Origin: Actinomycetota bacterium
GTDB lineage: Bacteria; Actinomycetota; Actinomycetes; S36-B12
Length of the DNA stretch: 57,540 bases
NCBI GenBank assembly: GCA_027729805.1
Contig: JAQCEO010000005.1
Coordinates: 1-57,540, forward strand
Direction: 5' to 3'
In this document: in pieces, positions 1 to 57,540 of the stretch
How the letters are laid out: each line of letters starts with the position of its first letter
How positions within the stretch are numbered: the stretch's first letter is position 1
Program-made: the position numbers and the translations under genes
Notes under the pieces: model-generated
Database searches by the model: none
What the model saw: the letters and a program-made list of their open reading frames with translations, nothing else
What the model was told of the DNA's origin: nothing

Positions 1-35
1 GTCGTGAAACCCGCAGTATCGGTCGGTTTCACGAC
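1..35. repeat. 11-bp perfect inverted repeat (hairpin) at window edge
   Basis: GTCGTGAAACC (1-11) and GGTTTCACGAC (25-35); could be a terminator or REP-like element; context truncated. Confidence 0.5.
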
Positions 36-114
36 GAAAACGGGCGCACCCACGGGAACCGCACCTAATTCACCCGCTACCAGTGGCCCTTGGCCCGCGT
101 TACAACCACCTGGG

Positions 115-355
115 GTGGCCCGGGTGTTAGATCGCAGCACCGCGATATCGGCGAGCGCCGGCAGTCGCCAAGACATCTTGCGTAGCACGTGCCTATCCAT
201 CATCCCGCCGTGCGTGGGTAGCGGATGCCGCAGATGATCGACGCCACCGGCGTATTGCGCTCGGGTAGCGCCAGTTCGCCAACGAGTCTTAGTCCATCCG
301 ATGTTGTCAGCGTTAGCGGTATTCGAAGTGCCGGTAGCACCGAATCGGCTAACAT
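115..355 (-). pseudogene. Frameshifted/truncated actinobacterial alpha/beta hydrolase
   Basis: LTTSDGLRLVGELALP...IIC, then a 1-nt shift at 228-229 into HPLPTHGGMMDRHVLRKMSWRLPALADIAVLRSNTR; family-like sequence is lost after about position 115. Confidence 0.65.
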
Positions 356-371
356 CTTTGGGGCTGTAATT

Positions 372-689
372 TCAGTAACGTGGCCCACCTGATGACCGCA
401 TGGTGCGAGGCCCGCGGTTATGGCGCGAAGTCCAGCAGGTGGTGTGCCAGTGGCGCCGAGACTCGACTCCGCCAAGACCATCGGCCGGGTAGACCACAAC
501 ATGCGGGGTGACCGGGCGAATTTCTTGATCACATCCAGGGCACCGGTAGGTTTTAGTGGAACTCGAACCGGTGATGGACTGCACTACCCAATCCTCACCG
601 TCAAAGTCCTCAACACGCCTTGCTCCCAGACCACCTGACCCGCGTTCGGCCCCAGATGCACCCGGCTTACGGTGATGCTTGCGCCCCAT
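372..689 (-). CDS. Conserved actinobacterial small protein (Rv1322-like, putative Zn-binding)
   Basis: YRCPGCDQEI...RRHWHTTCW motif; usual position downstream of nucS. Confidence 0.8.
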   Translation of the reverse strand: MGRKHHRKPGASGAERGSGGLGARRVEDFDGEDWVVQSITGSSSTKTYRCPGCDQEIRPVTPHVVVYPADGLGGVESRRHWHTTCWTSRHNRGPRTMRSSGGPRY

Positions 690-704
690 GGCAACTAACC
701 AACA

Positions 705-2504
705 CTAGGTGTAGACCCGGAACCCGCGTCCGGTCTTACGGCCAAGGTAACCAGCGGTCACCAGATGCTCCAAACGCGGCGCCGGCGCAAATCCGCGCTC
801 ACGAAATTCGCGATAGAGGGTCTGTTGGATAGCAAGTGATACATCAAGGCCAACAACGTCGAGTAGTTCAAAAGGCCCCATCGGGTAGCCACAACCGCGC
901 TTCATCGCAAGATCTATGTCATCGGCGTCGGCGTAGTTCATCTCCAGCATGCGAATGGCATCATTGAGATACGGGAAAAGAAGTGCGTTGACGATGAATC
1001 CGGCGCGATCTGCACAAACAACTGGGTGCTTACCGATCCGCAAGCAAAGTTCACGCGAGGTCGCTATTACGTCGTCGGCGGTTGCAACGGTGCTAACGAT
1101 CTCTACCAGCTTCATGACCGCAGCAGGATTGAAGAAGTGCAGCCCCACGACATCCTGCGGCCGTGAGCTGGCAGCTGCCATTTCAACCACCGGCAAGCTG
1201 GAGGTCGTGGTGGCCAAGATCGCCCCCGGTTTGCAGATCTCCGCGAGGTTTTCAAAGAGTGCCAACTTCACGGACAACTCTTCGACCACCGCTTCGACAA
1301 CTAGATCCACTTTTTCTAAGTCATCGAGCTTCGTCGACCCGGTGAGGTGGGACAGCGCAGCCTCTCGCCCGGTTTCGTCGAGCTTGCCGCGCTGCACCGC
1401 CTTCTCTAGTGATTTTTCAATCGCCCCGCGTACGGCTTTGATCTTTTCCTCGGACCGTGCGATGTAAATAACATCCAGACCAGCCTTGGCGAATACTTCA
1501 GCGATACCTGTCGCCATCGTGCCGCTGCCAATGACCCCAACGGAACCAACTGCCCGCGTTGCGCCAGCTACTCCGGATGTGTTTGGCGTATGTGCATCGA
1601 CAACTACCGCCGGTGAGTGCGGAGCCTCGTAGGTGTAGAAGCCACGGCCAGATTTACGGCCGCGCAGCCCGGCGGTGACCATCTGCTTGAGGATCGGCGA
1701 CGGCGCATGCAACCGATCACGACTTTCTTTGTACATCGTGTCGAGGATTTCATAGGCGGTGTCGAGGCCGATCAGATCAAGGAGCGCAAGCGGCCCCATC
1801 GGCAGGCCACAACCAAGGCGCATCGAGGCATCGATGTCCTCGCGGGTGGCGTATTTCTGCTCATACATAGTTACCGCATGATTTAGATACCCGAAGAGCA
1901 GCGCATTTGCAATGAAGCCTGCCTTATCGCCAACGACAACCGGCTCCTTGCCCAGCCCCCGGGCGAATTCGGCGACCGCATCGACAACTTCAGGTGACGA
2001 AACCACGGTCCGGACGATCTCAACAAATGCTTGAATCGGTGCGGGATTGAAGAAATGCAACCCCACCACCTGGGACGGGCGCCCGGTGGCGACTGAGATC
2101 TCCGTGACCGAAAGCGAGGAAGTGTTACTGGCCAAAATAGTGTGAGCCGGAGTGATCGCATCAAGGGCCGCGAATATTGCGCTCTTAATCTCCATGCTCT
2201 CGGGCACTGCTTCAATCACTAAGTCAACATCGGAAAGATCAGCCAAGTTCGTGGTGAAAGTAATGCGGGATAGCAGTGCGGTGCGCTCCGCCTCGGACAA
2301 CTTGCCCTTGGCGACGGCCCGGCTAGTTGAGCCTTCGATGGTGTTAACCCCACGCTCAAGATCGGCGTCGCTGGCCTCAACAGCCCAAACTCGCGACCCG
2401 CTGCGGGCCACGACCTCGGCGATACCCGCACCCATGGTGCCCATACCGATAACTCCGACCCGGGTGCCGACACCAGGCGTAGCAGGGGTCAAGGAATCGC
2501 TCAT
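705..2504 (-). CDS. Tandem-domain 3-hydroxyacyl(butyryl)-CoA dehydrogenase
   Basis: Two repeats of GxGxMG Rossmann + HFFNPA + PMGP..L.D..GLD; 599 aa. Confidence 0.92.
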   Translation of the reverse strand: MSDSLTPATPGVGTRVGVIGMGTMGAGIAEVVARSGSRVWAVEASDADLERGVNTIEGSTSRAVAKGKLSEAERTALLSRITFTTNLADLSDVDLVIEAVPESMEIKSAIFAALDAITPAHTILASNTSSLSVTEISVATGRPSQVVGLHFFNPAPIQAFVEIVRTVVSSPEVVDAVAEFARGLGKEPVVVGDKAGFIANALLFGYLNHAVTMYEQKYATREDIDASMRLGCGLPMGPLALLDLIGLDTAYEILDTMYKESRDRLHAPSPILKQMVTAGLRGRKSGRGFYTYEAPHSPAVVVDAHTPNTSGVAGATRAVGSVGVIGSGTMATGIAEVFAKAGLDVIYIARSEEKIKAVRGAIEKSLEKAVQRGKLDETGREAALSHLTGSTKLDDLEKVDLVVEAVVEELSVKLALFENLAEICKPGAILATTTSSLPVVEMAAASSRPQDVVGLHFFNPAAVMKLVEIVSTVATADDVIATSRELCLRIGKHPVVCADRAGFIVNALLFPYLNDAIRMLEMNYADADDIDLAMKRGCGYPMGPFELLDVVGLDVSLAIQQTLYREFRERGFAPAPRLEHLVTAGYLGRKTGRGFRVYT

Positions 2505-2524
2505 GGGTGGATTGTGTCAGTTGA

Positions 2525-3208
2525 TCAGAACAGTCGAAGACTTGGATCTGCGGTGGCCAAAAGGCCTTCATAATCCAAGACCACACACCTGATCCCGCGG
2601 TCCTGAGCCAGCGTCCGGGCCTGCGGTTTGATCTCCTGGGCGGCAAAAACCCCATGCACGGGAGCCAGGAGTGGATCGCGGTTTAACAAGGTTAAATACC
2701 GGGTCAATTGCTCGACCCCGTCAATATCACCGCGCCGCTTGATCTCGACCGCCACCGTGACCCCAGCGCCATCTCGACAAAGTAAATCCACCGGCCCGAT
2801 GGCCGTGGGGTACTCCCGGCGGATCAAGGTCCAATCGGGTCCCAGTACTCCCACATGGGTTGCCAGCAGGGCCTGCAGCTGGGCTTCAACCCCGGCCTTT
2901 TGCAAGCCAGGATCAACTCCGAGGTCATACTCGGTGTCCAAGAAGATTTCGTGGACGGTGATCTGCAATTGCTCACCGGCCTTGTTCTCGACCACCCAGA
3001 CGCTGTCGGTATTACCCGCACCAACCCCCGGTTCAATCCGGGTGGTGCATGGCGGGCTCATCCAGTTCAGCGGCTTGTATGAGCCGCCCTCGGAGTGAAT
3101 CAGGACCGAGCCATCACCCTTTACCATGATCACCCGATCCGCCTCCGGCAGGTGCGCCCGCAAGCGACCGACATAGTTGACGGTGCAACGGGCAATAACT
3201 ATGCGCAC
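2525..3208 (-). CDS. nucS: Endonuclease NucS/EndoMS (mismatch repair)
   Basis: [45 protein letters not shown]. Confidence 0.95.
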
Positions 3209-5232
3209 GGACTGGGTAACGGTGACAGCGATTTTGCCGCACGCACCGTGTCAACAATATTTCGCATGATAACGGTCGCGTCGTAATCCTTTGGGGTAAA
3301 CACCGCAGCGACTCCACGCTCGCGTAACCAGGTGGCGTCAGCATCCGGAATGATGCCACCGACCACCACCGGCACGTCCGATAGGCCGCGGGCACGCAGC
3401 CCCTCAACAACTGCCGGCACCAGGGCGCGGTGGGAACCGGAGAGGATGGATAAGCCCACTACATCAACATCCTCGGCCACCGCCGCCGCAACTATCTGCT
3501 CCGGGGTCAACCGGATGCCCTGGTAGATGACCTCGAATCCCGCATCCCGGGCCCGGACCGCGATCTGCTCAGCGCCATTTGAGTGCCCGTCCAAGCCCGG
3601 CTTCCCGACCAGCAAGCGAAGTGGGGAACCGCATTCCTGCGAAGTCATTGCCACCGCGCGGCGTACCTCATCCAAATCAGAGCTGGATGCTCCGACCACG
3701 CCACCGATACCTGTTGGGGCACGGTATTCACCAAACACTTCACGAAGGGTGGAAGTCCACTCGCCGGTGGTGACCCCGGACCGAACACACTCGATGGTCG
3801 CCGCCATTAAGTTCGCTTCAGTTTGAGCCTGCTCCTGAAGTTTGGCTAGAGCCGTCATTACCTTGGCTTCATCACGCCCGGCTCGCCATAATTGCAGGTC
3901 TGCGATTGCCTGAGCCTCAACCTCGGGATCTACGACGAGCACGGCGGCATCAAGATCGGCAAGTAAAGGGTTGGCTTCGCTTTCCTGGAAGGCATTAACG
4001 CCAACAACGATCTGGGCACCAGATTCAATGCGCGCGCGACGCTCGGAGTGAGCCTGCACCATCTGCTGCTTCATGTAACCGCTCTGGACCGCCGCGACCG
4101 CGCCGCCCAGATCGAGCACGTAATCCAACTCAGTGGTGGCGTTGGCAATCATCTCGTCGACCAGCCCTTCAACGACTACCGATCCGGTGAAGAGGTCCCC
4201 GTACTCCAGAAGATCACTCTCAAATGCTAGAACCTGTTGAATGCGTAGTGACCACTGCTGATCCCACGGCCGGGGCAAGCCCAGAGCCTCATTCCACGTT
4301 GGTAATTGAATGGCCCGGGCCCGAGCATCTTTCGACAACGTGACGGCCAGCATCTCAAGAACTATTCGCTGCACGTTGTTCTCCGGTTGCGCCTCGGTCA
4401 GGCCGAGTGAATTAACTTGCACCCCGTACCTGAACCTGCGCTGCTCCGGGTCTTGAACGCCGTACCTGGTCAAGGTAATGTGATCCCACATCCTTGCGAA
4501 AGCCCGCATCTTGCACATTTCCTCGACAAAGCGAATCCCAGCATTAACAAAGAAAGACATGCGCGCAACAACATCGCCGAAGTCAGCCGGAGCCACCTGC
4601 CCGCTGTCGCGGACCGCGTCAAGCACAGCAATGGCAGTGCTCATTGCGTAGGCTATCTCCTGCACCGGAGTGGCGCCTGCCTCTTGTAAGTGATAGCTGC
4701 AGATATTTATTGGATTCCATTTCGGAATGTGCTGCACCGTGTACGTAACCATGTCGGTGATCAAACGCAGTGAGGGCTCGGGCGGAAAGATATAGGTGCC
4801 GCGCGAGAGATACTCCTTGATGATGTCGTTTTGGGTAGTACCCTGCAATTGGTAAGCGGGGATCCCAGCATCCTCAGCGGCCACTACATACAAAGCCAGC
4901 ATCCACATTGCCGTGGCGTTGATCGTCATCGAGGTATTCATTTTGTCTAGTGGGATGGCCTCGAGCAGTGTCCGCATATTGCCTAGGTGCGCGATTGGCA
5001 CCCCTACTTTGCCAACCTCACCCAGGGCCATCGGCGAATCGGGGTCGTAGCCGGTCTGGGTGGGTAGATCAAAGGCGACGGATAGCCCGGTCTGCCCCTT
5101 GGCGAGGTTTCGCCGGTATAGGGCATTGGATTCGCGCGGCGAGGAGTGGCCGGCATAAGTCCGGATCAACCACGGCTTATCCCTGGGCCGGAGTTTGTCT
5201 TTGGGGCCGGGTGGGTCCGCTGCTGATGACAC
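3199..5232 (-). CDS. meaA: B12-dependent mutase MeaA / ethylmalonyl-CoA mutase
   Basis: [27 protein letters not shown], cobalamin-binding [10 protein letters not shown]. Confidence 0.92.
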
Positions 5233-5303
5233 CCGCTAAGGGTAGCGAGGCCCCAACCCGAGGTCACCGCGCGGGAACTTCCCGCCTGCCCGAGACTTAG
5301 CCC

Positions 5304-5630
5304 ATGCCCGCCTGGAACGCCTACTCCTACGCCTTTGGCCCGATATTTGCCGTGCTGGGCCTTGCGGTGCTCGTTTTGATTCTGCGCTGGGCTTTTGGCC
5401 GTCGTACCTCCGTGGTCGCCGCCCCGGCACGTCCTGGTAAGCCGGCCGAGTACGGGATGCTGGTAGCCATCGCGACGCCGAGCACCTATATCGAAGGTGA
5501 AATTTGGCGCCGGGGGCTCGAGGCGGCCGGGGTACGCGCGAACCTCGCCCAAACCAGCGAAGGCCCAAGGTTAATGGTCTGGCCGGTAGACGTGGAAAAT
5601 GCAAAACGGGAATTAGCGCGCATCAGGTAA
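5304..5630 (+). CDS. Conserved actinobacterial single-pass membrane protein
   Basis: N-terminal TM helix, EYGML motif; possible leaderless -10 (GAGACT-N6-ATG). Confidence 0.75.
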
Positions 5631-6900
5631 ATAGCGACTCAGCTTCGATTCGCTCCACTTGCGCGCCCAATGCGATTAGCGCCGGTACGAAGTCGGCATA
5701 GCCACGATCAATATGCGAAACCCCATAAATCGTGGTGCAACCGGTTGCGACCAAGCCGGCAAGCACTAAACCTGCACCCGCGCGAATATCGGTAGCCTCG
5801 ACCGGCGCGCCGGATAACTGCAAGCGGCCACGAACGAGCGCATGGTGGCCGTCGGTGCGAACATCGGCTCCGAGTCGGGCTAGTTCTTGCACAAAGCGAA
5901 AGCGAGCTTCGAATAGATTCTCGGTCACCAAAGCCGCACCGCTGGCAATTGAGTTAAGTGCAATGAACTGAGGTTGCAGATCCGTCGGAAACCCCGGATA
6001 GGGCAAGGTGACGACATCTACTGCGAGCGGCCTGGCCTCCATTATTACTCGGAAGCCATCCTCGACGGTGCTGATCTGGGCCCCCGCACTAAGTAGTTTG
6101 TCGAGGGCTACTTGCAGATGCACCGGGTTCGAATTCAACACCGTGATGTCACCCTGAGTCATCGCCGCCGCAACTGCCCAAGTGCCCGCGACGATTCGAT
6201 CGCTGACAGTGCAGTGCACCACTGGTTCAAGGTGACCAACACCCTCGATTCTCAGAGTTGAGGTACCGACCCCCTCGATCAAGGCACCCATGTCGATCAG
6301 CATCAGGCAAATATCGACGATCTCTGGCTCCCGGGCGACATTGTCAATAACAGTCACCCCATCAGCGGTGACGGCTGCCATCACCAATGTCTCGGTGGCA
6401 CCAACACTTGGGAAGTCCAGCCAAATTGATCCGCCGGTTAACCGCTGCTGGCACGTGGCAACCAAATAACCGTGCTCATTGGTGACTTCAGCCCCCAACT
6501 TCTGCAAGCCTGCTATGTGCATATCTAGCCCTCGTGAGCCGATGTTGTCACCACCTGGCAGCGCCACTTCGGCCGCGCCGCATCGAGCCAATAACGGGCC
6601 CAGCACGCAAATGGATGCTCGCATTCGACGCACTAGGTCATAGTCGGCCCGGTGGGCCAAGACTTCTGGGACCGTAATGCGCACCAGGCGACCGGGGCCA
6701 TCGTGTTCAACCTCACACCCAAGGCGGCGGAGCAACTCGGCCATGATCTCGACGTCCAAGATCTCGGGGACCTCGGTCAAGGTGGTAGTGCCGTGGGCCA
6801 ATAGTGCGGCCGCCATGAGTTTGAGGACGGAGTTCTTCGCGCCGGTTACCCGAACCGTGCCGTGCAGGCGCTGGCCGCCCACGATACTCAAAACCTCCAC
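5623..6900 (-). CDS. murA: UDP-N-acetylglucosamine 1-carboxyvinyltransferase
   Basis: [32 protein letters not shown]; GTG start 6 nt after TACGAT. Confidence 0.96.
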
Positions 6901-6973
6901 GCAGTCATCGTACGCATCACACGCGCGCAAGCCCCAAAGGTGTCATAGGATTTGATTAAACAAGGGAGCCCCC

Positions 6974-7549
6974 ATGGTTAATCTGACCAAAATCTATACG
7001 CGCACCGGTGATGACGGCACCACCTCACTGGGCGATATGAGTCGCACCGGCAAGAACGACCCACGCCTTAAGGCCTATGCCGATGTCGACGAAGCCAACT
7101 GCACCATCGGGGTAGTACTGGCCGCCACCGACATCCCCGCGGAGGTTCGCACACTGCTCCTGCGCATCCAAAATGACCTTTTTGATGTAGGAGCTGATCT
7201 TTGCACTCCCGTTGTCGACAACCCGGCGCACGAGCCACTGCGCGTCACCTCGGCTTATATCGACTATCTGGAGCAAGCCTGTGACCAATACAACGACCAA
7301 CTCGAACCGCTGCGTTCGTTCATCCTGCCCGGCGGCACCAGCGCTGCCGCACAATTACATGTGGCGCGAACCGTGACGAGGCGTGCCGAACGCTCGATTT
7401 GGGCCGCCTTAGATACTTATCACGGCGGCATGAACCAACTAACCGCAACCTATGTCAATAGACTCAGTGATCTACTTTTCATTCTCGCCCGCTTTGCCAA
7501 TAAGCAAGCCGGCGGCGATGTACTGTGGCAACCTGGTGCTAATCGATGA
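6974..7549 (+). CDS. PduO-type cob(I)alamin adenosyltransferase
   Basis: KIYTRTGDDG, FILPGG, RRAER, NRLSDLLF. Confidence 0.94.
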   Translation: MVNLTKIYTRTGDDGTTSLGDMSRTGKNDPRLKAYADVDEANCTIGVVLAATDIPAEVRTLLLRIQNDLFDVGADLCTPVVDNPAHEPLRVTSAYIDYLEQACDQYNDQLEPLRSFILPGGTSAAAQLHVARTVTRRAERSIWAALDTYHGGMNQLTATYVNRLSDLLFILARFANKQAGGDVLWQPGANR

Positions 7550-7561
7550 GTAAAATGGTTT

Positions 7562-7927
7562 TCAATCGAGCTGGCCGAGTGCTCGCAATCTGGCCCGACC
7601 GCGAGCGGCTCTACGCAAATCATCGGAGGACGCATCGGTCCTAGCGGAGTCCGCGTCGATCTCTGATTCAAATTCCGCCGACTCCGCCAAGATGGTTACA
7701 CCTGCTTCGGTAACAGATAGGTAGCCGCCGTCAACCGCGATGCGCAAGTCATCCTCACCTTCTCGCTCCACCCGGACCATGGCATCGTCGACGAGTCGGG
7801 CTACCAGCGGAATATGGCGAGGCAGGATTCCGATATCACCAGAGGTAGTGCGGGTAAAGAGGAAAGTCGCCTTACCCGACCAAATTTTGCGTTCGACAGC
7901 GACAATTGTTACATCCAAGTCGGCCAT
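7562..7927 (-). CDS. atpC: ATP synthase epsilon subunit (mycobacterial-type, 121 aa)
   Basis: [28 protein letters not shown]; short C-terminal domain. Confidence 0.95.
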
Positions 7928-7960
7928 CTCACCACACCCTTCGACGCAGCCATGTTCGCA

Positions 7961-9439
<1,479 letters not shown>

Positions 9440-10363
9440 CTATCGGACGGCATCGGCTAGGGCGTTCGCCCCGCCGACGATTTCGCTTATTTCTTGGGTA
9501 ATCTGAGCCTGACGTTCGCGGTTGGACATCAAAGTTAGCGCCTTGATGAGATCATCCGCGTTGTCGGTGGCCGCCTTCATTGCACGGCGTCGGGATGCTG
9601 ATTCTGAGGCGGCCGATTCGAGCAGTGCTGAGAAGATTCGGGTAGCCACATATCTTGGCAACAGTGATTCAAAGAGCAAGCTGGCATCCGGCTCGAAGGA
9701 GAACAAGGTCGCCGGGCCGTGGTCTCCCTCAACGTACTCAACTTCCATCGGCGCTATCCGTCGAGCCTCCGCGTTTTGGGACAGCATTGACCGGAACTCG
9801 GTAGAAATGAGATGCAGCTCATCCACCCCCAAGATGCCATCCGCACCTGGTTCGTCGCCTTCGTCGTCGGCCCCCGCGAGGAAAGCCGCAACCAATGAGT
9901 CGGCGATCTCCTGGGCGTTCTCATAGGTCGGCCTTTCGGAGATCCCCACCCAGGAACTGGTGATGACCCAATTGCGGAAACTAAAATAACTTAGAGCTTT
10001 ACGTCCGATCACGTAAATGACCGGAGTCTTGCCCTCCTGGCGAAGTAGCGATATCAACTCTTCCGCGAGACGCAACACATTTGCGTTGTAACCACCGCAA
10101 AGGCCCCGATCCGATGTCACCACCAGCACCCCGGCGCGCTTGGGGTGGGCCCTGGGCACCAACAACGGATGATCAAGGGCAGATTCGGTTGCAAGATCTG
10201 ACAACATGTTGGTAATTTCGATCGCGTACGGACGGGCTGCTTGGACCCGGGCCTGAGCCTTGGCTATCCTCGATGTGGCGATGAGCTCTTGGGCCTTGGT
10301 GATTTTTTTGATCGACTCCGCTGAACGAATTCGTCCGCGAAGTTCGCGTAATGTCGCGGCCAT
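9440..10363 (-). CDS. atpG: ATP synthase gamma subunit with mycobacterial loop
   Basis: [23 protein letters not shown]; insertion [15 protein letters not shown]. Confidence 0.97.
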
Positions 10364-12009
10364 TACTTCTTCTTCGGGGCCGGCTTGCGCACCTGGACGG
10401 ACTCCTTCTCGACATCGCCTTCAGCCAAGGCCTCGATGTGGGCTTCAGGTATGACAGAACTCCCGTCAGAAGTAGCAAAGCCTTTTTTGAAGTCGACTAC
10501 GGCAGCCACGAGTTGCTCTTCGGTCTCCTCGCTAAGTTTTAAAGTGTCTTTGATGTTGGCGAAGATTCCGGCTCGCGAAACCTGCAGGTGCTCAATGAAC
10601 TCTGATTCGAAGCGGGCGACATCGGCTACCGGGACGGAATCCAGGTGTCCTCTTGTTCCCAACCAGATGGCCACAACCTGATCTTGAACGGCCATGGGGC
10701 TGAACTGTTGCTGCTTTAAGAGTTCCACCAGTCGACCACCGCGTTCAAGCTGTGCCTTGGAAACCGCGTCAAGATCGGAGGCAAATGCCGCGAAGGCCTC
10801 CAGCTCTCGGTACTGGGACAGGTCGAGCCGCAGCGAGCCGGCTACTTCCTTCATCGCCTTAATTTGCGCTGCACCGCCCACGCGGGACACTGAGACGCCC
10901 ACATTTATAGCTGGCCGGACACCTTGGTTGAAGAGATCGGTCTCCAAGAAACACTGTCCGTCGGTGATCGAGATGACGTTGGTAGGAATATAGGCTGAGA
11001 TATCGTTGGCCTTGGTTTCGATAATCGGCAGACCGGTCATCGACCCGGCACCGAGTTCATCAGAGAGTTTCGCGCAACGCTCTAGCAAACGAGAATGCAG
11101 GTAGAACACATCACCGGGGTAGGCCTCACGACCTGGCGGCCGGCGCAGCAGCAACGAGATCGCCCGGTATGCCTCAGCATGCTTGGTTAGATCGTCGAAG
11201 ACGATTAGCACATGCTTGCCCGCATACATCCAGTGCTGACCTAGGGCCGAACCCGTGTAAGGGGCCAGGTATTTGAAACCGGCCGGATCAGATGCGGGAG
11301 AAGCAACGATTGTGGTGTACTCCATTGCGCCGCCCTCTTCCAACGCCCGGCGCACACTTGCGATGGTCGTGCCCTTCTGGCCGATTGCGACATAAACACA
11401 GCGCACCTGCTTCGAAGGATCCCCGGTCTCCCAGTTCGCGCGCTGATTAAGAATCGTGTCGACACAGACAGCGGTCTTGCCCGTCTTACGGTCGCCAATG
11501 ATGAGCTGGCGCTGACCTCGCCCAATTGGTGTCATGGCATCGATGGCCTTGATGCCCGTCTGGAGTGGCTCGTGTACACCTTGGCGCTGGACCACCGAGG
11601 GTGCCTGCAACTCGAGGGGGCGTCGGGTTTCCGGCACGATCTCCCCGCGCCCGTCGATCGGCTCACCCAATGGGTTGACTACCCGCCCAAGGAACCCATC
11701 GCCCACCGGAACCGATAGCACCTCTTTGGTCCCCTTGACGGCCTGACCCTCCTCGATCTTGGAGAAGTCTCCGAGGATCACCGCGCCGATGAGGTGCTCA
11801 TCGAGGTTAAGTGCCATCCCCATCACGCCACCGGAGAACTCCAGCAACTCTTGGGCCATGACCGACGGCAATCCTTCAACGTGGGCAATACCGTCGCCGG
11901 CATCGATCACGCTCCCGACTTCCTCACGACCCGTGCCGACCTCAAGACTCGATACATAATTCTCGATCGCGCCCTGAATATCTTGAGCGGAGATTGTCAA
12001 CTCTGGCAT
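10363..12009 (-). CDS. atpA: ATP synthase alpha subunit with C-terminal extension
   Basis: [29 protein letters not shown]; ends [13 protein letters not shown]; ATG at 12009. Confidence 0.98.
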
Positions 12010-12056
12010 GTTCTTCGTCTTCCTATTCGTCCTAGTAGTTGTCTTGACCGGCACCG

Positions 12057-13391
12057 CTAGTTGGGCAGTTTCATCGCGGCTGCGGCCAGCCGAGACGAAA
12101 GCGTTCCCTCAATGACCTCGTCCCCGACTGTCACAGATAGGCCGCCCAGCAGCCTAGGGCCGACGATGAGGTTCACGGACACGGGGTGGTGATAGATGCG
12201 GGCTAAAATCTCGGTTAGGCGCTGAAGCTGCGCATCACTTAGTTCGGCCGCTGCGCTCACCTCGGCGACGATCTCACCCCGGCGGCCGACCGCAAGCCGA
12301 GCCAAGTTCTGGACGGCTTCATCGACACGTTCACCATGCAGTAGTTCGACCGTCTGGGCAAGGAGCGCCAAAGTCGTGGGATTGGCACTGCTTTTGGCAT
12401 TCAAAACAGAGCGCAGAAGGTCGACCCGGCCGGATGCTGGTTCGCGGTAATCGCTCAGCAAGGAAGTAAGTTGCGGTTGCTCTTCTAGCATGCGGCCGAA
12501 CCGGAAGAGTTGCTCCGCCACCTCGTCGGTCTGCTGCTCACGTTCGGCCCGCTCCAGCAAACTCAGTCGGGCAACGTACTCTACGCAGTTAACGAAATCA
12601 GTTGTTGTTGACCAGCGGGCCGCCACCGCATTACCTAGGATCTCAAGGGTGCCGGGGCTCACTTTGCTAGCGAGTAACTGCTCCAGCAACGCCTTCTTGG
12701 CATCGGCGCTGCCACCGGTCTCAGTGAGATAGCGAGCCAAAGTCGGCTCGCGCAGCAACAAGGTATACACGGCGGCTAGCTCATCAGACAATTGCGAGAG
12801 CTCGGCAACGGAAAACTGTGCCCCTAGCGCATCGAAGTGCGTCACCACAGCTGCTTGCGCGTCGCGACTGGCGGGACGAAGGTCGGTTGACCTAGCCTGC
12901 GGTGCCGGGCGCGCCGCCGCCATCGACTCGAGCTCGTCGAGGAACCTGTCAACCGTGGCAGATTGTCCGAGTGGGTCGGCTGCGTACTCCGTGACGATTT
13001 CTGCTGCCCGGCTCAAAGCCTGCGCGCCGAGCTCACCGCGCAGCTCGCGAATTAGCTGCGTCCGCAGCAGTAGAAGCTGCTGGTCACCTTGCACCTTAAT
13101 GCGCTCGGCCTCGACGCCACCTTGGATGCGCATTTGCTCACCAATGCGCACCGAATCAACGGCGGCCTCGTCGATGATATGACTAGCTTCTAAGCGTCCC
13201 TCCTCGAGTCGCTGTGCGCGAAAGAGGTCGGCATCGACAACCCGCTGTGCGGCCTTGGCGCTCTCTTCGAGCTCAGCACCCACCGCGGCCCGACGTTCGA
13301 CCATCAACTTGCGCACCGGCGGAACTACGTACTTCATTATGATCAACACAATCACAGCGAAACCGATTAGTTGCCCGATGAACGTGGCCAT
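12057..13391 (-). CDS. atpFH: ATP synthase fused b-delta subunit
   Basis: N-terminal TM + coiled b domain fused to delta domains ([22 protein letters not shown]); 444 aa. Confidence 0.93.
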
Positions 13392-13397
13392 CAGCGC

Positions 13398-13925
13398 CTA
13401 CTTTCTACGTTCAACGGTCGCTGCCGATGCGGTGTCCGCGTCCAACCCGAGGATCCGGTTAGCCAGTGCCATCGACAAGTTATCCAGTGAGGCGTCAAGA
13501 CTTGGAGCGAGGGACTCGCCTTGAACTTTTAGATCCTCACTCGCCTCCCGCAACTTGTCCGAGACTTCGCCGGTCGCCTCCGCGCGCAGATCGTCGGCAA
13601 CTGCACGCCCCTGCGACCTAGCTTGGTCTCGAAGGCCACCTGCTTGGGATCGGGCCGACAAAAGTTCCTGCTTGAACCCAGCCTCGGCGGCGGCATCTTC
13701 CTCCGCGGCCCGCCGGTTGTCCAAGGCGGTCTGCGCCACCAAGCGGTCGCGCTCCTCCAGAACTTTCTGGACTGGCGCCACCACGAACTTGGCTATCACA
13801 CCGAAGACAATCAGAAAAATAGCCAAGACGAAGAAGAAGGTACCGTTGGGGATCAAGAAGTTGCTGCTACCAGCTTCCGCCTCGCTCGCTACAACGATCA
13901 CACCAGAAACCACTGCTGCAGCCAT
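13398..13925 (-). CDS. atpF: ATP synthase b' subunit
   Basis: NFLIPNGTFF TM segment then coiled coil. Confidence 0.93.
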   Translation of the reverse strand: MAAAVVSGVIVVASEAEAGSSNFLIPNGTFFFVLAIFLIVFGVIAKFVVAPVQKVLEERDRLVAQTALDNRRAAEEDAAAEAGFKQELLSARSQAGGLRDQARSQGRAVADDLRAEATGEVSDKLREASEDLKVQGESLAPSLDASLDNLSMALANRILGLDADTASAATVERRK

Positions 13926-13931
13926 TGCGAC

Positions 13932-14261
<330 letters not shown>

Positions 14262-15023
14262 CTAATGATGCGCATCTTGTGTCTCCGTGGCCTGGCTGAA
14301 ATACAGAATAGTTAGCAGCGCGAAGATGAATGCTTGAATCAGTCCCACGAAGAGATCGAACGTTTTCCATAGTGCGTTGGGAGCCCACATGATGTAGGTG
14401 GGGAGCAAGGCGATCAGACCCACCATGATGACACCGGCGAATATATTGCCGAATAGTCGCAGCGACAACGAGATAGGTTTAGCAATCTCCTCAACGAGGT
14501 TGATCGGCGCCAGAAATGCAACATGGCCTTTGGCGACCTTTATCGGGTAGCCAATGATGCCGCTACGCCGAAAACCCGCCGTGTGGTAGCAAATGAAAAC
14601 TAAAAGTGCGAGCGCCAGTACAAAGTTGATATCGGATGCCGGAGGTTTTAGTAACTCCAGCGTAGCTCCATCAGCCGACGTGTACTGCACTGGCAGCACC
14701 GATATCCAATTCGCTACCAGGATGAACACGAATAGGCTTACCACGAGGGGCAGCACGAATGGTGCAAGTGACAGACCCATTGATGACTGGACCTGCCCTC
14801 GCATTTGAACGGTTACGGCTTCCCAGAACAACTGCACACCACTAGGCACACCGGTAGAGGTGACCTTGGCGCGCAGAATGAAGGCTAGGACTAGGGTGAC
14901 GGCCGCTGCTAATGCGGTCGCGTAGATCGTGTCTGTGTTCACGGTCATTCCCAGCCACGTGGCCGTAGTGTGGTGACCAACCTCAATCGAACTCACGGGC
15001 AACGTCGCGTTCACCATCCCCAC
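14262..15023 (-). CDS. atpB: ATP synthase a subunit
   Basis: [30 protein letters not shown]; start may be ATG at 15017. Confidence 0.97.
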
Positions 15024-15511
15024 TACGTCCTAGCCTCAGGCTCTGCGCTCACGGACTGGCTCGCCACTTCGGTTGGGTCCGGCGTTAGGGCGTCGTCCGG
15101 ATCACCTTTGCGAATCTTTCGCCAGACCGGGATGACGGTGCTCAGCACCAAGACCACCTGAAACAGCGCTATTCCAAATAGCACACCGAACCCAAAGGGT
15201 CGAAATACGAAAGCAAGGACGAGCGCGATAATCGTGATCACCAGGAGTCGAGTCGCTGAGTTCAGCGCCATCCCGCGCTTGAGTGGGTGATCCTTCGCGG
15301 TGATCGTGGCCACCGACCAACTCACCACCTGCGCATTGAGCAGGCCCAAAGCCATGCCGATGGCAAAGAAAACGCCAAACATGACCGCGCCAGCCAGCGC
15401 CGCCAGCACGATCGCCACACCACCAATTGCGATGCAGAATATGGCGAGCCGTGCCGGTTTAAAAATCACGGACGGTAGTACAAAAGGCGTCTCATCACCT
15501 GGCGCCGACAA
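15023..15511 (-). CDS. atpI: ATP synthase protein I (Rv1303-like)
   Basis: 4 TM helices, [10 protein letters not shown]-like segment and ALNSATRL typical of the mycobacterial family; AGGAGG RBS upstream of TTG. Confidence 0.85.
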
Positions 15512-15566
15512 TGATCCTCCTGCAATTGTGGCAGTCCGAACTAACTCCTTGCTGACCGCGGACGAA

Positions 15567-15575
15567 AAGGTATCA
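15567..15575 (-). promoter_or_regulatory. Extended -10 promoter for atp operon
   Basis: TG-A-TACCTT on the minus strand about 55 nt upstream of atpI. Confidence 0.5.
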
Positions 15576-15618
15576 CGGGTTCTGTGGTTTAACTTGGCGG
15601 GGTGGCCTACCTCGGCGG

Positions 15619-16740
15619 CTAGCCGCGGGTGCCGCTGCGCAGGTACCGGACCTGTGCCACCGGAGCCTTAGGCGGGCGGCGTACCACGAAGATCAATAGG
15701 CAAAGGCCAACCACGAATCCACCAACCGCATACGGCAGCGGCAAGAAGGCCATGGCCACCGCGGCACCGGCAACTAGCGCGGTCCAGGAATACATGATCA
15801 AGACCGCACGGGTCTGGGAGTGGCCCATCTCCAGTAGCCGATGATGCAGGTGCTCCTTGTCGGGTGCGAAGGGGTTACGTCCCGCGCGGGTTCGGCGCAC
15901 CACCGCCAACAGCAGATCAACGAGGGGCACCGCTAGCACCGCGATGGGCAGCAAGATGGGCAGCAAGGTGGGGATGATGGTCGGGCCCGCAAGTGAGCTT
16001 GGATCGACCTGTCCGGACAAGGTGATCGTGCTGGCTGCCAGCAATAAGCCCAGCATCATTGAGCCGGTATCGCCCATGAAGATGCGCGCCCGAAAAACAT
16101 TGTGGGGCAAGAATCCAATGCACATACCGACAAGAAGTACCGATACCAAGGTGGCCAAAGTCGCCCGCTCGACCCCGAGTTCCACCGAGAGCAGGTAGGA
16201 ATAGGCAAAGAATGCTCCAGCAGCCACCGCCACAATGCCAGCAGCTAGTCCGTCTAGTCCATCGATGAAGTTAATGGCGTTAATACTTACCAAGACGATC
16301 AGGACCGTAAAGAGCACACTAGTTAGGGGATCCAGGACGAAAGTGCCGCCGATCGGCAGCCAAATGACCGCAATACCTTGAAATGCCATCACCCCTGCGG
16401 CCAACACCTGTCCGGCCAATTTGATTGGTGCGTCCAGCCCCCATTGATCATCGACTATGCCCAGTAAAACAATGATCGCTACCCCTGAGAGCAGAGCCAG
16501 TGGCGCACTGCCGGTTTCAAAAACCGAACCCATCATGGGCAACTTGCTCGCGAGTAGGAGGCCGGTCAATAGGCCCAGCATCATCGCGATGCCACCTAGA
16601 CGCGGGGTGGACTCAGCGTGCACATCCCGATCTCGCACCTCCGCGATAAAACCGAAGCGGATCGCGAACCGCTCAACAAGTGGAGTGGCCAAATAGGTGA
16701 CCGCGGCCGCGGCGAGTAAGCACAGCAGGTATTCGCGCAC
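15619..16740 (-). CDS. rfe: Polyprenyl-phosphate GlcNAc-1-phosphate transferase (WecA/Rfe)
   Basis: PRLGG, NFIDGLDGLA, IFMGDTGS, DKEHLHHRL. Confidence 0.92.
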   Translation of the reverse strand: MREYLLCLLAAAAVTYLATPLVERFAIRFGFIAEVRDRDVHAESTPRLGGIAMMLGLLTGLLLASKLPMMGSVFETGSAPLALLSGVAIIVLLGIVDDQWGLDAPIKLAGQVLAAGVMAFQGIAVIWLPIGGTFVLDPLTSVLFTVLIVLVSINAINFIDGLDGLAAGIVAVAAGAFFAYSYLLSVELGVERATLATLVSVLLVGMCIGFLPHNVFRARIFMGDTGSMMLGLLLAASTITLSGQVDPSSLAGPTIIPTLLPILLPIAVLAVPLVDLLLAVVRRTRAGRNPFAPDKEHLHHRLLEMGHSQTRAVLIMYSWTALVAGAAVAMAFLPLPYAVGGFVVGLCLLIFVVRRPPKAPVAQVRYLRSGTRG

Positions 16741-16770
16741 CGCCCCTCCTTTCGGTCAACCCTCTTTCGG

Positions 16771-18033
16771 TCAAACCCCCGGGTAGGCCGGGTACCTTGT
16801 CACTAAATCAAGGACGTCGGCTGCAACTTCCGTGGCGGAATTGGGTTCGCGCATCGCGCGACCGATCAAAGTGGCAATCTCTTTCATATTGCTCACATCC
16901 ATCCCCTGCGTAGTGACCGCAGGGGTTCCAACTCGAATACCCGAGCCAACCGATGGCTGCTGCGGATCGTATGGGATTGAGTTCTTGTTCAGGGTGATAC
17001 GAGCCGCATCGCAGCGGACTTCAGCTTCGGCGCCGGTTACGCCAAGGGCTTGTAGGTCAATGAGGGCTAAATGGGTATCGGTGCCACCACTTACCGGGCG
17101 CATACCCTCACCCGCTAGGCCTTCACAAAGGGCTTGGGCGTTAATGATGACCTGCTTGGCGTACTGCTGGTACGCGGGAGTGGCCGCCTCTCTTAGGCTG
17201 ACGGCTTTGGCCGCCACCGCGTGCATCAACGGGCCCCCTTGCATCATCGGGAAGACCGCCCTGTCAATAGCCGCAGCATGCTCGGCTTTGCACAACATCA
17301 TGCCGCCACGCGGACCGCGCAACACCTTGTGGGTGGTGAAGGTGACCACGTCAGCGAAGGGCACCGGGCTGGGGATGGCCTTACCAGCGACTAACCCGAT
17401 GAAATGGGCAGCGTCAACCAGCAAAATGGCCCCAACTTCATCGGCGATAGCGCGAAAAGCGGCGAAATCTATTAGGCGCGAATAGGCCGTAGCTCCACAG
17501 ATGATCATCTTGGGCCGGTGCTCAACGGCGAGTGAACGCACCTCGTCATAGTCAATTAGCTCGGTGTCCTTGCGCACTCCATACGAAATGATGTTGAACC
17601 ACTTACCCGAAAAATTGACTTTGGAACCATGTGTCAAGTGACCACCGTGCGGTAAACTCATAGCCAGCACGGTTTCGCCTGGCATTACGAAAGCACCATA
17701 AGCCGCGATATTGGCACTGGCACCACTATGGGGTTGAAGGTTTGCGTGGTCGGCGCCAAATAGCTCCTTGGCCCGCGCGATCCCGATTTCCTCGGCCACA
17801 TCGACTTCGGCGCAGCCGCCGTAGTACCGGCGCCGCGGGTAACCCTCAGCGTACTTGTTGCTGAGAGTGGACCCGAGGGCCGCAAGCACGGCTGGTGAGG
17901 TGAAGTTCTCACTCGCGATTAGTTGCAGGCCGCTGCGCAAGCGTTCGAGCTCGGCTAGGACCACCCCAGCGATTTGTGGATCCTCGGCGGCTAGTGCGTC
18001 GAAATCCGGACCCCAAAATGGCGTGTTAGTCAT
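16771..18033 (-). CDS. glyA: Serine hydroxymethyltransferase
   Basis: LIASENF, NKYAEGYP, TTHKVLRGPRGG. Confidence 0.97.
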   Translation of the reverse strand: MTNTPFWGPDFDALAAEDPQIAGVVLAELERLRSGLQLIASENFTSPAVLAALGSTLSNKYAEGYPRRRYYGGCAEVDVAEEIGIARAKELFGADHANLQPHSGASANIAAYGAFVMPGETVLAMSLPHGGHLTHGSKVNFSGKWFNIISYGVRKDTELIDYDEVRSLAVEHRPKMIICGATAYSRLIDFAAFRAIADEVGAILLVDAAHFIGLVAGKAIPSPVPFADVVTFTTHKVLRGPRGGMMLCKAEHAAAIDRAVFPMMQGGPLMHAVAAKAVSLREAATPAYQQYAKQVIINAQALCEGLAGEGMRPVSGGTDTHLALIDLQALGVTGAEAEVRCDAARITLNKNSIPYDPQQPSVGSGIRVGTPAVTTQGMDVSNMKEIATLIGRAMREPNSATEVAADVLDLVTRYPAYPGV

Positions 18034-18081
18034 CGAACTCCCTAAGTGTTGGTGGAACCACTGTACGCAATGCCGCCTCAA

Positions 18082-18783
18082 CTACCCCGGAAGCGTTTCC
18101 GCGGTCGCATCTACTAAATCCGGGCAAACCGCCCGAAGTTCGTTGATCGCGACCGCCCCCGCCCGCACTAGTTCTGGGGCCGGGCCCCGCAGGTCCACCA
18201 CTGTACTGCTCATACCGCCCGAGAACGTGCCGGGGTCCGCTGGCAGCACCCCTAGGTCACCCACGTCAAGGGCCAGAACAATGGCCTCCCCAAATTGCGC
18301 TACCGCATCGTCAACGGAGGTGGCGGGGGCGATACCGGCCACATTAGCGCCGGTAACGGCCAGCGGACCGGTTGCCCGCAGCAGCTCCAGTAGCAGGGGG
18401 TGTAGCGGCATCCGAGCCGCCAGCGGCGCCTCCCGCGGCATTTCCCAGGCCAAGGTCGGTTGGGGTTCAAAGAGCAGCGTCAACAATCCAGGCCAGAAGT
18501 TCCCCATGAGGGCTCGGGCCGCAGGCAACCCCACGTGCACCGCCAGCCCGCTCATGGTCGCCATTCCCGGCACCATGATCGGCACCGGCACCTGATTGGA
18601 CTGGCCTTTGGCCTTACGTAAAGTTGCCACCCCGCGGTTGCTAAATGGGTCCGTCGCCAAGGCATAAACGCTCTCGGTCGGGACCAAGATCAAGTCACCG
18701 CGTCGCGCCGCTGAAGTGGCCGCGCTCAGTGCGCGCGCCCGATCGGGGTGATCGCCGCTCGTTCCGCAGGCCAGCCGCAGCAT
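18082..18783 (-). CDS. tsaC: L-threonylcarbamoyladenylate synthase (Sua5/TsaC)
   Basis: PTESVYAL, FWPGLLT, TGAN, STVVDL. Confidence 0.9.
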   Translation of the reverse strand: MLRLACGTSGDHPDRARALSAATSAARRGDLILVPTESVYALATDPFSNRGVATLRKAKGQSNQVPVPIMVPGMATMSGLAVHVGLPAARALMGNFWPGLLTLLFEPQPTLAWEMPREAPLAARMPLHPLLLELLRATGPLAVTGANVAGIAPATSVDDAVAQFGEAIVLALDVGDLGVLPADPGTFSGGMSSTVVDLRGPAPELVRAGAVAINELRAVCPDLVDATAETLPG

Positions 18784-18797
18784 CAATAGCCCCTTTG

Positions 18798-19784
18798 TTA
18801 GTTAGTTCGACGCGCGATAGTAAACCGCGGTAATCCATTTAGGTCTTGGCGATCAACGACCGAATCCCACACCGCATGACCGACCGGTACATTGGCAACC
18901 AGCGCCAGTTCTTCGTCCGCCAGCATACTTCGGGTTAAGCCGGCAACCCCTCTAAGACCCGCATCGGCTCCTTGGACGTCGGCGTGCTCTATCACCACTA
19001 GCCCACCGGGCTTAAGTAATATTGCCGCGGTGCGCAGGACACCTCGCACTACGTCGAGGCCATCTGCGCCGGCAAAAAGTGCCACCTTGGGCTCATGATC
19101 GCGCACTTCAGGCTCCCGCGGCACCATTTGCGCCGGAATATAAGGCGGATTAGAAATGATCACGGCTACCTGGCCGACCAACCGCGCGAGCCCATGCCCA
19201 GCATCGGCAACAACAGTTGCGTCATCGTGCAGCACATCAACGCTAGAGCCAGCCGCGGTCAGCGCCCGCTCCTGCGCGGCCAGATTTCGCCGCGTCCAAC
19301 ACACCGCTTCGTCATCGACTTCGACGGCGTAAACCAAACAGCCATCTACCTCGATGCCGATCGAGAGTGCAATTGCCCCGCTTCCTGCACAAAGATCAAC
19401 CGCGATTCGCTCGGGCGCCGGTAGTGCACGTAATTCACGGATCCCGACTTCGACAACGAGTTCGGTTTCTGGGCGCGGGATGAAAACTCCTGGTCCAACT
19501 TGAAGTTCAATGTGACGAAATGCGGCAACGCCCAAAATGTGCTGCAACGGCACTCTAGAAATGCGCTTGGTCAATAGTTGCTCGACTCGCACTCGCTGTT
19601 CGGGAGTAACCAAATCCTGCAAGATCATTCGATTACGTCGCACTCCAAGTACGAATGCGACGATTTCAGCGGCGTCGATACTTGGCGACGGCACAGCGGC
19701 AGTACTTAGCCGCCGCTCCGCATCGAAGAGCACGTCACGCACCGTGACGCGGCCACCGGTGGTCTGGGCAACATCCCAGCTCAC
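18798..19784 (-). CDS. prmC: Release factor glutamine methyltransferase
   Basis: [21 protein letters not shown]; coupled to prfA. Confidence 0.93.
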
Positions 19785-20854
19785 GATGGGGTGTCACCCA
19801 ATCGCACCGCGTTATCAGCCTCCATGCAGGCGTTGATTACATCGTCAAGATCACCGTCAAGGATTTGGTCCAGGTTATGGGACTTGTACCCGACACGATG
19901 GTCTGCTAGTCGATTCTCGGGAAAGTTAAAAGTTCGAATGCGCTCACTACGGTCAACCGTGCGCACTTGGAGCTTGCGCGCATCCGAAGCATCCTGCGCC
20001 GCTTGCTCCTGAGCGGCCGCGAGCAGGCGCGCGCGCAGGATCCGCATCGCCTGTTCCCTGTTTTGCAACTGGCTCTTCTCGTTCTGGCACGAGACCACCA
20101 CTCCGGTTGGAATATGGGTAATCCGCACCGCGGAATCGGTCGTGTTGACACTTTGTCCGCCCGGGCCTGAGGATCTAAAAACGTCGATCCGTAGATCATT
20201 CGGATCCACCACGATGTCAACATCCTCGGCTTCCGGGAAAACCAGCACGCCAGCAGCAGAGGTATGGATGCGGCCTTGGGATTCTGTCACCGGCACTCGT
20301 TGCACGCGGTGGACCCCACCTTCGTATTTGAGGCGGGCGTAGGGGGCAGCACCAGGTTCCGGGTTACCACGTGCCTTGACCGCCAGCGCAACATCTTTAT
20401 ATCCGCCCAGATCGGACTCAACCGCATCGATAATTTGGGTGGTCCAACCACGACGTTCGGCATAGCGCATGTACATGCGCAGCAGATCAGCGGCAAAAAG
20501 TGCCGACTCTTCGCCGCCCTCCCCCGCTTTTACCTCCAAGATGACATCCTTGTCATCAAGCGGGTCTCTAGGTAACAACAATCGGGTCAGCCGCTCGGCC
20601 GCTGCCTTTTCGCGATCAACTAGATCGAGCAACTCATCGGCAAATGATTGATCCGCGTCAGCGAGTTCGGTAGCGGCAACTACATCATCGGCCAAGGTCA
20701 CCCATTCGCGGTAAGCGGTGATGATCGGGCGTAATTGCGCGTACCGGCGGCCGAATCTCCGCGCCACCGACTGGTCCGCGTGCACGGCGGGGTCGGCAAG
20801 CTTGAGCTCTAGGTCGCTGTACTCAGCACTGAGTTCAGCACATGACTCGAACAT
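19781..20854 (-). CDS. prfA: Peptide chain release factor 1
   Basis: PVT recognition loop, GPGGQSVN. Confidence 0.98.
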
Positions 20855-20900
20855 CGATCCTCCTTCCGCACTTCACCTACCTAGCCAAGCCAAAGAAGAT

Positions 20901-20981
20901 AAAACGATCCCGGGCGCCGGTCAGGGACCGACCGCATGACGGGGGAGACACGCGGTCGATCCCGGGCCGGCGCCCGGGATC
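20901..20981 (-). terminator. Long hairpin / terminator downstream of rpmE
   Basis: 15-bp IR GATCCCGGGCGCCGG (20906-20920) / CCGGCGCCCGGGATC (20967-20981) followed on the minus strand by TTTT. Confidence 0.65.
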
Positions 20982-20986
20982 ACAAG

Positions 20987-21214
20987 CTACTTATCAGCGG
21001 ATTGATCCGCCGCCTTACCGTAACGCGTTTCAAACTTAGCGACCCGGCCACCGGTATCAAGAATCTTCTGCTTACCGGTGTAGAACGGGTGGCACTGCGA
21101 GCAGACATCGGCGTGGATACTGCCGTTCTTCGCGGTGCTGCGGGTGGTGAAGCTACTACCACAGGTACAGGTCACCGTAGTTTCGGCATATGCCGGATGA
21201 ATATCGGCTTTCAC
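20987..21214 (-). CDS. rpmE: 50S ribosomal protein L31 (Zn-binding type A)
   Basis: IHPAY, CTC...[10 protein letters not shown]. Confidence 0.97.
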
Positions 21215-21233
21215 GACTGACTCCTTGCCTCAG

Positions 21234-21280
21234 CCCCGGGTCGGCTGCCCGATCGGAGTGATCGGGACCGTGAACCGGAA
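21234..21280 (-). promoter_or_regulatory. Putative L31 ribosomal leader RNA (actinobacterial type)
   Basis: 5'UTR TTCCGGTTCACG-[GTCCCGATC ACTCC GATCGGGC]-AGCCGACCCGGGG; outer CCGG...CCGG stem with inner hairpin just before the rpmE RBS. Confidence 0.6.
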
Positions 21281-21349
21281 CGCACTTATTATTGCACCCT
21301 CAGCCCACCAGCGTGAAATCGACCTTTTTGGGCCTTAGTCGCCTGCCTA

Positions 21350-22969
21350 TTAGTCATCCTCGCCATTGCCCGATGCCGTGGTCTTTTGAATCTGCATCAA
21401 GAACTCGGTATTGGTTTTCGTGTCCCGCAATTTGGTGAGCAGGAGCTCTATTGCCTGCTGCTGGTCCAGTGCATGGAGCACCCGACGCAGTTTCCAGACG
21501 ATCTTTAATTCCTCGGAGCTCATGAGCAGTTCTTCCTTGCGGGTACCGGACGAGTCAACGTCCACCGCCGGGAAGACCCGCTTATCGGCTAGGCGGCGAT
21601 CCAGCTTGAGTTCCATATTGCCGGTGCCTTTGAACTCCTCGAAAATTACCTCGTCCATTCGGGACCCGGTTTCTACCAGCGCCGTTGCCAAGATGGTTAG
21701 GGAGCCACCGCCTTCGATATTGCGGGCGGCACCGAAGAACTTCTTGGGGGGATATAGCGCCGTTGAGTCGACGCCACCGGACAGGATCCGGCCCGATGCC
21801 GGTGCCGCCAAGTTGTAGGCACGGCCCAAACGGGTCATCGAATCAAGTAGCACTACCACATCGTGGCCGAGTTCGACCAATCTCTTGGCGCGCTCAATTG
21901 ACAGTTCAGCGATGATCGTGTGATCTTCGGCCGGTCGATCAAATGTTGAGGCGATTACCTCGCCCTTGACCGAACGCTGCATATCGGTTACTTCTTCTGG
22001 GCGCTCGTCCACTAGGACGACCATGAGGTGTACTTCTGGGTTATTCGCGGTGATCGCGTTTGCAATAGCTTGTAGCACCATAGTCTTACCCGCTTTTGGC
22101 GGGGAGACGATCAAGCCACGCTGGCCCTTTCCGATCGGTGCCACTAGGTCAATCACCCGGGTCGTCAAATTTATCGGATCATTTTCCAGGCGCAGACGAT
22201 CTTGCGGGTAAAGGGGTGTCAGCTTTGCGAACTCTGGCCGATTGCGTGCAGATTCAAGATCGCCACCGTTGACAGTCTCGATGCGCACAAGTGGATTGAA
22301 TTTCTCCCGGCGCTCGCCATCGGGTGGCTGCCTTACCAGGCCGGTGATCGCATCACCCTTGCGCAGGCCATGCTTGCGGACGAGTGACAACGACACATAA
22401 ACGTCATTCGGACCCGGCATGTAGCCACTGGTGCGTACAAATGCGTAGTTATCCAGCACATCAAGAATGCCTGCGACCGGAGTCAGGATGTCATCTGGCG
22501 AAATCTCAATCTCGGCCTCGTTGAATCCACCCTCACGACGGGGGCCGCGATCCCGCGAACGGCCACGGCGGCGGCTGCCGTCATTGCCGCCACGATTATC
22601 GCGGTCCCCCCCGCCACTACGGTTGTTATTGAACCCACGATTATCGCGATCACCACCGCCATTACGGTTGTTATTGAAGCCGCGATTATTGCGATCACCG
22701 CCATTACGGTTATCTCGATTATCGCGGTCATCGGTGCGCGCAGCGGTGTCCTCGGTTGCCGGCGCCGCGATTGGCGCGCCCGGCTGGTCTGGCGCCTTGG
22801 CCCGCGTATGTTTTTCACTTATCGCTGCTACTAGATCACCCTTACGCATAGCGCCCGAGCCGGTGATGCCTAATTTGGCGGCCACCTGCTTCAGTTCGGG
22901 AAGCAACATTGTTGATAGGTCACTGCCGCTGCCATTGGCTGATTTCGCGGCGGACGTTGTATCGGTCAC
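21350..22969 (-). CDS. rho: Transcription termination factor Rho with N-terminal insertion
   Basis: PIGKGQRGLIVSPPKAGKT, DSMTRLGRAYN, FKGTGNME. Confidence 0.97.
   Translation of the reverse strand: MTDTTSAAKSANGSGSDLSTMLLPELKQVAAKLGITGSGAMRKGDLVAAISEKHTRAKAPDQPGAPIAAPATEDTAARTDDRDNRDNRNGGDRNNRGFNNNRNGGGDRDNRGFNNNRSGGGDRDNRGGNDGSRRRGRSRDRGPRREGGFNEAEIEISPDDILTPVAGILDVLDNYAFVRTSGYMPGPNDVYVSLSLVRKHGLRKGDAITGLVRQPPDGERREKFNPLVRIETVNGGDLESARNRPEFAKLTPLYPQDRLRLENDPINLTTRVIDLVAPIGKGQRGLIVSPPKAGKTMVLQAIANAITANNPEVHLMVVLVDERPEEVTDMQRSVKGEVIASTFDRPAEDHTIIAELSIERAKRLVELGHDVVVLLDSMTRLGRAYNLAAPASGRILSGGVDSTALYPPKKFFGAARNIEGGGSLTILATALVETGSRMDEVIFEEFKGTGNMELKLDRRLADKRVFPAVDVDSSGTRKEELLMSSEELKIVWKLRRVLHALDQQQAIELLLTKLRDTKTNTEFLMQIQKTTASGNGEDD
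22591..22730 (-). repeat. 45-nt-period coding repeats in the rho insertion domain
   Basis: Encodes DRNNRGFNNNRNGGG / DRDNRGFNNNRSGGG / DRDNRGG. Confidence 0.85.
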
Positions 22970-23162
22970 ACATTTCCTTTATTCGTTGGGAGCTCCGGCA
23001 AGATGTGTTCGTGACCATCCGAGGTTCCATCGGAAATAAATACCCGAAAAGGGCTTCGAATTTGTCACTTGGAGAAGTACGGCAACTTGGCTGTAACTTG
23101 GCCGACATCAGCGGAACAACCACACCCTAACACATACCCGGAGGAATACCGTAATTAGGGGG

Positions 23163-24083
23163 TCAAGCCCCGATCGGCACGGTCCGCACCCCGTGCCCAG
23201 CGACCTGGACCGGGCGCACCTGCCAGTTGGCCCCTGCCAGCACCGCCACCAGATCCATATTTGGCACCGACGCCAGCGCCAGCACACTCGGGCCGGCACC
23301 GGAGATCACCGCCGGCACCCCGTTGTCCCTTAGTGCCCCGACCAGATCCAAGGACGGCCCATACATCGGTCGGCGACAGTTTTGGTGGAGACGATCGGTA
23401 GTGGCCTCCATCAAGTGGTCCGGCTCGGCGGTCAGCGCATGTAGCAGCAATGCGGAGCGTGCGACATTAAAGGCCGCATCGTCAAAAGCGACTTCGAGCG
23501 GCAAAGTCGCTCTAGCATCTGCGGTGGGCAAGCCCGATTCCGGTACCGCAATTACCGGGCGGATAGCAGGATGCAGGTCCAGGCGAATATGACCGGCCAC
23601 ACCGGACTCATCAGTCCAAGCAAATGTCAAGCCTCCATAAAGAGCTGCCGAAATATTATCCGGATGCGACTCCATTGACTTGGCAATCTGCAGCAACATT
23701 GAGTCAGGCAACAAGGTGTCGCCCTCGACCACCAACGCGCGTGCGAGGGCCAGCCCACCAACAATCGCCGCGGCGGAAGATCCCAATCCGCGGCCGTGGG
23801 GGATAGCGTTATCGCACCTTAGGATGAAGCCACTTGGATGTGCATCCATGGCCGCAAACCCAAGTACCATCGAGCGCGCAACTAAGTGCGAACCATCAAG
23901 TGGGACGCTGTCAGCACCTGCCCCGGCCACTTCGATCAAGACACCATCATCATCAGTGATCATTGCTACTAGGTCATCGACGATGTCGAATGCCAGGGCG
24001 GCCGAATCAAATGCAGGGCCAATATTTGCACTTGATGCGGGTACCTGAACGCGCACCGGATCCCGGCACAACTGCGCTACCAT
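23163..24083 (-). CDS. thrB: Homoserine kinase
   Basis: PASSANIGP, IPHGRGLGSS, HPDN, SGAGPS. Confidence 0.95.
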   Translation of the reverse strand: MVAQLCRDPVRVQVPASSANIGPAFDSAALAFDIVDDLVAMITDDDGVLIEVAGAGADSVPLDGSHLVARSMVLGFAAMDAHPSGFILRCDNAIPHGRGLGSSAAAIVGGLALARALVVEGDTLLPDSMLLQIAKSMESHPDNISAALYGGLTFAWTDESGVAGHIRLDLHPAIRPVIAVPESGLPTADARATLPLEVAFDDAAFNVARSALLLHALTAEPDHLMEATTDRLHQNCRRPMYGPSLDLVGALRDNGVPAVISGAGPSVLALASVPNMDLVAVLAGANWQVRPVQVAGHGVRTVPIGA

Positions 24084-25144
24084 CAAGAATCCAAGCCTAA
24101 AGCCCGAGCCGCGGCCTTTACCTCAACAGGAACTACCACTGGATCCTTTGCATCGACAAGTGCCCAGTGCGGGTCCTTGAGTCCATTTCCGGTCAACGCG
24201 CAAACAACCGTCTGCCCCGCATCCAGTTGGCCCAGTGCGTGCAGCTTTAGCAGTCCGGCAACACTCGCCGCACTTGATGGCTCACAAAACAGGCCTTCGC
24301 TACCGGCAACTAGGTGATAGGCCGCCAAGATTTCATCATCAGTAACCATGTCAATCAAACCTAGTGAGTCATCTCGGGCTGCAACCGCGTAGTCCCAGGA
24401 AGCTGGATTGCCGATTCGAATCGCCGTTGCGATTGTCTCAGGGTTCGCAACCGGAGCGCCGTGCACTATTGGCGCTGCGCCAGCGGCTTGGAAGCCCCAC
24501 ATGCGCGGGCGCGATGGCACCACGCCATCCCGGTGATACTCGCAGTAACCACGCCAATAAGCGGTGATGTTGCCGGCATTGCCAACGGATAAGCAGTGGA
24601 TATCGGGAGCAAACCCCAACGCGTCGACAATTTCAAATGCCGCGGTCTTTTGGCCTTCGATTCGCGCCGGGTTAACACTATTAACAAGTTCAACCGGATA
24701 TTTGTCAGCTAGGTCACGCGCGATAGTCAGGCAATCATCGAAATTGCCGTCAACCTGCAGCAAGGTGGCCCCGTGCACTAGGGCTTGTGCAAGTTTGCCC
24801 ATGGCGATTTTGCCCCGCGGCACCAACACCGCACAAGCCATGCCGGCCTTGACCGCGTAGGCGGCCGCACTCGCCGAGGTGTTACCCGTCGAAGCGCAGA
24901 TAACCGCCCGCGCACCGGCCTCTGCAGCTTTCGAGATCGCCATTGTCATACCACGATCCTTAAAGGATCCGGTCGGGTTAGCGCCGTCGTATTTGAGCCA
25001 CACGGAGCAGCCGGTCATCTCACTCAAGGTGCAGGCGTACACCAGCGGGGTGCCGCCCTCTCCCAAAGTGACCACCGGAGTTGCTGCGTTTACGGGCAAT
25101 CGATCACGATATTCCTCGATTAACCCGCGCCACTGGTGCGCCAT
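24083..25144 (-). CDS. thrC: Threonine synthase
   Basis: [18 protein letters not shown]. Confidence 0.96.
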
Positions 25145-25146
25145 GA

Positions 25147-26439
25147 TTAAGCTCCAGCCTCACCTTCGACACGCATGACCCCAACAACGCGCTTGACAGC
25201 ATCCAGCTCGAGCAGTTGATTAACGGTCGCCCGCAATGAGGCATCACTTGCCAGATGTGTTCGCAACAGCAATCCGGCTTCTTCTCCGTGACCATCTTGA
25301 CGGACGACCTGAATACTCACGCCGTTATCTGCGAAGGTGGCAGCAATCGCCGCCAGCACACCTGGCCGATCGGCGACGTCAAGATTTACGTAGTATCGAG
25401 TCATGGCCGCACCTATTGGCAGCACCACTAGGTTCGAGTAAGTGCTATGCCTCGGGCCGCGGCCCCCAGTAACGCGATTACGCGCCGCGGTTACCACATC
25501 GCCGAGTACCGCACTCGCGGTCGGCACTCCCCCGGCACCTCTGCCGTAGAACATCATCTGGCCCGCCGATTTAGCTTCAATGAATACCGCGTTGAAGGCG
25601 CCGCGCACACTTGCCAACGGGTGATCACGCGGCACCATTGATGGGTGCACCCGCACGATCACGCCCTCGTTATCGCCTTTGATCTCAGCAACAGCAAGTA
25701 GCTTGATCACAAAACCCATTTGCTGTGCTGCACGGATGTCGGCGGCGGTGACTTTAGAAATCCCTTCGCAATAAACATCATCGAGAGTGACCTTAGTGTG
25801 AAAAGCCAACTCGGCAAGGATCGCTACTTTTGCAGCGGCGTCATGCCCGTCGACATCTAGTGACGGATCCGCTTCTAGGTAACCCAAAGCTTCGGCCTCT
25901 GCGAAAACGTCGTCGTAGTCCGCCCCTTCTTCATCCATCTTGCTAAGCATGAAGTTAGTGGTGCCGTTGACGATCCCCATCACTTTGATGACTTGGTCAC
26001 CGGCAAGTGACTCGCGCAGTGGACGCAGCAACGGGATAGCCCCTGCAACCGAAGCTTCAAAGTACAGATCGACGCCGAACTTAGCGGCGGCCTCATGCAA
26101 TGCGGCGCCGTCGGACGCGAGCAAGGCCTTATTGGCGGTCACCACACTTGATCCGGCGGCCATCGCTGCCAACATCAGCGATCGGGCTGGCTCGATACCG
26201 CCCATGACTTCAACAACAATGTCGGCGCCACTTGTCGCCACCGCCATCGCGTCACCGGTAATCAATGCCGCCGGCACCCCCGGGCGGGACTTAGTGGTGT
26301 CTTGCACCGCCACCGCTGTTAAGTGGATCGGGGCGCCCACGCGCTGCTCGAGGTCAGCGGCGCTGGCGTTAATCAGGTGGGCCACCTGGGCACCAACAGT
26401 GCCACCACCTAGGAGGGCAACGGTCAACGGGCGAATCAT
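25147..26439 (-). CDS. hom: Homoserine dehydrogenase with C-terminal ACT domain
   Basis: [36 protein letters not shown]. Confidence 0.96.
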
Positions 26440-26509
26440 GTACAAAGCCTCTCAGGTCCACCCAAAGTGTCTACCAACTGGGCGGGGCCGGGCTCAGAAC
26501 GCTAGTGGA

Positions 26510-27886
26510 TCAGGCCCCTGGGTCTAAGGACAGGAGATCTTCGGTGGTTTCGCGACGTAATACCACCGAGGTGGCACCGCCGCGCGCTGCGATAACCGCC
26601 GGCCGCGGCAGGTAGTTGTAGTTCGACGACATCGAGCGGCAATAGGCACCCGTGGCGGCTACGGCCAATAGATCACCGGGCACCACATCCGCAGGCAACC
26701 AGGTATCACGCACCACGATGTCGCCTGATTCACAGTGCTTGCCCACCACCCGCGCCAACATCGGCTCTACCATTGATATCCGTGAAGCAAGTACCACCGA
26801 GTACTGGGCGCCGTAAAGGGCCGTGCGAATGTTGTCGCTCATGCCGCCATCAACCGATATGTATGTGCGCACGAGCCCATCATCGAGTTCAATCGGCTTA
26901 ACGGTGCCGACTTCATAAATGGTTACCCCGGCCGGGCCGATGATCGCGCGGCCCGGCTCAAATGCCAACTCTGGTGTCGCGACACCGACCGATTCGCATT
27001 CGGTTCGCACGACGCTGCAGATCTGCCGTGCCATGTCCGCCGCATCAAGGGGGTCATCCCCATCGACATAGGCGATGCCCATGCCACCACCTAGATTTAG
27101 TTCTCGAACAGATACCCCTTGTTCATCACGCAGAGATCGCGCGAAGGAGGCAACTCGCGTAGCGGCTTCATTGAAGCCGGATGCGTCGAATATCTGTGAC
27201 CCAAGATGTGAGTGCAAGCCAGCAAATGACAGGGTCGGTAGCTTCGCGATCCGTCGGACCGCCTCCGCGGCATCGCCAGAAGCAACCGAAAGCCCGAATT
27301 TTTGATCTTCATGCGCGGTTGCGATGAATTCATGGGTATGGGCCTCGACCCCGACCGTCACTCGCACCAACACCTGCTGCACGATGCCGAAGTGGCCAGC
27401 AGCATCGGCAAGACGCACTATCTCGTCTAAGGAATCAACAACAATGCGCCCGACCCCAGCGGCCAGAGCTAGCTCGATTTCAGCGATCGACTTATTATTA
27501 CCGTGCAGCAAGATTCGGTGCCCCGGCACACCAGCCCGCAGCACGACCTCGAGCTCACCACCAGATGCCACGTCGATACCGAGTCCGGCTTCGGTGACCC
27601 ACTTAGCGACCGCCGTTGCTAAGAATGCCTTTGCCGCGTAATAGACCGTGGTGGCACCAGCTCTTTCATAAGCCTCACGAAATCCCTCGGCACGTGATCG
27701 CGCATCAATTTCATCAAATAGATATACCGGTGACTGATACTGCGCAACCAAATCTCGGCAATCCACTCCGCCGATCTCCAGGGCACCGGCGCCATTACGC
27801 ACAGCCGAGCTCGGCCAGATAGCGCGATCCAAGATGTCCTCGGGTTTTATTCTTTGCACAGGCGCAGGGTATTGGATACCGGTCAC
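26510..27886 (-). CDS. lysA: Diaminopimelate decarboxylase
   Basis: YAAKAF, HSHLGSQ, EPGR, GKHCESGD, TGAY. Confidence 0.96.
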   Translation of the reverse strand: MTGIQYPAPVQRIKPEDILDRAIWPSSAVRNGAGALEIGGVDCRDLVAQYQSPVYLFDEIDARSRAEGFREAYERAGATTVYYAAKAFLATAVAKWVTEAGLGIDVASGGELEVVLRAGVPGHRILLHGNNKSIAEIELALAAGVGRIVVDSLDEIVRLADAAGHFGIVQQVLVRVTVGVEAHTHEFIATAHEDQKFGLSVASGDAAEAVRRIAKLPTLSFAGLHSHLGSQIFDASGFNEAATRVASFARSLRDEQGVSVRELNLGGGMGIAYVDGDDPLDAADMARQICSVVRTECESVGVATPELAFEPGRAIIGPAGVTIYEVGTVKPIELDDGLVRTYISVDGGMSDNIRTALYGAQYSVVLASRISMVEPMLARVVGKHCESGDIVVRDTWLPADVVPGDLLAVAATGAYCRSMSSNYNYLPRPAVIAARGGATSVVLRRETTEDLLSLDPGA

Positions 27887-29538
27887 ATGCGATCAGGTGC
27901 GCTGACACCGAGCAGCTGCAGCCCATTGAAAATCGTTTGACGGGTAGCGGCACAGAGCCACAACCGGGGCACATGCTCCTGGGCCAACTCTTCATCACCG
28001 CGCGGCAAGACCCGGCAACTGTCGTAGAACCGGTGGTAGATGGCGGCCAACTCCTCCAGGTATCGAGCTACGCGATGGGGCTCCCGCAGCTCAGCGGCAC
28101 CGGCCACCACCCGCGGAAACTCCGCCAGGACACCAAGGAGTTCATTTTCCCGCTCGTGTGCAAGTAAGCCAGCGTCAAAGTGCAGGTTCCGCCAATCGAT
28201 GCCAAGTTCAGCCGCGTTCCGCAGCACCGATGCGATGCGGGCGTGCGCGTACTGCACGTAGAACACCGGGTTGTCGTTGGTGCGCAGTGTGATGACCTCA
28301 AGATCAAGGGTGAGCGGCGAATCAACGGGATAGCGAATAAGTGAGTAGCGCGCTGCGTCGACTCCTACTTCGTCAACTAGTTCCTCGAGGGTGACGATAT
28401 TGCCCGCGCGCTTGGACAGCTTTATCTCCGCACCCCCACGGGTGATCTTCACCAACTGTCCGATCAGTACTTCGACTTGATCAAGTTCATCGCCATTGCA
28501 AGCGGCGACCGCGCGCAGCCTGCTCACATAGCCATGGTGATCGGCACCGAGTAAGTAAATACAAAGATCAAAGTTGCGCTCGCGCTTATTGACGTAATAG
28601 GCAGTATCGGAGGCAAAGTAGGTGTATTCCCCGTCTGCCTTAACTAATACTCGGTCTTTGTCGTCGCCGAAGTCGGTGGTGCGTAACCAGATCGCGCCAT
28701 CAAGTTCATAGACATGGCCTTGCTCACGCAATCGTTCCAGGCCGTACTCGACCGCGTTCGACTCGTGCAGGGCCCGCTCGGATGCCCAACTATCGAAATG
28801 GGTTCTGAACTGCTCCAGCACTTGCTGCTGTTGTTTTAGTTGAAGTGCATAAGCGGCCTCGCGAAATGCCGTGAACTGCTCTGCTACCGGTAACTCCTTG
28901 ATACTCGGGCGCGCAATGACAATTGCAGAAGCAAGGTCGTGGATATAGGCCCCCTGATAACCATCCTCGGGGATCTCCTCGCGATGTGCGGCCGCCATGA
29001 CCGATGCGCCGAACTTATCCATCTGCACGCCCCGGTCATTGATATAGAACTCGGTCGAAACCTGCGCGCCGGCGGCGGTGAGTACCCGGGCGATGGCATC
29101 GCCAACCGCGGCCCATCTGGTGTGACCTAAATGCAGTGGGCCGGTTGGATTTGCCGAGATGAATTCGACGTTGATGTGCCGGCCCGTAAGGCCCTCGCCG
29201 GTGCCAAATGCCGCCCCCGCCTCGACAATGATTTGGGCGGTTTGCCCTAAGGCGGCACTATCAAGTCGGATATTGATAAAGCCCCGTCCGGCAATTTCAG
29301 CTGCCCCCACCCCGGGGATTTGAGCGATTTTGGGTGCCAAGGACTCGGCGATCGCCCAGGGCGACAACTGGGCCGACTTAGCCAGCGCCAACGCGATATT
29401 GGTCGCATAATCCCCATGATCACGCGATTTTGGGCGTTCCAGTTGCAACTCGGCTGGGATTTCCAGCGCTAATCCGGCCTCGGTTGCCCAAGCTACAACC
29501 ACCGCGCGCACGCTCACGGCCAGGTTCTGGGGATTCAC
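27883..29538 (-). CDS. argS: Arginine--tRNA ligase
   Basis: SANPTGPLHLGH, GADHHGY, KLSKRAG, YVQYAHAR. Confidence 0.97.
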   Translation of the reverse strand: MNPQNLAVSVRAVVVAWATEAGLALEIPAELQLERPKSRDHGDYATNIALALAKSAQLSPWAIAESLAPKIAQIPGVGAAEIAGRGFINIRLDSAALGQTAQIIVEAGAAFGTGEGLTGRHINVEFISANPTGPLHLGHTRWAAVGDAIARVLTAAGAQVSTEFYINDRGVQMDKFGASVMAAAHREEIPEDGYQGAYIHDLASAIVIARPSIKELPVAEQFTAFREAAYALQLKQQQQVLEQFRTHFDSWASERALHESNAVEYGLERLREQGHVYELDGAIWLRTTDFGDDKDRVLVKADGEYTYFASDTAYYVNKRERNFDLCIYLLGADHHGYVSRLRAVAACNGDELDQVEVLIGQLVKITRGGAEIKLSKRAGNIVTLEELVDEVGVDAARYSLIRYPVDSPLTLDLEVITLRTNDNPVFYVQYAHARIASVLRNAAELGIDWRNLHFDAGLLAHERENELLGVLAEFPRVVAGAAELREPHRVARYLEELAAIYHRFYDSCRVLPRGDEELAQEHVPRLWLCAATRQTIFNGLQLLGVSAPDRM

Positions 29539-29565
29539 TCCTCGAGCGTATCTATTCGATTTTGC

Positions 29566-29593
29566 TTGCCATGACTGGGCAGGGGGCTATGCT
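29566..29593 (+). promoter_or_regulatory. Putative sigma-A promoter of cold-shock gene
   Basis: TTGCCA-N16-TATGCT giving a ~155-nt 5'UTR. Confidence 0.5.
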
Positions 29594-29756
29594 CAGGCGA
29601 GGCAAGGCCAGATCAGCACCACCGTTCTAAAGTGCCCACTTAGGTGGGTGTCGGACTTCTGAGCACATGCACAGATGCCGGGACGAGGTTTGAACGGCTA
29701 GGCCACGCGACGGGCGACCGTCCGTCGCGACGTTCCGCGCAAGGAGAATGTGCACC

Positions 29757-29960
29757 ATGGCTCAAGGCACCGTTAAGTGGTTTAATGCTGAAAAAGGCTA
29801 CGGCTTTATCGCCCAGGCCGACGGCGGACCGGACGTTTTCGTCCACTACTCGTCAATCCAGTCGGACGGCTACCGTTCACTTGAAGAGAACCAGGCAGTG
29901 GAGTTCGAAATCGTTCAAGGCCCCAAAGGCCCACAGGCTGACAAAGTTACCGTTGGCTAA
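29757..29960 (+). CDS. cspA: Cold-shock protein
   Basis: [20 protein letters not shown]; AAGGAG RBS. Confidence 0.97.
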
Positions 29961-29975
29961 TTGCTCCTGATTAAC

Positions 29976-30013
29976 GTGAAGGGCCTCGCCGGTTAGCGGG
30001 GCCCTTCACTTTT
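29976..30013 (+). terminator. Intrinsic terminator after csp
   Basis: GTGAAGGGCCTCGC / GCGGGGCCCTTCAC stem followed by TTTT. Confidence 0.9.
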
Positions 30014-30166
30014 GTCACTCCCTAATCCCCCGATTCGGTAGTGACACTTAGTGATGTACCTCAATTCCGCGCAAGTCAAACATCATTTTCGGCGAGTTTC
30101 GTAAGCAACTGGTCAGGGTTAGAAACACGCATTAACTCTTGTCACTTGCGCCACAGTCACTTCAAA

Positions 30167-31015
30167 TTATTTTGGGCTTGCTTTGCGCTGGCGCTGCGCC
30201 TCGATCTCCGCGCCAATTAGCAGGCCGAGGAAGCCCAGGTAGAACCAGAGCAATAAAACCACCACCCCGCCGAATACCACAATGGCCGACGCCAGGGTTG
30301 TCGAAAAATTCGCATAGACTCCCAGTCCGGCACTTACCACTAGCAGCCAAAGGGCGGTGAAGATTGGCCCAAGTCCCCGCCAAGGGATCGGCTTTGGATT
30401 ATTGGGTGCATGGTGCAGCACCCACCTAATCGCCAACCAGATCAATAGCGCACCAATTACCCAGTCCACCACCCCGATCCCGGAAAAGATGCGCACCTGA
30501 TCAAAGCCGAGCCAGGTTAGTACTCTGGGTAATACCGTCAAGGCCACACAAGCCCCGACCGCGACACTCATGCCGATCAAGGTGATCAAAGTAGCCATAA
30601 CCTGTCCGATGAATCCACGGCGTTTGGGCACTGTTTCGAATACCCCATCTAGCGCCAACCGCAGACCGTAAACGACTTTCGACGCGGCATAGAGGGCAAC
30701 AATCAGGCCCACCACCGAGGCAACGGTTACGCCACTAACCAATGCGTGCTCAGTAGCTGCAACTAAGGAATCGGTCAATGGCTTAAGGGCCTGCACTTGA
30801 ACAGGATCACCCCCCGCCAAGGAACTAATAGCTGCTCGCACCTGATCAGGGCCGAGTAAGAGTCCAGTTAAGGCACCAACCACGAGTGCCGCAGGGGCCA
30901 CCGCAAGTGCTAGGAAGTAGGCCAAGCCACCGGCGGCCAGTGAGTTCCGGTGCTCGGTGAACCGCGCGCCGAGATCCTTAAGGGAGTCGATGACCGCTAT
31001 TAGCCGTGGGTGCAC
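30167..31015 (-). CDS. YihY/BrkB-family membrane protein
   Basis: LAAGGLAYF, LLLWFYL...LIGAEI, 6 TM pattern. Confidence 0.85.
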   Translation of the reverse strand: MHPRLIAVIDSLKDLGARFTEHRNSLAAGGLAYFLALAVAPAALVVGALTGLLLGPDQVRAAISSLAGGDPVQVQALKPLTDSLVAATEHALVSGVTVASVVGLIVALYAASKVVYGLRLALDGVFETVPKRRGFIGQVMATLITLIGMSVAVGACVALTVLPRVLTWLGFDQVRIFSGIGVVDWVIGALLIWLAIRWVLHHAPNNPKPIPWRGLGPIFTALWLLVVSAGLGVYANFSTTLASAIVVFGGVVVLLLWFYLGFLGLLIGAEIEAQRQRKASPK

Positions 31016-31094
31016 CGGCCCATCGTTGCACCCCTGCCTTCCGTCAGCGAAAATTATTGCCGATTGATCGCGAATCCTCTGACTTGATGCTCAG

Positions 31095-32062
31095 GTGAGC
31101 CTAGGTGCCCTAACCACACTTGGCGATGGTTCACCTTCACTTCTGCGGTGGGCTTGGTTGTCAATCGCTGCAGCGATTGCGACTATCTCGCTCAAGTACT
31201 GGGCCTACCTACTGACCGGTTTGGTTGGTCTACTTTCTGACGCACTGGAATCCGTGGTCAATCTGGTGGCCGCGATCGTCGCGCTCATCGCCTTGATCAT
31301 CGCCGCTCGCCCCGCTGACCGGACCCACCATTACGGCCATGGCAAAGCGGAGTATTTCGCTGCCGGCATCGAAGTACTGATGATCTTCGTTGCCGCCATT
31401 GTCATCGTCTACTCCGCAATCGAGCGCCTGTTGAACCCGCAGCCACTTTCGGACCTCGGGATCGACTTACTCATCACGATGCTCGCGACCGCGATCAATG
31501 CCGCCATCGGCTCGCTGATCTTGCGGGTCGGACGCGCCCACCGCTCGCTCACCTTGATCGCAGATGGCCAGCACCTGCTGACCGACGTCTGGACGTCAAT
31601 TGGCGTCCTAATAGGCGTTGTCCTAGTTGCACTAAGCCGGTGGATACCGCTGGACTCAATTGTTGCGATCGCCGTCGGCCTAATTATTTTGTGGACCGGC
31701 TACGGGTTAATACGAAGTTCAGTGCATGGCCTGATGGACCGGGCTCTTAACTCCGAGGATGAGGAGCGGGTCGTGAACGAACTTGACTCATTTGTCGCCG
31801 AGTACCCAAATGGTGAATTGGCTTTCCACGCCCTTCAGACCCGCGAATCTGGTCAGCAACGATTTGTCTCCATGCACGTTCTCGTGCCCGTAACTGGACC
31901 ATTGCACGAGGACATGATCTGGTCGAACGGGTCGAAGTAGCAATCGCGATTGCACTACCCGGTGCCAATATCCAGACCAACCTAGAACCCAGCGAGGACC
32001 CAAGGTCCTATGACGATGCCGGCGAGGGCCACTCTGGGCTCGATACCCAGAACCTCTCCTGA
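31095..32062 (+). pseudogene. Cation diffusion facilitator (FieF-like), frameshifted
   Basis: LSDALES, HHYGHGKAEY, HLLTD; 1-nt deletion at ~31890 (CCC G TAAC); alternate frame continues NWTIARGHDLVERVEVAI...LEPSEDPRSYDD to TGA 32062. Confidence 0.8.
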
Positions 32063-32137
32063 TTTGTCCCGACGTACCCCACCAACCGCACGCACCGTAG
32101 CTGCGGCACAATGTGCCGTTGAGTGAAGTCAATCTGC

Positions 32138-32210
32138 GCCTCCGTAGCTCAGGGGATAGAGCGCCGGTTTCCGGTACCGACGGTCGCAGGTTCGAATCCT
32201 GCCGGGGGCA
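32138..32210 (+). tRNA. tRNA-Arg (anticodon CCG)
   Basis: Acceptor GCCTCCG/CGGGGGC, D arm GCTC..GAGC, anticodon loop TT-CCG-GT, T arm GCAGG-TTCGAAT-CCTGC; CCA not encoded; divergent from argS as usual. Confidence 0.95.
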
Positions 32211-32227
32211 CGTTAGGAGTTGAGCAC

Positions 32228-32551
32228 ATGCCTTATCTGCTGCTTCTGCCTGCCATCAGCAGCGAGGTAATCGGCACCTTGTCACTTAAGGCCAGCGATG
32301 GCTTCACTCGCCTTTGGCCCTCGGTAGTCGTGGTCGTTGGCTACGGTCTCGCCTTCACCTTGCTGGCCCAGACCCTAAAGAGCCTTGGGGTCGGGCCGAC
32401 ATACGCCACTTGGTCAGCACTTGGCACCGTTGGCGCCGCCCTTGGTGGCTGGTTAATTTTCGGCGAAAAAATGAGCCCCCTTTCTATTGGCGGAATGGGC
32501 ATCGTCATCGCCGGCATAGTGATCATGCAATGGGGCAGCGTCACCAGGTGA
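32228..32551 (+). CDS. SMR-family (QacE/EmrE-like) small multidrug transporter
   Basis: EVIGTLSLKASDGFT, YATWSALG, 4 TM; AGGAG RBS. Confidence 0.9.
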   Translation: MPYLLLLPAISSEVIGTLSLKASDGFTRLWPSVVVVVGYGLAFTLLAQTLKSLGVGPTYATWSALGTVGAALGGWLIFGEKMSPLSIGGMGIVIAGIVIMQWGSVTR

Positions 32552-33207
32552 GCAATTCCCGCACCACTACCCATTTTGCGACAGTAAGTACCGGCTATTA
32601 CCCGGTTGTGGTAGCAGTGTTCTGCGGGCTCCTGCTCATTTCAAATATCGGCGCCACCAAATTGATTGAGTTCGGGCCCATCATCACCGATGGCGGTGCC
32701 TTCTTGTTCCCGCTCGTCTACATCACCGGCGACGTCTTGAGCGAAGTTTATGGACTAAAAGCTGCCCGCCGAGCGATCTATCTCGGCTTCGCCCTTGCCG
32801 TACTTGCTGCACTAACTTTTTGGTTGGTTCAGATTTCACCACCGGCCAACGGATATGAAAATCAAGAGGCTTTTGAGGCGGTTTTGGGCTTCGTACCACG
32901 TATCGTGCTGGCAAGTATCTGCGGTTACCTAGTCGGTCAGCTACTAAATGCCTATGTCCTCGTCAAGATCAAGGAACGCACCCAAGAAAAAGCCCTCTGG
33001 CTGCGTCTAATCGGCTCAACGGCTGTTGGTGAGTTTGCAGACACCATCGTCTTTTGCACAATTGCGTTCTACGGGATCATCACCGGCGGCGAGTTCATTA
33101 ACTACTTGATTGTTGGGTATCTCTACAAGACCCTCCTGGAAGTAGTACTGCTGCCCATCACCTATCGGGTGATCACTGCCGTAAAGAAGCGCGAGCCCAG
33201 CTATTGA
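32548..33207 (+). CDS. yhhQ: Queuosine precursor transporter (YhhQ/COG1738)
   Basis: ISNIGATK, FPLVYITGDVLSEVYG, PRIVLAS, WLRLIGST; GTGA overlap with the SMR gene. Confidence 0.9.
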   Translation: MSNSRTTTHFATVSTGYYPVVVAVFCGLLLISNIGATKLIEFGPIITDGGAFLFPLVYITGDVLSEVYGLKAARRAIYLGFALAVLAALTFWLVQISPPANGYENQEAFEAVLGFVPRIVLASICGYLVGQLLNAYVLVKIKERTQEKALWLRLIGSTAVGEFADTIVFCTIAFYGIITGGEFINYLIVGYLYKTLLEVVLLPITYRVITAVKKREPSY

Positions 33208-33219
33208 TTTCGCACTGAC

Positions 33220-34464
<1,245 letters not shown>

Positions 34465-34488
34465 TCAGACGGGACCGAACGCGCACCA

Positions 34489-34986
34489 TCAACTTGGCGC
34501 TAGCACGTCAATGGCGGGGAAGAGTTGCTGAGCCGGCGCAATCCAGTTGGCCAGCGCAGCCGTAGCAACATCATTAACTTCAGCGCAGTCATCAATGAAT
34601 ATCTCTTTGATAACTTCTTCTCCTTGGGTTATCTCTAGTGACCGACTGGTGCCACCAACACAGCCCCCAGCAGGTTCTACGACCGTAACCGCAGCCAATT
34701 GTGCATAGCTTTGATCTAGTTTCGCCCAGGCGTCACTCACCTCGTCTCGCACCTCGTCAGCAAGGATGTCGCCGTAGCTATCCACAACTAACCGCGCCTG
34801 CCTTGCGGTTACCGTCAATTCGAAGCTGCGGTGATAGGCAGGCGGCACCGAAGAGTCGTTGAATTTGTACTGAACCGTCGCGTCAGCCGGTAACCCGCTG
34901 GCCACCGGGTCCGCTGGTGACTGGCAGCCGGTGGCAACCACCACCAGCACCAGAACCCCAAGCAGCACTTTGGCGATTCGCATCAC
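34489..34986 (-). CDS. Hypothetical lipoprotein
   Basis: Signal peptide with lipobox-like VATG-C; DSSVPPAYHRS motif. Confidence 0.75.
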   Translation of the reverse strand: MMRIAKVLLGVLVLVVVATGCQSPADPVASGLPADATVQYKFNDSSVPPAYHRSFELTVTARQARLVVDSYGDILADEVRDEVSDAWAKLDQSYAQLAAVTVVEPAGGCVGGTSRSLEITQGEEVIKEIFIDDCAEVNDVATAALANWIAPAQQLFPAIDVLAPS

Positions 34987-35045
34987 GCTATTTAATCACG
35001 GGCACCAATGAAAGTCGCTGTAATACCGAATGCAAGAATTCGCGC

Positions 35046-35234
35046 ATGGCTACCTCGCAGCACCCACCCGCCCCTGACCCAAATGACCCCAAGGAGCGGT
35101 TCCGCGCGGCCCTTGAGGCCAAGAACAAAAAGGGTGGGCACTTGGGTGCCAACCGCGATGCGGACAACGGCGGGATCAAGGATGAATCAAGTAAAGCCGG
35201 GGGTAGACGCGAGCACCGCCGCAAGAGCGGCTGA
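35046..35234 (+). CDS. Small basic DUF5302-like protein
   Basis: KERFRAALEAK...RREHRRKSG. Confidence 0.8.
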   Translation: MATSQHPPAPDPNDPKERFRAALEAKNKKGGHLGANRDADNGGIKDESSKAGGRREHRRKSG

Positions 35235-35248
35235 TACTTCGCGTCGAA

Positions 35249-36469
35249 TTAGATCGGGTTACGTAACCTGACAAAGTCGGGAGTCAGCTCACTGACACTG
35301 CGTGCACCAAGTAATGACATCGTCGTTCGGATCTCTTGCTGCAAAATATCAACCGCACGCTGCACCCCGGCTTGCCCGCCAGCCATTAATCCATAAAGGT
35401 ACGCTCGACCGATGAGCACCGCGTCGGCGCCAAGTGCTACCGCCGCTACCACATCGCCGCCCGACAGCACTCCACCGTCAATGAAAACCGAAATACTCTC
35501 ACCAACCGCCTCCTTAACCAGTGGGAGTTGCTCAAGTGGCACCGGGGCCATATCAAGCTGCCTCCCACCGTGATTCGAAAGCACAATGCCATCAACACCA
35601 AGTTCGGATAACAACTTCGCATCGGCAACCGATTGAACACCTTTAACCACCAGTTTTCCGGGCCAAGTCTCGCGGGCCCAAGTCACATCGGCCGGCGTCA
35701 CGGATGGGTCAAACACTTTGTTCATTAGGTCGGCGACCGTGCCCTCCGAACTCCTAAGCGTTGCGAACTCCAGCGGCTCGGTGGTCAGCACATTGAACCA
35801 CCAACTCGGGTACCGCGACATATTGGCCAACGTCGACAGCGAGAGTTTCGGGGGGACGGTTAAGCCGTTTCGAATATCACGGTTACGTATCCCAGCGACC
35901 GGGGCGTCAACTGTCAGCACCAACGTGTCATAGTCACCGGCCGCCGCGCGCTCGAGTAAACCTGCGCGCAAGCTTCGGTCGCGCATTAAGTAGAGCTGAA
36001 ACCAGCGTCGCACATTTGGCACCGCACTTGCCAAATCCTCAATGGAAGTCGTGCCCAGGGTTGAGAGGCAATACGGAATCCCAACTTTGGCGGCCACCGC
36101 TGCCACCGCTGGCTCACCGGCGTGGTGCATCATCCGAGTAAAACCCGTCGGCGCCAGGACAATTGGCAGGGCACTGCTGACACCGAGAATTTCAGTCTTG
36201 GTATCAAGATTTGCCACATCGCGCAGCACCCTTGGTTCGAACTCGATCCGGTTAAATACCTCGCGGGCCCGGTGCAGGGCTAATTCCGCACCCGCGGCGC
36301 CGTCGGTATAGTCGAAAACTGCGGCCGGTGTGTGCTGCTTGGCCAGCGCGCGCAGGTCCCAGATATTCGCGGCCCGCGCCAACGCCCGAGCGCGCCGGTT
36401 CTTGAATGGGTTCTCAGCGCCGATCAGCGGCTTTACCTCATGCCACCTCGGCAACCGGCGGGTGGCCAT
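35249..36469 (-). CDS. FMN-dependent alpha-hydroxy acid dehydrogenase (LldD-like)
   Basis: FDYTDGAA, LVVKG, SNHGGRQLD, DGG, GRAYLYG. Confidence 0.92.
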   Translation of the reverse strand: MATRRLPRWHEVKPLIGAENPFKNRRARALARAANIWDLRALAKQHTPAAVFDYTDGAAGAELALHRAREVFNRIEFEPRVLRDVANLDTKTEILGVSSALPIVLAPTGFTRMMHHAGEPAVAAVAAKVGIPYCLSTLGTTSIEDLASAVPNVRRWFQLYLMRDRSLRAGLLERAAAGDYDTLVLTVDAPVAGIRNRDIRNGLTVPPKLSLSTLANMSRYPSWWFNVLTTEPLEFATLRSSEGTVADLMNKVFDPSVTPADVTWARETWPGKLVVKGVQSVADAKLLSELGVDGIVLSNHGGRQLDMAPVPLEQLPLVKEAVGESISVFIDGGVLSGGDVVAAVALGADAVLIGRAYLYGLMAGGQAGVQRAVDILQQEIRTTMSLLGARSVSELTPDFVRLRNPI

Positions 36470-36496
36470 TTAGCCTCCTATCGTGCACCGTTGCGG

Positions 36497-37459
36497 TTAG
36501 CGTCTGGCGGTAGCGGGGATCTGCCCCATCCGGCCCGCCTGGAAGTCTTCCATAGCGGTGATGATCTCGTCCTTGTAATTCATCACGAAGGGTCCGTGCT
36601 GGGCAATAGGCTCACGAATTGGCCGACCGCCGAGCATCAGCACCTCAAGGGTCGGCGACTTGGAATCTTGATTGGCATCAGCGGCAAAAGTGATCGCATC
36701 TCCTTTGCCAAAATCAACCAACTGGCCTTCACCAAATGCCACGTTTTCGGCGCCAGCGAAACCGCGCCCGGCTAACGCATAAACCATCGCATTGAAACTC
36801 CGGTTCCACGGCAGCGACACCTTGGCACCCGGTTGCACGGTGATGTGCGTGTACGTAATCGGCGTCCAGGTGATACCGGGCCCGCTAATCCCGCCCAGCT
36901 CCCCGGCGATGACTCGCACCAGCGCTCCCCCATCACCACTTGATGCCAATGCCACCGAGGATGCCGAGATATCCTGATATCGCGGTGCGGTCATCTTTAA
37001 GGCGGCCGGCAAATTCACCCACAACTGCACCCCATGAAAGAGCCCGCCAGAACTCACCAAGGCTTCCGGCGGGGTTTCAATGTGCAGCAGACCAGATCCA
37101 GCGGTCATCCACTGGGTGGCGCCGTCGGCAATCAGGCCACCACCGCCGGTGCTGTCCTGGTGTTCAAATGCGCCATCGACGATGTAGGTAACGGTCTCAA
37201 AACCGCGGTGCGGGTGCCATGGGGTGCCCTTGGGTTCACCGGCACCCCATTCGACCGCCCCCATTTGATCAAGCAGCAAGAACGGATCGGACTCACGAAG
37301 TGACATGCGCCCGGGAAATGGCCGGCGCACCGGAAACCCTTCACCCTCGAAAGTGGCCAGTGCGGTCACCACTCGATTGACCGGACGCACCACCGCGGTC
37401 GAATCGGGTTCGCTAATACGTGGCAGTACCAAAACATCGGCAACGCTTACAGCGGGCAC
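36497..37459 (-). CDS. Pirin family protein
   Basis: HPHRGFETVT, WMTAGSGLLHIE, QLWVNLP, GPFVMN; GGAGGAG RBS before GTG 37459. Confidence 0.93.
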   Translation of the reverse strand: MPAVSVADVLVLPRISEPDSTAVVRPVNRVVTALATFEGEGFPVRRPFPGRMSLRESDPFLLLDQMGAVEWGAGEPKGTPWHPHRGFETVTYIVDGAFEHQDSTGGGGLIADGATQWMTAGSGLLHIETPPEALVSSGGLFHGVQLWVNLPAALKMTAPRYQDISASSVALASSGDGGALVRVIAGELGGISGPGITWTPITYTHITVQPGAKVSLPWNRSFNAMVYALAGRGFAGAENVAFGEGQLVDFGKGDAITFAADANQDSKSPTLEVLMLGGRPIREPIAQHGPFVMNYKDEIITAMEDFQAGRMGQIPATARR

Positions 37460-37475
37460 GGCCAACTCCTCCGGT

Positions 37476-37493
37476 TAGTTGAGATTTCAACTA
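37476..37493. promoter_or_regulatory. Palindromic operator overlapping the pirin -10
   Basis: TAGTTGA-GATT-TCAACTA; minus-strand TATAGT at 37490-37495 overlaps it. Confidence 0.75.
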
Positions 37494-37557
37494 TAAGCCA
37501 AAGGGGTTGGCCGGGCAACGGGACCGGCGCAAACTACTCGGAGTTAGCCGCCCACCC

Positions 37558-37900
37558 TCAGTGCCTGCCCGACGGTGGAGCGCCGTCGATGACGAACTCG
37601 GTGCCAGTTGAGTAGATCGCATCAGCAATCAAGTACAGCACCAGCTTCGCCACCTCATCGGCCTCCCCAATGCGCGGGATGGGCTGGCTGGCGAACATCT
37701 CACCGAGCTCTAGGCCGGCTGTCATCGGGGTGCGGATACCACCTGGATGCAGCGAGACCACCCAGATATTGTCGCGCCCTAGGTCTAGGGCCGCGGACTT
37801 CCGCAGGCCCCGGACCCCCCACTTACTTGCCACCTAAGCCGCTCGATTCGAGTAGCCCCGCAAGCCGGCGGTTGACGAGATGTTCACGATAACCCCTGCG
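37558..37900 (-). pseudogene. 5'-truncated SDR oxidoreductase with nonsense mutation
   Basis: GVIVNISSTAGLRGYSNRAA*VASKWGVRG...HPGGIRTPM...STGTEFVIDG; catalytic Tyr codon is TAG (37834-37836); Rossmann N-terminus missing. Confidence 0.85.
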
Positions 37901-38134
37901 GCATAACAGTTTTTAGCACCTGGTGTCAGGAGGCTTTGGTCCTGATGTGTAGGTGACCCAAGGAAGTGGTTTACGCACCAGGGCGCAGCTTGCGGACACT
38001 ATTTGCACAAATTATTTGAGGTTAAACGTGCTGGAGTTGCCAGTGTTAAACATGAGGTGTTCAAAAAAAAATATTTCAAAATATTTTTGAATTCGGCTTG
38101 CGTGTTGACTTGTGTCCTGTTAGAAATTACCCAC

Positions 38135-38345
38135 TGAGCCGAAAGGCGAGGGTCAGATCGAAGAATGACAGCCGAACCGAAGGCTTGACCTACGGGAACT
38201 CTGCGTGCTGGCGGAGTTGGTTGCAGGAAGCGATGTGAGAAGTCAGAAAAGATCGGCTGGTGAACCGGAAACGGGGAGCGAGCGCGGCGGAGCTGCACAG
38301 GACGCAGGCGCCCCGAGCAATCGGGCAGAAGGCAACTGGCTTCAC
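38135..38345 (+). ncRNA. Candidate structured non-coding RNA (unassigned)
   Basis: GNRA hairpins at 38138-47, 38265-74, 38312-25; stems 38197-204/38211-18 and 38239-46/38336-43; AT-rich promoter-like region upstream and terminal hairpin downstream. Confidence 0.65.
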
Positions 38346-38384
38346 GGAAAGGCCCCTCAAACTCATACTTTGAGGGGCCTTTCC
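38346..38384. terminator. Perfect 16-bp hairpin, probably bidirectional terminator
   Basis: GGAAAGGCCCCTCAAA-CTCATAC-TTTGAGGGGCCTTTCC between the ncRNA candidate and the oleD stop. Confidence 0.88.
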
Positions 38385-38431
38385 CATGTTAGGGGTCCCT
38401 AGGCCAAGCGGGCCGTAACGCCACGCCGCAC

Positions 38432-39400
38432 TCAACCCCGCTGATACCACTTGGTCAGGCGCTCGAAACCGGTCGCCAGGCTCACATCAGGTGCCCAAGC
38501 CAGTGCCGCACACGTCTGGCGCTGATCAAACCAGTGGGCGGTGGCCAATTGCTCGACCAGGAACCGGGTAAGTGGTGGTTCGGCGCCCCGACTACCCCAG
38601 GCCCGCTCGGCCAGTTGGCCGGCCCGATACGCCGCACCAAATGGCACACTTCGTTTTGGGGCCGGTAAACCCGCCGCCCGCGTTATCTCGGTCAGCAACT
38701 CCGCAACGGTTCTCGGCTCGCCATTTGTCACTACGAACGCCCGGCCGTGGACCGTAGGTTCGGCTACCCGTTCGACGGCTGCGGCCAGCGCCGATGCGGC
38801 ATTGTCGACATAAGTGGTATCGATAAGCGCAACACCATGGTCGATCAAGAACAACCGTCCGACGCGCGCCCGAGCAATAATGCGACCAATGAGTTGCTCA
38901 TCACCTGGCCCCCAGACCAGATGCGGACGAATTGCAACTACGGCGAAATCAGGTTCATCTTCGGCCAGAGCTAGGAGTTCGGCTTGCGCTTTCGTAACGG
39001 CATACACACCGCGCGCCGTCTGCGGGTTTGCGGGCAACGCACCAGCACCGATGATCGGCATACCGTCATGCGCAACCGATGGCGATGACACGTGGACGAA
39101 ACTCCGGACACCCGCCGCCTTCGCGGACTGGAGCAGTTGGCGTGTGCCTTCCACGTTTACCGACTCAAACTCCGACCGCGATCCGGTGATCGACACCTTG
39201 GCGGCTAGGTGCACCACCCCATCAATGCCGAAGAGTGCACGAGTAAGTGCCTCGCCATCTAAGATGTCGCCTCTGACTTCGTCAAATGGCAGGCCGCTCG
39301 CTCGACGTTGAAACACCACAATTTCGTGGCCTCGGATCGCGATTGCATTGGCGGTTGCAGCACCTAGTAACCCGCTAGCACCGGTGACAAGTACTCGCAT
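38432..39400 (-). CDS. oleD: OleD-like 2-alkyl-3-oxoalkanoate reductase (extended SDR)
   Basis: TGASGLLG, HLAAK, SSPSV, YAVTK, RPHLVWGPGD; TGATG overlap with oleBC. Confidence 0.88.
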   Translation of the reverse strand: MRVLVTGASGLLGAATANAIAIRGHEIVVFQRRASGLPFDEVRGDILDGEALTRALFGIDGVVHLAAKVSITGSRSEFESVNVEGTRQLLQSAKAAGVRSFVHVSSPSVAHDGMPIIGAGALPANPQTARGVYAVTKAQAELLALAEDEPDFAVVAIRPHLVWGPGDEQLIGRIIARARVGRLFLIDHGVALIDTTYVDNAASALAAAVERVAEPTVHGRAFVVTNGEPRTVAELLTEITRAAGLPAPKRSVPFGAAYRAGQLAERAWGSRGAEPPLTRFLVEQLATAHWFDQRQTCAALAWAPDVSLATGFERLTKWYQRG

Positions 39401-41940
39401 CAGCGATGTCCGGCCAATATCCCATCAGCCCAAACACTAAGGGCTGCACGATCGATCTTCGAATTGTGACGGATATCCACGGGTAGCTCATCGCGAACAA
39501 GGACCGCTGCGATGTGGATGCCCATGACTTGCGCACGTACCAGTTTTGTGCGGTCCACATCAAGTAACCCTTTGGCGGTTTGATCACAGGTGGTGATGAT
39601 CACTATGACTTGCTGGTTGCCGATCGGGCCAATACCAACTGCGGCCGCCAAACGCACGAAAGGCAGTTGCTGCACCTGCTGTTCCACTCCAACTGGGGTA
39701 ACGGGGCCAGCTGCCGTGACAATTAGATGAGCAAGTCGCCCCTCAACCCACAACCGGCCGCTGGTATCTAGGTGGCCGATGTCGCCGGTGCGGTGCCAGC
39801 CAATGTCGCGGCCCGCCATCGCGTTAGTCGCCCATAACCGGTCATACCGATCGCGCATATGTGCAGCTTGCACACAGATTTCACCGGTGACTTCAACTTC
39901 GGTGCTCAGCGGACCAACCGGTCTGCCTTGGTCATCAAGTGCACTGATCGCAATCTTGACGCCGCTAACCGGGTTTCCCACCAACACGCCATTCCCACCT
40001 GCGGCTGCCCTAATCTCCGCCAGCGTTGATTCACTAACTGGTAGCACTTCGGTCATGCCGTAAGGCGTTCGAACATCGGCATTTGGCACCAGCTCCTTAA
40101 CTTGTTCAAGTAATTGCAGAGGCACCGGGGCGCCGGCCGCCAGCACCAGTCGCAGTGACTTAAAACTTTGCCGTTGCGTGGTCGATAGCACTCCAGCGGT
40201 TGCGATTACATTGGTTAATGCTGCTGGGGAGGCCCACAGCAAGGTGCCGTCGACCGCCGCCGTCGCTTCGGCAAGTGCTACAGCTTGCAAGGTCCGCGGC
40301 TTCGTGACGTCCATATCGGGGATCACCGACGCCACCCCAAGGGTTGGCCCGAACACCGCCCAGGGCGCAAAGGCGGCGACTATCGCATCACTTGGGGTAA
40401 TGGCGTAATGCCTGCGCAATACATCGCGCGTACCAGCGACCTGCGCTTGCTGGTAGACAACCCCTTTGGCCGGACCCGTGGCCCCGGATGTAAAGACGAT
40501 GACAGCGGTAGCCGACGGCGCTGGCTCCGGTGGCAATGGCGCACCGATGCGCGCGATCGCAGCCAAACCCTTTACCGAGAGTCGAAGGCCCGGGATGCGC
40601 AAGGTTCGTGCCAGTGCCAGCCCTCGAGATATCCCGATAACGTGATCTGGCGCAGCACCCCGAATTGCCCGGCGCATCCCGTTGACCCCTAATCCGGCAT
40701 CTGCGATGACAACGCCGGCACCGATGCGCCAGCAGGCGTACACCACCGCAATTAAATCCGCGCCAGGTGGGATAAGGAGGGCCACTCGGTGCCCGGGGTT
40801 AATCCCGCTCGAGTGCAGGCCGGCGGCCAATTTATCGACCGTGTCGGCGAGTTGGCGCCAACTGACGCGGCGGCCGGCACCTGACATTTCGACAATCGCT
40901 GTGCCAGTCGGCCCTTGCTCAGCCGCTTCGTGCAGACCATCCCAGAGTCTGGTGGCGTGCACCTGTTCTGCTGGTAACGCAACCACCGGCTGCAAGTTAC
41001 TTCGCTCACCTGCCGATAGCCCCGACACCCAACGCAATAGATCAGGGAAAACTCGATCATCATCTTCACTTACCAGATGCCTAGCACCTTCATAGCGATG
41101 TACGTCGGCGTGCGGCGCCCGCATCATCAGGTCACCTAGATAAAGATCACTAAATACCGGATCCCCCGGCCCCCAAAGCAACAACATGGGCACCTGCCCG
41201 AACTTGGCCAGGCCATTGGCTATCAAGTTGAGCGTGTCGGCACTTGGATGGTCGGACTCGAGTGGAATGTCAGCGACGAACGCACCTATTGCAACTCGTC
41301 GACCGGGAGTTTGGTATGGCGCGCGGAAGGCCTTGGCCGTTTGCTTGGTCATTTTCGAGCCACTTAATGCTGTCGTACCGCGCAAAAAGGCGGTCGTGCG
41401 CACCGTATTCAAAGCCAGCAACGGGCCGCTGCGGGCGAGTCGAATCAACGCGGGCGCACGCGCACCGGGCGGTTGCTGCACCGCGGTGTTTAAGAGGACT
41501 ATGCCGACCAGTTGCGGTAGGTGCTCCAAGGCCCAACCTAGGGAAATCGGACCACCCCAGTCATGGGCAACCGTTACCACCGGCCCGGTAATTCCAAGTC
41601 GCTCGGTGAGCCCGCTCAGGTCAGCGACCCGGCTTGCTAACCGTCGGTGCGTGCCCGTGCGCTCGGAGAAACCCATCTCAAGTTGGTCAACTGCGACCAC
41701 CCGCACATCGGCCGGGGCCATTCGAACTAAGCGCCGCCACAGATACGACCAAGTCGGATTGCCATGAACACAAAGCAAGGTCAGACGTGCAATGTCGCCA
41801 GGCCGCTGGGCAAAGGAATCAAGTAGGTGCCAGGTGCAACTACGCCCGGAGTGGTCTAAGGCAACCACCAGGCGCGACCAAGTGGGGTCTAGGTCAAGAA
41901 GATCGGCCGGCGGCAAGGCTGCCGACTCGACTTGGTTCAC
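39400..41940 (-). CDS. oleBC: Fused OleB (beta-lactone decarboxylase)-OleC (beta-lactone synthetase)
   Basis: HGNPTWS and HDWGG haloalkane-dehalogenase-like domain + FTSGATG, TPYGMTE, WHRTGD, DIRHNSKIDR AMP-ligase domain. Confidence 0.9.
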   Translation of the reverse strand: MNQVESAALPPADLLDLDPTWSRLVVALDHSGRSCTWHLLDSFAQRPGDIARLTLLCVHGNPTWSYLWRRLVRMAPADVRVVAVDQLEMGFSERTGTHRRLASRVADLSGLTERLGITGPVVTVAHDWGGPISLGWALEHLPQLVGIVLLNTAVQQPPGARAPALIRLARSGPLLALNTVRTTAFLRGTTALSGSKMTKQTAKAFRAPYQTPGRRVAIGAFVADIPLESDHPSADTLNLIANGLAKFGQVPMLLLWGPGDPVFSDLYLGDLMMRAPHADVHRYEGARHLVSEDDDRVFPDLLRWVSGLSAGERSNLQPVVALPAEQVHATRLWDGLHEAAEQGPTGTAIVEMSGAGRRVSWRQLADTVDKLAAGLHSSGINPGHRVALLIPPGADLIAVVYACWRIGAGVVIADAGLGVNGMRRAIRGAAPDHVIGISRGLALARTLRIPGLRLSVKGLAAIARIGAPLPPEPAPSATAVIVFTSGATGPAKGVVYQQAQVAGTRDVLRRHYAITPSDAIVAAFAPWAVFGPTLGVASVIPDMDVTKPRTLQAVALAEATAAVDGTLLWASPAALTNVIATAGVLSTTQRQSFKSLRLVLAAGAPVPLQLLEQVKELVPNADVRTPYGMTEVLPVSESTLAEIRAAAGGNGVLVGNPVSGVKIAISALDDQGRPVGPLSTEVEVTGEICVQAAHMRDRYDRLWATNAMAGRDIGWHRTGDIGHLDTSGRLWVEGRLAHLIVTAAGPVTPVGVEQQVQQLPFVRLAAAVGIGPIGNQQVIVIITTCDQTAKGLLDVDRTKLVRAQVMGIHIAAVLVRDELPVDIRHNSKIDRAALSVWADGILAGHR

Positions 41941-42959
41941 CAAACGATTTCAATTACTGCTGCATTTAGCCCCGAGCCGATTCCCATGCAGGCCACGCGT
42001 TGCCCGGAAACAAGATCCGCGGCACAATATGCAAGGGTAAATGGCACCGAAGCCGGTCCAACATTGCCGCGAGTAGGGAAAGTTACCGGGACTTTGGTTT
42101 TGTCAATACCAAGTGCGTCAACGATCGATTCGGTATGTACTTGTGAGACTTGATGGATGATGTAGCAGTCGAGATTTCGCCAGTCAAAGACTTCGGTTGC
42201 CTCCGCCCATGCGTCACGGGCAAGGGCAACACCTGCCTCGAGCAAGCCGCGGGCATCGGTGCTCATCCCATCGATATCACCAACGCAGAGTTTGTTGTGC
42301 TCGGTTGCCGCACGGGAAACACCGCCGACAAATCGGTGGCCTTCTGGATGTGCACTAGCCCGGCCTAAAACCATGGCCGCGCCACCTGATCCAAGGGTGA
42401 GTGTCGCAAAGTTAGCAAGGACGTCGTCCTTGGTGGTGTCGAGTTGTTGCAGTCGGGCAATCGTTGACTCTTGCGGTCGCCTGCTGCCTTCGCCATCAAC
42501 AATCAGCGCGTAATCAATTTGACCTGAGTCCAAGAACATCGCCGCCAATTGCATACCGTTAATGAACCCAAGGCAAGCATTGGACAAGTCAAAGTTCAAA
42601 CACGATGAACCCAGGCCCAATTGCGCATGAACATCGACCGCGGCACTTGGCTCCAGCGCATCACGGCAAACCGAGGTATCAATAAGAAGTCCGACTTGGG
42701 TTGGATCGACTCCGGCATCTGCCAGCGCCTTCGCACCGGCCATGGCCGCTGCGTCGGCGAAGGTGACATCGGCCGGCCACCAGCGACGCTCGGAGATCCC
42801 CGCAATCACTTCCAGCATTCCGGGCTTAAGACCAACCCGTGCGTAAGTGTCGAGTAATTGATTGTCAATCTCATCAGAGGTGACAACAATGGGTGCATCA
42901 GCAACAGATACCGCCAAAATTGCCGAATCGGCGTAGCGAAATGTGGCGTTGCCTGCCAT
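41937..42959 (-). CDS. oleA: OleA acyl-CoA condensing enzyme (thiolase/KAS III fold)
   Basis: LEPSAA, NACLGF, IHQVS, GNVGPAS, GIGSGLN. Confidence 0.9.
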   Translation of the reverse strand: MAGNATFRYADSAILAVSVADAPIVVTSDEIDNQLLDTYARVGLKPGMLEVIAGISERRWWPADVTFADAAAMAGAKALADAGVDPTQVGLLIDTSVCRDALEPSAAVDVHAQLGLGSSCLNFDLSNACLGFINGMQLAAMFLDSGQIDYALIVDGEGSRRPQESTIARLQQLDTTKDDVLANFATLTLGSGGAAMVLGRASAHPEGHRFVGGVSRAATEHNKLCVGDIDGMSTDARGLLEAGVALARDAWAEATEVFDWRNLDCYIIHQVSQVHTESIVDALGIDKTKVPVTFPTRGNVGPASVPFTLAYCAADLVSGQRVACMGIGSGLNAAVIEIVW

Positions 42960-43074
42960 TAAGTTCCCTTCAATGAACGACTGTCAAGCCCCCACAGCCT
43001 GCCATGCCCACCCCGGTCAGTCGACTGGGGACCGCAAAAACGCCCCATCACCCCCCGTGACGTACGGTGCCTAT

Positions 43075-44571
43075 GTGATATCCCACTCCTGGCGCCGGCG
43101 AATTGCTCGGGTGACATTGGTAGCAACCGGCCCAGTGGTCATCGCCGCCGGGCTGCCCACAGCGGCTGCCGCGGACCTTTCCAGATACACCCAGCAGCCC
43201 CTGAGCTGGACCGACTGCGGAGGCGGCCGGCAATGTACCAAGTTGACAGTGCCCAAGGATTATGCGGATCTAACCGCTGGGGATATTCAAATTGCCCTCG
43301 CCCGGAAACCGCACACGGGATCAGATTTCCAGGGCTCACTCGTCGTGAACCCGGGTGGGCCAGGTGGTGCCGGTACCGATTTCGCGGCTTCGGTTGCGGG
43401 CATCGTTGCACCGCAGGTGAGAAGCAAATTCGACATCGTCGGTTTTGATCCACGCGGTGTCGCAGAGTCGGCCCCTGTTACCTGCATGACCGGTGCACAG
43501 ACTACCCGCTGGCTGCTGTCTGACCCGACGCCTGATTCGCGGGCAGAGCAGAACTCGCTACTTCGATTGGCCAGCGGGATCAGTTCCGGGTGCCTTCGCT
43601 ATTCGCCACAAATCGCTCCATACATTTCAACAGCAAATACCGTCCGCGATCTTGACATTATGCGGGCTGCACTTGGTGATGAAAAGCTGAATCTACTGGG
43701 CTTTTCATATGGCACCACATTAGGTGCGCTGTATGCCCAGGAGTTTCCGACTCGTGTTGGCCTCATGGTGCTAGATGGTGCAGTGGATCCAAGCTTGGAT
43801 GGCATGGCGATCTCCAAAGGACAATCCGCCGGCTTCCAAGGTGCCCTAGTGCGCTTTGCCGCAGATTGCGCCAAACGCGGCAGCTGCCCTTACTCCGGTG
43901 CTAAACAAGGTGTGCTCGACGGCATCAATAATCTCCTGGCAGCCCTTGAGAAGCGCCCACTGCCGACAGGTGCTTACGAACCCTTAAATCAAGCCCAAGC
44001 GGTGACCGCCTTATTTTGGAGTATGTACACCCCTGCGTTCTGGAGCATCTTGCGCTCTGCACTGGGTCAGGCAAAACGCGGCAACGGCGAATACCTCCAG
44101 CAGCTGGCCGATCAAGCCGCCGATCGAACCGGCAAAAATCGCTACGACAGCAATCAGAATTCCGCCTTCTACGCGATTTCCTGCCTCGACGCACCTGCGA
44201 CACCGGGCCGGGCTGGCCTGGCTACCGCCGCGCAGTCATGGTCGAAGAATGCCCCGGTTCCGGAATTGGCACGGGCGATCGCTTGGGGAAATGCACCCTG
44301 CAGTTTCTGGTTTGATCATTCAGGTGACAAACCCGCGCCCGTGACTTCGACAACTACCGCACCTATCTTGGTCGTTGGAACAACTTATGACCCGGCCACA
44401 CCGTACTCGTGGGCCTTGGCCCTGCACCAGCAACTACCAACAAGTTCACTGATAACCTTCGTCGGCGATGGTCACACCGCATACGGTGCCGGTTCGACAT
44501 GTATTGACCGGGCAATTGACAACTTCTTAATAACCGGGGTGGCACCAACCAGCGGCAAAATTTGTAACTAG
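43075..44571 (+). CDS. Secreted TAP-like alpha/beta hydrolase (peptidase)
   Basis: Signal peptide, NPGGPG, FDPRG, GFSYG, DPATP, GDGH; TACGGT-N6-GTG start. Confidence 0.9.
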   Translation: MISHSWRRRIARVTLVATGPVVIAAGLPTAAAADLSRYTQQPLSWTDCGGGRQCTKLTVPKDYADLTAGDIQIALARKPHTGSDFQGSLVVNPGGPGGAGTDFAASVAGIVAPQVRSKFDIVGFDPRGVAESAPVTCMTGAQTTRWLLSDPTPDSRAEQNSLLRLASGISSGCLRYSPQIAPYISTANTVRDLDIMRAALGDEKLNLLGFSYGTTLGALYAQEFPTRVGLMVLDGAVDPSLDGMAISKGQSAGFQGALVRFAADCAKRGSCPYSGAKQGVLDGINNLLAALEKRPLPTGAYEPLNQAQAVTALFWSMYTPAFWSILRSALGQAKRGNGEYLQQLADQAADRTGKNRYDSNQNSAFYAISCLDAPATPGRAGLATAAQSWSKNAPVPELARAIAWGNAPCSFWFDHSGDKPAPVTSTTTAPILVVGTTYDPATPYSWALALHQQLPTSSLITFVGDGHTAYGAGSTCIDRAIDNFLITGVAPTSGKICN

Positions 44572-44577
44572 TGTCGA

Positions 44578-45513
44578 CTAGTTATCCGAATCTTTCGGCT
44601 CGTCGCCTTCGGCCAGACTCTGCAGGAATTCTTCAACCTGGGCCGCAATCTCATCGCCGGTCGGAACTCCGCCCTCCGGGGTGAGATCGGAGATACCTCC
44701 GGTTGCTCCCTGCTGCACTGCATTTAACAGGTCGTATTGCTGCTCTAGTGCCGCAACAACGGTCGCAAATTCATCATTACCATCAAGTTGCTCCGCGACC
44801 TCGCGCTCAGCGCGTACCGCGGCCGGCTGGAGATCCGAGGTCGGCAAAACTAGCCCGGTAAGTGCAGCTACTCCATTAAGCAGAATTTGAGCCGCCCGCG
44901 GAAACTCAAACTGCACTAAGTAATGGGGAACTTGCGCTGTTATCCCCATTGATGGGATGCCCTGCTCGCCAAGATGTAGCTCAAGCATTGCGCCAACGTG
45001 GCCCGGGACTTCAATTTCACCAAGGACCGAGGTGTAGGGGCTAAGGAGTGCTGGCTCATTGCCGTGCACAGTCACGGTAAGTGGTCGAGTATGTGGAATT
45101 GGCCACGGGATGGCCGAGAGTCCGACCGCGAGTCGGACCGCGAAGCGGCGAACCAAACCCTCAATCGCCGCGATGAAACGCTGCCACTGGTAATCGGGCT
45201 CGGGGCCAACGAGTAATAGGAAGGAATCACCATTCGCATCGGTTACCTCGTGCAAGGTCACCTGCGGCATATCGACGGATGCAAAATGATCTACCACATA
45301 AGACATGCGGGGGCGGCGGGCGCGGTAGTCAAGAATCTCGTCAATATCAAATGATGCAATCAACGTGTGTTCACAAGTCTGAAAGATATGCGCAGCCGCG
45401 AGGCGAACCCCGCCACCTGCGTCGACAAATCCGGAGAATGCATAGACAAGCACCGGTTGATCCACCGCGGTTGGCTCTTGGTGAATGGTGTACAACGACT
45501 CCGGTGACCGCAC
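44578..45513 (-). CDS. PAC2-family (proteasome assembly chaperone-like) protein
   Basis: GFVDAG, DYRARRP, EPDYQW, PHTRP, VPHY. Confidence 0.88.
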   Translation of the reverse strand: MRSPESLYTIHQEPTAVDQPVLVYAFSGFVDAGGGVRLAAAHIFQTCEHTLIASFDIDEILDYRARRPRMSYVVDHFASVDMPQVTLHEVTDANGDSFLLLVGPEPDYQWQRFIAAIEGLVRRFAVRLAVGLSAIPWPIPHTRPLTVTVHGNEPALLSPYTSVLGEIEVPGHVGAMLELHLGEQGIPSMGITAQVPHYLVQFEFPRAAQILLNGVAALTGLVLPTSDLQPAAVRAEREVAEQLDGNDEFATVVAALEQQYDLLNAVQQGATGGISDLTPEGGVPTGDEIAAQVEEFLQSLAEGDEPKDSDN

Positions 45514-45623
45514 GACGTACCTCCTAAAAACTTCTTATCTCTAGCCAATATTGTGCATCAAATATTTGCTGGCGCTATAACCGCGACACCCCAGTTCGCT
45601 CAAAGCGCACGCGTACCCGTTCG

Positions 45624-46037
45624 TCACGCCTTCGGCGCGCCCGCTTTCTTGGCAGCCGCCTTCTTGGCAGCCGCCTTCTTGGCAGCCGCCTTCTTGGCAG
45701 CCGCGGCGGCTGCATCCTGAGCTGTCTCGGCCAGTTCTTGGGCCACCGAGGCAGTTTGCCTGGCCGCCTTCTTGGCCGAGGCGCCAACCGCATCTGCAGT
45801 GTCAGCAACATTGGCAGCGGTGTCGGTGACCGCCTGTGCCGCTCGATCGGCCACCTTGGCTGCGACATCAGCAGCCGAGGCAACTCCCCCCGCGGCGACA
45901 TCGGCAGTCGTGGCAACTGACTTCGGCCAGGTTTCGGTGACATCAGCTAGCGCTGAGACAGAGCCACGCCGCTTCCAGATCACTAGTCCGGCCGCGGCGC
46001 CGGCCGCAGCGGCGAGCGCTAGGAGCACTTTCTTCAT
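45624..46037 (-). CDS. Membrane-anchored Ala-rich protein with Lys/Ala tail
   Basis: N-terminal hydrophobic anchor, Ala-rich helical repeats, (AAAKK)4 tail; GGGAG RBS. Confidence 0.8.
   Translation of the reverse strand: MKKVLLALAAAAGAAAGLVIWKRRGSVSALADVTETWPKSVATTADVAAGGVASAADVAAKVADRAAQAVTDTAANVADTADAVGASAKKAARQTASVAQELAETAQDAAAAAAKKAAAKKAAAKKAAAKKAGAPKA
45646..45704. repeat. 15-nt tandem repeat x4
   Basis: TTCTTGGCAGCCGCC repeated; encodes AAAKK. Confidence 0.95.
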
Positions 46038-46099
46038 GGACTCTCCCTTGGCTAACTGACTAACTTGGCGAGGGTGCGAACAAGTTGACGGTAACACCC

Positions 46100-47290
46100 T
46101 TAGGATAGTGCGCGCTTAGCCATTTTAGCGATCCCCGAAGCCGAAGTACCGGCTTTTAGGAAGCTGATGAACTTCTCGGTGACCTCAGAACTCGCCAGAA
46201 ACGCATCCCGGCCTTCTGGGGTCAGGCTCATCGCGTACTCACACACCCTGGCCCATGCCATCCCCACCGCCTTGGTAAGTGCACCCGCAACAGTGGCCGA
46301 AATTGCCGAACCCGCGATGGCGCCACCCGGAACGAATTTCAAGAGATTGGTAACCGCGTATTTACCCGCCAAAGTTGCACCACCGGTTAAGACCACGGAG
46401 CCGGCGATCGCCAGCGCGCGGGTTCGACTCGGTGGCAATCCGTATGCGGCGGTGATGCGAGCTATCATCGCGACCTGGTTAGGTACCAGCAGCGCCGCAT
46501 CGGCGAATGGGATTGGCGTCGCTCCGATACCTGCCGCTAGGACGGCCGCTTGGTTAACGATGCCAACGACGGCTTTTTTTTTACGTCTCAGGTCAACTAC
46601 CTGAGATGCCGTCAAGGCGCGCTCGGCGGCGACCGGAACCACATCGTAGGTCTCATCCAGCAACTGCTGTAAGCCGAACACCGGTGCCGCCGTGAAGGGG
46701 TCAACTAAGGCATTGGTAAGGACGACTTGACCAGCTGGCGCTAATGGCAGTCCCAGGCTTTCGATATATGCCGCAAATTCGAGCGCCTCTGGGTGCACCT
46801 GCCCATCGCGAGTAGGAACCTGAGTCATGACAACTATTACTGGCAACCCAAGGTCCTGTAATTCGCGCACGAAGCCCGCCTGCGCTTGCTCGAATCGGCG
46901 ATCGGACCAGCGCACTAGGTACCAGACCGCGTGAATGCGTTCGTCAATCGCGCGTTGACCGTGGTCGCTGACCAATTTGCGAAGTCCCTCGAGGATTACA
47001 TTGCCCGAGGTGCCGGTCTCGAAGCCTTCCGCGTCATAAAGGCCAAGGAAGCCATCGGGGTGACGGTAGTAGACCAAGCCTTTGGTAACTGTTTGACCAA
47101 CTCCGGTGCGGGCAACATCGCGGCCGAACACCGCATTTACCAGCGTGGACTTGCCGGCACCGGTCTTGCCGAAAACCGCGAGATTGAAAGTGCCTAGAGC
47201 GGCGAATGCCTCGGCCAATTTCTGCTCAAACATGGTCTCGACCTCGGCTTGGTCTAGATCAGGAACTCTCGCGCTGGAATCGCCGGCCAC
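46100..47290 (-). CDS. P-loop GTPase fused to DUF697/YcjF-like membrane domain
   Basis: GKTGAGKS, DAEGF, PIPFADAALL, glycine-zipper helices. Confidence 0.82.
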   Translation of the reverse strand: MAGDSSARVPDLDQAEVETMFEQKLAEAFAALGTFNLAVFGKTGAGKSTLVNAVFGRDVARTGVGQTVTKGLVYYRHPDGFLGLYDAEGFETGTSGNVILEGLRKLVSDHGQRAIDERIHAVWYLVRWSDRRFEQAQAGFVRELQDLGLPVIVVMTQVPTRDGQVHPEALEFAAYIESLGLPLAPAGQVVLTNALVDPFTAAPVFGLQQLLDETYDVVPVAAERALTASQVVDLRRKKKAVVGIVNQAAVLAAGIGATPIPFADAALLVPNQVAMIARITAAYGLPPSRTRALAIAGSVVLTGGATLAGKYAVTNLLKFVPGGAIAGSAISATVAGALTKAVGMAWARVCEYAMSLTPEGRDAFLASSEVTEKFISFLKAGTSASGIAKMAKRALS

Positions 47291-47351
47291 TTAGTTACCG
47301 TACCCGGGCGTCGTTACCAACACCCGGACGCCTTCGGGTTACCGTGACCTA

Positions 47352-47909
47352 GTGGCTAAGGGCAGTATCGGACGAGGGTTGCGGTCTCTCTTTATTCTCT
47401 GCATTGCCCTAGCCCTGGTCGGGGCGGGCGGCTGGTGGGCCTTAACTGCCGCCCGGCAGCGCGGTTTGATCGGGCCCTCCCCGGTACCCGCCCAGTACCG
47501 TGAGTTGGTTTTCGAGGCGGCCGCCCGCTGCCCAGCCATTCCACTAGCCATCTTCGCGGCTCAGATGGAGGCGGAAAGTGGCTGGGACCCGCGGGCAGCA
47601 AGTGGCGCTGGCGCCCGAGGTATTGCCCAGTTCATGCCCAAGGTCTGGCAGGCCTATGGGATCGACGCCAATAACGACGGCAAGACCAGTGTCTGGGACC
47701 CAGCCGATGCGTTGGCCTCGGCGGCCGAGCTAAATTGCCGCAACCGGCGACTTGTCAAAGATGTGTCCGGGGATCGCTTGGAGAACACACTCGCGGCCTA
47801 CAACGCCGGGTATGGAGCGGTCACGAAGTACGACGGGGTCCCCCCGTTTCCGGAAACCATAAAGTACGTGAAGAAAATCCTAGAGAACGCGAAAGTCATC
47901 ACTTGGTAA
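47352..47909 (+). CDS. Lytic transglycosylase (SLT domain)
   Basis: AQMEAESGW, GARGIAQFMP, LAAYNAG, PPFPETIKYV. Confidence 0.9.
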   Translation: MAKGSIGRGLRSLFILCIALALVGAGGWWALTAARQRGLIGPSPVPAQYRELVFEAAARCPAIPLAIFAAQMEAESGWDPRAASGAGARGIAQFMPKVWQAYGIDANNDGKTSVWDPADALASAAELNCRNRRLVKDVSGDRLENTLAAYNAGYGAVTKYDGVPPFPETIKYVKKILENAKVITW

Positions 47910-48014
47910 CTAATCGCTTTTCAGCTTTGCCGATCAGATGTCGCCTCGTCCATTGTTACTACCGGCCATCTCGAAAAACTTCGAACCCAAAAGTGAAGCC
48001 AGCCCATTTAGGAC

Positions 48015-48839
48015 CTACCGGATCAGGGCGATTGACTGCAGATTCTCTAACACCAGCACGCCATCTCGCGTCCAAAGCCGCCTGGTCTCACTGGTGAATC
48101 CGGCAGTTGCCCCAAGTAGGAAGGATTCAAAGATAAGTGGCTCCGATACCGGGATAGTGGCCGGATCCGTTAAAAGATGTGCTGCGAAATTTACCGTAGC
48201 CAGCGGCCGCATTTGTTGCATCGGCACCAGTACGGTCGGCCACCAGGCGTCAACGATCCCAAAAACTTGCGGCACCGACCAGTGCCGTTGTTGGGGAAAC
48301 CGCACCCAGCCCAGAGCCCGAGCCGGTCCTTTACTCATCGGGACGCCCTCGACAAGGCGTTGTTCAATATGCCTCGAAAACGGCGGCCCAAAATCCGGGA
48401 GCACCAGCACTGGTACCTGCTCCCAGTGCGGTACCTGCGGCGCGGTGATAGTCGACCAGGTTGACACCGGCGGCTGGTCAGCGAGCTCGCGATCCAATCC
48501 AGTAATCGCGGTGACCTGAGCCGTTGGTACGCCCGATTCGTCGGTCACGGCTGCCGACCAGGTCGACATCGCAGAGCCTCGGCGGATCAACGTGGTGGTG
48601 ATTTTTTGGACGCCGACGAGGACCGGAGCGTAGATCTGGCAGTTAACTGACCGAACTAACCGTTGGCCGTCGTCCAAGTAATCGCTATCTTGGGCGGCGA
48701 TCACGGACCTAATTAATGCGCCGACGGGCAATCCACCCCAGGCACCACGGCCCTGTTGCCAGCCATCGGGCACCACCCATTCGAATACCCCTTCCGAGAT
48801 TTCGGATACGGCGGTCACCTGATCAAAATCCGTAGACAT
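48015..48839 (-). CDS. Acyl-CoA thioesterase-like (double hotdog) protein
   Basis: WQQGRGAWGG, IRRG, DAWWP. Confidence 0.82.
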   Translation of the reverse strand: MSTDFDQVTAVSEISEGVFEWVVPDGWQQGRGAWGGLPVGALIRSVIAAQDSDYLDDGQRLVRSVNCQIYAPVLVGVQKITTTLIRRGSAMSTWSAAVTDESGVPTAQVTAITGLDRELADQPPVSTWSTITAPQVPHWEQVPVLVLPDFGPPFSRHIEQRLVEGVPMSKGPARALGWVRFPQQRHWSVPQVFGIVDAWWPTVLVPMQQMRPLATVNFAAHLLTDPATIPVSEPLIFESFLLGATAGFTSETRRLWTRDGVLVLENLQSIALIR

Positions 48840-48921
48840 TCCTCGCCTGCTCACAAGTTGCGTTGCCTTACATCCAAGACCCCTAAAGGCTACTGCCCAA
48901 GGGTGCGACGCTATCGGTTTT

Positions 48922-50253
48922 CTAGACGCCGGCCGACGTGGCCGGGGTGGCGGTACCCGCATCGGTGACCGTTGCCGTATCAGGCGTGGCACTGTGCAGC
49001 GCCGACTTCTTCAGCCAACTTGACCACGGGATATTCCAAAGCCCGCCCGGGCCATTCCATGGCTGCACGGTTGAGCCGCCGGTTTTTGAGTAGATCACGA
49101 CATCCCCGGGGGCGGTATTGTCAAAGATCCACTTCGCGTCCGCCTCGAACATATTGGTGCAGCCGTGGGAGCCATTCCATTTCCCGATGCGCCAATAGGC
49201 CCAAGGAGCTGAATGCATGAATTCACCGGTTGGCGTTAAGCGCGTGTTCCATGGCACATCCGGCAGGAGGTATTGATCATTTGGGTCGGTGATGGCCAGT
49301 GCCGCACTCGAGTAAGTGTGCAACGGTTCCTTATCGACACTGATCACTTTTACGCCATTCCTTGTTTCCCACCCGGTAGTACCAAGCGAAACCGGAAATA
49401 TCTTGCGTTTAATACCGTCTATATAGACGTTCATTTGGTAGGAAGCGCCGTCAACCTTGATGACGACACTATTACCCGTCAAGAAGGTATAGGTGCGCGC
49501 CAGAGCCGTAGAGCCAACTAAATACGTACGTCCACTTCGCCCCAGAACTGAGTTGTCCAGTGTCGAAGTGATGTTGATAGTCGAGTTACCCGGCCACCAG
49601 GTACGCGGCCGAAATACAGCGGTGCGGTCATCGAGCCATCCCCAGGCGCCGTGAACCCCGAGCACCACGCCAACTTGGCTGGTAGCGGTGACGGCAAGAT
49701 TTCTTTCGACCATAGCCTTATTGGGAATATCGCGACTGAATCGAAGTCTCGGCAAGGTACCCACCCCAAGTCGCATGGTGGGGCTCGTAATACCAAGGTC
49801 GTTACTTGCAGCATTAAAGGTCGCACCGACGCGCACCCGCGGTTTCGGCAGGACCTTTGGGTTATCGGTCGAACCACTACCCGATGCGGCCGGAATCCCG
49901 ATGCCGGCTTTGCTTATTTCCCCCGCCCCGCTGGCATTGACCGCGCGCAACACGACCGAGTAGGTCCGCCCCCTTGCCAAACTACCCAGCGGGCAGACCC
50001 CGGCGGTACCGACACAGGTGTACCAATTGGTGCCACCGTCAAGTGAGGCCTGATACGAGGTGATCGGCGATCCGCCATCAGCTGCTGGCGCCGTATAAAT
50101 GACCTGTAATTCGGTAGCCGCCGAGCCGGGGGTTACCGACGTAATGGTCGGTGCGGACGGGTACGGCTCGGCCGCCACCGCTGGTCCCACAATAAGGACG
50201 GTGCCCGATAGACCGGCAGCTAAAGCCAAGGCAAGGCGTAGGAAAGTGCGCAC
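48922..50253 (-). CDS. Secreted L,D-transpeptidase with N-terminal FN3 domain
   Basis: DGGSPITSY..RAVNASGAG (FN3); FMHSAPW...GSHGC catalytic motif. Confidence 0.9.
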   Translation of the reverse strand: MRTFLRLALALAAGLSGTVLIVGPAVAAEPYPSAPTITSVTPGSAATELQVIYTAPAADGGSPITSYQASLDGGTNWYTCVGTAGVCPLGSLARGRTYSVVLRAVNASGAGEISKAGIGIPAASGSGSTDNPKVLPKPRVRVGATFNAASNDLGITSPTMRLGVGTLPRLRFSRDIPNKAMVERNLAVTATSQVGVVLGVHGAWGWLDDRTAVFRPRTWWPGNSTINITSTLDNSVLGRSGRTYLVGSTALARTYTFLTGNSVVIKVDGASYQMNVYIDGIKRKIFPVSLGTTGWETRNGVKVISVDKEPLHTYSSAALAITDPNDQYLLPDVPWNTRLTPTGEFMHSAPWAYWRIGKWNGSHGCTNMFEADAKWIFDNTAPGDVVIYSKTGGSTVQPWNGPGGLWNIPWSSWLKKSALHSATPDTATVTDAGTATPATSAGV

Positions 50254-50310
50254 CCACATACTGTAAAACACTTTTCCGGGTTTGCTGACCAACTAGCTAG
50301 CCCCCGGAAC

Positions 50311-51762
50311 CTAGCCCGAGATGATTATCAACCGCTCCTCGGTCATCTCGCGCACCGAGTACGCCGGTCCCTCTCTGGTATTGCCCGAATCCCGGATGCC
50401 GCCATAAGGCATCTGGTCGGCCCGCCAAGTGGGCACCTCGTTGATGAGCACCCCGCCGAAGTCCAAAGTCCGCGCCGCCTGCAGGCCTTTGGCGATATCA
50501 GAGGTGAATACCGCCGCCTGCAGGCCGTACCGGGTGTCATTTGCGATCTGCAGCGCTTGGTCATAGGACTCGTACGTCTGCACCGCCACCACCGGGCCGA
50601 AGACCTCATGGGCGCAGATATTCATCTCCGGTTTCGCATTGACGATCACGGTCGGGAGCAGAACCCCATTGGCATCGAGCTCCCCGCCGCAGGCCACCTG
50701 CCCTCCGGCTGATACCGCCTCGCTGATCCAGCCAACAACCCGGTCGCGTTCTGCCCGTGAAATCAATGCGGATACGTCGGTGGTCTCCGCCATCGGGTCA
50801 CCAACCACCAACTCATTAACGTTCGCAACAAGCTTCGCAACGAACTCATCTGCAATGCTCTCGTGCACGAGCACCCGCTGCGTGGAAATACATGATTGAC
50901 CAGCATGTGCAAACCCGGCCAATTTGATCTTCGCGGCCGCGGTGGCCCAATCACCATCGGCCTCGATAATCACCGGTGCATTGTTGCCCAGTTCGAGGCC
51001 TACCCGCTTACGCGGGGCCCGTGCCCGAATCCCCCAGCCAACATCGGGTGACCCGGTGAAACTAATGAGTGCCACATCCGGGTGATCAACTAGTGCATTG
51101 CCTACCGTGCCACCACTTCCGGTGACGATCTGTAGGTAACCATCGGGTAAGCCGGCATCGGCGAGTAACCGCGCTAACAGGATTGACGAGAACGGGGTTT
51201 GGGACGCCGGTTTTAGCACCACCGCGCAGCCAGCCGCAATTGCCGGCCCCACTTTGTGCACTACCAAGTTGAGCGGGAAGTTAAATGGCGAGATAGCTCC
51301 GACCACCCCAACCGGCACCCGAAGGGTGAAGCCAATCTTGCCGGCACCAACCGCTGCGGCTTCCAACGGCACAGTGTCACCTGTCAGAGTGCGCGCCACC
51401 GCACCAGAGAACTGGAAAGTGGCGATCGCCCGATCGGCTTCCCCACGTGCGGTCTTGATCGGCTTTGCGGCCTCGCGGGCAATAGCGATCGCAAAGTCAT
51501 CACGGCGCTCGGCCATCAAGTGGGCGGCTTTATCCAAGATCTCGGCCCGTTGCCATTGGGCCAACGGCCGCTCATGCATCGCTTTGCGCGCGTAGGCAAC
51601 CGCCCGATCAACATCGGCCGCCGTCAACGCCGGCACCTGACCTAATAAGGCGCCATCAAATGGCGAATGTACGTCGATAACCGCGCCACCAGCGATCAAC
51701 TCTCCGCAGACTGGGACGGGGGTGACTTCGGTCGTGGCGATTCCGGGGATGAATTGCGTCAT
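50311..51762 (-). CDS. Aldehyde dehydrogenase
   Basis: PFNFP, FTGS, LELG, GQSC, EVFGP. Confidence 0.93.
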   Translation of the reverse strand: MTQFIPGIATTEVTPVPVCGELIAGGAVIDVHSPFDGALLGQVPALTAADVDRAVAYARKAMHERPLAQWQRAEILDKAAHLMAERRDDFAIAIAREAAKPIKTARGEADRAIATFQFSGAVARTLTGDTVPLEAAAVGAGKIGFTLRVPVGVVGAISPFNFPLNLVVHKVGPAIAAGCAVVLKPASQTPFSSILLARLLADAGLPDGYLQIVTGSGGTVGNALVDHPDVALISFTGSPDVGWGIRARAPRKRVGLELGNNAPVIIEADGDWATAAAKIKLAGFAHAGQSCISTQRVLVHESIADEFVAKLVANVNELVVGDPMAETTDVSALISRAERDRVVGWISEAVSAGGQVACGGELDANGVLLPTVIVNAKPEMNICAHEVFGPVVAVQTYESYDQALQIANDTRYGLQAAVFTSDIAKGLQAARTLDFGGVLINEVPTWRADQMPYGGIRDSGNTREGPAYSVREMTEERLIIISG

Positions 51763-51792
51763 GACCGCAATCTAGACCGATAGGCTCCCCGG
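51763..51792. promoter_or_regulatory. Back-to-back leaderless promoters
   Basis: CAT-N6-AATCTA-N6-TAGGCT-N6-ATG. Confidence 0.7.
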
Positions 51793-52722
51793 ATGTCCCC
51801 CAGAGGCGAAGTTCTTACTGTGACGAGCCTCACCAAGAGGTTCGGCAAGGTTTCGGCCGTCCTTGATCTGTCGTTCGCGGTGCAACCGGGCCGGGTGACC
51901 GGGTTCCTCGGACCCAATGGCTCGGGTAAAACCACCACCCTGCGCTGCCTCCTTGGCTTAGTGCAGCCCACCAGCGGTACGGCTCAGGTCGGCGGCCATG
52001 ACTATCGCGAGTTACCGCATCCTGCGGCCGTGGTCGGTGCAACACTTGAGGCCAGTGGTTTTCACCCCGGACGCACCGCCCGTGGCCACCTTCGGGTTAT
52101 TACCGATGCGGCGGCACTACCCCAGGCCCGGGCCGATGAAGTTCTCGAGCTCGTGGGCCTAACCGAAGCAGCCGGCCGCAAGGTGGGTGGTTTCTCCCTC
52201 GGCATGCGTCAGCGCTTGGCCCTGGCAGCGGCCTTGGTCGGCGACCCCGGGGTACTTATCTTGGACGAGCCCGCAAATGGCCTTGATCCCGAAGGCATCG
52301 CTTGGCTTAGGAGTTTCTTGCGGGCCCGCGCCGAAGAAGGACGCACGGTCTTGGTCTCCAGCCATGTTCTTTCCGAGGTGCAGCAAACGGTTGATGACGT
52401 AATCATCATCAGCAAAGGCCGGTTGGTTCAGGCTGGATCACTTGAAGAACTCACCGGCGCCGGACTTACCCAGGTTCGGGTTCGAACACCGCAACTTGAA
52501 GTCTTAAGGGCCGCACTCTTGGCTGAGGCTGGTAGTGGCGGCGTCCATGTTGAAGTAGTGAGCCCCGTCGAGCTCATGGTCAGCGGGCTCGAAGCTGCCG
52601 AGATCGGCCACCTAGCTTTACGCCAACAGGTAGAACTCCATGAACTCACGCCGGTTGGCACTGACCTCGAAGCACTCTTTCTGGAACTAACCGCCGACGG
52701 CAACCCAGGTGGTGCCGCATGA
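51793..52722 (+). CDS. ABC-2 type transporter ATP-binding protein
   Basis: GPNGSGKT, FSLGMRQR, ILDEP, SSH. Confidence 0.94.
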   Translation: MSPRGEVLTVTSLTKRFGKVSAVLDLSFAVQPGRVTGFLGPNGSGKTTTLRCLLGLVQPTSGTAQVGGHDYRELPHPAAVVGATLEASGFHPGRTARGHLRVITDAAALPQARADEVLELVGLTEAAGRKVGGFSLGMRQRLALAAALVGDPGVLILDEPANGLDPEGIAWLRSFLRARAEEGRTVLVSSHVLSEVQQTVDDVIIISKGRLVQAGSLEELTGAGLTQVRVRTPQLEVLRAALLAEAGSGGVHVEVVSPVELMVSGLEAAEIGHLALRQQVELHELTPVGTDLEALFLELTADGNPGGAA

Positions 52723-53492
52723 TGTCGATGGTGCGTTCTGAGTTCCGCAAAGTCACCACCACCAAGGTGCTGCTTTGGCTAACAATCGCAACGATCGCCT
52801 TTAGCGCACTAAATGTCGTGCTGCTGGTCTTCTTAACGCCACGGGCCATGGACATCGACAGCGACCTCAACTTATTACTTGATCCCGCTTATGTGACAAA
52901 TATTCTCGGGGCTGCCGGATCTTCCTCAATCTTCATCTTGATTCTCGGCATCATCGGCATGACAAGTGAATACCGCCACATGACGATCACCTCAACTTTC
53001 TTGGTCACACCCAAGCGACCCAGGGTGCTAATTGCCAAGGGCATTACCTACGCCCTATTAGGCGCGGCACTTGGCCTGATCGCGTTCATCACTAGTTTCG
53101 CCGTGACCTTGATCGCGCTAATGACCGAGGATCACGCGCCCGTCGACGCCATCATCGCCCTTCAGATCTTGGGCGGCGTTGTCCTCGCCTTCGCAATCTA
53201 TGCCTTCGTCGGGGTTTCGGTAGGCGCGCTCATTCGCAATCAGGTCGCAGCCATCGTCGGCGCACTGGTGTGGGTGCTCATAGTTGAGGCACTACTGACG
53301 GTATTCGTGGACTGGATCGGCAAGTGGCTACCAGGCGGCGCCCTGAATGCGGTGCTCCAAACCACTAATGTCACCGGACGCGGTGGTGCAGACATCTTGC
53401 CCACGGCCACCGGGGTGGTTGTACTCCTTGGCTACGCCGTAATTTTTGGCATCTTGGCGTCGCTGACCACGCTCCGCCGCGACATCACCTGA
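52719..53492 (+). CDS. ABC-2 type transporter permease
   Basis: SEFRK, SEYRH...TPKR...AK, RRDIT C-terminus. Confidence 0.9.
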   Translation: MMSMVRSEFRKVTTTKVLLWLTIATIAFSALNVVLLVFLTPRAMDIDSDLNLLLDPAYVTNILGAAGSSSIFILILGIIGMTSEYRHMTITSTFLVTPKRPRVLIAKGITYALLGAALGLIAFITSFAVTLIALMTEDHAPVDAIIALQILGGVVLAFAIYAFVGVSVGALIRNQVAAIVGALVWVLIVEALLTVFVDWIGKWLPGGALNAVLQTTNVTGRGGADILPTATGVVVLLGYAVIFGILASLTTLRRDIT

Positions 53493-53622
53493 CCTACCCG
53501 GTAGCACGGTGCTGACTGTCATTGCACTCTGCCACAAAGTGGGGTTAGTGCGGGTACTAAAGTTCGGTTGGGCGCAGGTTTTGGTTGGGCGCAGGTATTT
53601 GGACTCCACCTGAAGGGACACC

Positions 53623-56600
53623 GTGGTCACCGACGACGGGGGCACGAGCAGTCGGCACCGACTAGCCAATTTCGGCCCAAATGAATGGCTGGTTGACGAG
53701 ATCTACCAGCAGTTCATCACCGACAAGTTCAGTGTTGATCCCGCTTGGTGGGAGTTCTTCGAGGGCTACTCCCCCAGCGAGCAATCCCCGCTCAAGGTGC
53801 CCGCCCCGGCCGCTGCTACTAAGCCTGAACCTGCAGCTGCGCCTGAACCTGCAGCCGCACCTCAGACCACCGCCCTTAAGGGCCCGGCGGCGCGCGTGGT
53901 CACGAACATGGAAGCCAGTCTTTCGGTACCAACCGCTACCAGTGTGCGCTCGGTACCTGCGAAGTTGCTGATCGATAACCGAGTGGTCATCAACAACCAC
54001 CTAGCCCGCGGCCGTGGCGGCAAGACCTCTTTCACCCATGTCATCGGCTACGCAATCGTGCGAGCCACCATGGAATTGCCCGCCATGAACGCGGCGTACG
54101 CGCAGGTCAATGGCTTGCCCGCGATCGTGACAAATCCCAGCGTCAATCTGGGTCTGGCCATTGACCTAGCCAAACCCGACGGCGCCCGCCAATTGCTCGT
54201 CCCGAATATCAAAGGAGCGGAAAAGATGGACTTTGCCGCCTTCTGGGCCGCCTACGAGGACATCGTCCGTAAGGCTCGCGTCGGTAAATTGACCGTCGAT
54301 GATTTCGCCGGCACCACCGTCTCGCTCACCAACCCGGGCACCATCGGCACCAACCACTCCATCCCCCGACTGATGCAGGGCCAAGGTTGCATCGTCGGTG
54401 TTGGGGCGATGGAATATCCTGCCGAGTGGGCCGGGGCCTCCGCGGAGACCATCACCCGCAATGCGGTTTCGAAGGTCATGACCTTGACGTCCACCTATGA
54501 CCACCGGGTTATTCAAGGTGCCCAGTCCGGTGAATTCCTGCGCCGAATCCACGAACTGCTACTCGGCGAGGATGACTTCTTCGGGGAGATCTTCCGGTCC
54601 CTTCGTATCCCCTACGAGCCGGTGTGCTGGGCCCAGGACATCTCCACCAGCCACGAGACCGATCTCGGTAAAACAGTTCGGGTCCAAGAAATCATTCACG
54701 CATACCGGGTGCGCGGACACCTGATGGCAGACACCGACCCACTCGAATACAAACAGCGCACCCACCCCGACCTCGATGTCCTCTCACATGATTTGACCCT
54801 TTGGGACTTAGACCGGGAGTTTGCCACCGGTGGATTCGGCGGCCGGCCGCTGATGAAACTCCGGGAAATTCTCGGCGTCCTGCGCGATTCCTACACTCGC
54901 ACCGTCGGCACCGAGTACATGCACATCCAAGACCCCGAGCAACGTAAGTGGATTCAAGATCGCGTCGAGATTCCGCACGCCAAACCTGACCGCGATGAGC
55001 AACTTCGGATCCTGCACAAGTTAAACGAGGCCGAGGCACTCGAATCCTTCCTGCAGACCAAGTACGTAGGTCAAAAGCGGTTTTCCTTAGAAGGCGCGGA
55101 ATCACTTATTCCGCTGCTCGATGCCGTACTTGACCAGGCCGCCAATCAGAACATCCTCGAAGTTGCCATCGGCATGCCACACCGCGGGCGACTTAATGTG
55201 CTGACCAACATCGCCGGCAAGTCATACGCGCAGATTTTCCGCGAGTTCGAGGGCCAGTACGGCGAGGAGTCGGTACAAGGATCCGGTGATGTCAAGTACC
55301 ACTTAGGGACCACCGGCACCTACACCGGACGCGGCGGCGCGCAAACTGCCGTGTATTTGGCAGCTAACCCATCACACCTAGAGGCCGTCAACCCCGTTCT
55401 CGAAGGCATCGTGCGCGCAAAACAGGACCAGCTCCCACCTGATCGCATCTATGACATCTTGCCGATACTCATGCACGGCGATGCCGCATTCGCCGGGCAA
55501 GGGGTCGTCGCTGAAACTTTGCATCTTTCCCAATTGCAGGGCTATCGCACCGGTGGCACCGTCCATATAGTCGTTAACAATCAAGTTGGCTTCACCACCA
55601 GCCCGAGATACGGTCGTTCCTCGGTTTATGCCACCGACGTAGCCCGCATGGTGCAATCACCGATCTTCCACGTCAATGGTGATGACCCAGAGGCCATTGT
55701 TCGGGTTGCCCATTTGGCTTTTGAGTATCGGCAGGCCTTCCATAAGGACGTGGTGGTCGACCTAGTTTGCTATCGCCGCCGAGGCCACAATGAAGCCGAT
55801 GATCCCTCGCTAACACAGCCACTGATGTACGCGATCATCGACAATAAGCGCTCGGTGCGCAAGCACTACACAGAGAGCCTCGTCGGGCGTGGTGATATCA
55901 CTGTTGATGAGGCCGAGTCCGCCTTGAAGCACTTCCAGGAGCAACTCGAGCGGATCTTCCAAGAAACCCACAGTGAGGACGGGGCGGACTTCGGCACCCA
56001 CGACCAGGACATCATCAGCGGGGGCCAGCGTGAGCTTGAACTCCAAGGCCCAGCCGCCGAGGTGGTGTCCGGCATCACCAGTGAGCAAATCGAAACCGTC
56101 ATCGCCTCGCAATTGACCATGCCCGCGGATTTCACCGTTCATCCCCGGCTCGCACCCCAACTACAACGCAGGGCCCAGATGGTTGCCGAAGATGCCATCG
56201 ATTGGGGTATGGCCGAGGCACTTGCGGTTGGCTCCCTTTTGATGGAGGGGCGCACCGTGCGATTAGCGGGGCAAGACTCGCGGCGCGGCACCTTCGGGCA
56301 CCGACATATGGTCATCGTCGACAAGGAAACCGGCTGGCAATACAAGCCACTTAAGCAGTGCTACCGCGCTGGCGCGAAGTTGTACGTGTATGACTCACTG
56401 CTAAGTGAGTTTGCCGCAATGGGCTTTGAATATGGCTACTCGGTTGCCCGCCCAGATGCACTAGTCATCTGGGAGGCCCAGTTCGGTGATTTTGCCAATG
56501 GGGCCCAGACCATTCTCGACGAATTCATCTCATCGGGGGAGCAAAAATGGGGGCAGCGGTCAGCTGTCACCCTGTTGTTGCCGCACGGACAGGAGGGCCA

Positions 56601-57219
56601 AGGCCCAGACCACTCATCGGCCCGCGTCGAGCGCTATCTGCAACTTTGTGCCCAGGACAACATGACCGTCGCCATGCCATCGACGCCAGCCTCCTACTTC
56701 CACCTACTTCGCTGGCAGGTACTCAGCAAGTTGACCCGCCCACTGGTCATCTTCACCCCGAAGTCACTGCTGCGCGCGAAGTTCGCGGTATCTAGTAAGT
56801 CGGACTTCGTAAACGGTCACTTCGAGCCCATGCTGCCAGATCCTTCGGTTGATCAACCCGGTGTAAATACCGTCTTGCTTTGCAGTGGCAAGGTCTACTA
56901 CGACCTCATTGCGCACCGCGATGCCAATAATCGGCACGATGTCGCAGTGATTCGCCTTGAGCGCCTGTACCCACTGCCTTACCGAACCTTGCCACCAGAA
57001 CTAGACAAGATGCCAACCGCGCAAGTCCGGTGGGTCCAAGAAGAGCCGGCTAACCAAGGTGCCTGGAGTTTCATCGCGTTGAACCTGCCGGAGATAATCA
57101 ATCGGCCGGTATCCTTAATAGGCCGGGATAAGTCCTCATCACCTGCCGTCGGATCCCATCAACGGCATGAAATTGAGCAGGCAGCCATAGTCGAACGCGC
57201 ATTCGCGTCGTCCAACTAG
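53623..57219 (+). CDS. kgd: Multifunctional 2-oxoglutarate decarboxylase/dehydrogenase (fused E2-like + E1)
   Basis: FGPNEWLVDE, TYDHRVIQG, HGDAAF, GQDSRRGTF, WEAQFGDF, GPDHSSAR. Confidence 0.97.
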   Translation: MVTDDGGTSSRHRLANFGPNEWLVDEIYQQFITDKFSVDPAWWEFFEGYSPSEQSPLKVPAPAAATKPEPAAAPEPAAAPQTTALKGPAARVVTNMEASLSVPTATSVRSVPAKLLIDNRVVINNHLARGRGGKTSFTHVIGYAIVRATMELPAMNAAYAQVNGLPAIVTNPSVNLGLAIDLAKPDGARQLLVPNIKGAEKMDFAAFWAAYEDIVRKARVGKLTVDDFAGTTVSLTNPGTIGTNHSIPRLMQGQGCIVGVGAMEYPAEWAGASAETITRNAVSKVMTLTSTYDHRVIQGAQSGEFLRRIHELLLGEDDFFGEIFRSLRIPYEPVCWAQDISTSHETDLGKTVRVQEIIHAYRVRGHLMADTDPLEYKQRTHPDLDVLSHDLTLWDLDREFATGGFGGRPLMKLREILGVLRDSYTRTVGTEYMHIQDPEQRKWIQDRVEIPHAKPDRDEQLRILHKLNEAEALESFLQTKYVGQKRFSLEGAESLIPLLDAVLDQAANQNILEVAIGMPHRGRLNVLTNIAGKSYAQIFREFEGQYGEESVQGSGDVKYHLGTTGTYTGRGGAQTAVYLAANPSHLEAVNPVLEGIVRAKQDQLPPDRIYDILPILMHGDAAFAGQGVVAETLHLSQLQGYRTGGTVHIVVNNQVGFTTSPRYGRSSVYATDVARMVQSPIFHVNGDDPEAIVRVAHLAFEYRQAFHKDVVVDLVCYRRRGHNEADDPSLTQPLMYAIIDNKRSVRKHYTESLVGRGDITVDEAESALKHFQEQLERIFQETHSEDGADFGTHDQDIISGGQRELELQGPAAEVVSGITSEQIETVIASQLTMPADFTVHPRLAPQLQRRAQMVAEDAIDWGMAEALAVGSLLMEGRTVRLAGQDSRRGTFGHRHMVIVDKETGWQYKPLKQCYRAGAKLYVYDSLLSEFAAMGFEYGYSVARPDALVIWEAQFGDFANGAQTILDEFISSGEQKWGQRSAVTLLLPHGQEGQGPDHSSARVERYLQLCAQDNMTVAMPSTPASYFHLLRWQVLSKLTRPLVIFTPKSLLRAKFAVSSKSDFVNGHFEPMLPDPSVDQPGVNTVLLCSGKVYYDLIAHRDANNRHDVAVIRLERLYPLPYRTLPPELDKMPTAQVRWVQEEPANQGAWSFIALNLPEIINRPVSLIGRDKSSSPAVGSHQRHEIEQAAIVERAFASSN

Positions 57220-57230
57220 CGGGAGCACAC

Positions 57231-57413
57231 ATGTATTTCACTGATCGAGGTATTGAGGAACTACAAAGTCGGCGCGGCGATGAATCGATCGCGGTCGCGG
57301 CCCTGGCTGAACGACTGCGCGAGTTCGTCGACCTGTTTCCAGAGTTCGAGGCGCCAATCGAAAGATTCGCGACCTGGCTGGCACGCGCAGATGACTATGA
57401 CGAGGAGTCTTAA
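57231..57413 (+). CDS. DUF6104-like small protein
   Basis: MYFTDRGIEEL..RRG, FVDL.PEFE..IER.ATWLAR; GGGAG RBS; usual position after kgd. Confidence 0.85.
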   Translation: MYFTDRGIEELQSRRGDESIAVAALAERLREFVDLFPEFEAPIERFATWLARADDYDEES

Positions 57414-57434
57414 TCGAATAGAATTAGGGCGTCC

Positions 57435-57539
57435 TCAACCAGGTAGGCATAAGAAGTCAACCAGGGCGATCCGGCGACACCGGTAGCCGAGGGGCGCGAG
57501 TAGGTTCCGGGCGTGAACTTGGTCCTCCATGATGATCAC
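57435..57539 (-). CDS. Possible 3' end of a gene entering from beyond the window
   Basis: Open frame VIIMEDQVHARNLLAPLGYRCRRIALVDFLCLPG* converging on DUF6104. Confidence 0.4.
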   Translation of the reverse strand: MIIMEDQVHARNLLAPLGYRCRRIALVDFLCLPG

Positions 57540-57540
57540 C

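Follow-up and report, generated by a model that had tools for sequence, protein, structure and literature searches.

The window analysed here (the whole stretch of 57,540 nucleotides) carries on its + strand a gene for a structured RNA, whose features are collected in Table 1. Upstream of it lie the divergent remnant of a short-chain dehydrogenase (SDR) gene (37558-37833, - strand) and a pirin gene, and downstream a convergent gene of the NAD-dependent epimerase/3-beta-HSD type (38432-39400, - strand) and a gene for an AMP-binding enzyme. The host is a freshwater actinobacterium. In other genera, the RNA locus has tgt or MMPL genes as neighbours. We regard it as almost certain that the segment is a stand-alone gene for an abundant, non-coding and highly structured RNA of an undescribed family and, because of the layout of the gene, the RNA is putatively trans-acting. 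An earlier note, made from the letters of the DNA, had placed here a stand-alone structured non-coding RNA, possibly of an unnamed actinobacterial family, and had described the next gene as convergent. The orientation of that gene was borne out. The stand-alone nature of the RNA is now backed by a conserved promoter of its own, a terminal hairpin, the lack of a conserved reading frame, covariation and RNA contigs confined to the gene, and the family, matched by nothing in Rfam 15 and described nowhere in the literature searched, proved wider than had been guessed. Of the checks proposed in the same note, an Rfam scan, a homologue search, a covariation analysis and a survey of metatranscriptomes were run.

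Table 1. Features of the RNA gene and its promoter, in positions of the window.
Feature	Position	Strand	Remarks
UP-element-like A/T-rich tract preceding the -35 element	38063-38096	+	A/T-rich in 10/10 genus copies and in other genera; would act as an UP element
-35 element TTGCGT	38098-38103	+	invariant in the genus
-10 element TAGAAA	38121-38126	+	no T at the last position; 17 nt past the -35 element
Structured RNA gene	38133-38384	+	about 252 nt, from the likely start A38133 to the base of the terminal hairpin; exact ends predicted
P1, 5' hairpin	38134-38151	+	GNRA loop GAAA at 38141-44; both-side changes in 3/5 pairs
Domain 1	38153-38238	+	long, irregular stem that leads to a three-way junction bearing the P4 and P5 hairpins
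P2	38153-60 with 38231-38	+	both-side changes in 7/7 pairs
P3	38166-73 with 38219-25	+	both-side changes in 7/7 pairs
P4 hairpin	38177-95	+	length variable; enlarged in one genus
P5 hairpin, AACTCTGC/GCGGAGTT	38197-218	+	7/8 pairs covary
P5 loop NUGCUG	38205-38210	+	UGCUGG identical in 50/51 sequences
Domain 2	38239-38343	+	P6 (long-range stem) is its closing helix; contains P10, P11 and P12
P6, long-range stem	38239-44 with 38338-43	+	6/6 pairs covary
P10	38265-74	+	GNRA loop; both-side changes in 2/3 pairs
P11	38282-311	+	both-side changes in 5/7 pairs
P11 conserved loop C-N-G-C-A-N	38293-38298	+	candidate kissing partner of the P5 loop
P12	38312-25	+	GNRA loop; both-side changes in 4/5 pairs
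Terminal hairpin and terminator	38346-38384	+	16-bp stem; 7-nt loop CUCAUAC (38362-68)

The upstream region showed the same order of elements in all genus copies: the A/T-rich tract, TTGCGT, 17 nt, TAGAAA, 6 nt and then A38133, the first base of the covariance model R1 described below. The motif TTG-N20-22-TA[CG]A[AC][ACT] was found 5-9 nt before the first base of R1 in 46 of the 50 group-A genes and, at the same distance from the RNA start, in all 11 Rfam-detected genes of Ms1, an RNA to which we return below; in these 11 genes the -10 element was always TACAAA or TAGAAA and lay 20 nt from the TTG. The usual actinobacterial -10 element is TANNNT, ending in T. In the host genome the strict promoter motif occurred four times, accompanied by the A/T tract only at the RNA gene. 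None of the host's genes for tmRNA, RNase P and SRP RNA was preceded by it, and of the 48 tRNA genes only 2 were. A simple scan for sigma-70 promoters and terminators returned no promoter and a single chance-level terminator on the wrong strand; it missed the signals because the -10 element lacks the final T and the U-tract is weak.

Folding of 38130-38390 gave -112.8 kcal/mol for the + strand (z = -4.40; none of 200 shuffles as good) and -91.8 kcal/mol for the - strand (z = -1.92; 5 of 200 shuffles as good). The predicted fold consists of four parts, namely P1, Domain 1, Domain 2 and the 16-bp terminal hairpin, with both domains independently closed and rich in GNRA loops. Its core was captured in R1, a narrow, genus-level covariance model of 213 positions and 60 pairs that excludes the terminal hairpin and that scored 251.8 bits on the window (38133-38345). 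Fifty-one R1 matches from nine genera were then aligned. In this alignment, which was fitted to the model and hence favours its structure, 91.2% of the cells formed pairs, vs 31-40% when the partners were slid; with the same reservation about the model-fitted alignment, changes on both sides were seen in 51 of the 60 base pairs, and none of 500 shuffles reached the observed values. Every one of the 12 helices contained compensated pairs among the 51 sequences. The covariation margin in favour of the predicted fold is large, despite the alignment being fitted to the model.

All the sequence strings listed in the earlier note were present where it had placed them, and six of the helices drawn from them belong to the fold supported by covariation: GCC-GAAA-GGC (P1), AACTCTGC/GCGGAGTT (P5), CCG-GAAA-CGG (P10), CCCGA-GCAA-TCGGG (P12), the terminal hairpin and the long-range stem, the last in the form given as P6 in Table 1. 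The GGTCA/TGACC stem enclosing AGCC/GGCT did not survive, its place being taken by the pairings of P2 and P3, and the proposed CTGC/GCAG stem is not part of the fold, where CUGCAC is instead a conserved loop. The P5 loop may kiss this loop of P11. As a candidate contact it had 86.9% of its cells paired, vs 11-55% with slid partners; just one of its pairs covaries, and that pair is mismatched in 11 of the 51 sequences while a second one is unpaired in 29 of them.

We also considered whether the locus might encode a small protein, either in the 65-aa ORF at 38205-38402 or in some other frame, or whether it might act on one of its neighbours as a cis-regulatory or antisense element. Long open frames are indeed present, as the G+C content predicts, and the codon column at 38205 is always of start type among the 51 sequences (GTG in 37, ATG in 11 and TTG in 3). 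This column is part of the invariant P5 loop. The length of the ORF opening there, however, ranged from 4 to at least 150 aa, with the terminal hairpin read in three frames across genomes; the variable columns within the genus fell on codon positions 1, 2 and 3 in numbers of 14, 21 and 16; two genus members had single-base gaps; and none of the three ORFs scanned gave a Pfam match. As no frame was conserved among the 51 homologues, a small protein encoded by 38205-38402 was rejected. The divergent orientation of the upstream gene, the convergent orientation of the next one and the RNA contigs that end at the edges of the gene speak against an element of a neighbour, and we consider the coding and cis-acting readings together to be extremely improbable.

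Expression of the gene was apparent in public RNA data. The stretch was partly present in 23 RNA runs from 15 studies of lakes, rivers, estuaries and freshwater sediments, some of these runs comprising only 5-25 million letters. Contigs from four runs of four different studies were compared with 37800-38700, and they covered 38140-38357 only; the RNA libraries thus contain the gene but not its flanks. Sequencing-adapter letters adjoined the contigs at 38140-38152. Judged by the summed word depth of the contigs, which reached 274,001 in one run with contigs of relatives included in the sum, the RNA is very highly expressed. Such contigs give no strand, transcript ends or true level, and both the strand and the exact ends were deduced from the promoter, the model and the asymmetry of folding. 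The far arm of the terminal hairpin (38358-38384) lay outside the contigs; assembly often breaks at palindromes.

Within the genus, BLAST found the gene in 9 of the 11 other genomes, with 85-94% identity over 294-300 of 301 bases. Mean column identity inside the RNA was 93%, and the flank diverged at once past the hairpin. In the family, full-length R1 matches were obtained in 71 of 151 genomes (40 of the 74 of good quality) and in 9 of the 16 genera, one per genome except for three genomes with two; the other 7 genera gave no R1 match, for instance in 0 of 20 and 0 of 13 genomes. Across the order, R1 matched 22 of 32 genomes of the host's family vs none of 118 from other families, a figure that is weak evidence of absence because R1 is narrow and diverged relatives do exist in the order (groups D and E).

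These relatives, and many others beyond the order, were revealed by the terminal hairpin. Its stem pairs are compensated (one of them being A-U in 5 copies and G-C in 5), and its loop CUCAUAC was unchanged in 48 of the 51 homologues, all of which had been found without using the hairpin. The 21-nt core pattern of the hairpin occurred in at least 119 stretches of species-representative genomes; among the matches listed, the carriers belonged to Candidatus Nanopelagicales, Nocardioidaceae, Kribbellaceae, Propionibacteriales and Jatrophihabitantaceae, and included, again among the matches listed, Pedococcus, Phycicoccus, Longivirga, Actinomyces and others. Of the 401 genomes in a class-wide sample, 28 carried the hairpin (with at most one mismatch). 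Most of these hits fell in a few families (11 of 21 genomes in one of them), and the hairpin was found in none of the 31 genomes of the Streptomyces-like family (f31) and in no mycobacterium-like (f45) genome. Variants of the loop in that sample included CUCAUGC, which was common, and CUCGUAC, in a single genome. The hairpin was single-copy in three named cultured genomes (Pedococcus sp., Phycicoccus sp. and Longivirga aurantiaca) and had two copies in several assemblies of Nocardioidaceae and Kribbellaceae.

The sequences upstream of the hairpin differed greatly between groups, all of them being G+C-rich and rich in hairpins. Nonetheless, a search of the 560 nt preceding each hairpin on its strand found the promoter motif for 64 of 82 copies, vs none of 75 downstream control windows. 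The RNA lengths implied were 174-524 nt, with a body of about 120 to 470 nt between the conserved ends; recurrent features were the first bases (ACGCC, ACGCG, ACCGC or ACUGA), a hairpin at the 5' end and a box of sequence GGG(A)UCGG. Sixteen weak R1 matches (E 1.5e-4 to 0.71) were obtained on hairpin loci, 10 of them just upstream of the hairpin on the same strand. Rfam found no family on 18 hairpin loci. The genes flanking these loci varied by group (glycosyltransferase and nadD-rsfS, M4 peptidase, photolyase-related, WYL, lepA and folP), and the convergent epimerase was kept at the locus of one other Nanopelagicales group. We define the superfamily by the promoter TTG-N20-22-TA[CG]A[AC][ACT], a 5' hairpin after the start and the 3' hairpin core CCUCRAACUCAUACUUYGAGG, and the gene in the window carries all three. 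Thus the RNA belongs to an undescribed superfamily of actinomycete RNAs in which the type of promoter, the initial bases and the hairpins at both ends are conserved. What is new is that a near-invariant terminal hairpin, together with this promoter type and a 5' hairpin, marks a superfamily across many actinomycete families.

Known RNAs did not account for the gene. At the gathering score, the only Rfam 15 match in the whole window was a tRNA at 32138-32210, and with a threshold of E <= 10 the segment 37850-38450 gave just two chance-level microRNA matches to the palindromic hairpin; a limited search of the literature found no published description of the family, and its novelty rests on Rfam 15 as well. 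A divergent SRP, RNase P or tmRNA was rejected, all three having been located elsewhere in the host genome. Orphan structured RNAs such as the raiA motif of Actinobacteria and Firmicutes are about 200 nt long, contain multi-stem junctions and are conserved across families. RNAs of this type were compared through Rfam only, where none matched at the gathering score or at E <= 10, and we know of no raiA-type orphan RNA with an invariant terminator loop or with the promoter found here. The 6S model RF00013 had no match in the region (E <= 10) or in the genome (E <= 1), a model that matched only 5 of 14 control genomes. 6S, a housekeeping RNA of about 200 nt that is abundant and has a promoter and a terminator of its own, represents the functional class proposed below for the RNA of the window. 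Its two ends pair to close a rod that has a large bubble at its centre, whereas the RNA of the window has local hairpins at its ends and two branched domains.

Ms1 (Rfam RF02566, gathering score 162 bits; MTS2823 in M. tuberculosis and scr3559 in S. coelicolor) required closer comparison. In PMC4191392, it is described as starting with A, ending in a rho-independent terminator and having short hairpins at both ends. According to PMC9130861, its gene adjoins one for a HAD-IB hydrolase, and 6C RNA and an oxidoreductase are encoded nearby; the same study predicts Ms1 for 824 species, Pedococcus, Phycicoccus, Nocardioides and Kribbella among them, and reports small-genome actinobacteria that retain this synteny without the RNA. 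We located reference Ms1 genes by the published synteny and added 10 more from one order, 11 being Rfam-detected in all. A mycobacterium-like genome had 6C, HAD-IB and Ms1 in succession, the last scoring 235 bits with RF02566; in a Streptomyces-like genome 6C and HAD-IB were followed by the expected Ms1 locus, to which RF02566 gave no score. The model had no match to the RNA of the window either, with E <= 10 on 37850-38450 and E <= 1 in the whole genome, and this failure is weak evidence because RF02566 also misses the Streptomyces Ms1. In the opposite direction, R1 run with filters off on 12 Ms1 loci gave nothing significant, the best overlap with an Ms1 gene being at E = 1, so that assignment to Ms1 by model was unsupported. 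As for synteny, no HAD-IB, 6C or oxidoreductase gene of the Ms1 arrangement adjoins the locus of the window, the gaps at the two HAD-IB loci of the host genome (47 and 18 nt) are too short for an RNA gene, and 6C was not found in that genome. Assignment to Ms1 by synteny was accordingly rejected for the host genome and for six other hairpin loci scanned. Some of the hairpin RNAs may already be among the Ms1 candidates of PMC9130861, although the loci scanned lacked the synteny that this study demanded.

Membership in Ms1 thus failed every test of sequence and synteny; the likeness lies at another level. Both RNAs are encoded by stand-alone actinobacterial genes, measure about 230-300 nt, are very abundant and occur in genomes without 6S, and both have a promoter of the type TTG-N20-22-TA[CG]AAA whose -10 element lacks the final T. 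The RNA of the window has the promoter type, A start, size of about 230-300 nt, end hairpins and terminator compatible with Ms1, a set of features that does not establish membership. Its modular plan resembles the Rfam consensus of Ms1, in which a hairpin domain at the 5' end is followed by a multiloop that a long-range stem closes, and then by a terminator. The transcript starts are alike too, Ms1 beginning with ACGGA or GCGGA and the superfamily of the window with ACUGA, ACCGC or ACGCC. On the other hand, GCUUGGUAACC, near the 3' end of the mycobacterial and Streptomyces-like Ms1 genes, is absent from the RNA of the window; the terminator loop is variable in Ms1 and invariant in the family of the window; and the GTGAC...GTCAC inverted repeat in the promoter spacer of Ms1 has no counterpart in that of the window. 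Binding to the core RNA polymerase has been shown for Ms1 and is putative for the RNA of the window. For Ms1, a phenotype in RNA polymerase levels and in outgrowth from stationary phase has also been reported. A further reference is CoRP of Corynebacterium, which PMC11077062 describes as a 516-nt RNA encoded between tRNA genes (tRNA-Glu) and cleaved into two fragments, with homologues reported only within that genus. Like the RNA of the window, CoRP is a lineage-specific, abundant and structured RNA of an actinobacterial group without 6S and Ms1, and it offers a precedent for such lineages carrying an RNA-polymerase-associating RNA of their own; compared by that description, its length (about 516 nt) and tRNA-Glu flanks do not fit. 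The group that described Ms1 and CoRP proposed, in PMC11077062, that each species has one abundant RNA that associates with RNA polymerase and that this RNA differs between lineages.

Concerning function, the reading that we place first is that the RNA of the window is the abundant RNA-polymerase-associating RNA of its lineage, putatively working like Ms1 or CoRP. We rank it so because the 6S/Ms1 slot is unfilled, the RNA is abundant, structured and mostly single-copy, its promoter is of the Ms1 type, and PMC11077062 and PMC9130861 are in line with it. Of the slots for small RNAs that are usually abundant, the one for 6S/Ms1 is alone in being empty in the host genome. The RNA would be a protein-binding housekeeping RNA, a counterpart by function to Ms1, which binds the polymerase core, to 6S, which binds the holoenzyme, and to CoRP, which binds both. 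Its folded body would dock on the polymerase and buffer the pool of free enzyme, and the invariant hairpin may act as the terminator, shield the 3' end and offer a site for sequence-specific recognition. Counter to this are the lack of an Ms1 or 6S match at E <= 10, the failure of R1 on the Ms1 loci, the missing GCUUGGUAACC motif, the different synteny, the simple scan that reported neither promoter nor terminator, and a fold made of branched domains rather than a rod with a central bubble, and the likeness of the promoter to that of Ms1 could reflect shared regulation and not shared function. We propose association with the polymerase tentatively, with somewhat less than even confidence.

A related possibility is that the RNA descends from Ms1 itself, as a highly diverged homologue in which only the promoter, the initial bases and the hairpins at the ends stayed recognisable while the gene moved off the HAD-IB/6C locus. 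The same unusual promoter precedes 11/11 Ms1 and 46/50 group-A genes, the transcript starts and the modular layout are similar, and the two RNAs did not co-occur in the samples, Ms1 being present in 6/6 genomes of f45 and 5/5 of f55 and the hairpin absent from f45 and f31; moreover, the blindness of RF02566 to the Streptomyces Ms1 makes the failure of the model weak evidence. Against such descent stand the absence of profile matches both ways, the different synteny, the missing 3' motif of Ms1 and the contrast between the varying terminator loops of Ms1 and the invariant one of the window, and we regard it as rather unlikely. A broader scheme, in which one ancient family that includes Ms1 would supply most Actinomycetes with their RNA-polymerase-associating RNA, with promoter, first bases and end hairpins fixed, a body remodelled by lineage over 174-524 nt and, in several families including abundant freshwater plankton, an invariant 3' loop that binds a second conserved partner, maybe as an anticodon mimic, seems to us unlikely too. 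The RNA could alternatively be a base-pairing regulatory sRNA whose seed, the P5 loop UGCUGG or the terminal loop CUCAUAC, pairs with mRNAs, as its stand-alone gene with promoter and terminator and its invariant loops on variable stems across genera would allow. However, sRNAs of the seed type are far simpler than this RNA of about 250 nt, with its 12 conserved helices and three GNRA loops. Its very high abundance and its occurrence across orders on a freely changing body are also more in keeping with a protein partner, and we consider a seed-type sRNA decidedly unlikely. The terminal hairpin, finally, might mimic the anticodon stem-loop of tRNA(CAU), which would link the RNA to translation, through methionyl-tRNA synthetase, through the lysidine synthetase TilS or through the P site of the ribosome at AUG. 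Like anticodon loops, the 7-nt loop CUCAUAC has U as its second base and a purine as its sixth, it shares 6 of 7 letters with the loop CUCAUAA of all three tRNA(CAU) genes of the host, it is identical in 48/51 family members, and the common variant CUCAUGC retains CAU. Yet there are about 40 different anticodon loops, and by our estimate a random 6/7 match to any of them has a probability of a few in 100; the stem has 9-16 bp and not 5, CUCGUAC in one genome does not read CAU, and a link to MetRS, TilS or the ribosome was not found. We judge this mimicry very doubtful, and the apparent likeness of the loop to an anticodon loop is a lead, not a finding.

Whatever its function, the RNA represents a new, covariation-supported family outside Rfam 15, and where it goes unrecognised it would be counted among the 'unassigned' reads of lake and estuary metatranscriptomes, in which its levels are very high. 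An invariant terminator loop shared across families with wholly different RNA bodies is unusual and points to a conserved partner. Actinobacteria are mostly without 6S, a role taken by Ms1 and CoRP in mycobacteria, streptomycetes and corynebacteria, and the discoverers of these RNAs predict further lineage-specific ones. The gene described here is a testable candidate in uncultured freshwater actinobacteria and, through the superfamily, also in the cultured Pedococcus, Phycicoccus and Longivirga.

Upstream of the structured RNA gene of the window, the distance to the pirin gene ranged from 514 to 1100 nt across members of the genus. This flank carries a 91-aa ORF that aligned to positions 145-233 of the 236-position short-chain dehydrogenase profile, and which is probably a truncated gene remnant, since the DNA ahead of the RNA promoter is too short to hold the missing part. 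As for the promoters themselves, at the loci of Ms1 (L248-L258 and L234), the RNAP-core-binding RNA of other actinobacteria, the spacer that separates the -35 from the -10 element contained in most cases an inverted repeat with the sequence GTGAC-N6-GTCAC (or TGA.C...TCAC), which may be a regulator binding site. The RNA genes described here lack such a repeat.

Features located in the window and in the compared genomes
Feature	Position	Strand	Remarks
Short-chain dehydrogenase ORF, 91 aa	window 37558-37833	-	match restricted to C-terminal 40% of family profile
Hairpin copies in multi-copy genomes	G014:C19:23909; G014:C51:15267; G045:C51:7810		class-wide sample
Tandem hairpin pairs	L094:5357-5642; L144:4675-4892	one strand each	Jatrophihabitantaceae-like
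sRNA Ms_IGR-5 (RF02471)	L108:6905-7121	-	85 bits; Kribbellaceae locus

The genus-level covariance model R1 matched four RNAs of group A (L088, L096, L136 and L138), at E-values between 2e-10 and 5e-24, in MAGs whose record titles read Bifidobacteriaceae, Micrococcales and Rubrivirga. These titles are out of keeping with the other carriers and may reflect mis-binning or mislabelling. At the Kribbellaceae locus, the sRNA Ms_IGR-5 was found about 750 nt away from the hairpin RNA gene, a proximity that may be due to chance.

In the class-wide sample, some genomes of the family harboured 2 or 3 copies of the terminal hairpin but a single R1 match, and the surplus hairpins may belong to additional, unrecognised RNA genes of the superfamily. 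Tandem pairs, with the copies on the same strand and separated by approximately 200-265 nt, were present in two Jatrophihabitantaceae-like records; in both, no promoter could be recognised in the short sequence leading up to the second hairpin.

Three loci (L118, L140 and L160), from MAGs recorded as Actinomycetales, Actinomycetes or Candidatus Nanopelagicales, carried another type of RNA, about 277 nt long. Its promoter, 5' start and 3' hairpin are as in the window RNA, while the body differs, and at L160 it precedes the convergent epimerase gene that also follows the window RNA. This RNA type looks like the diverged orthologue of the window RNA in other Nanopelagicales genera.
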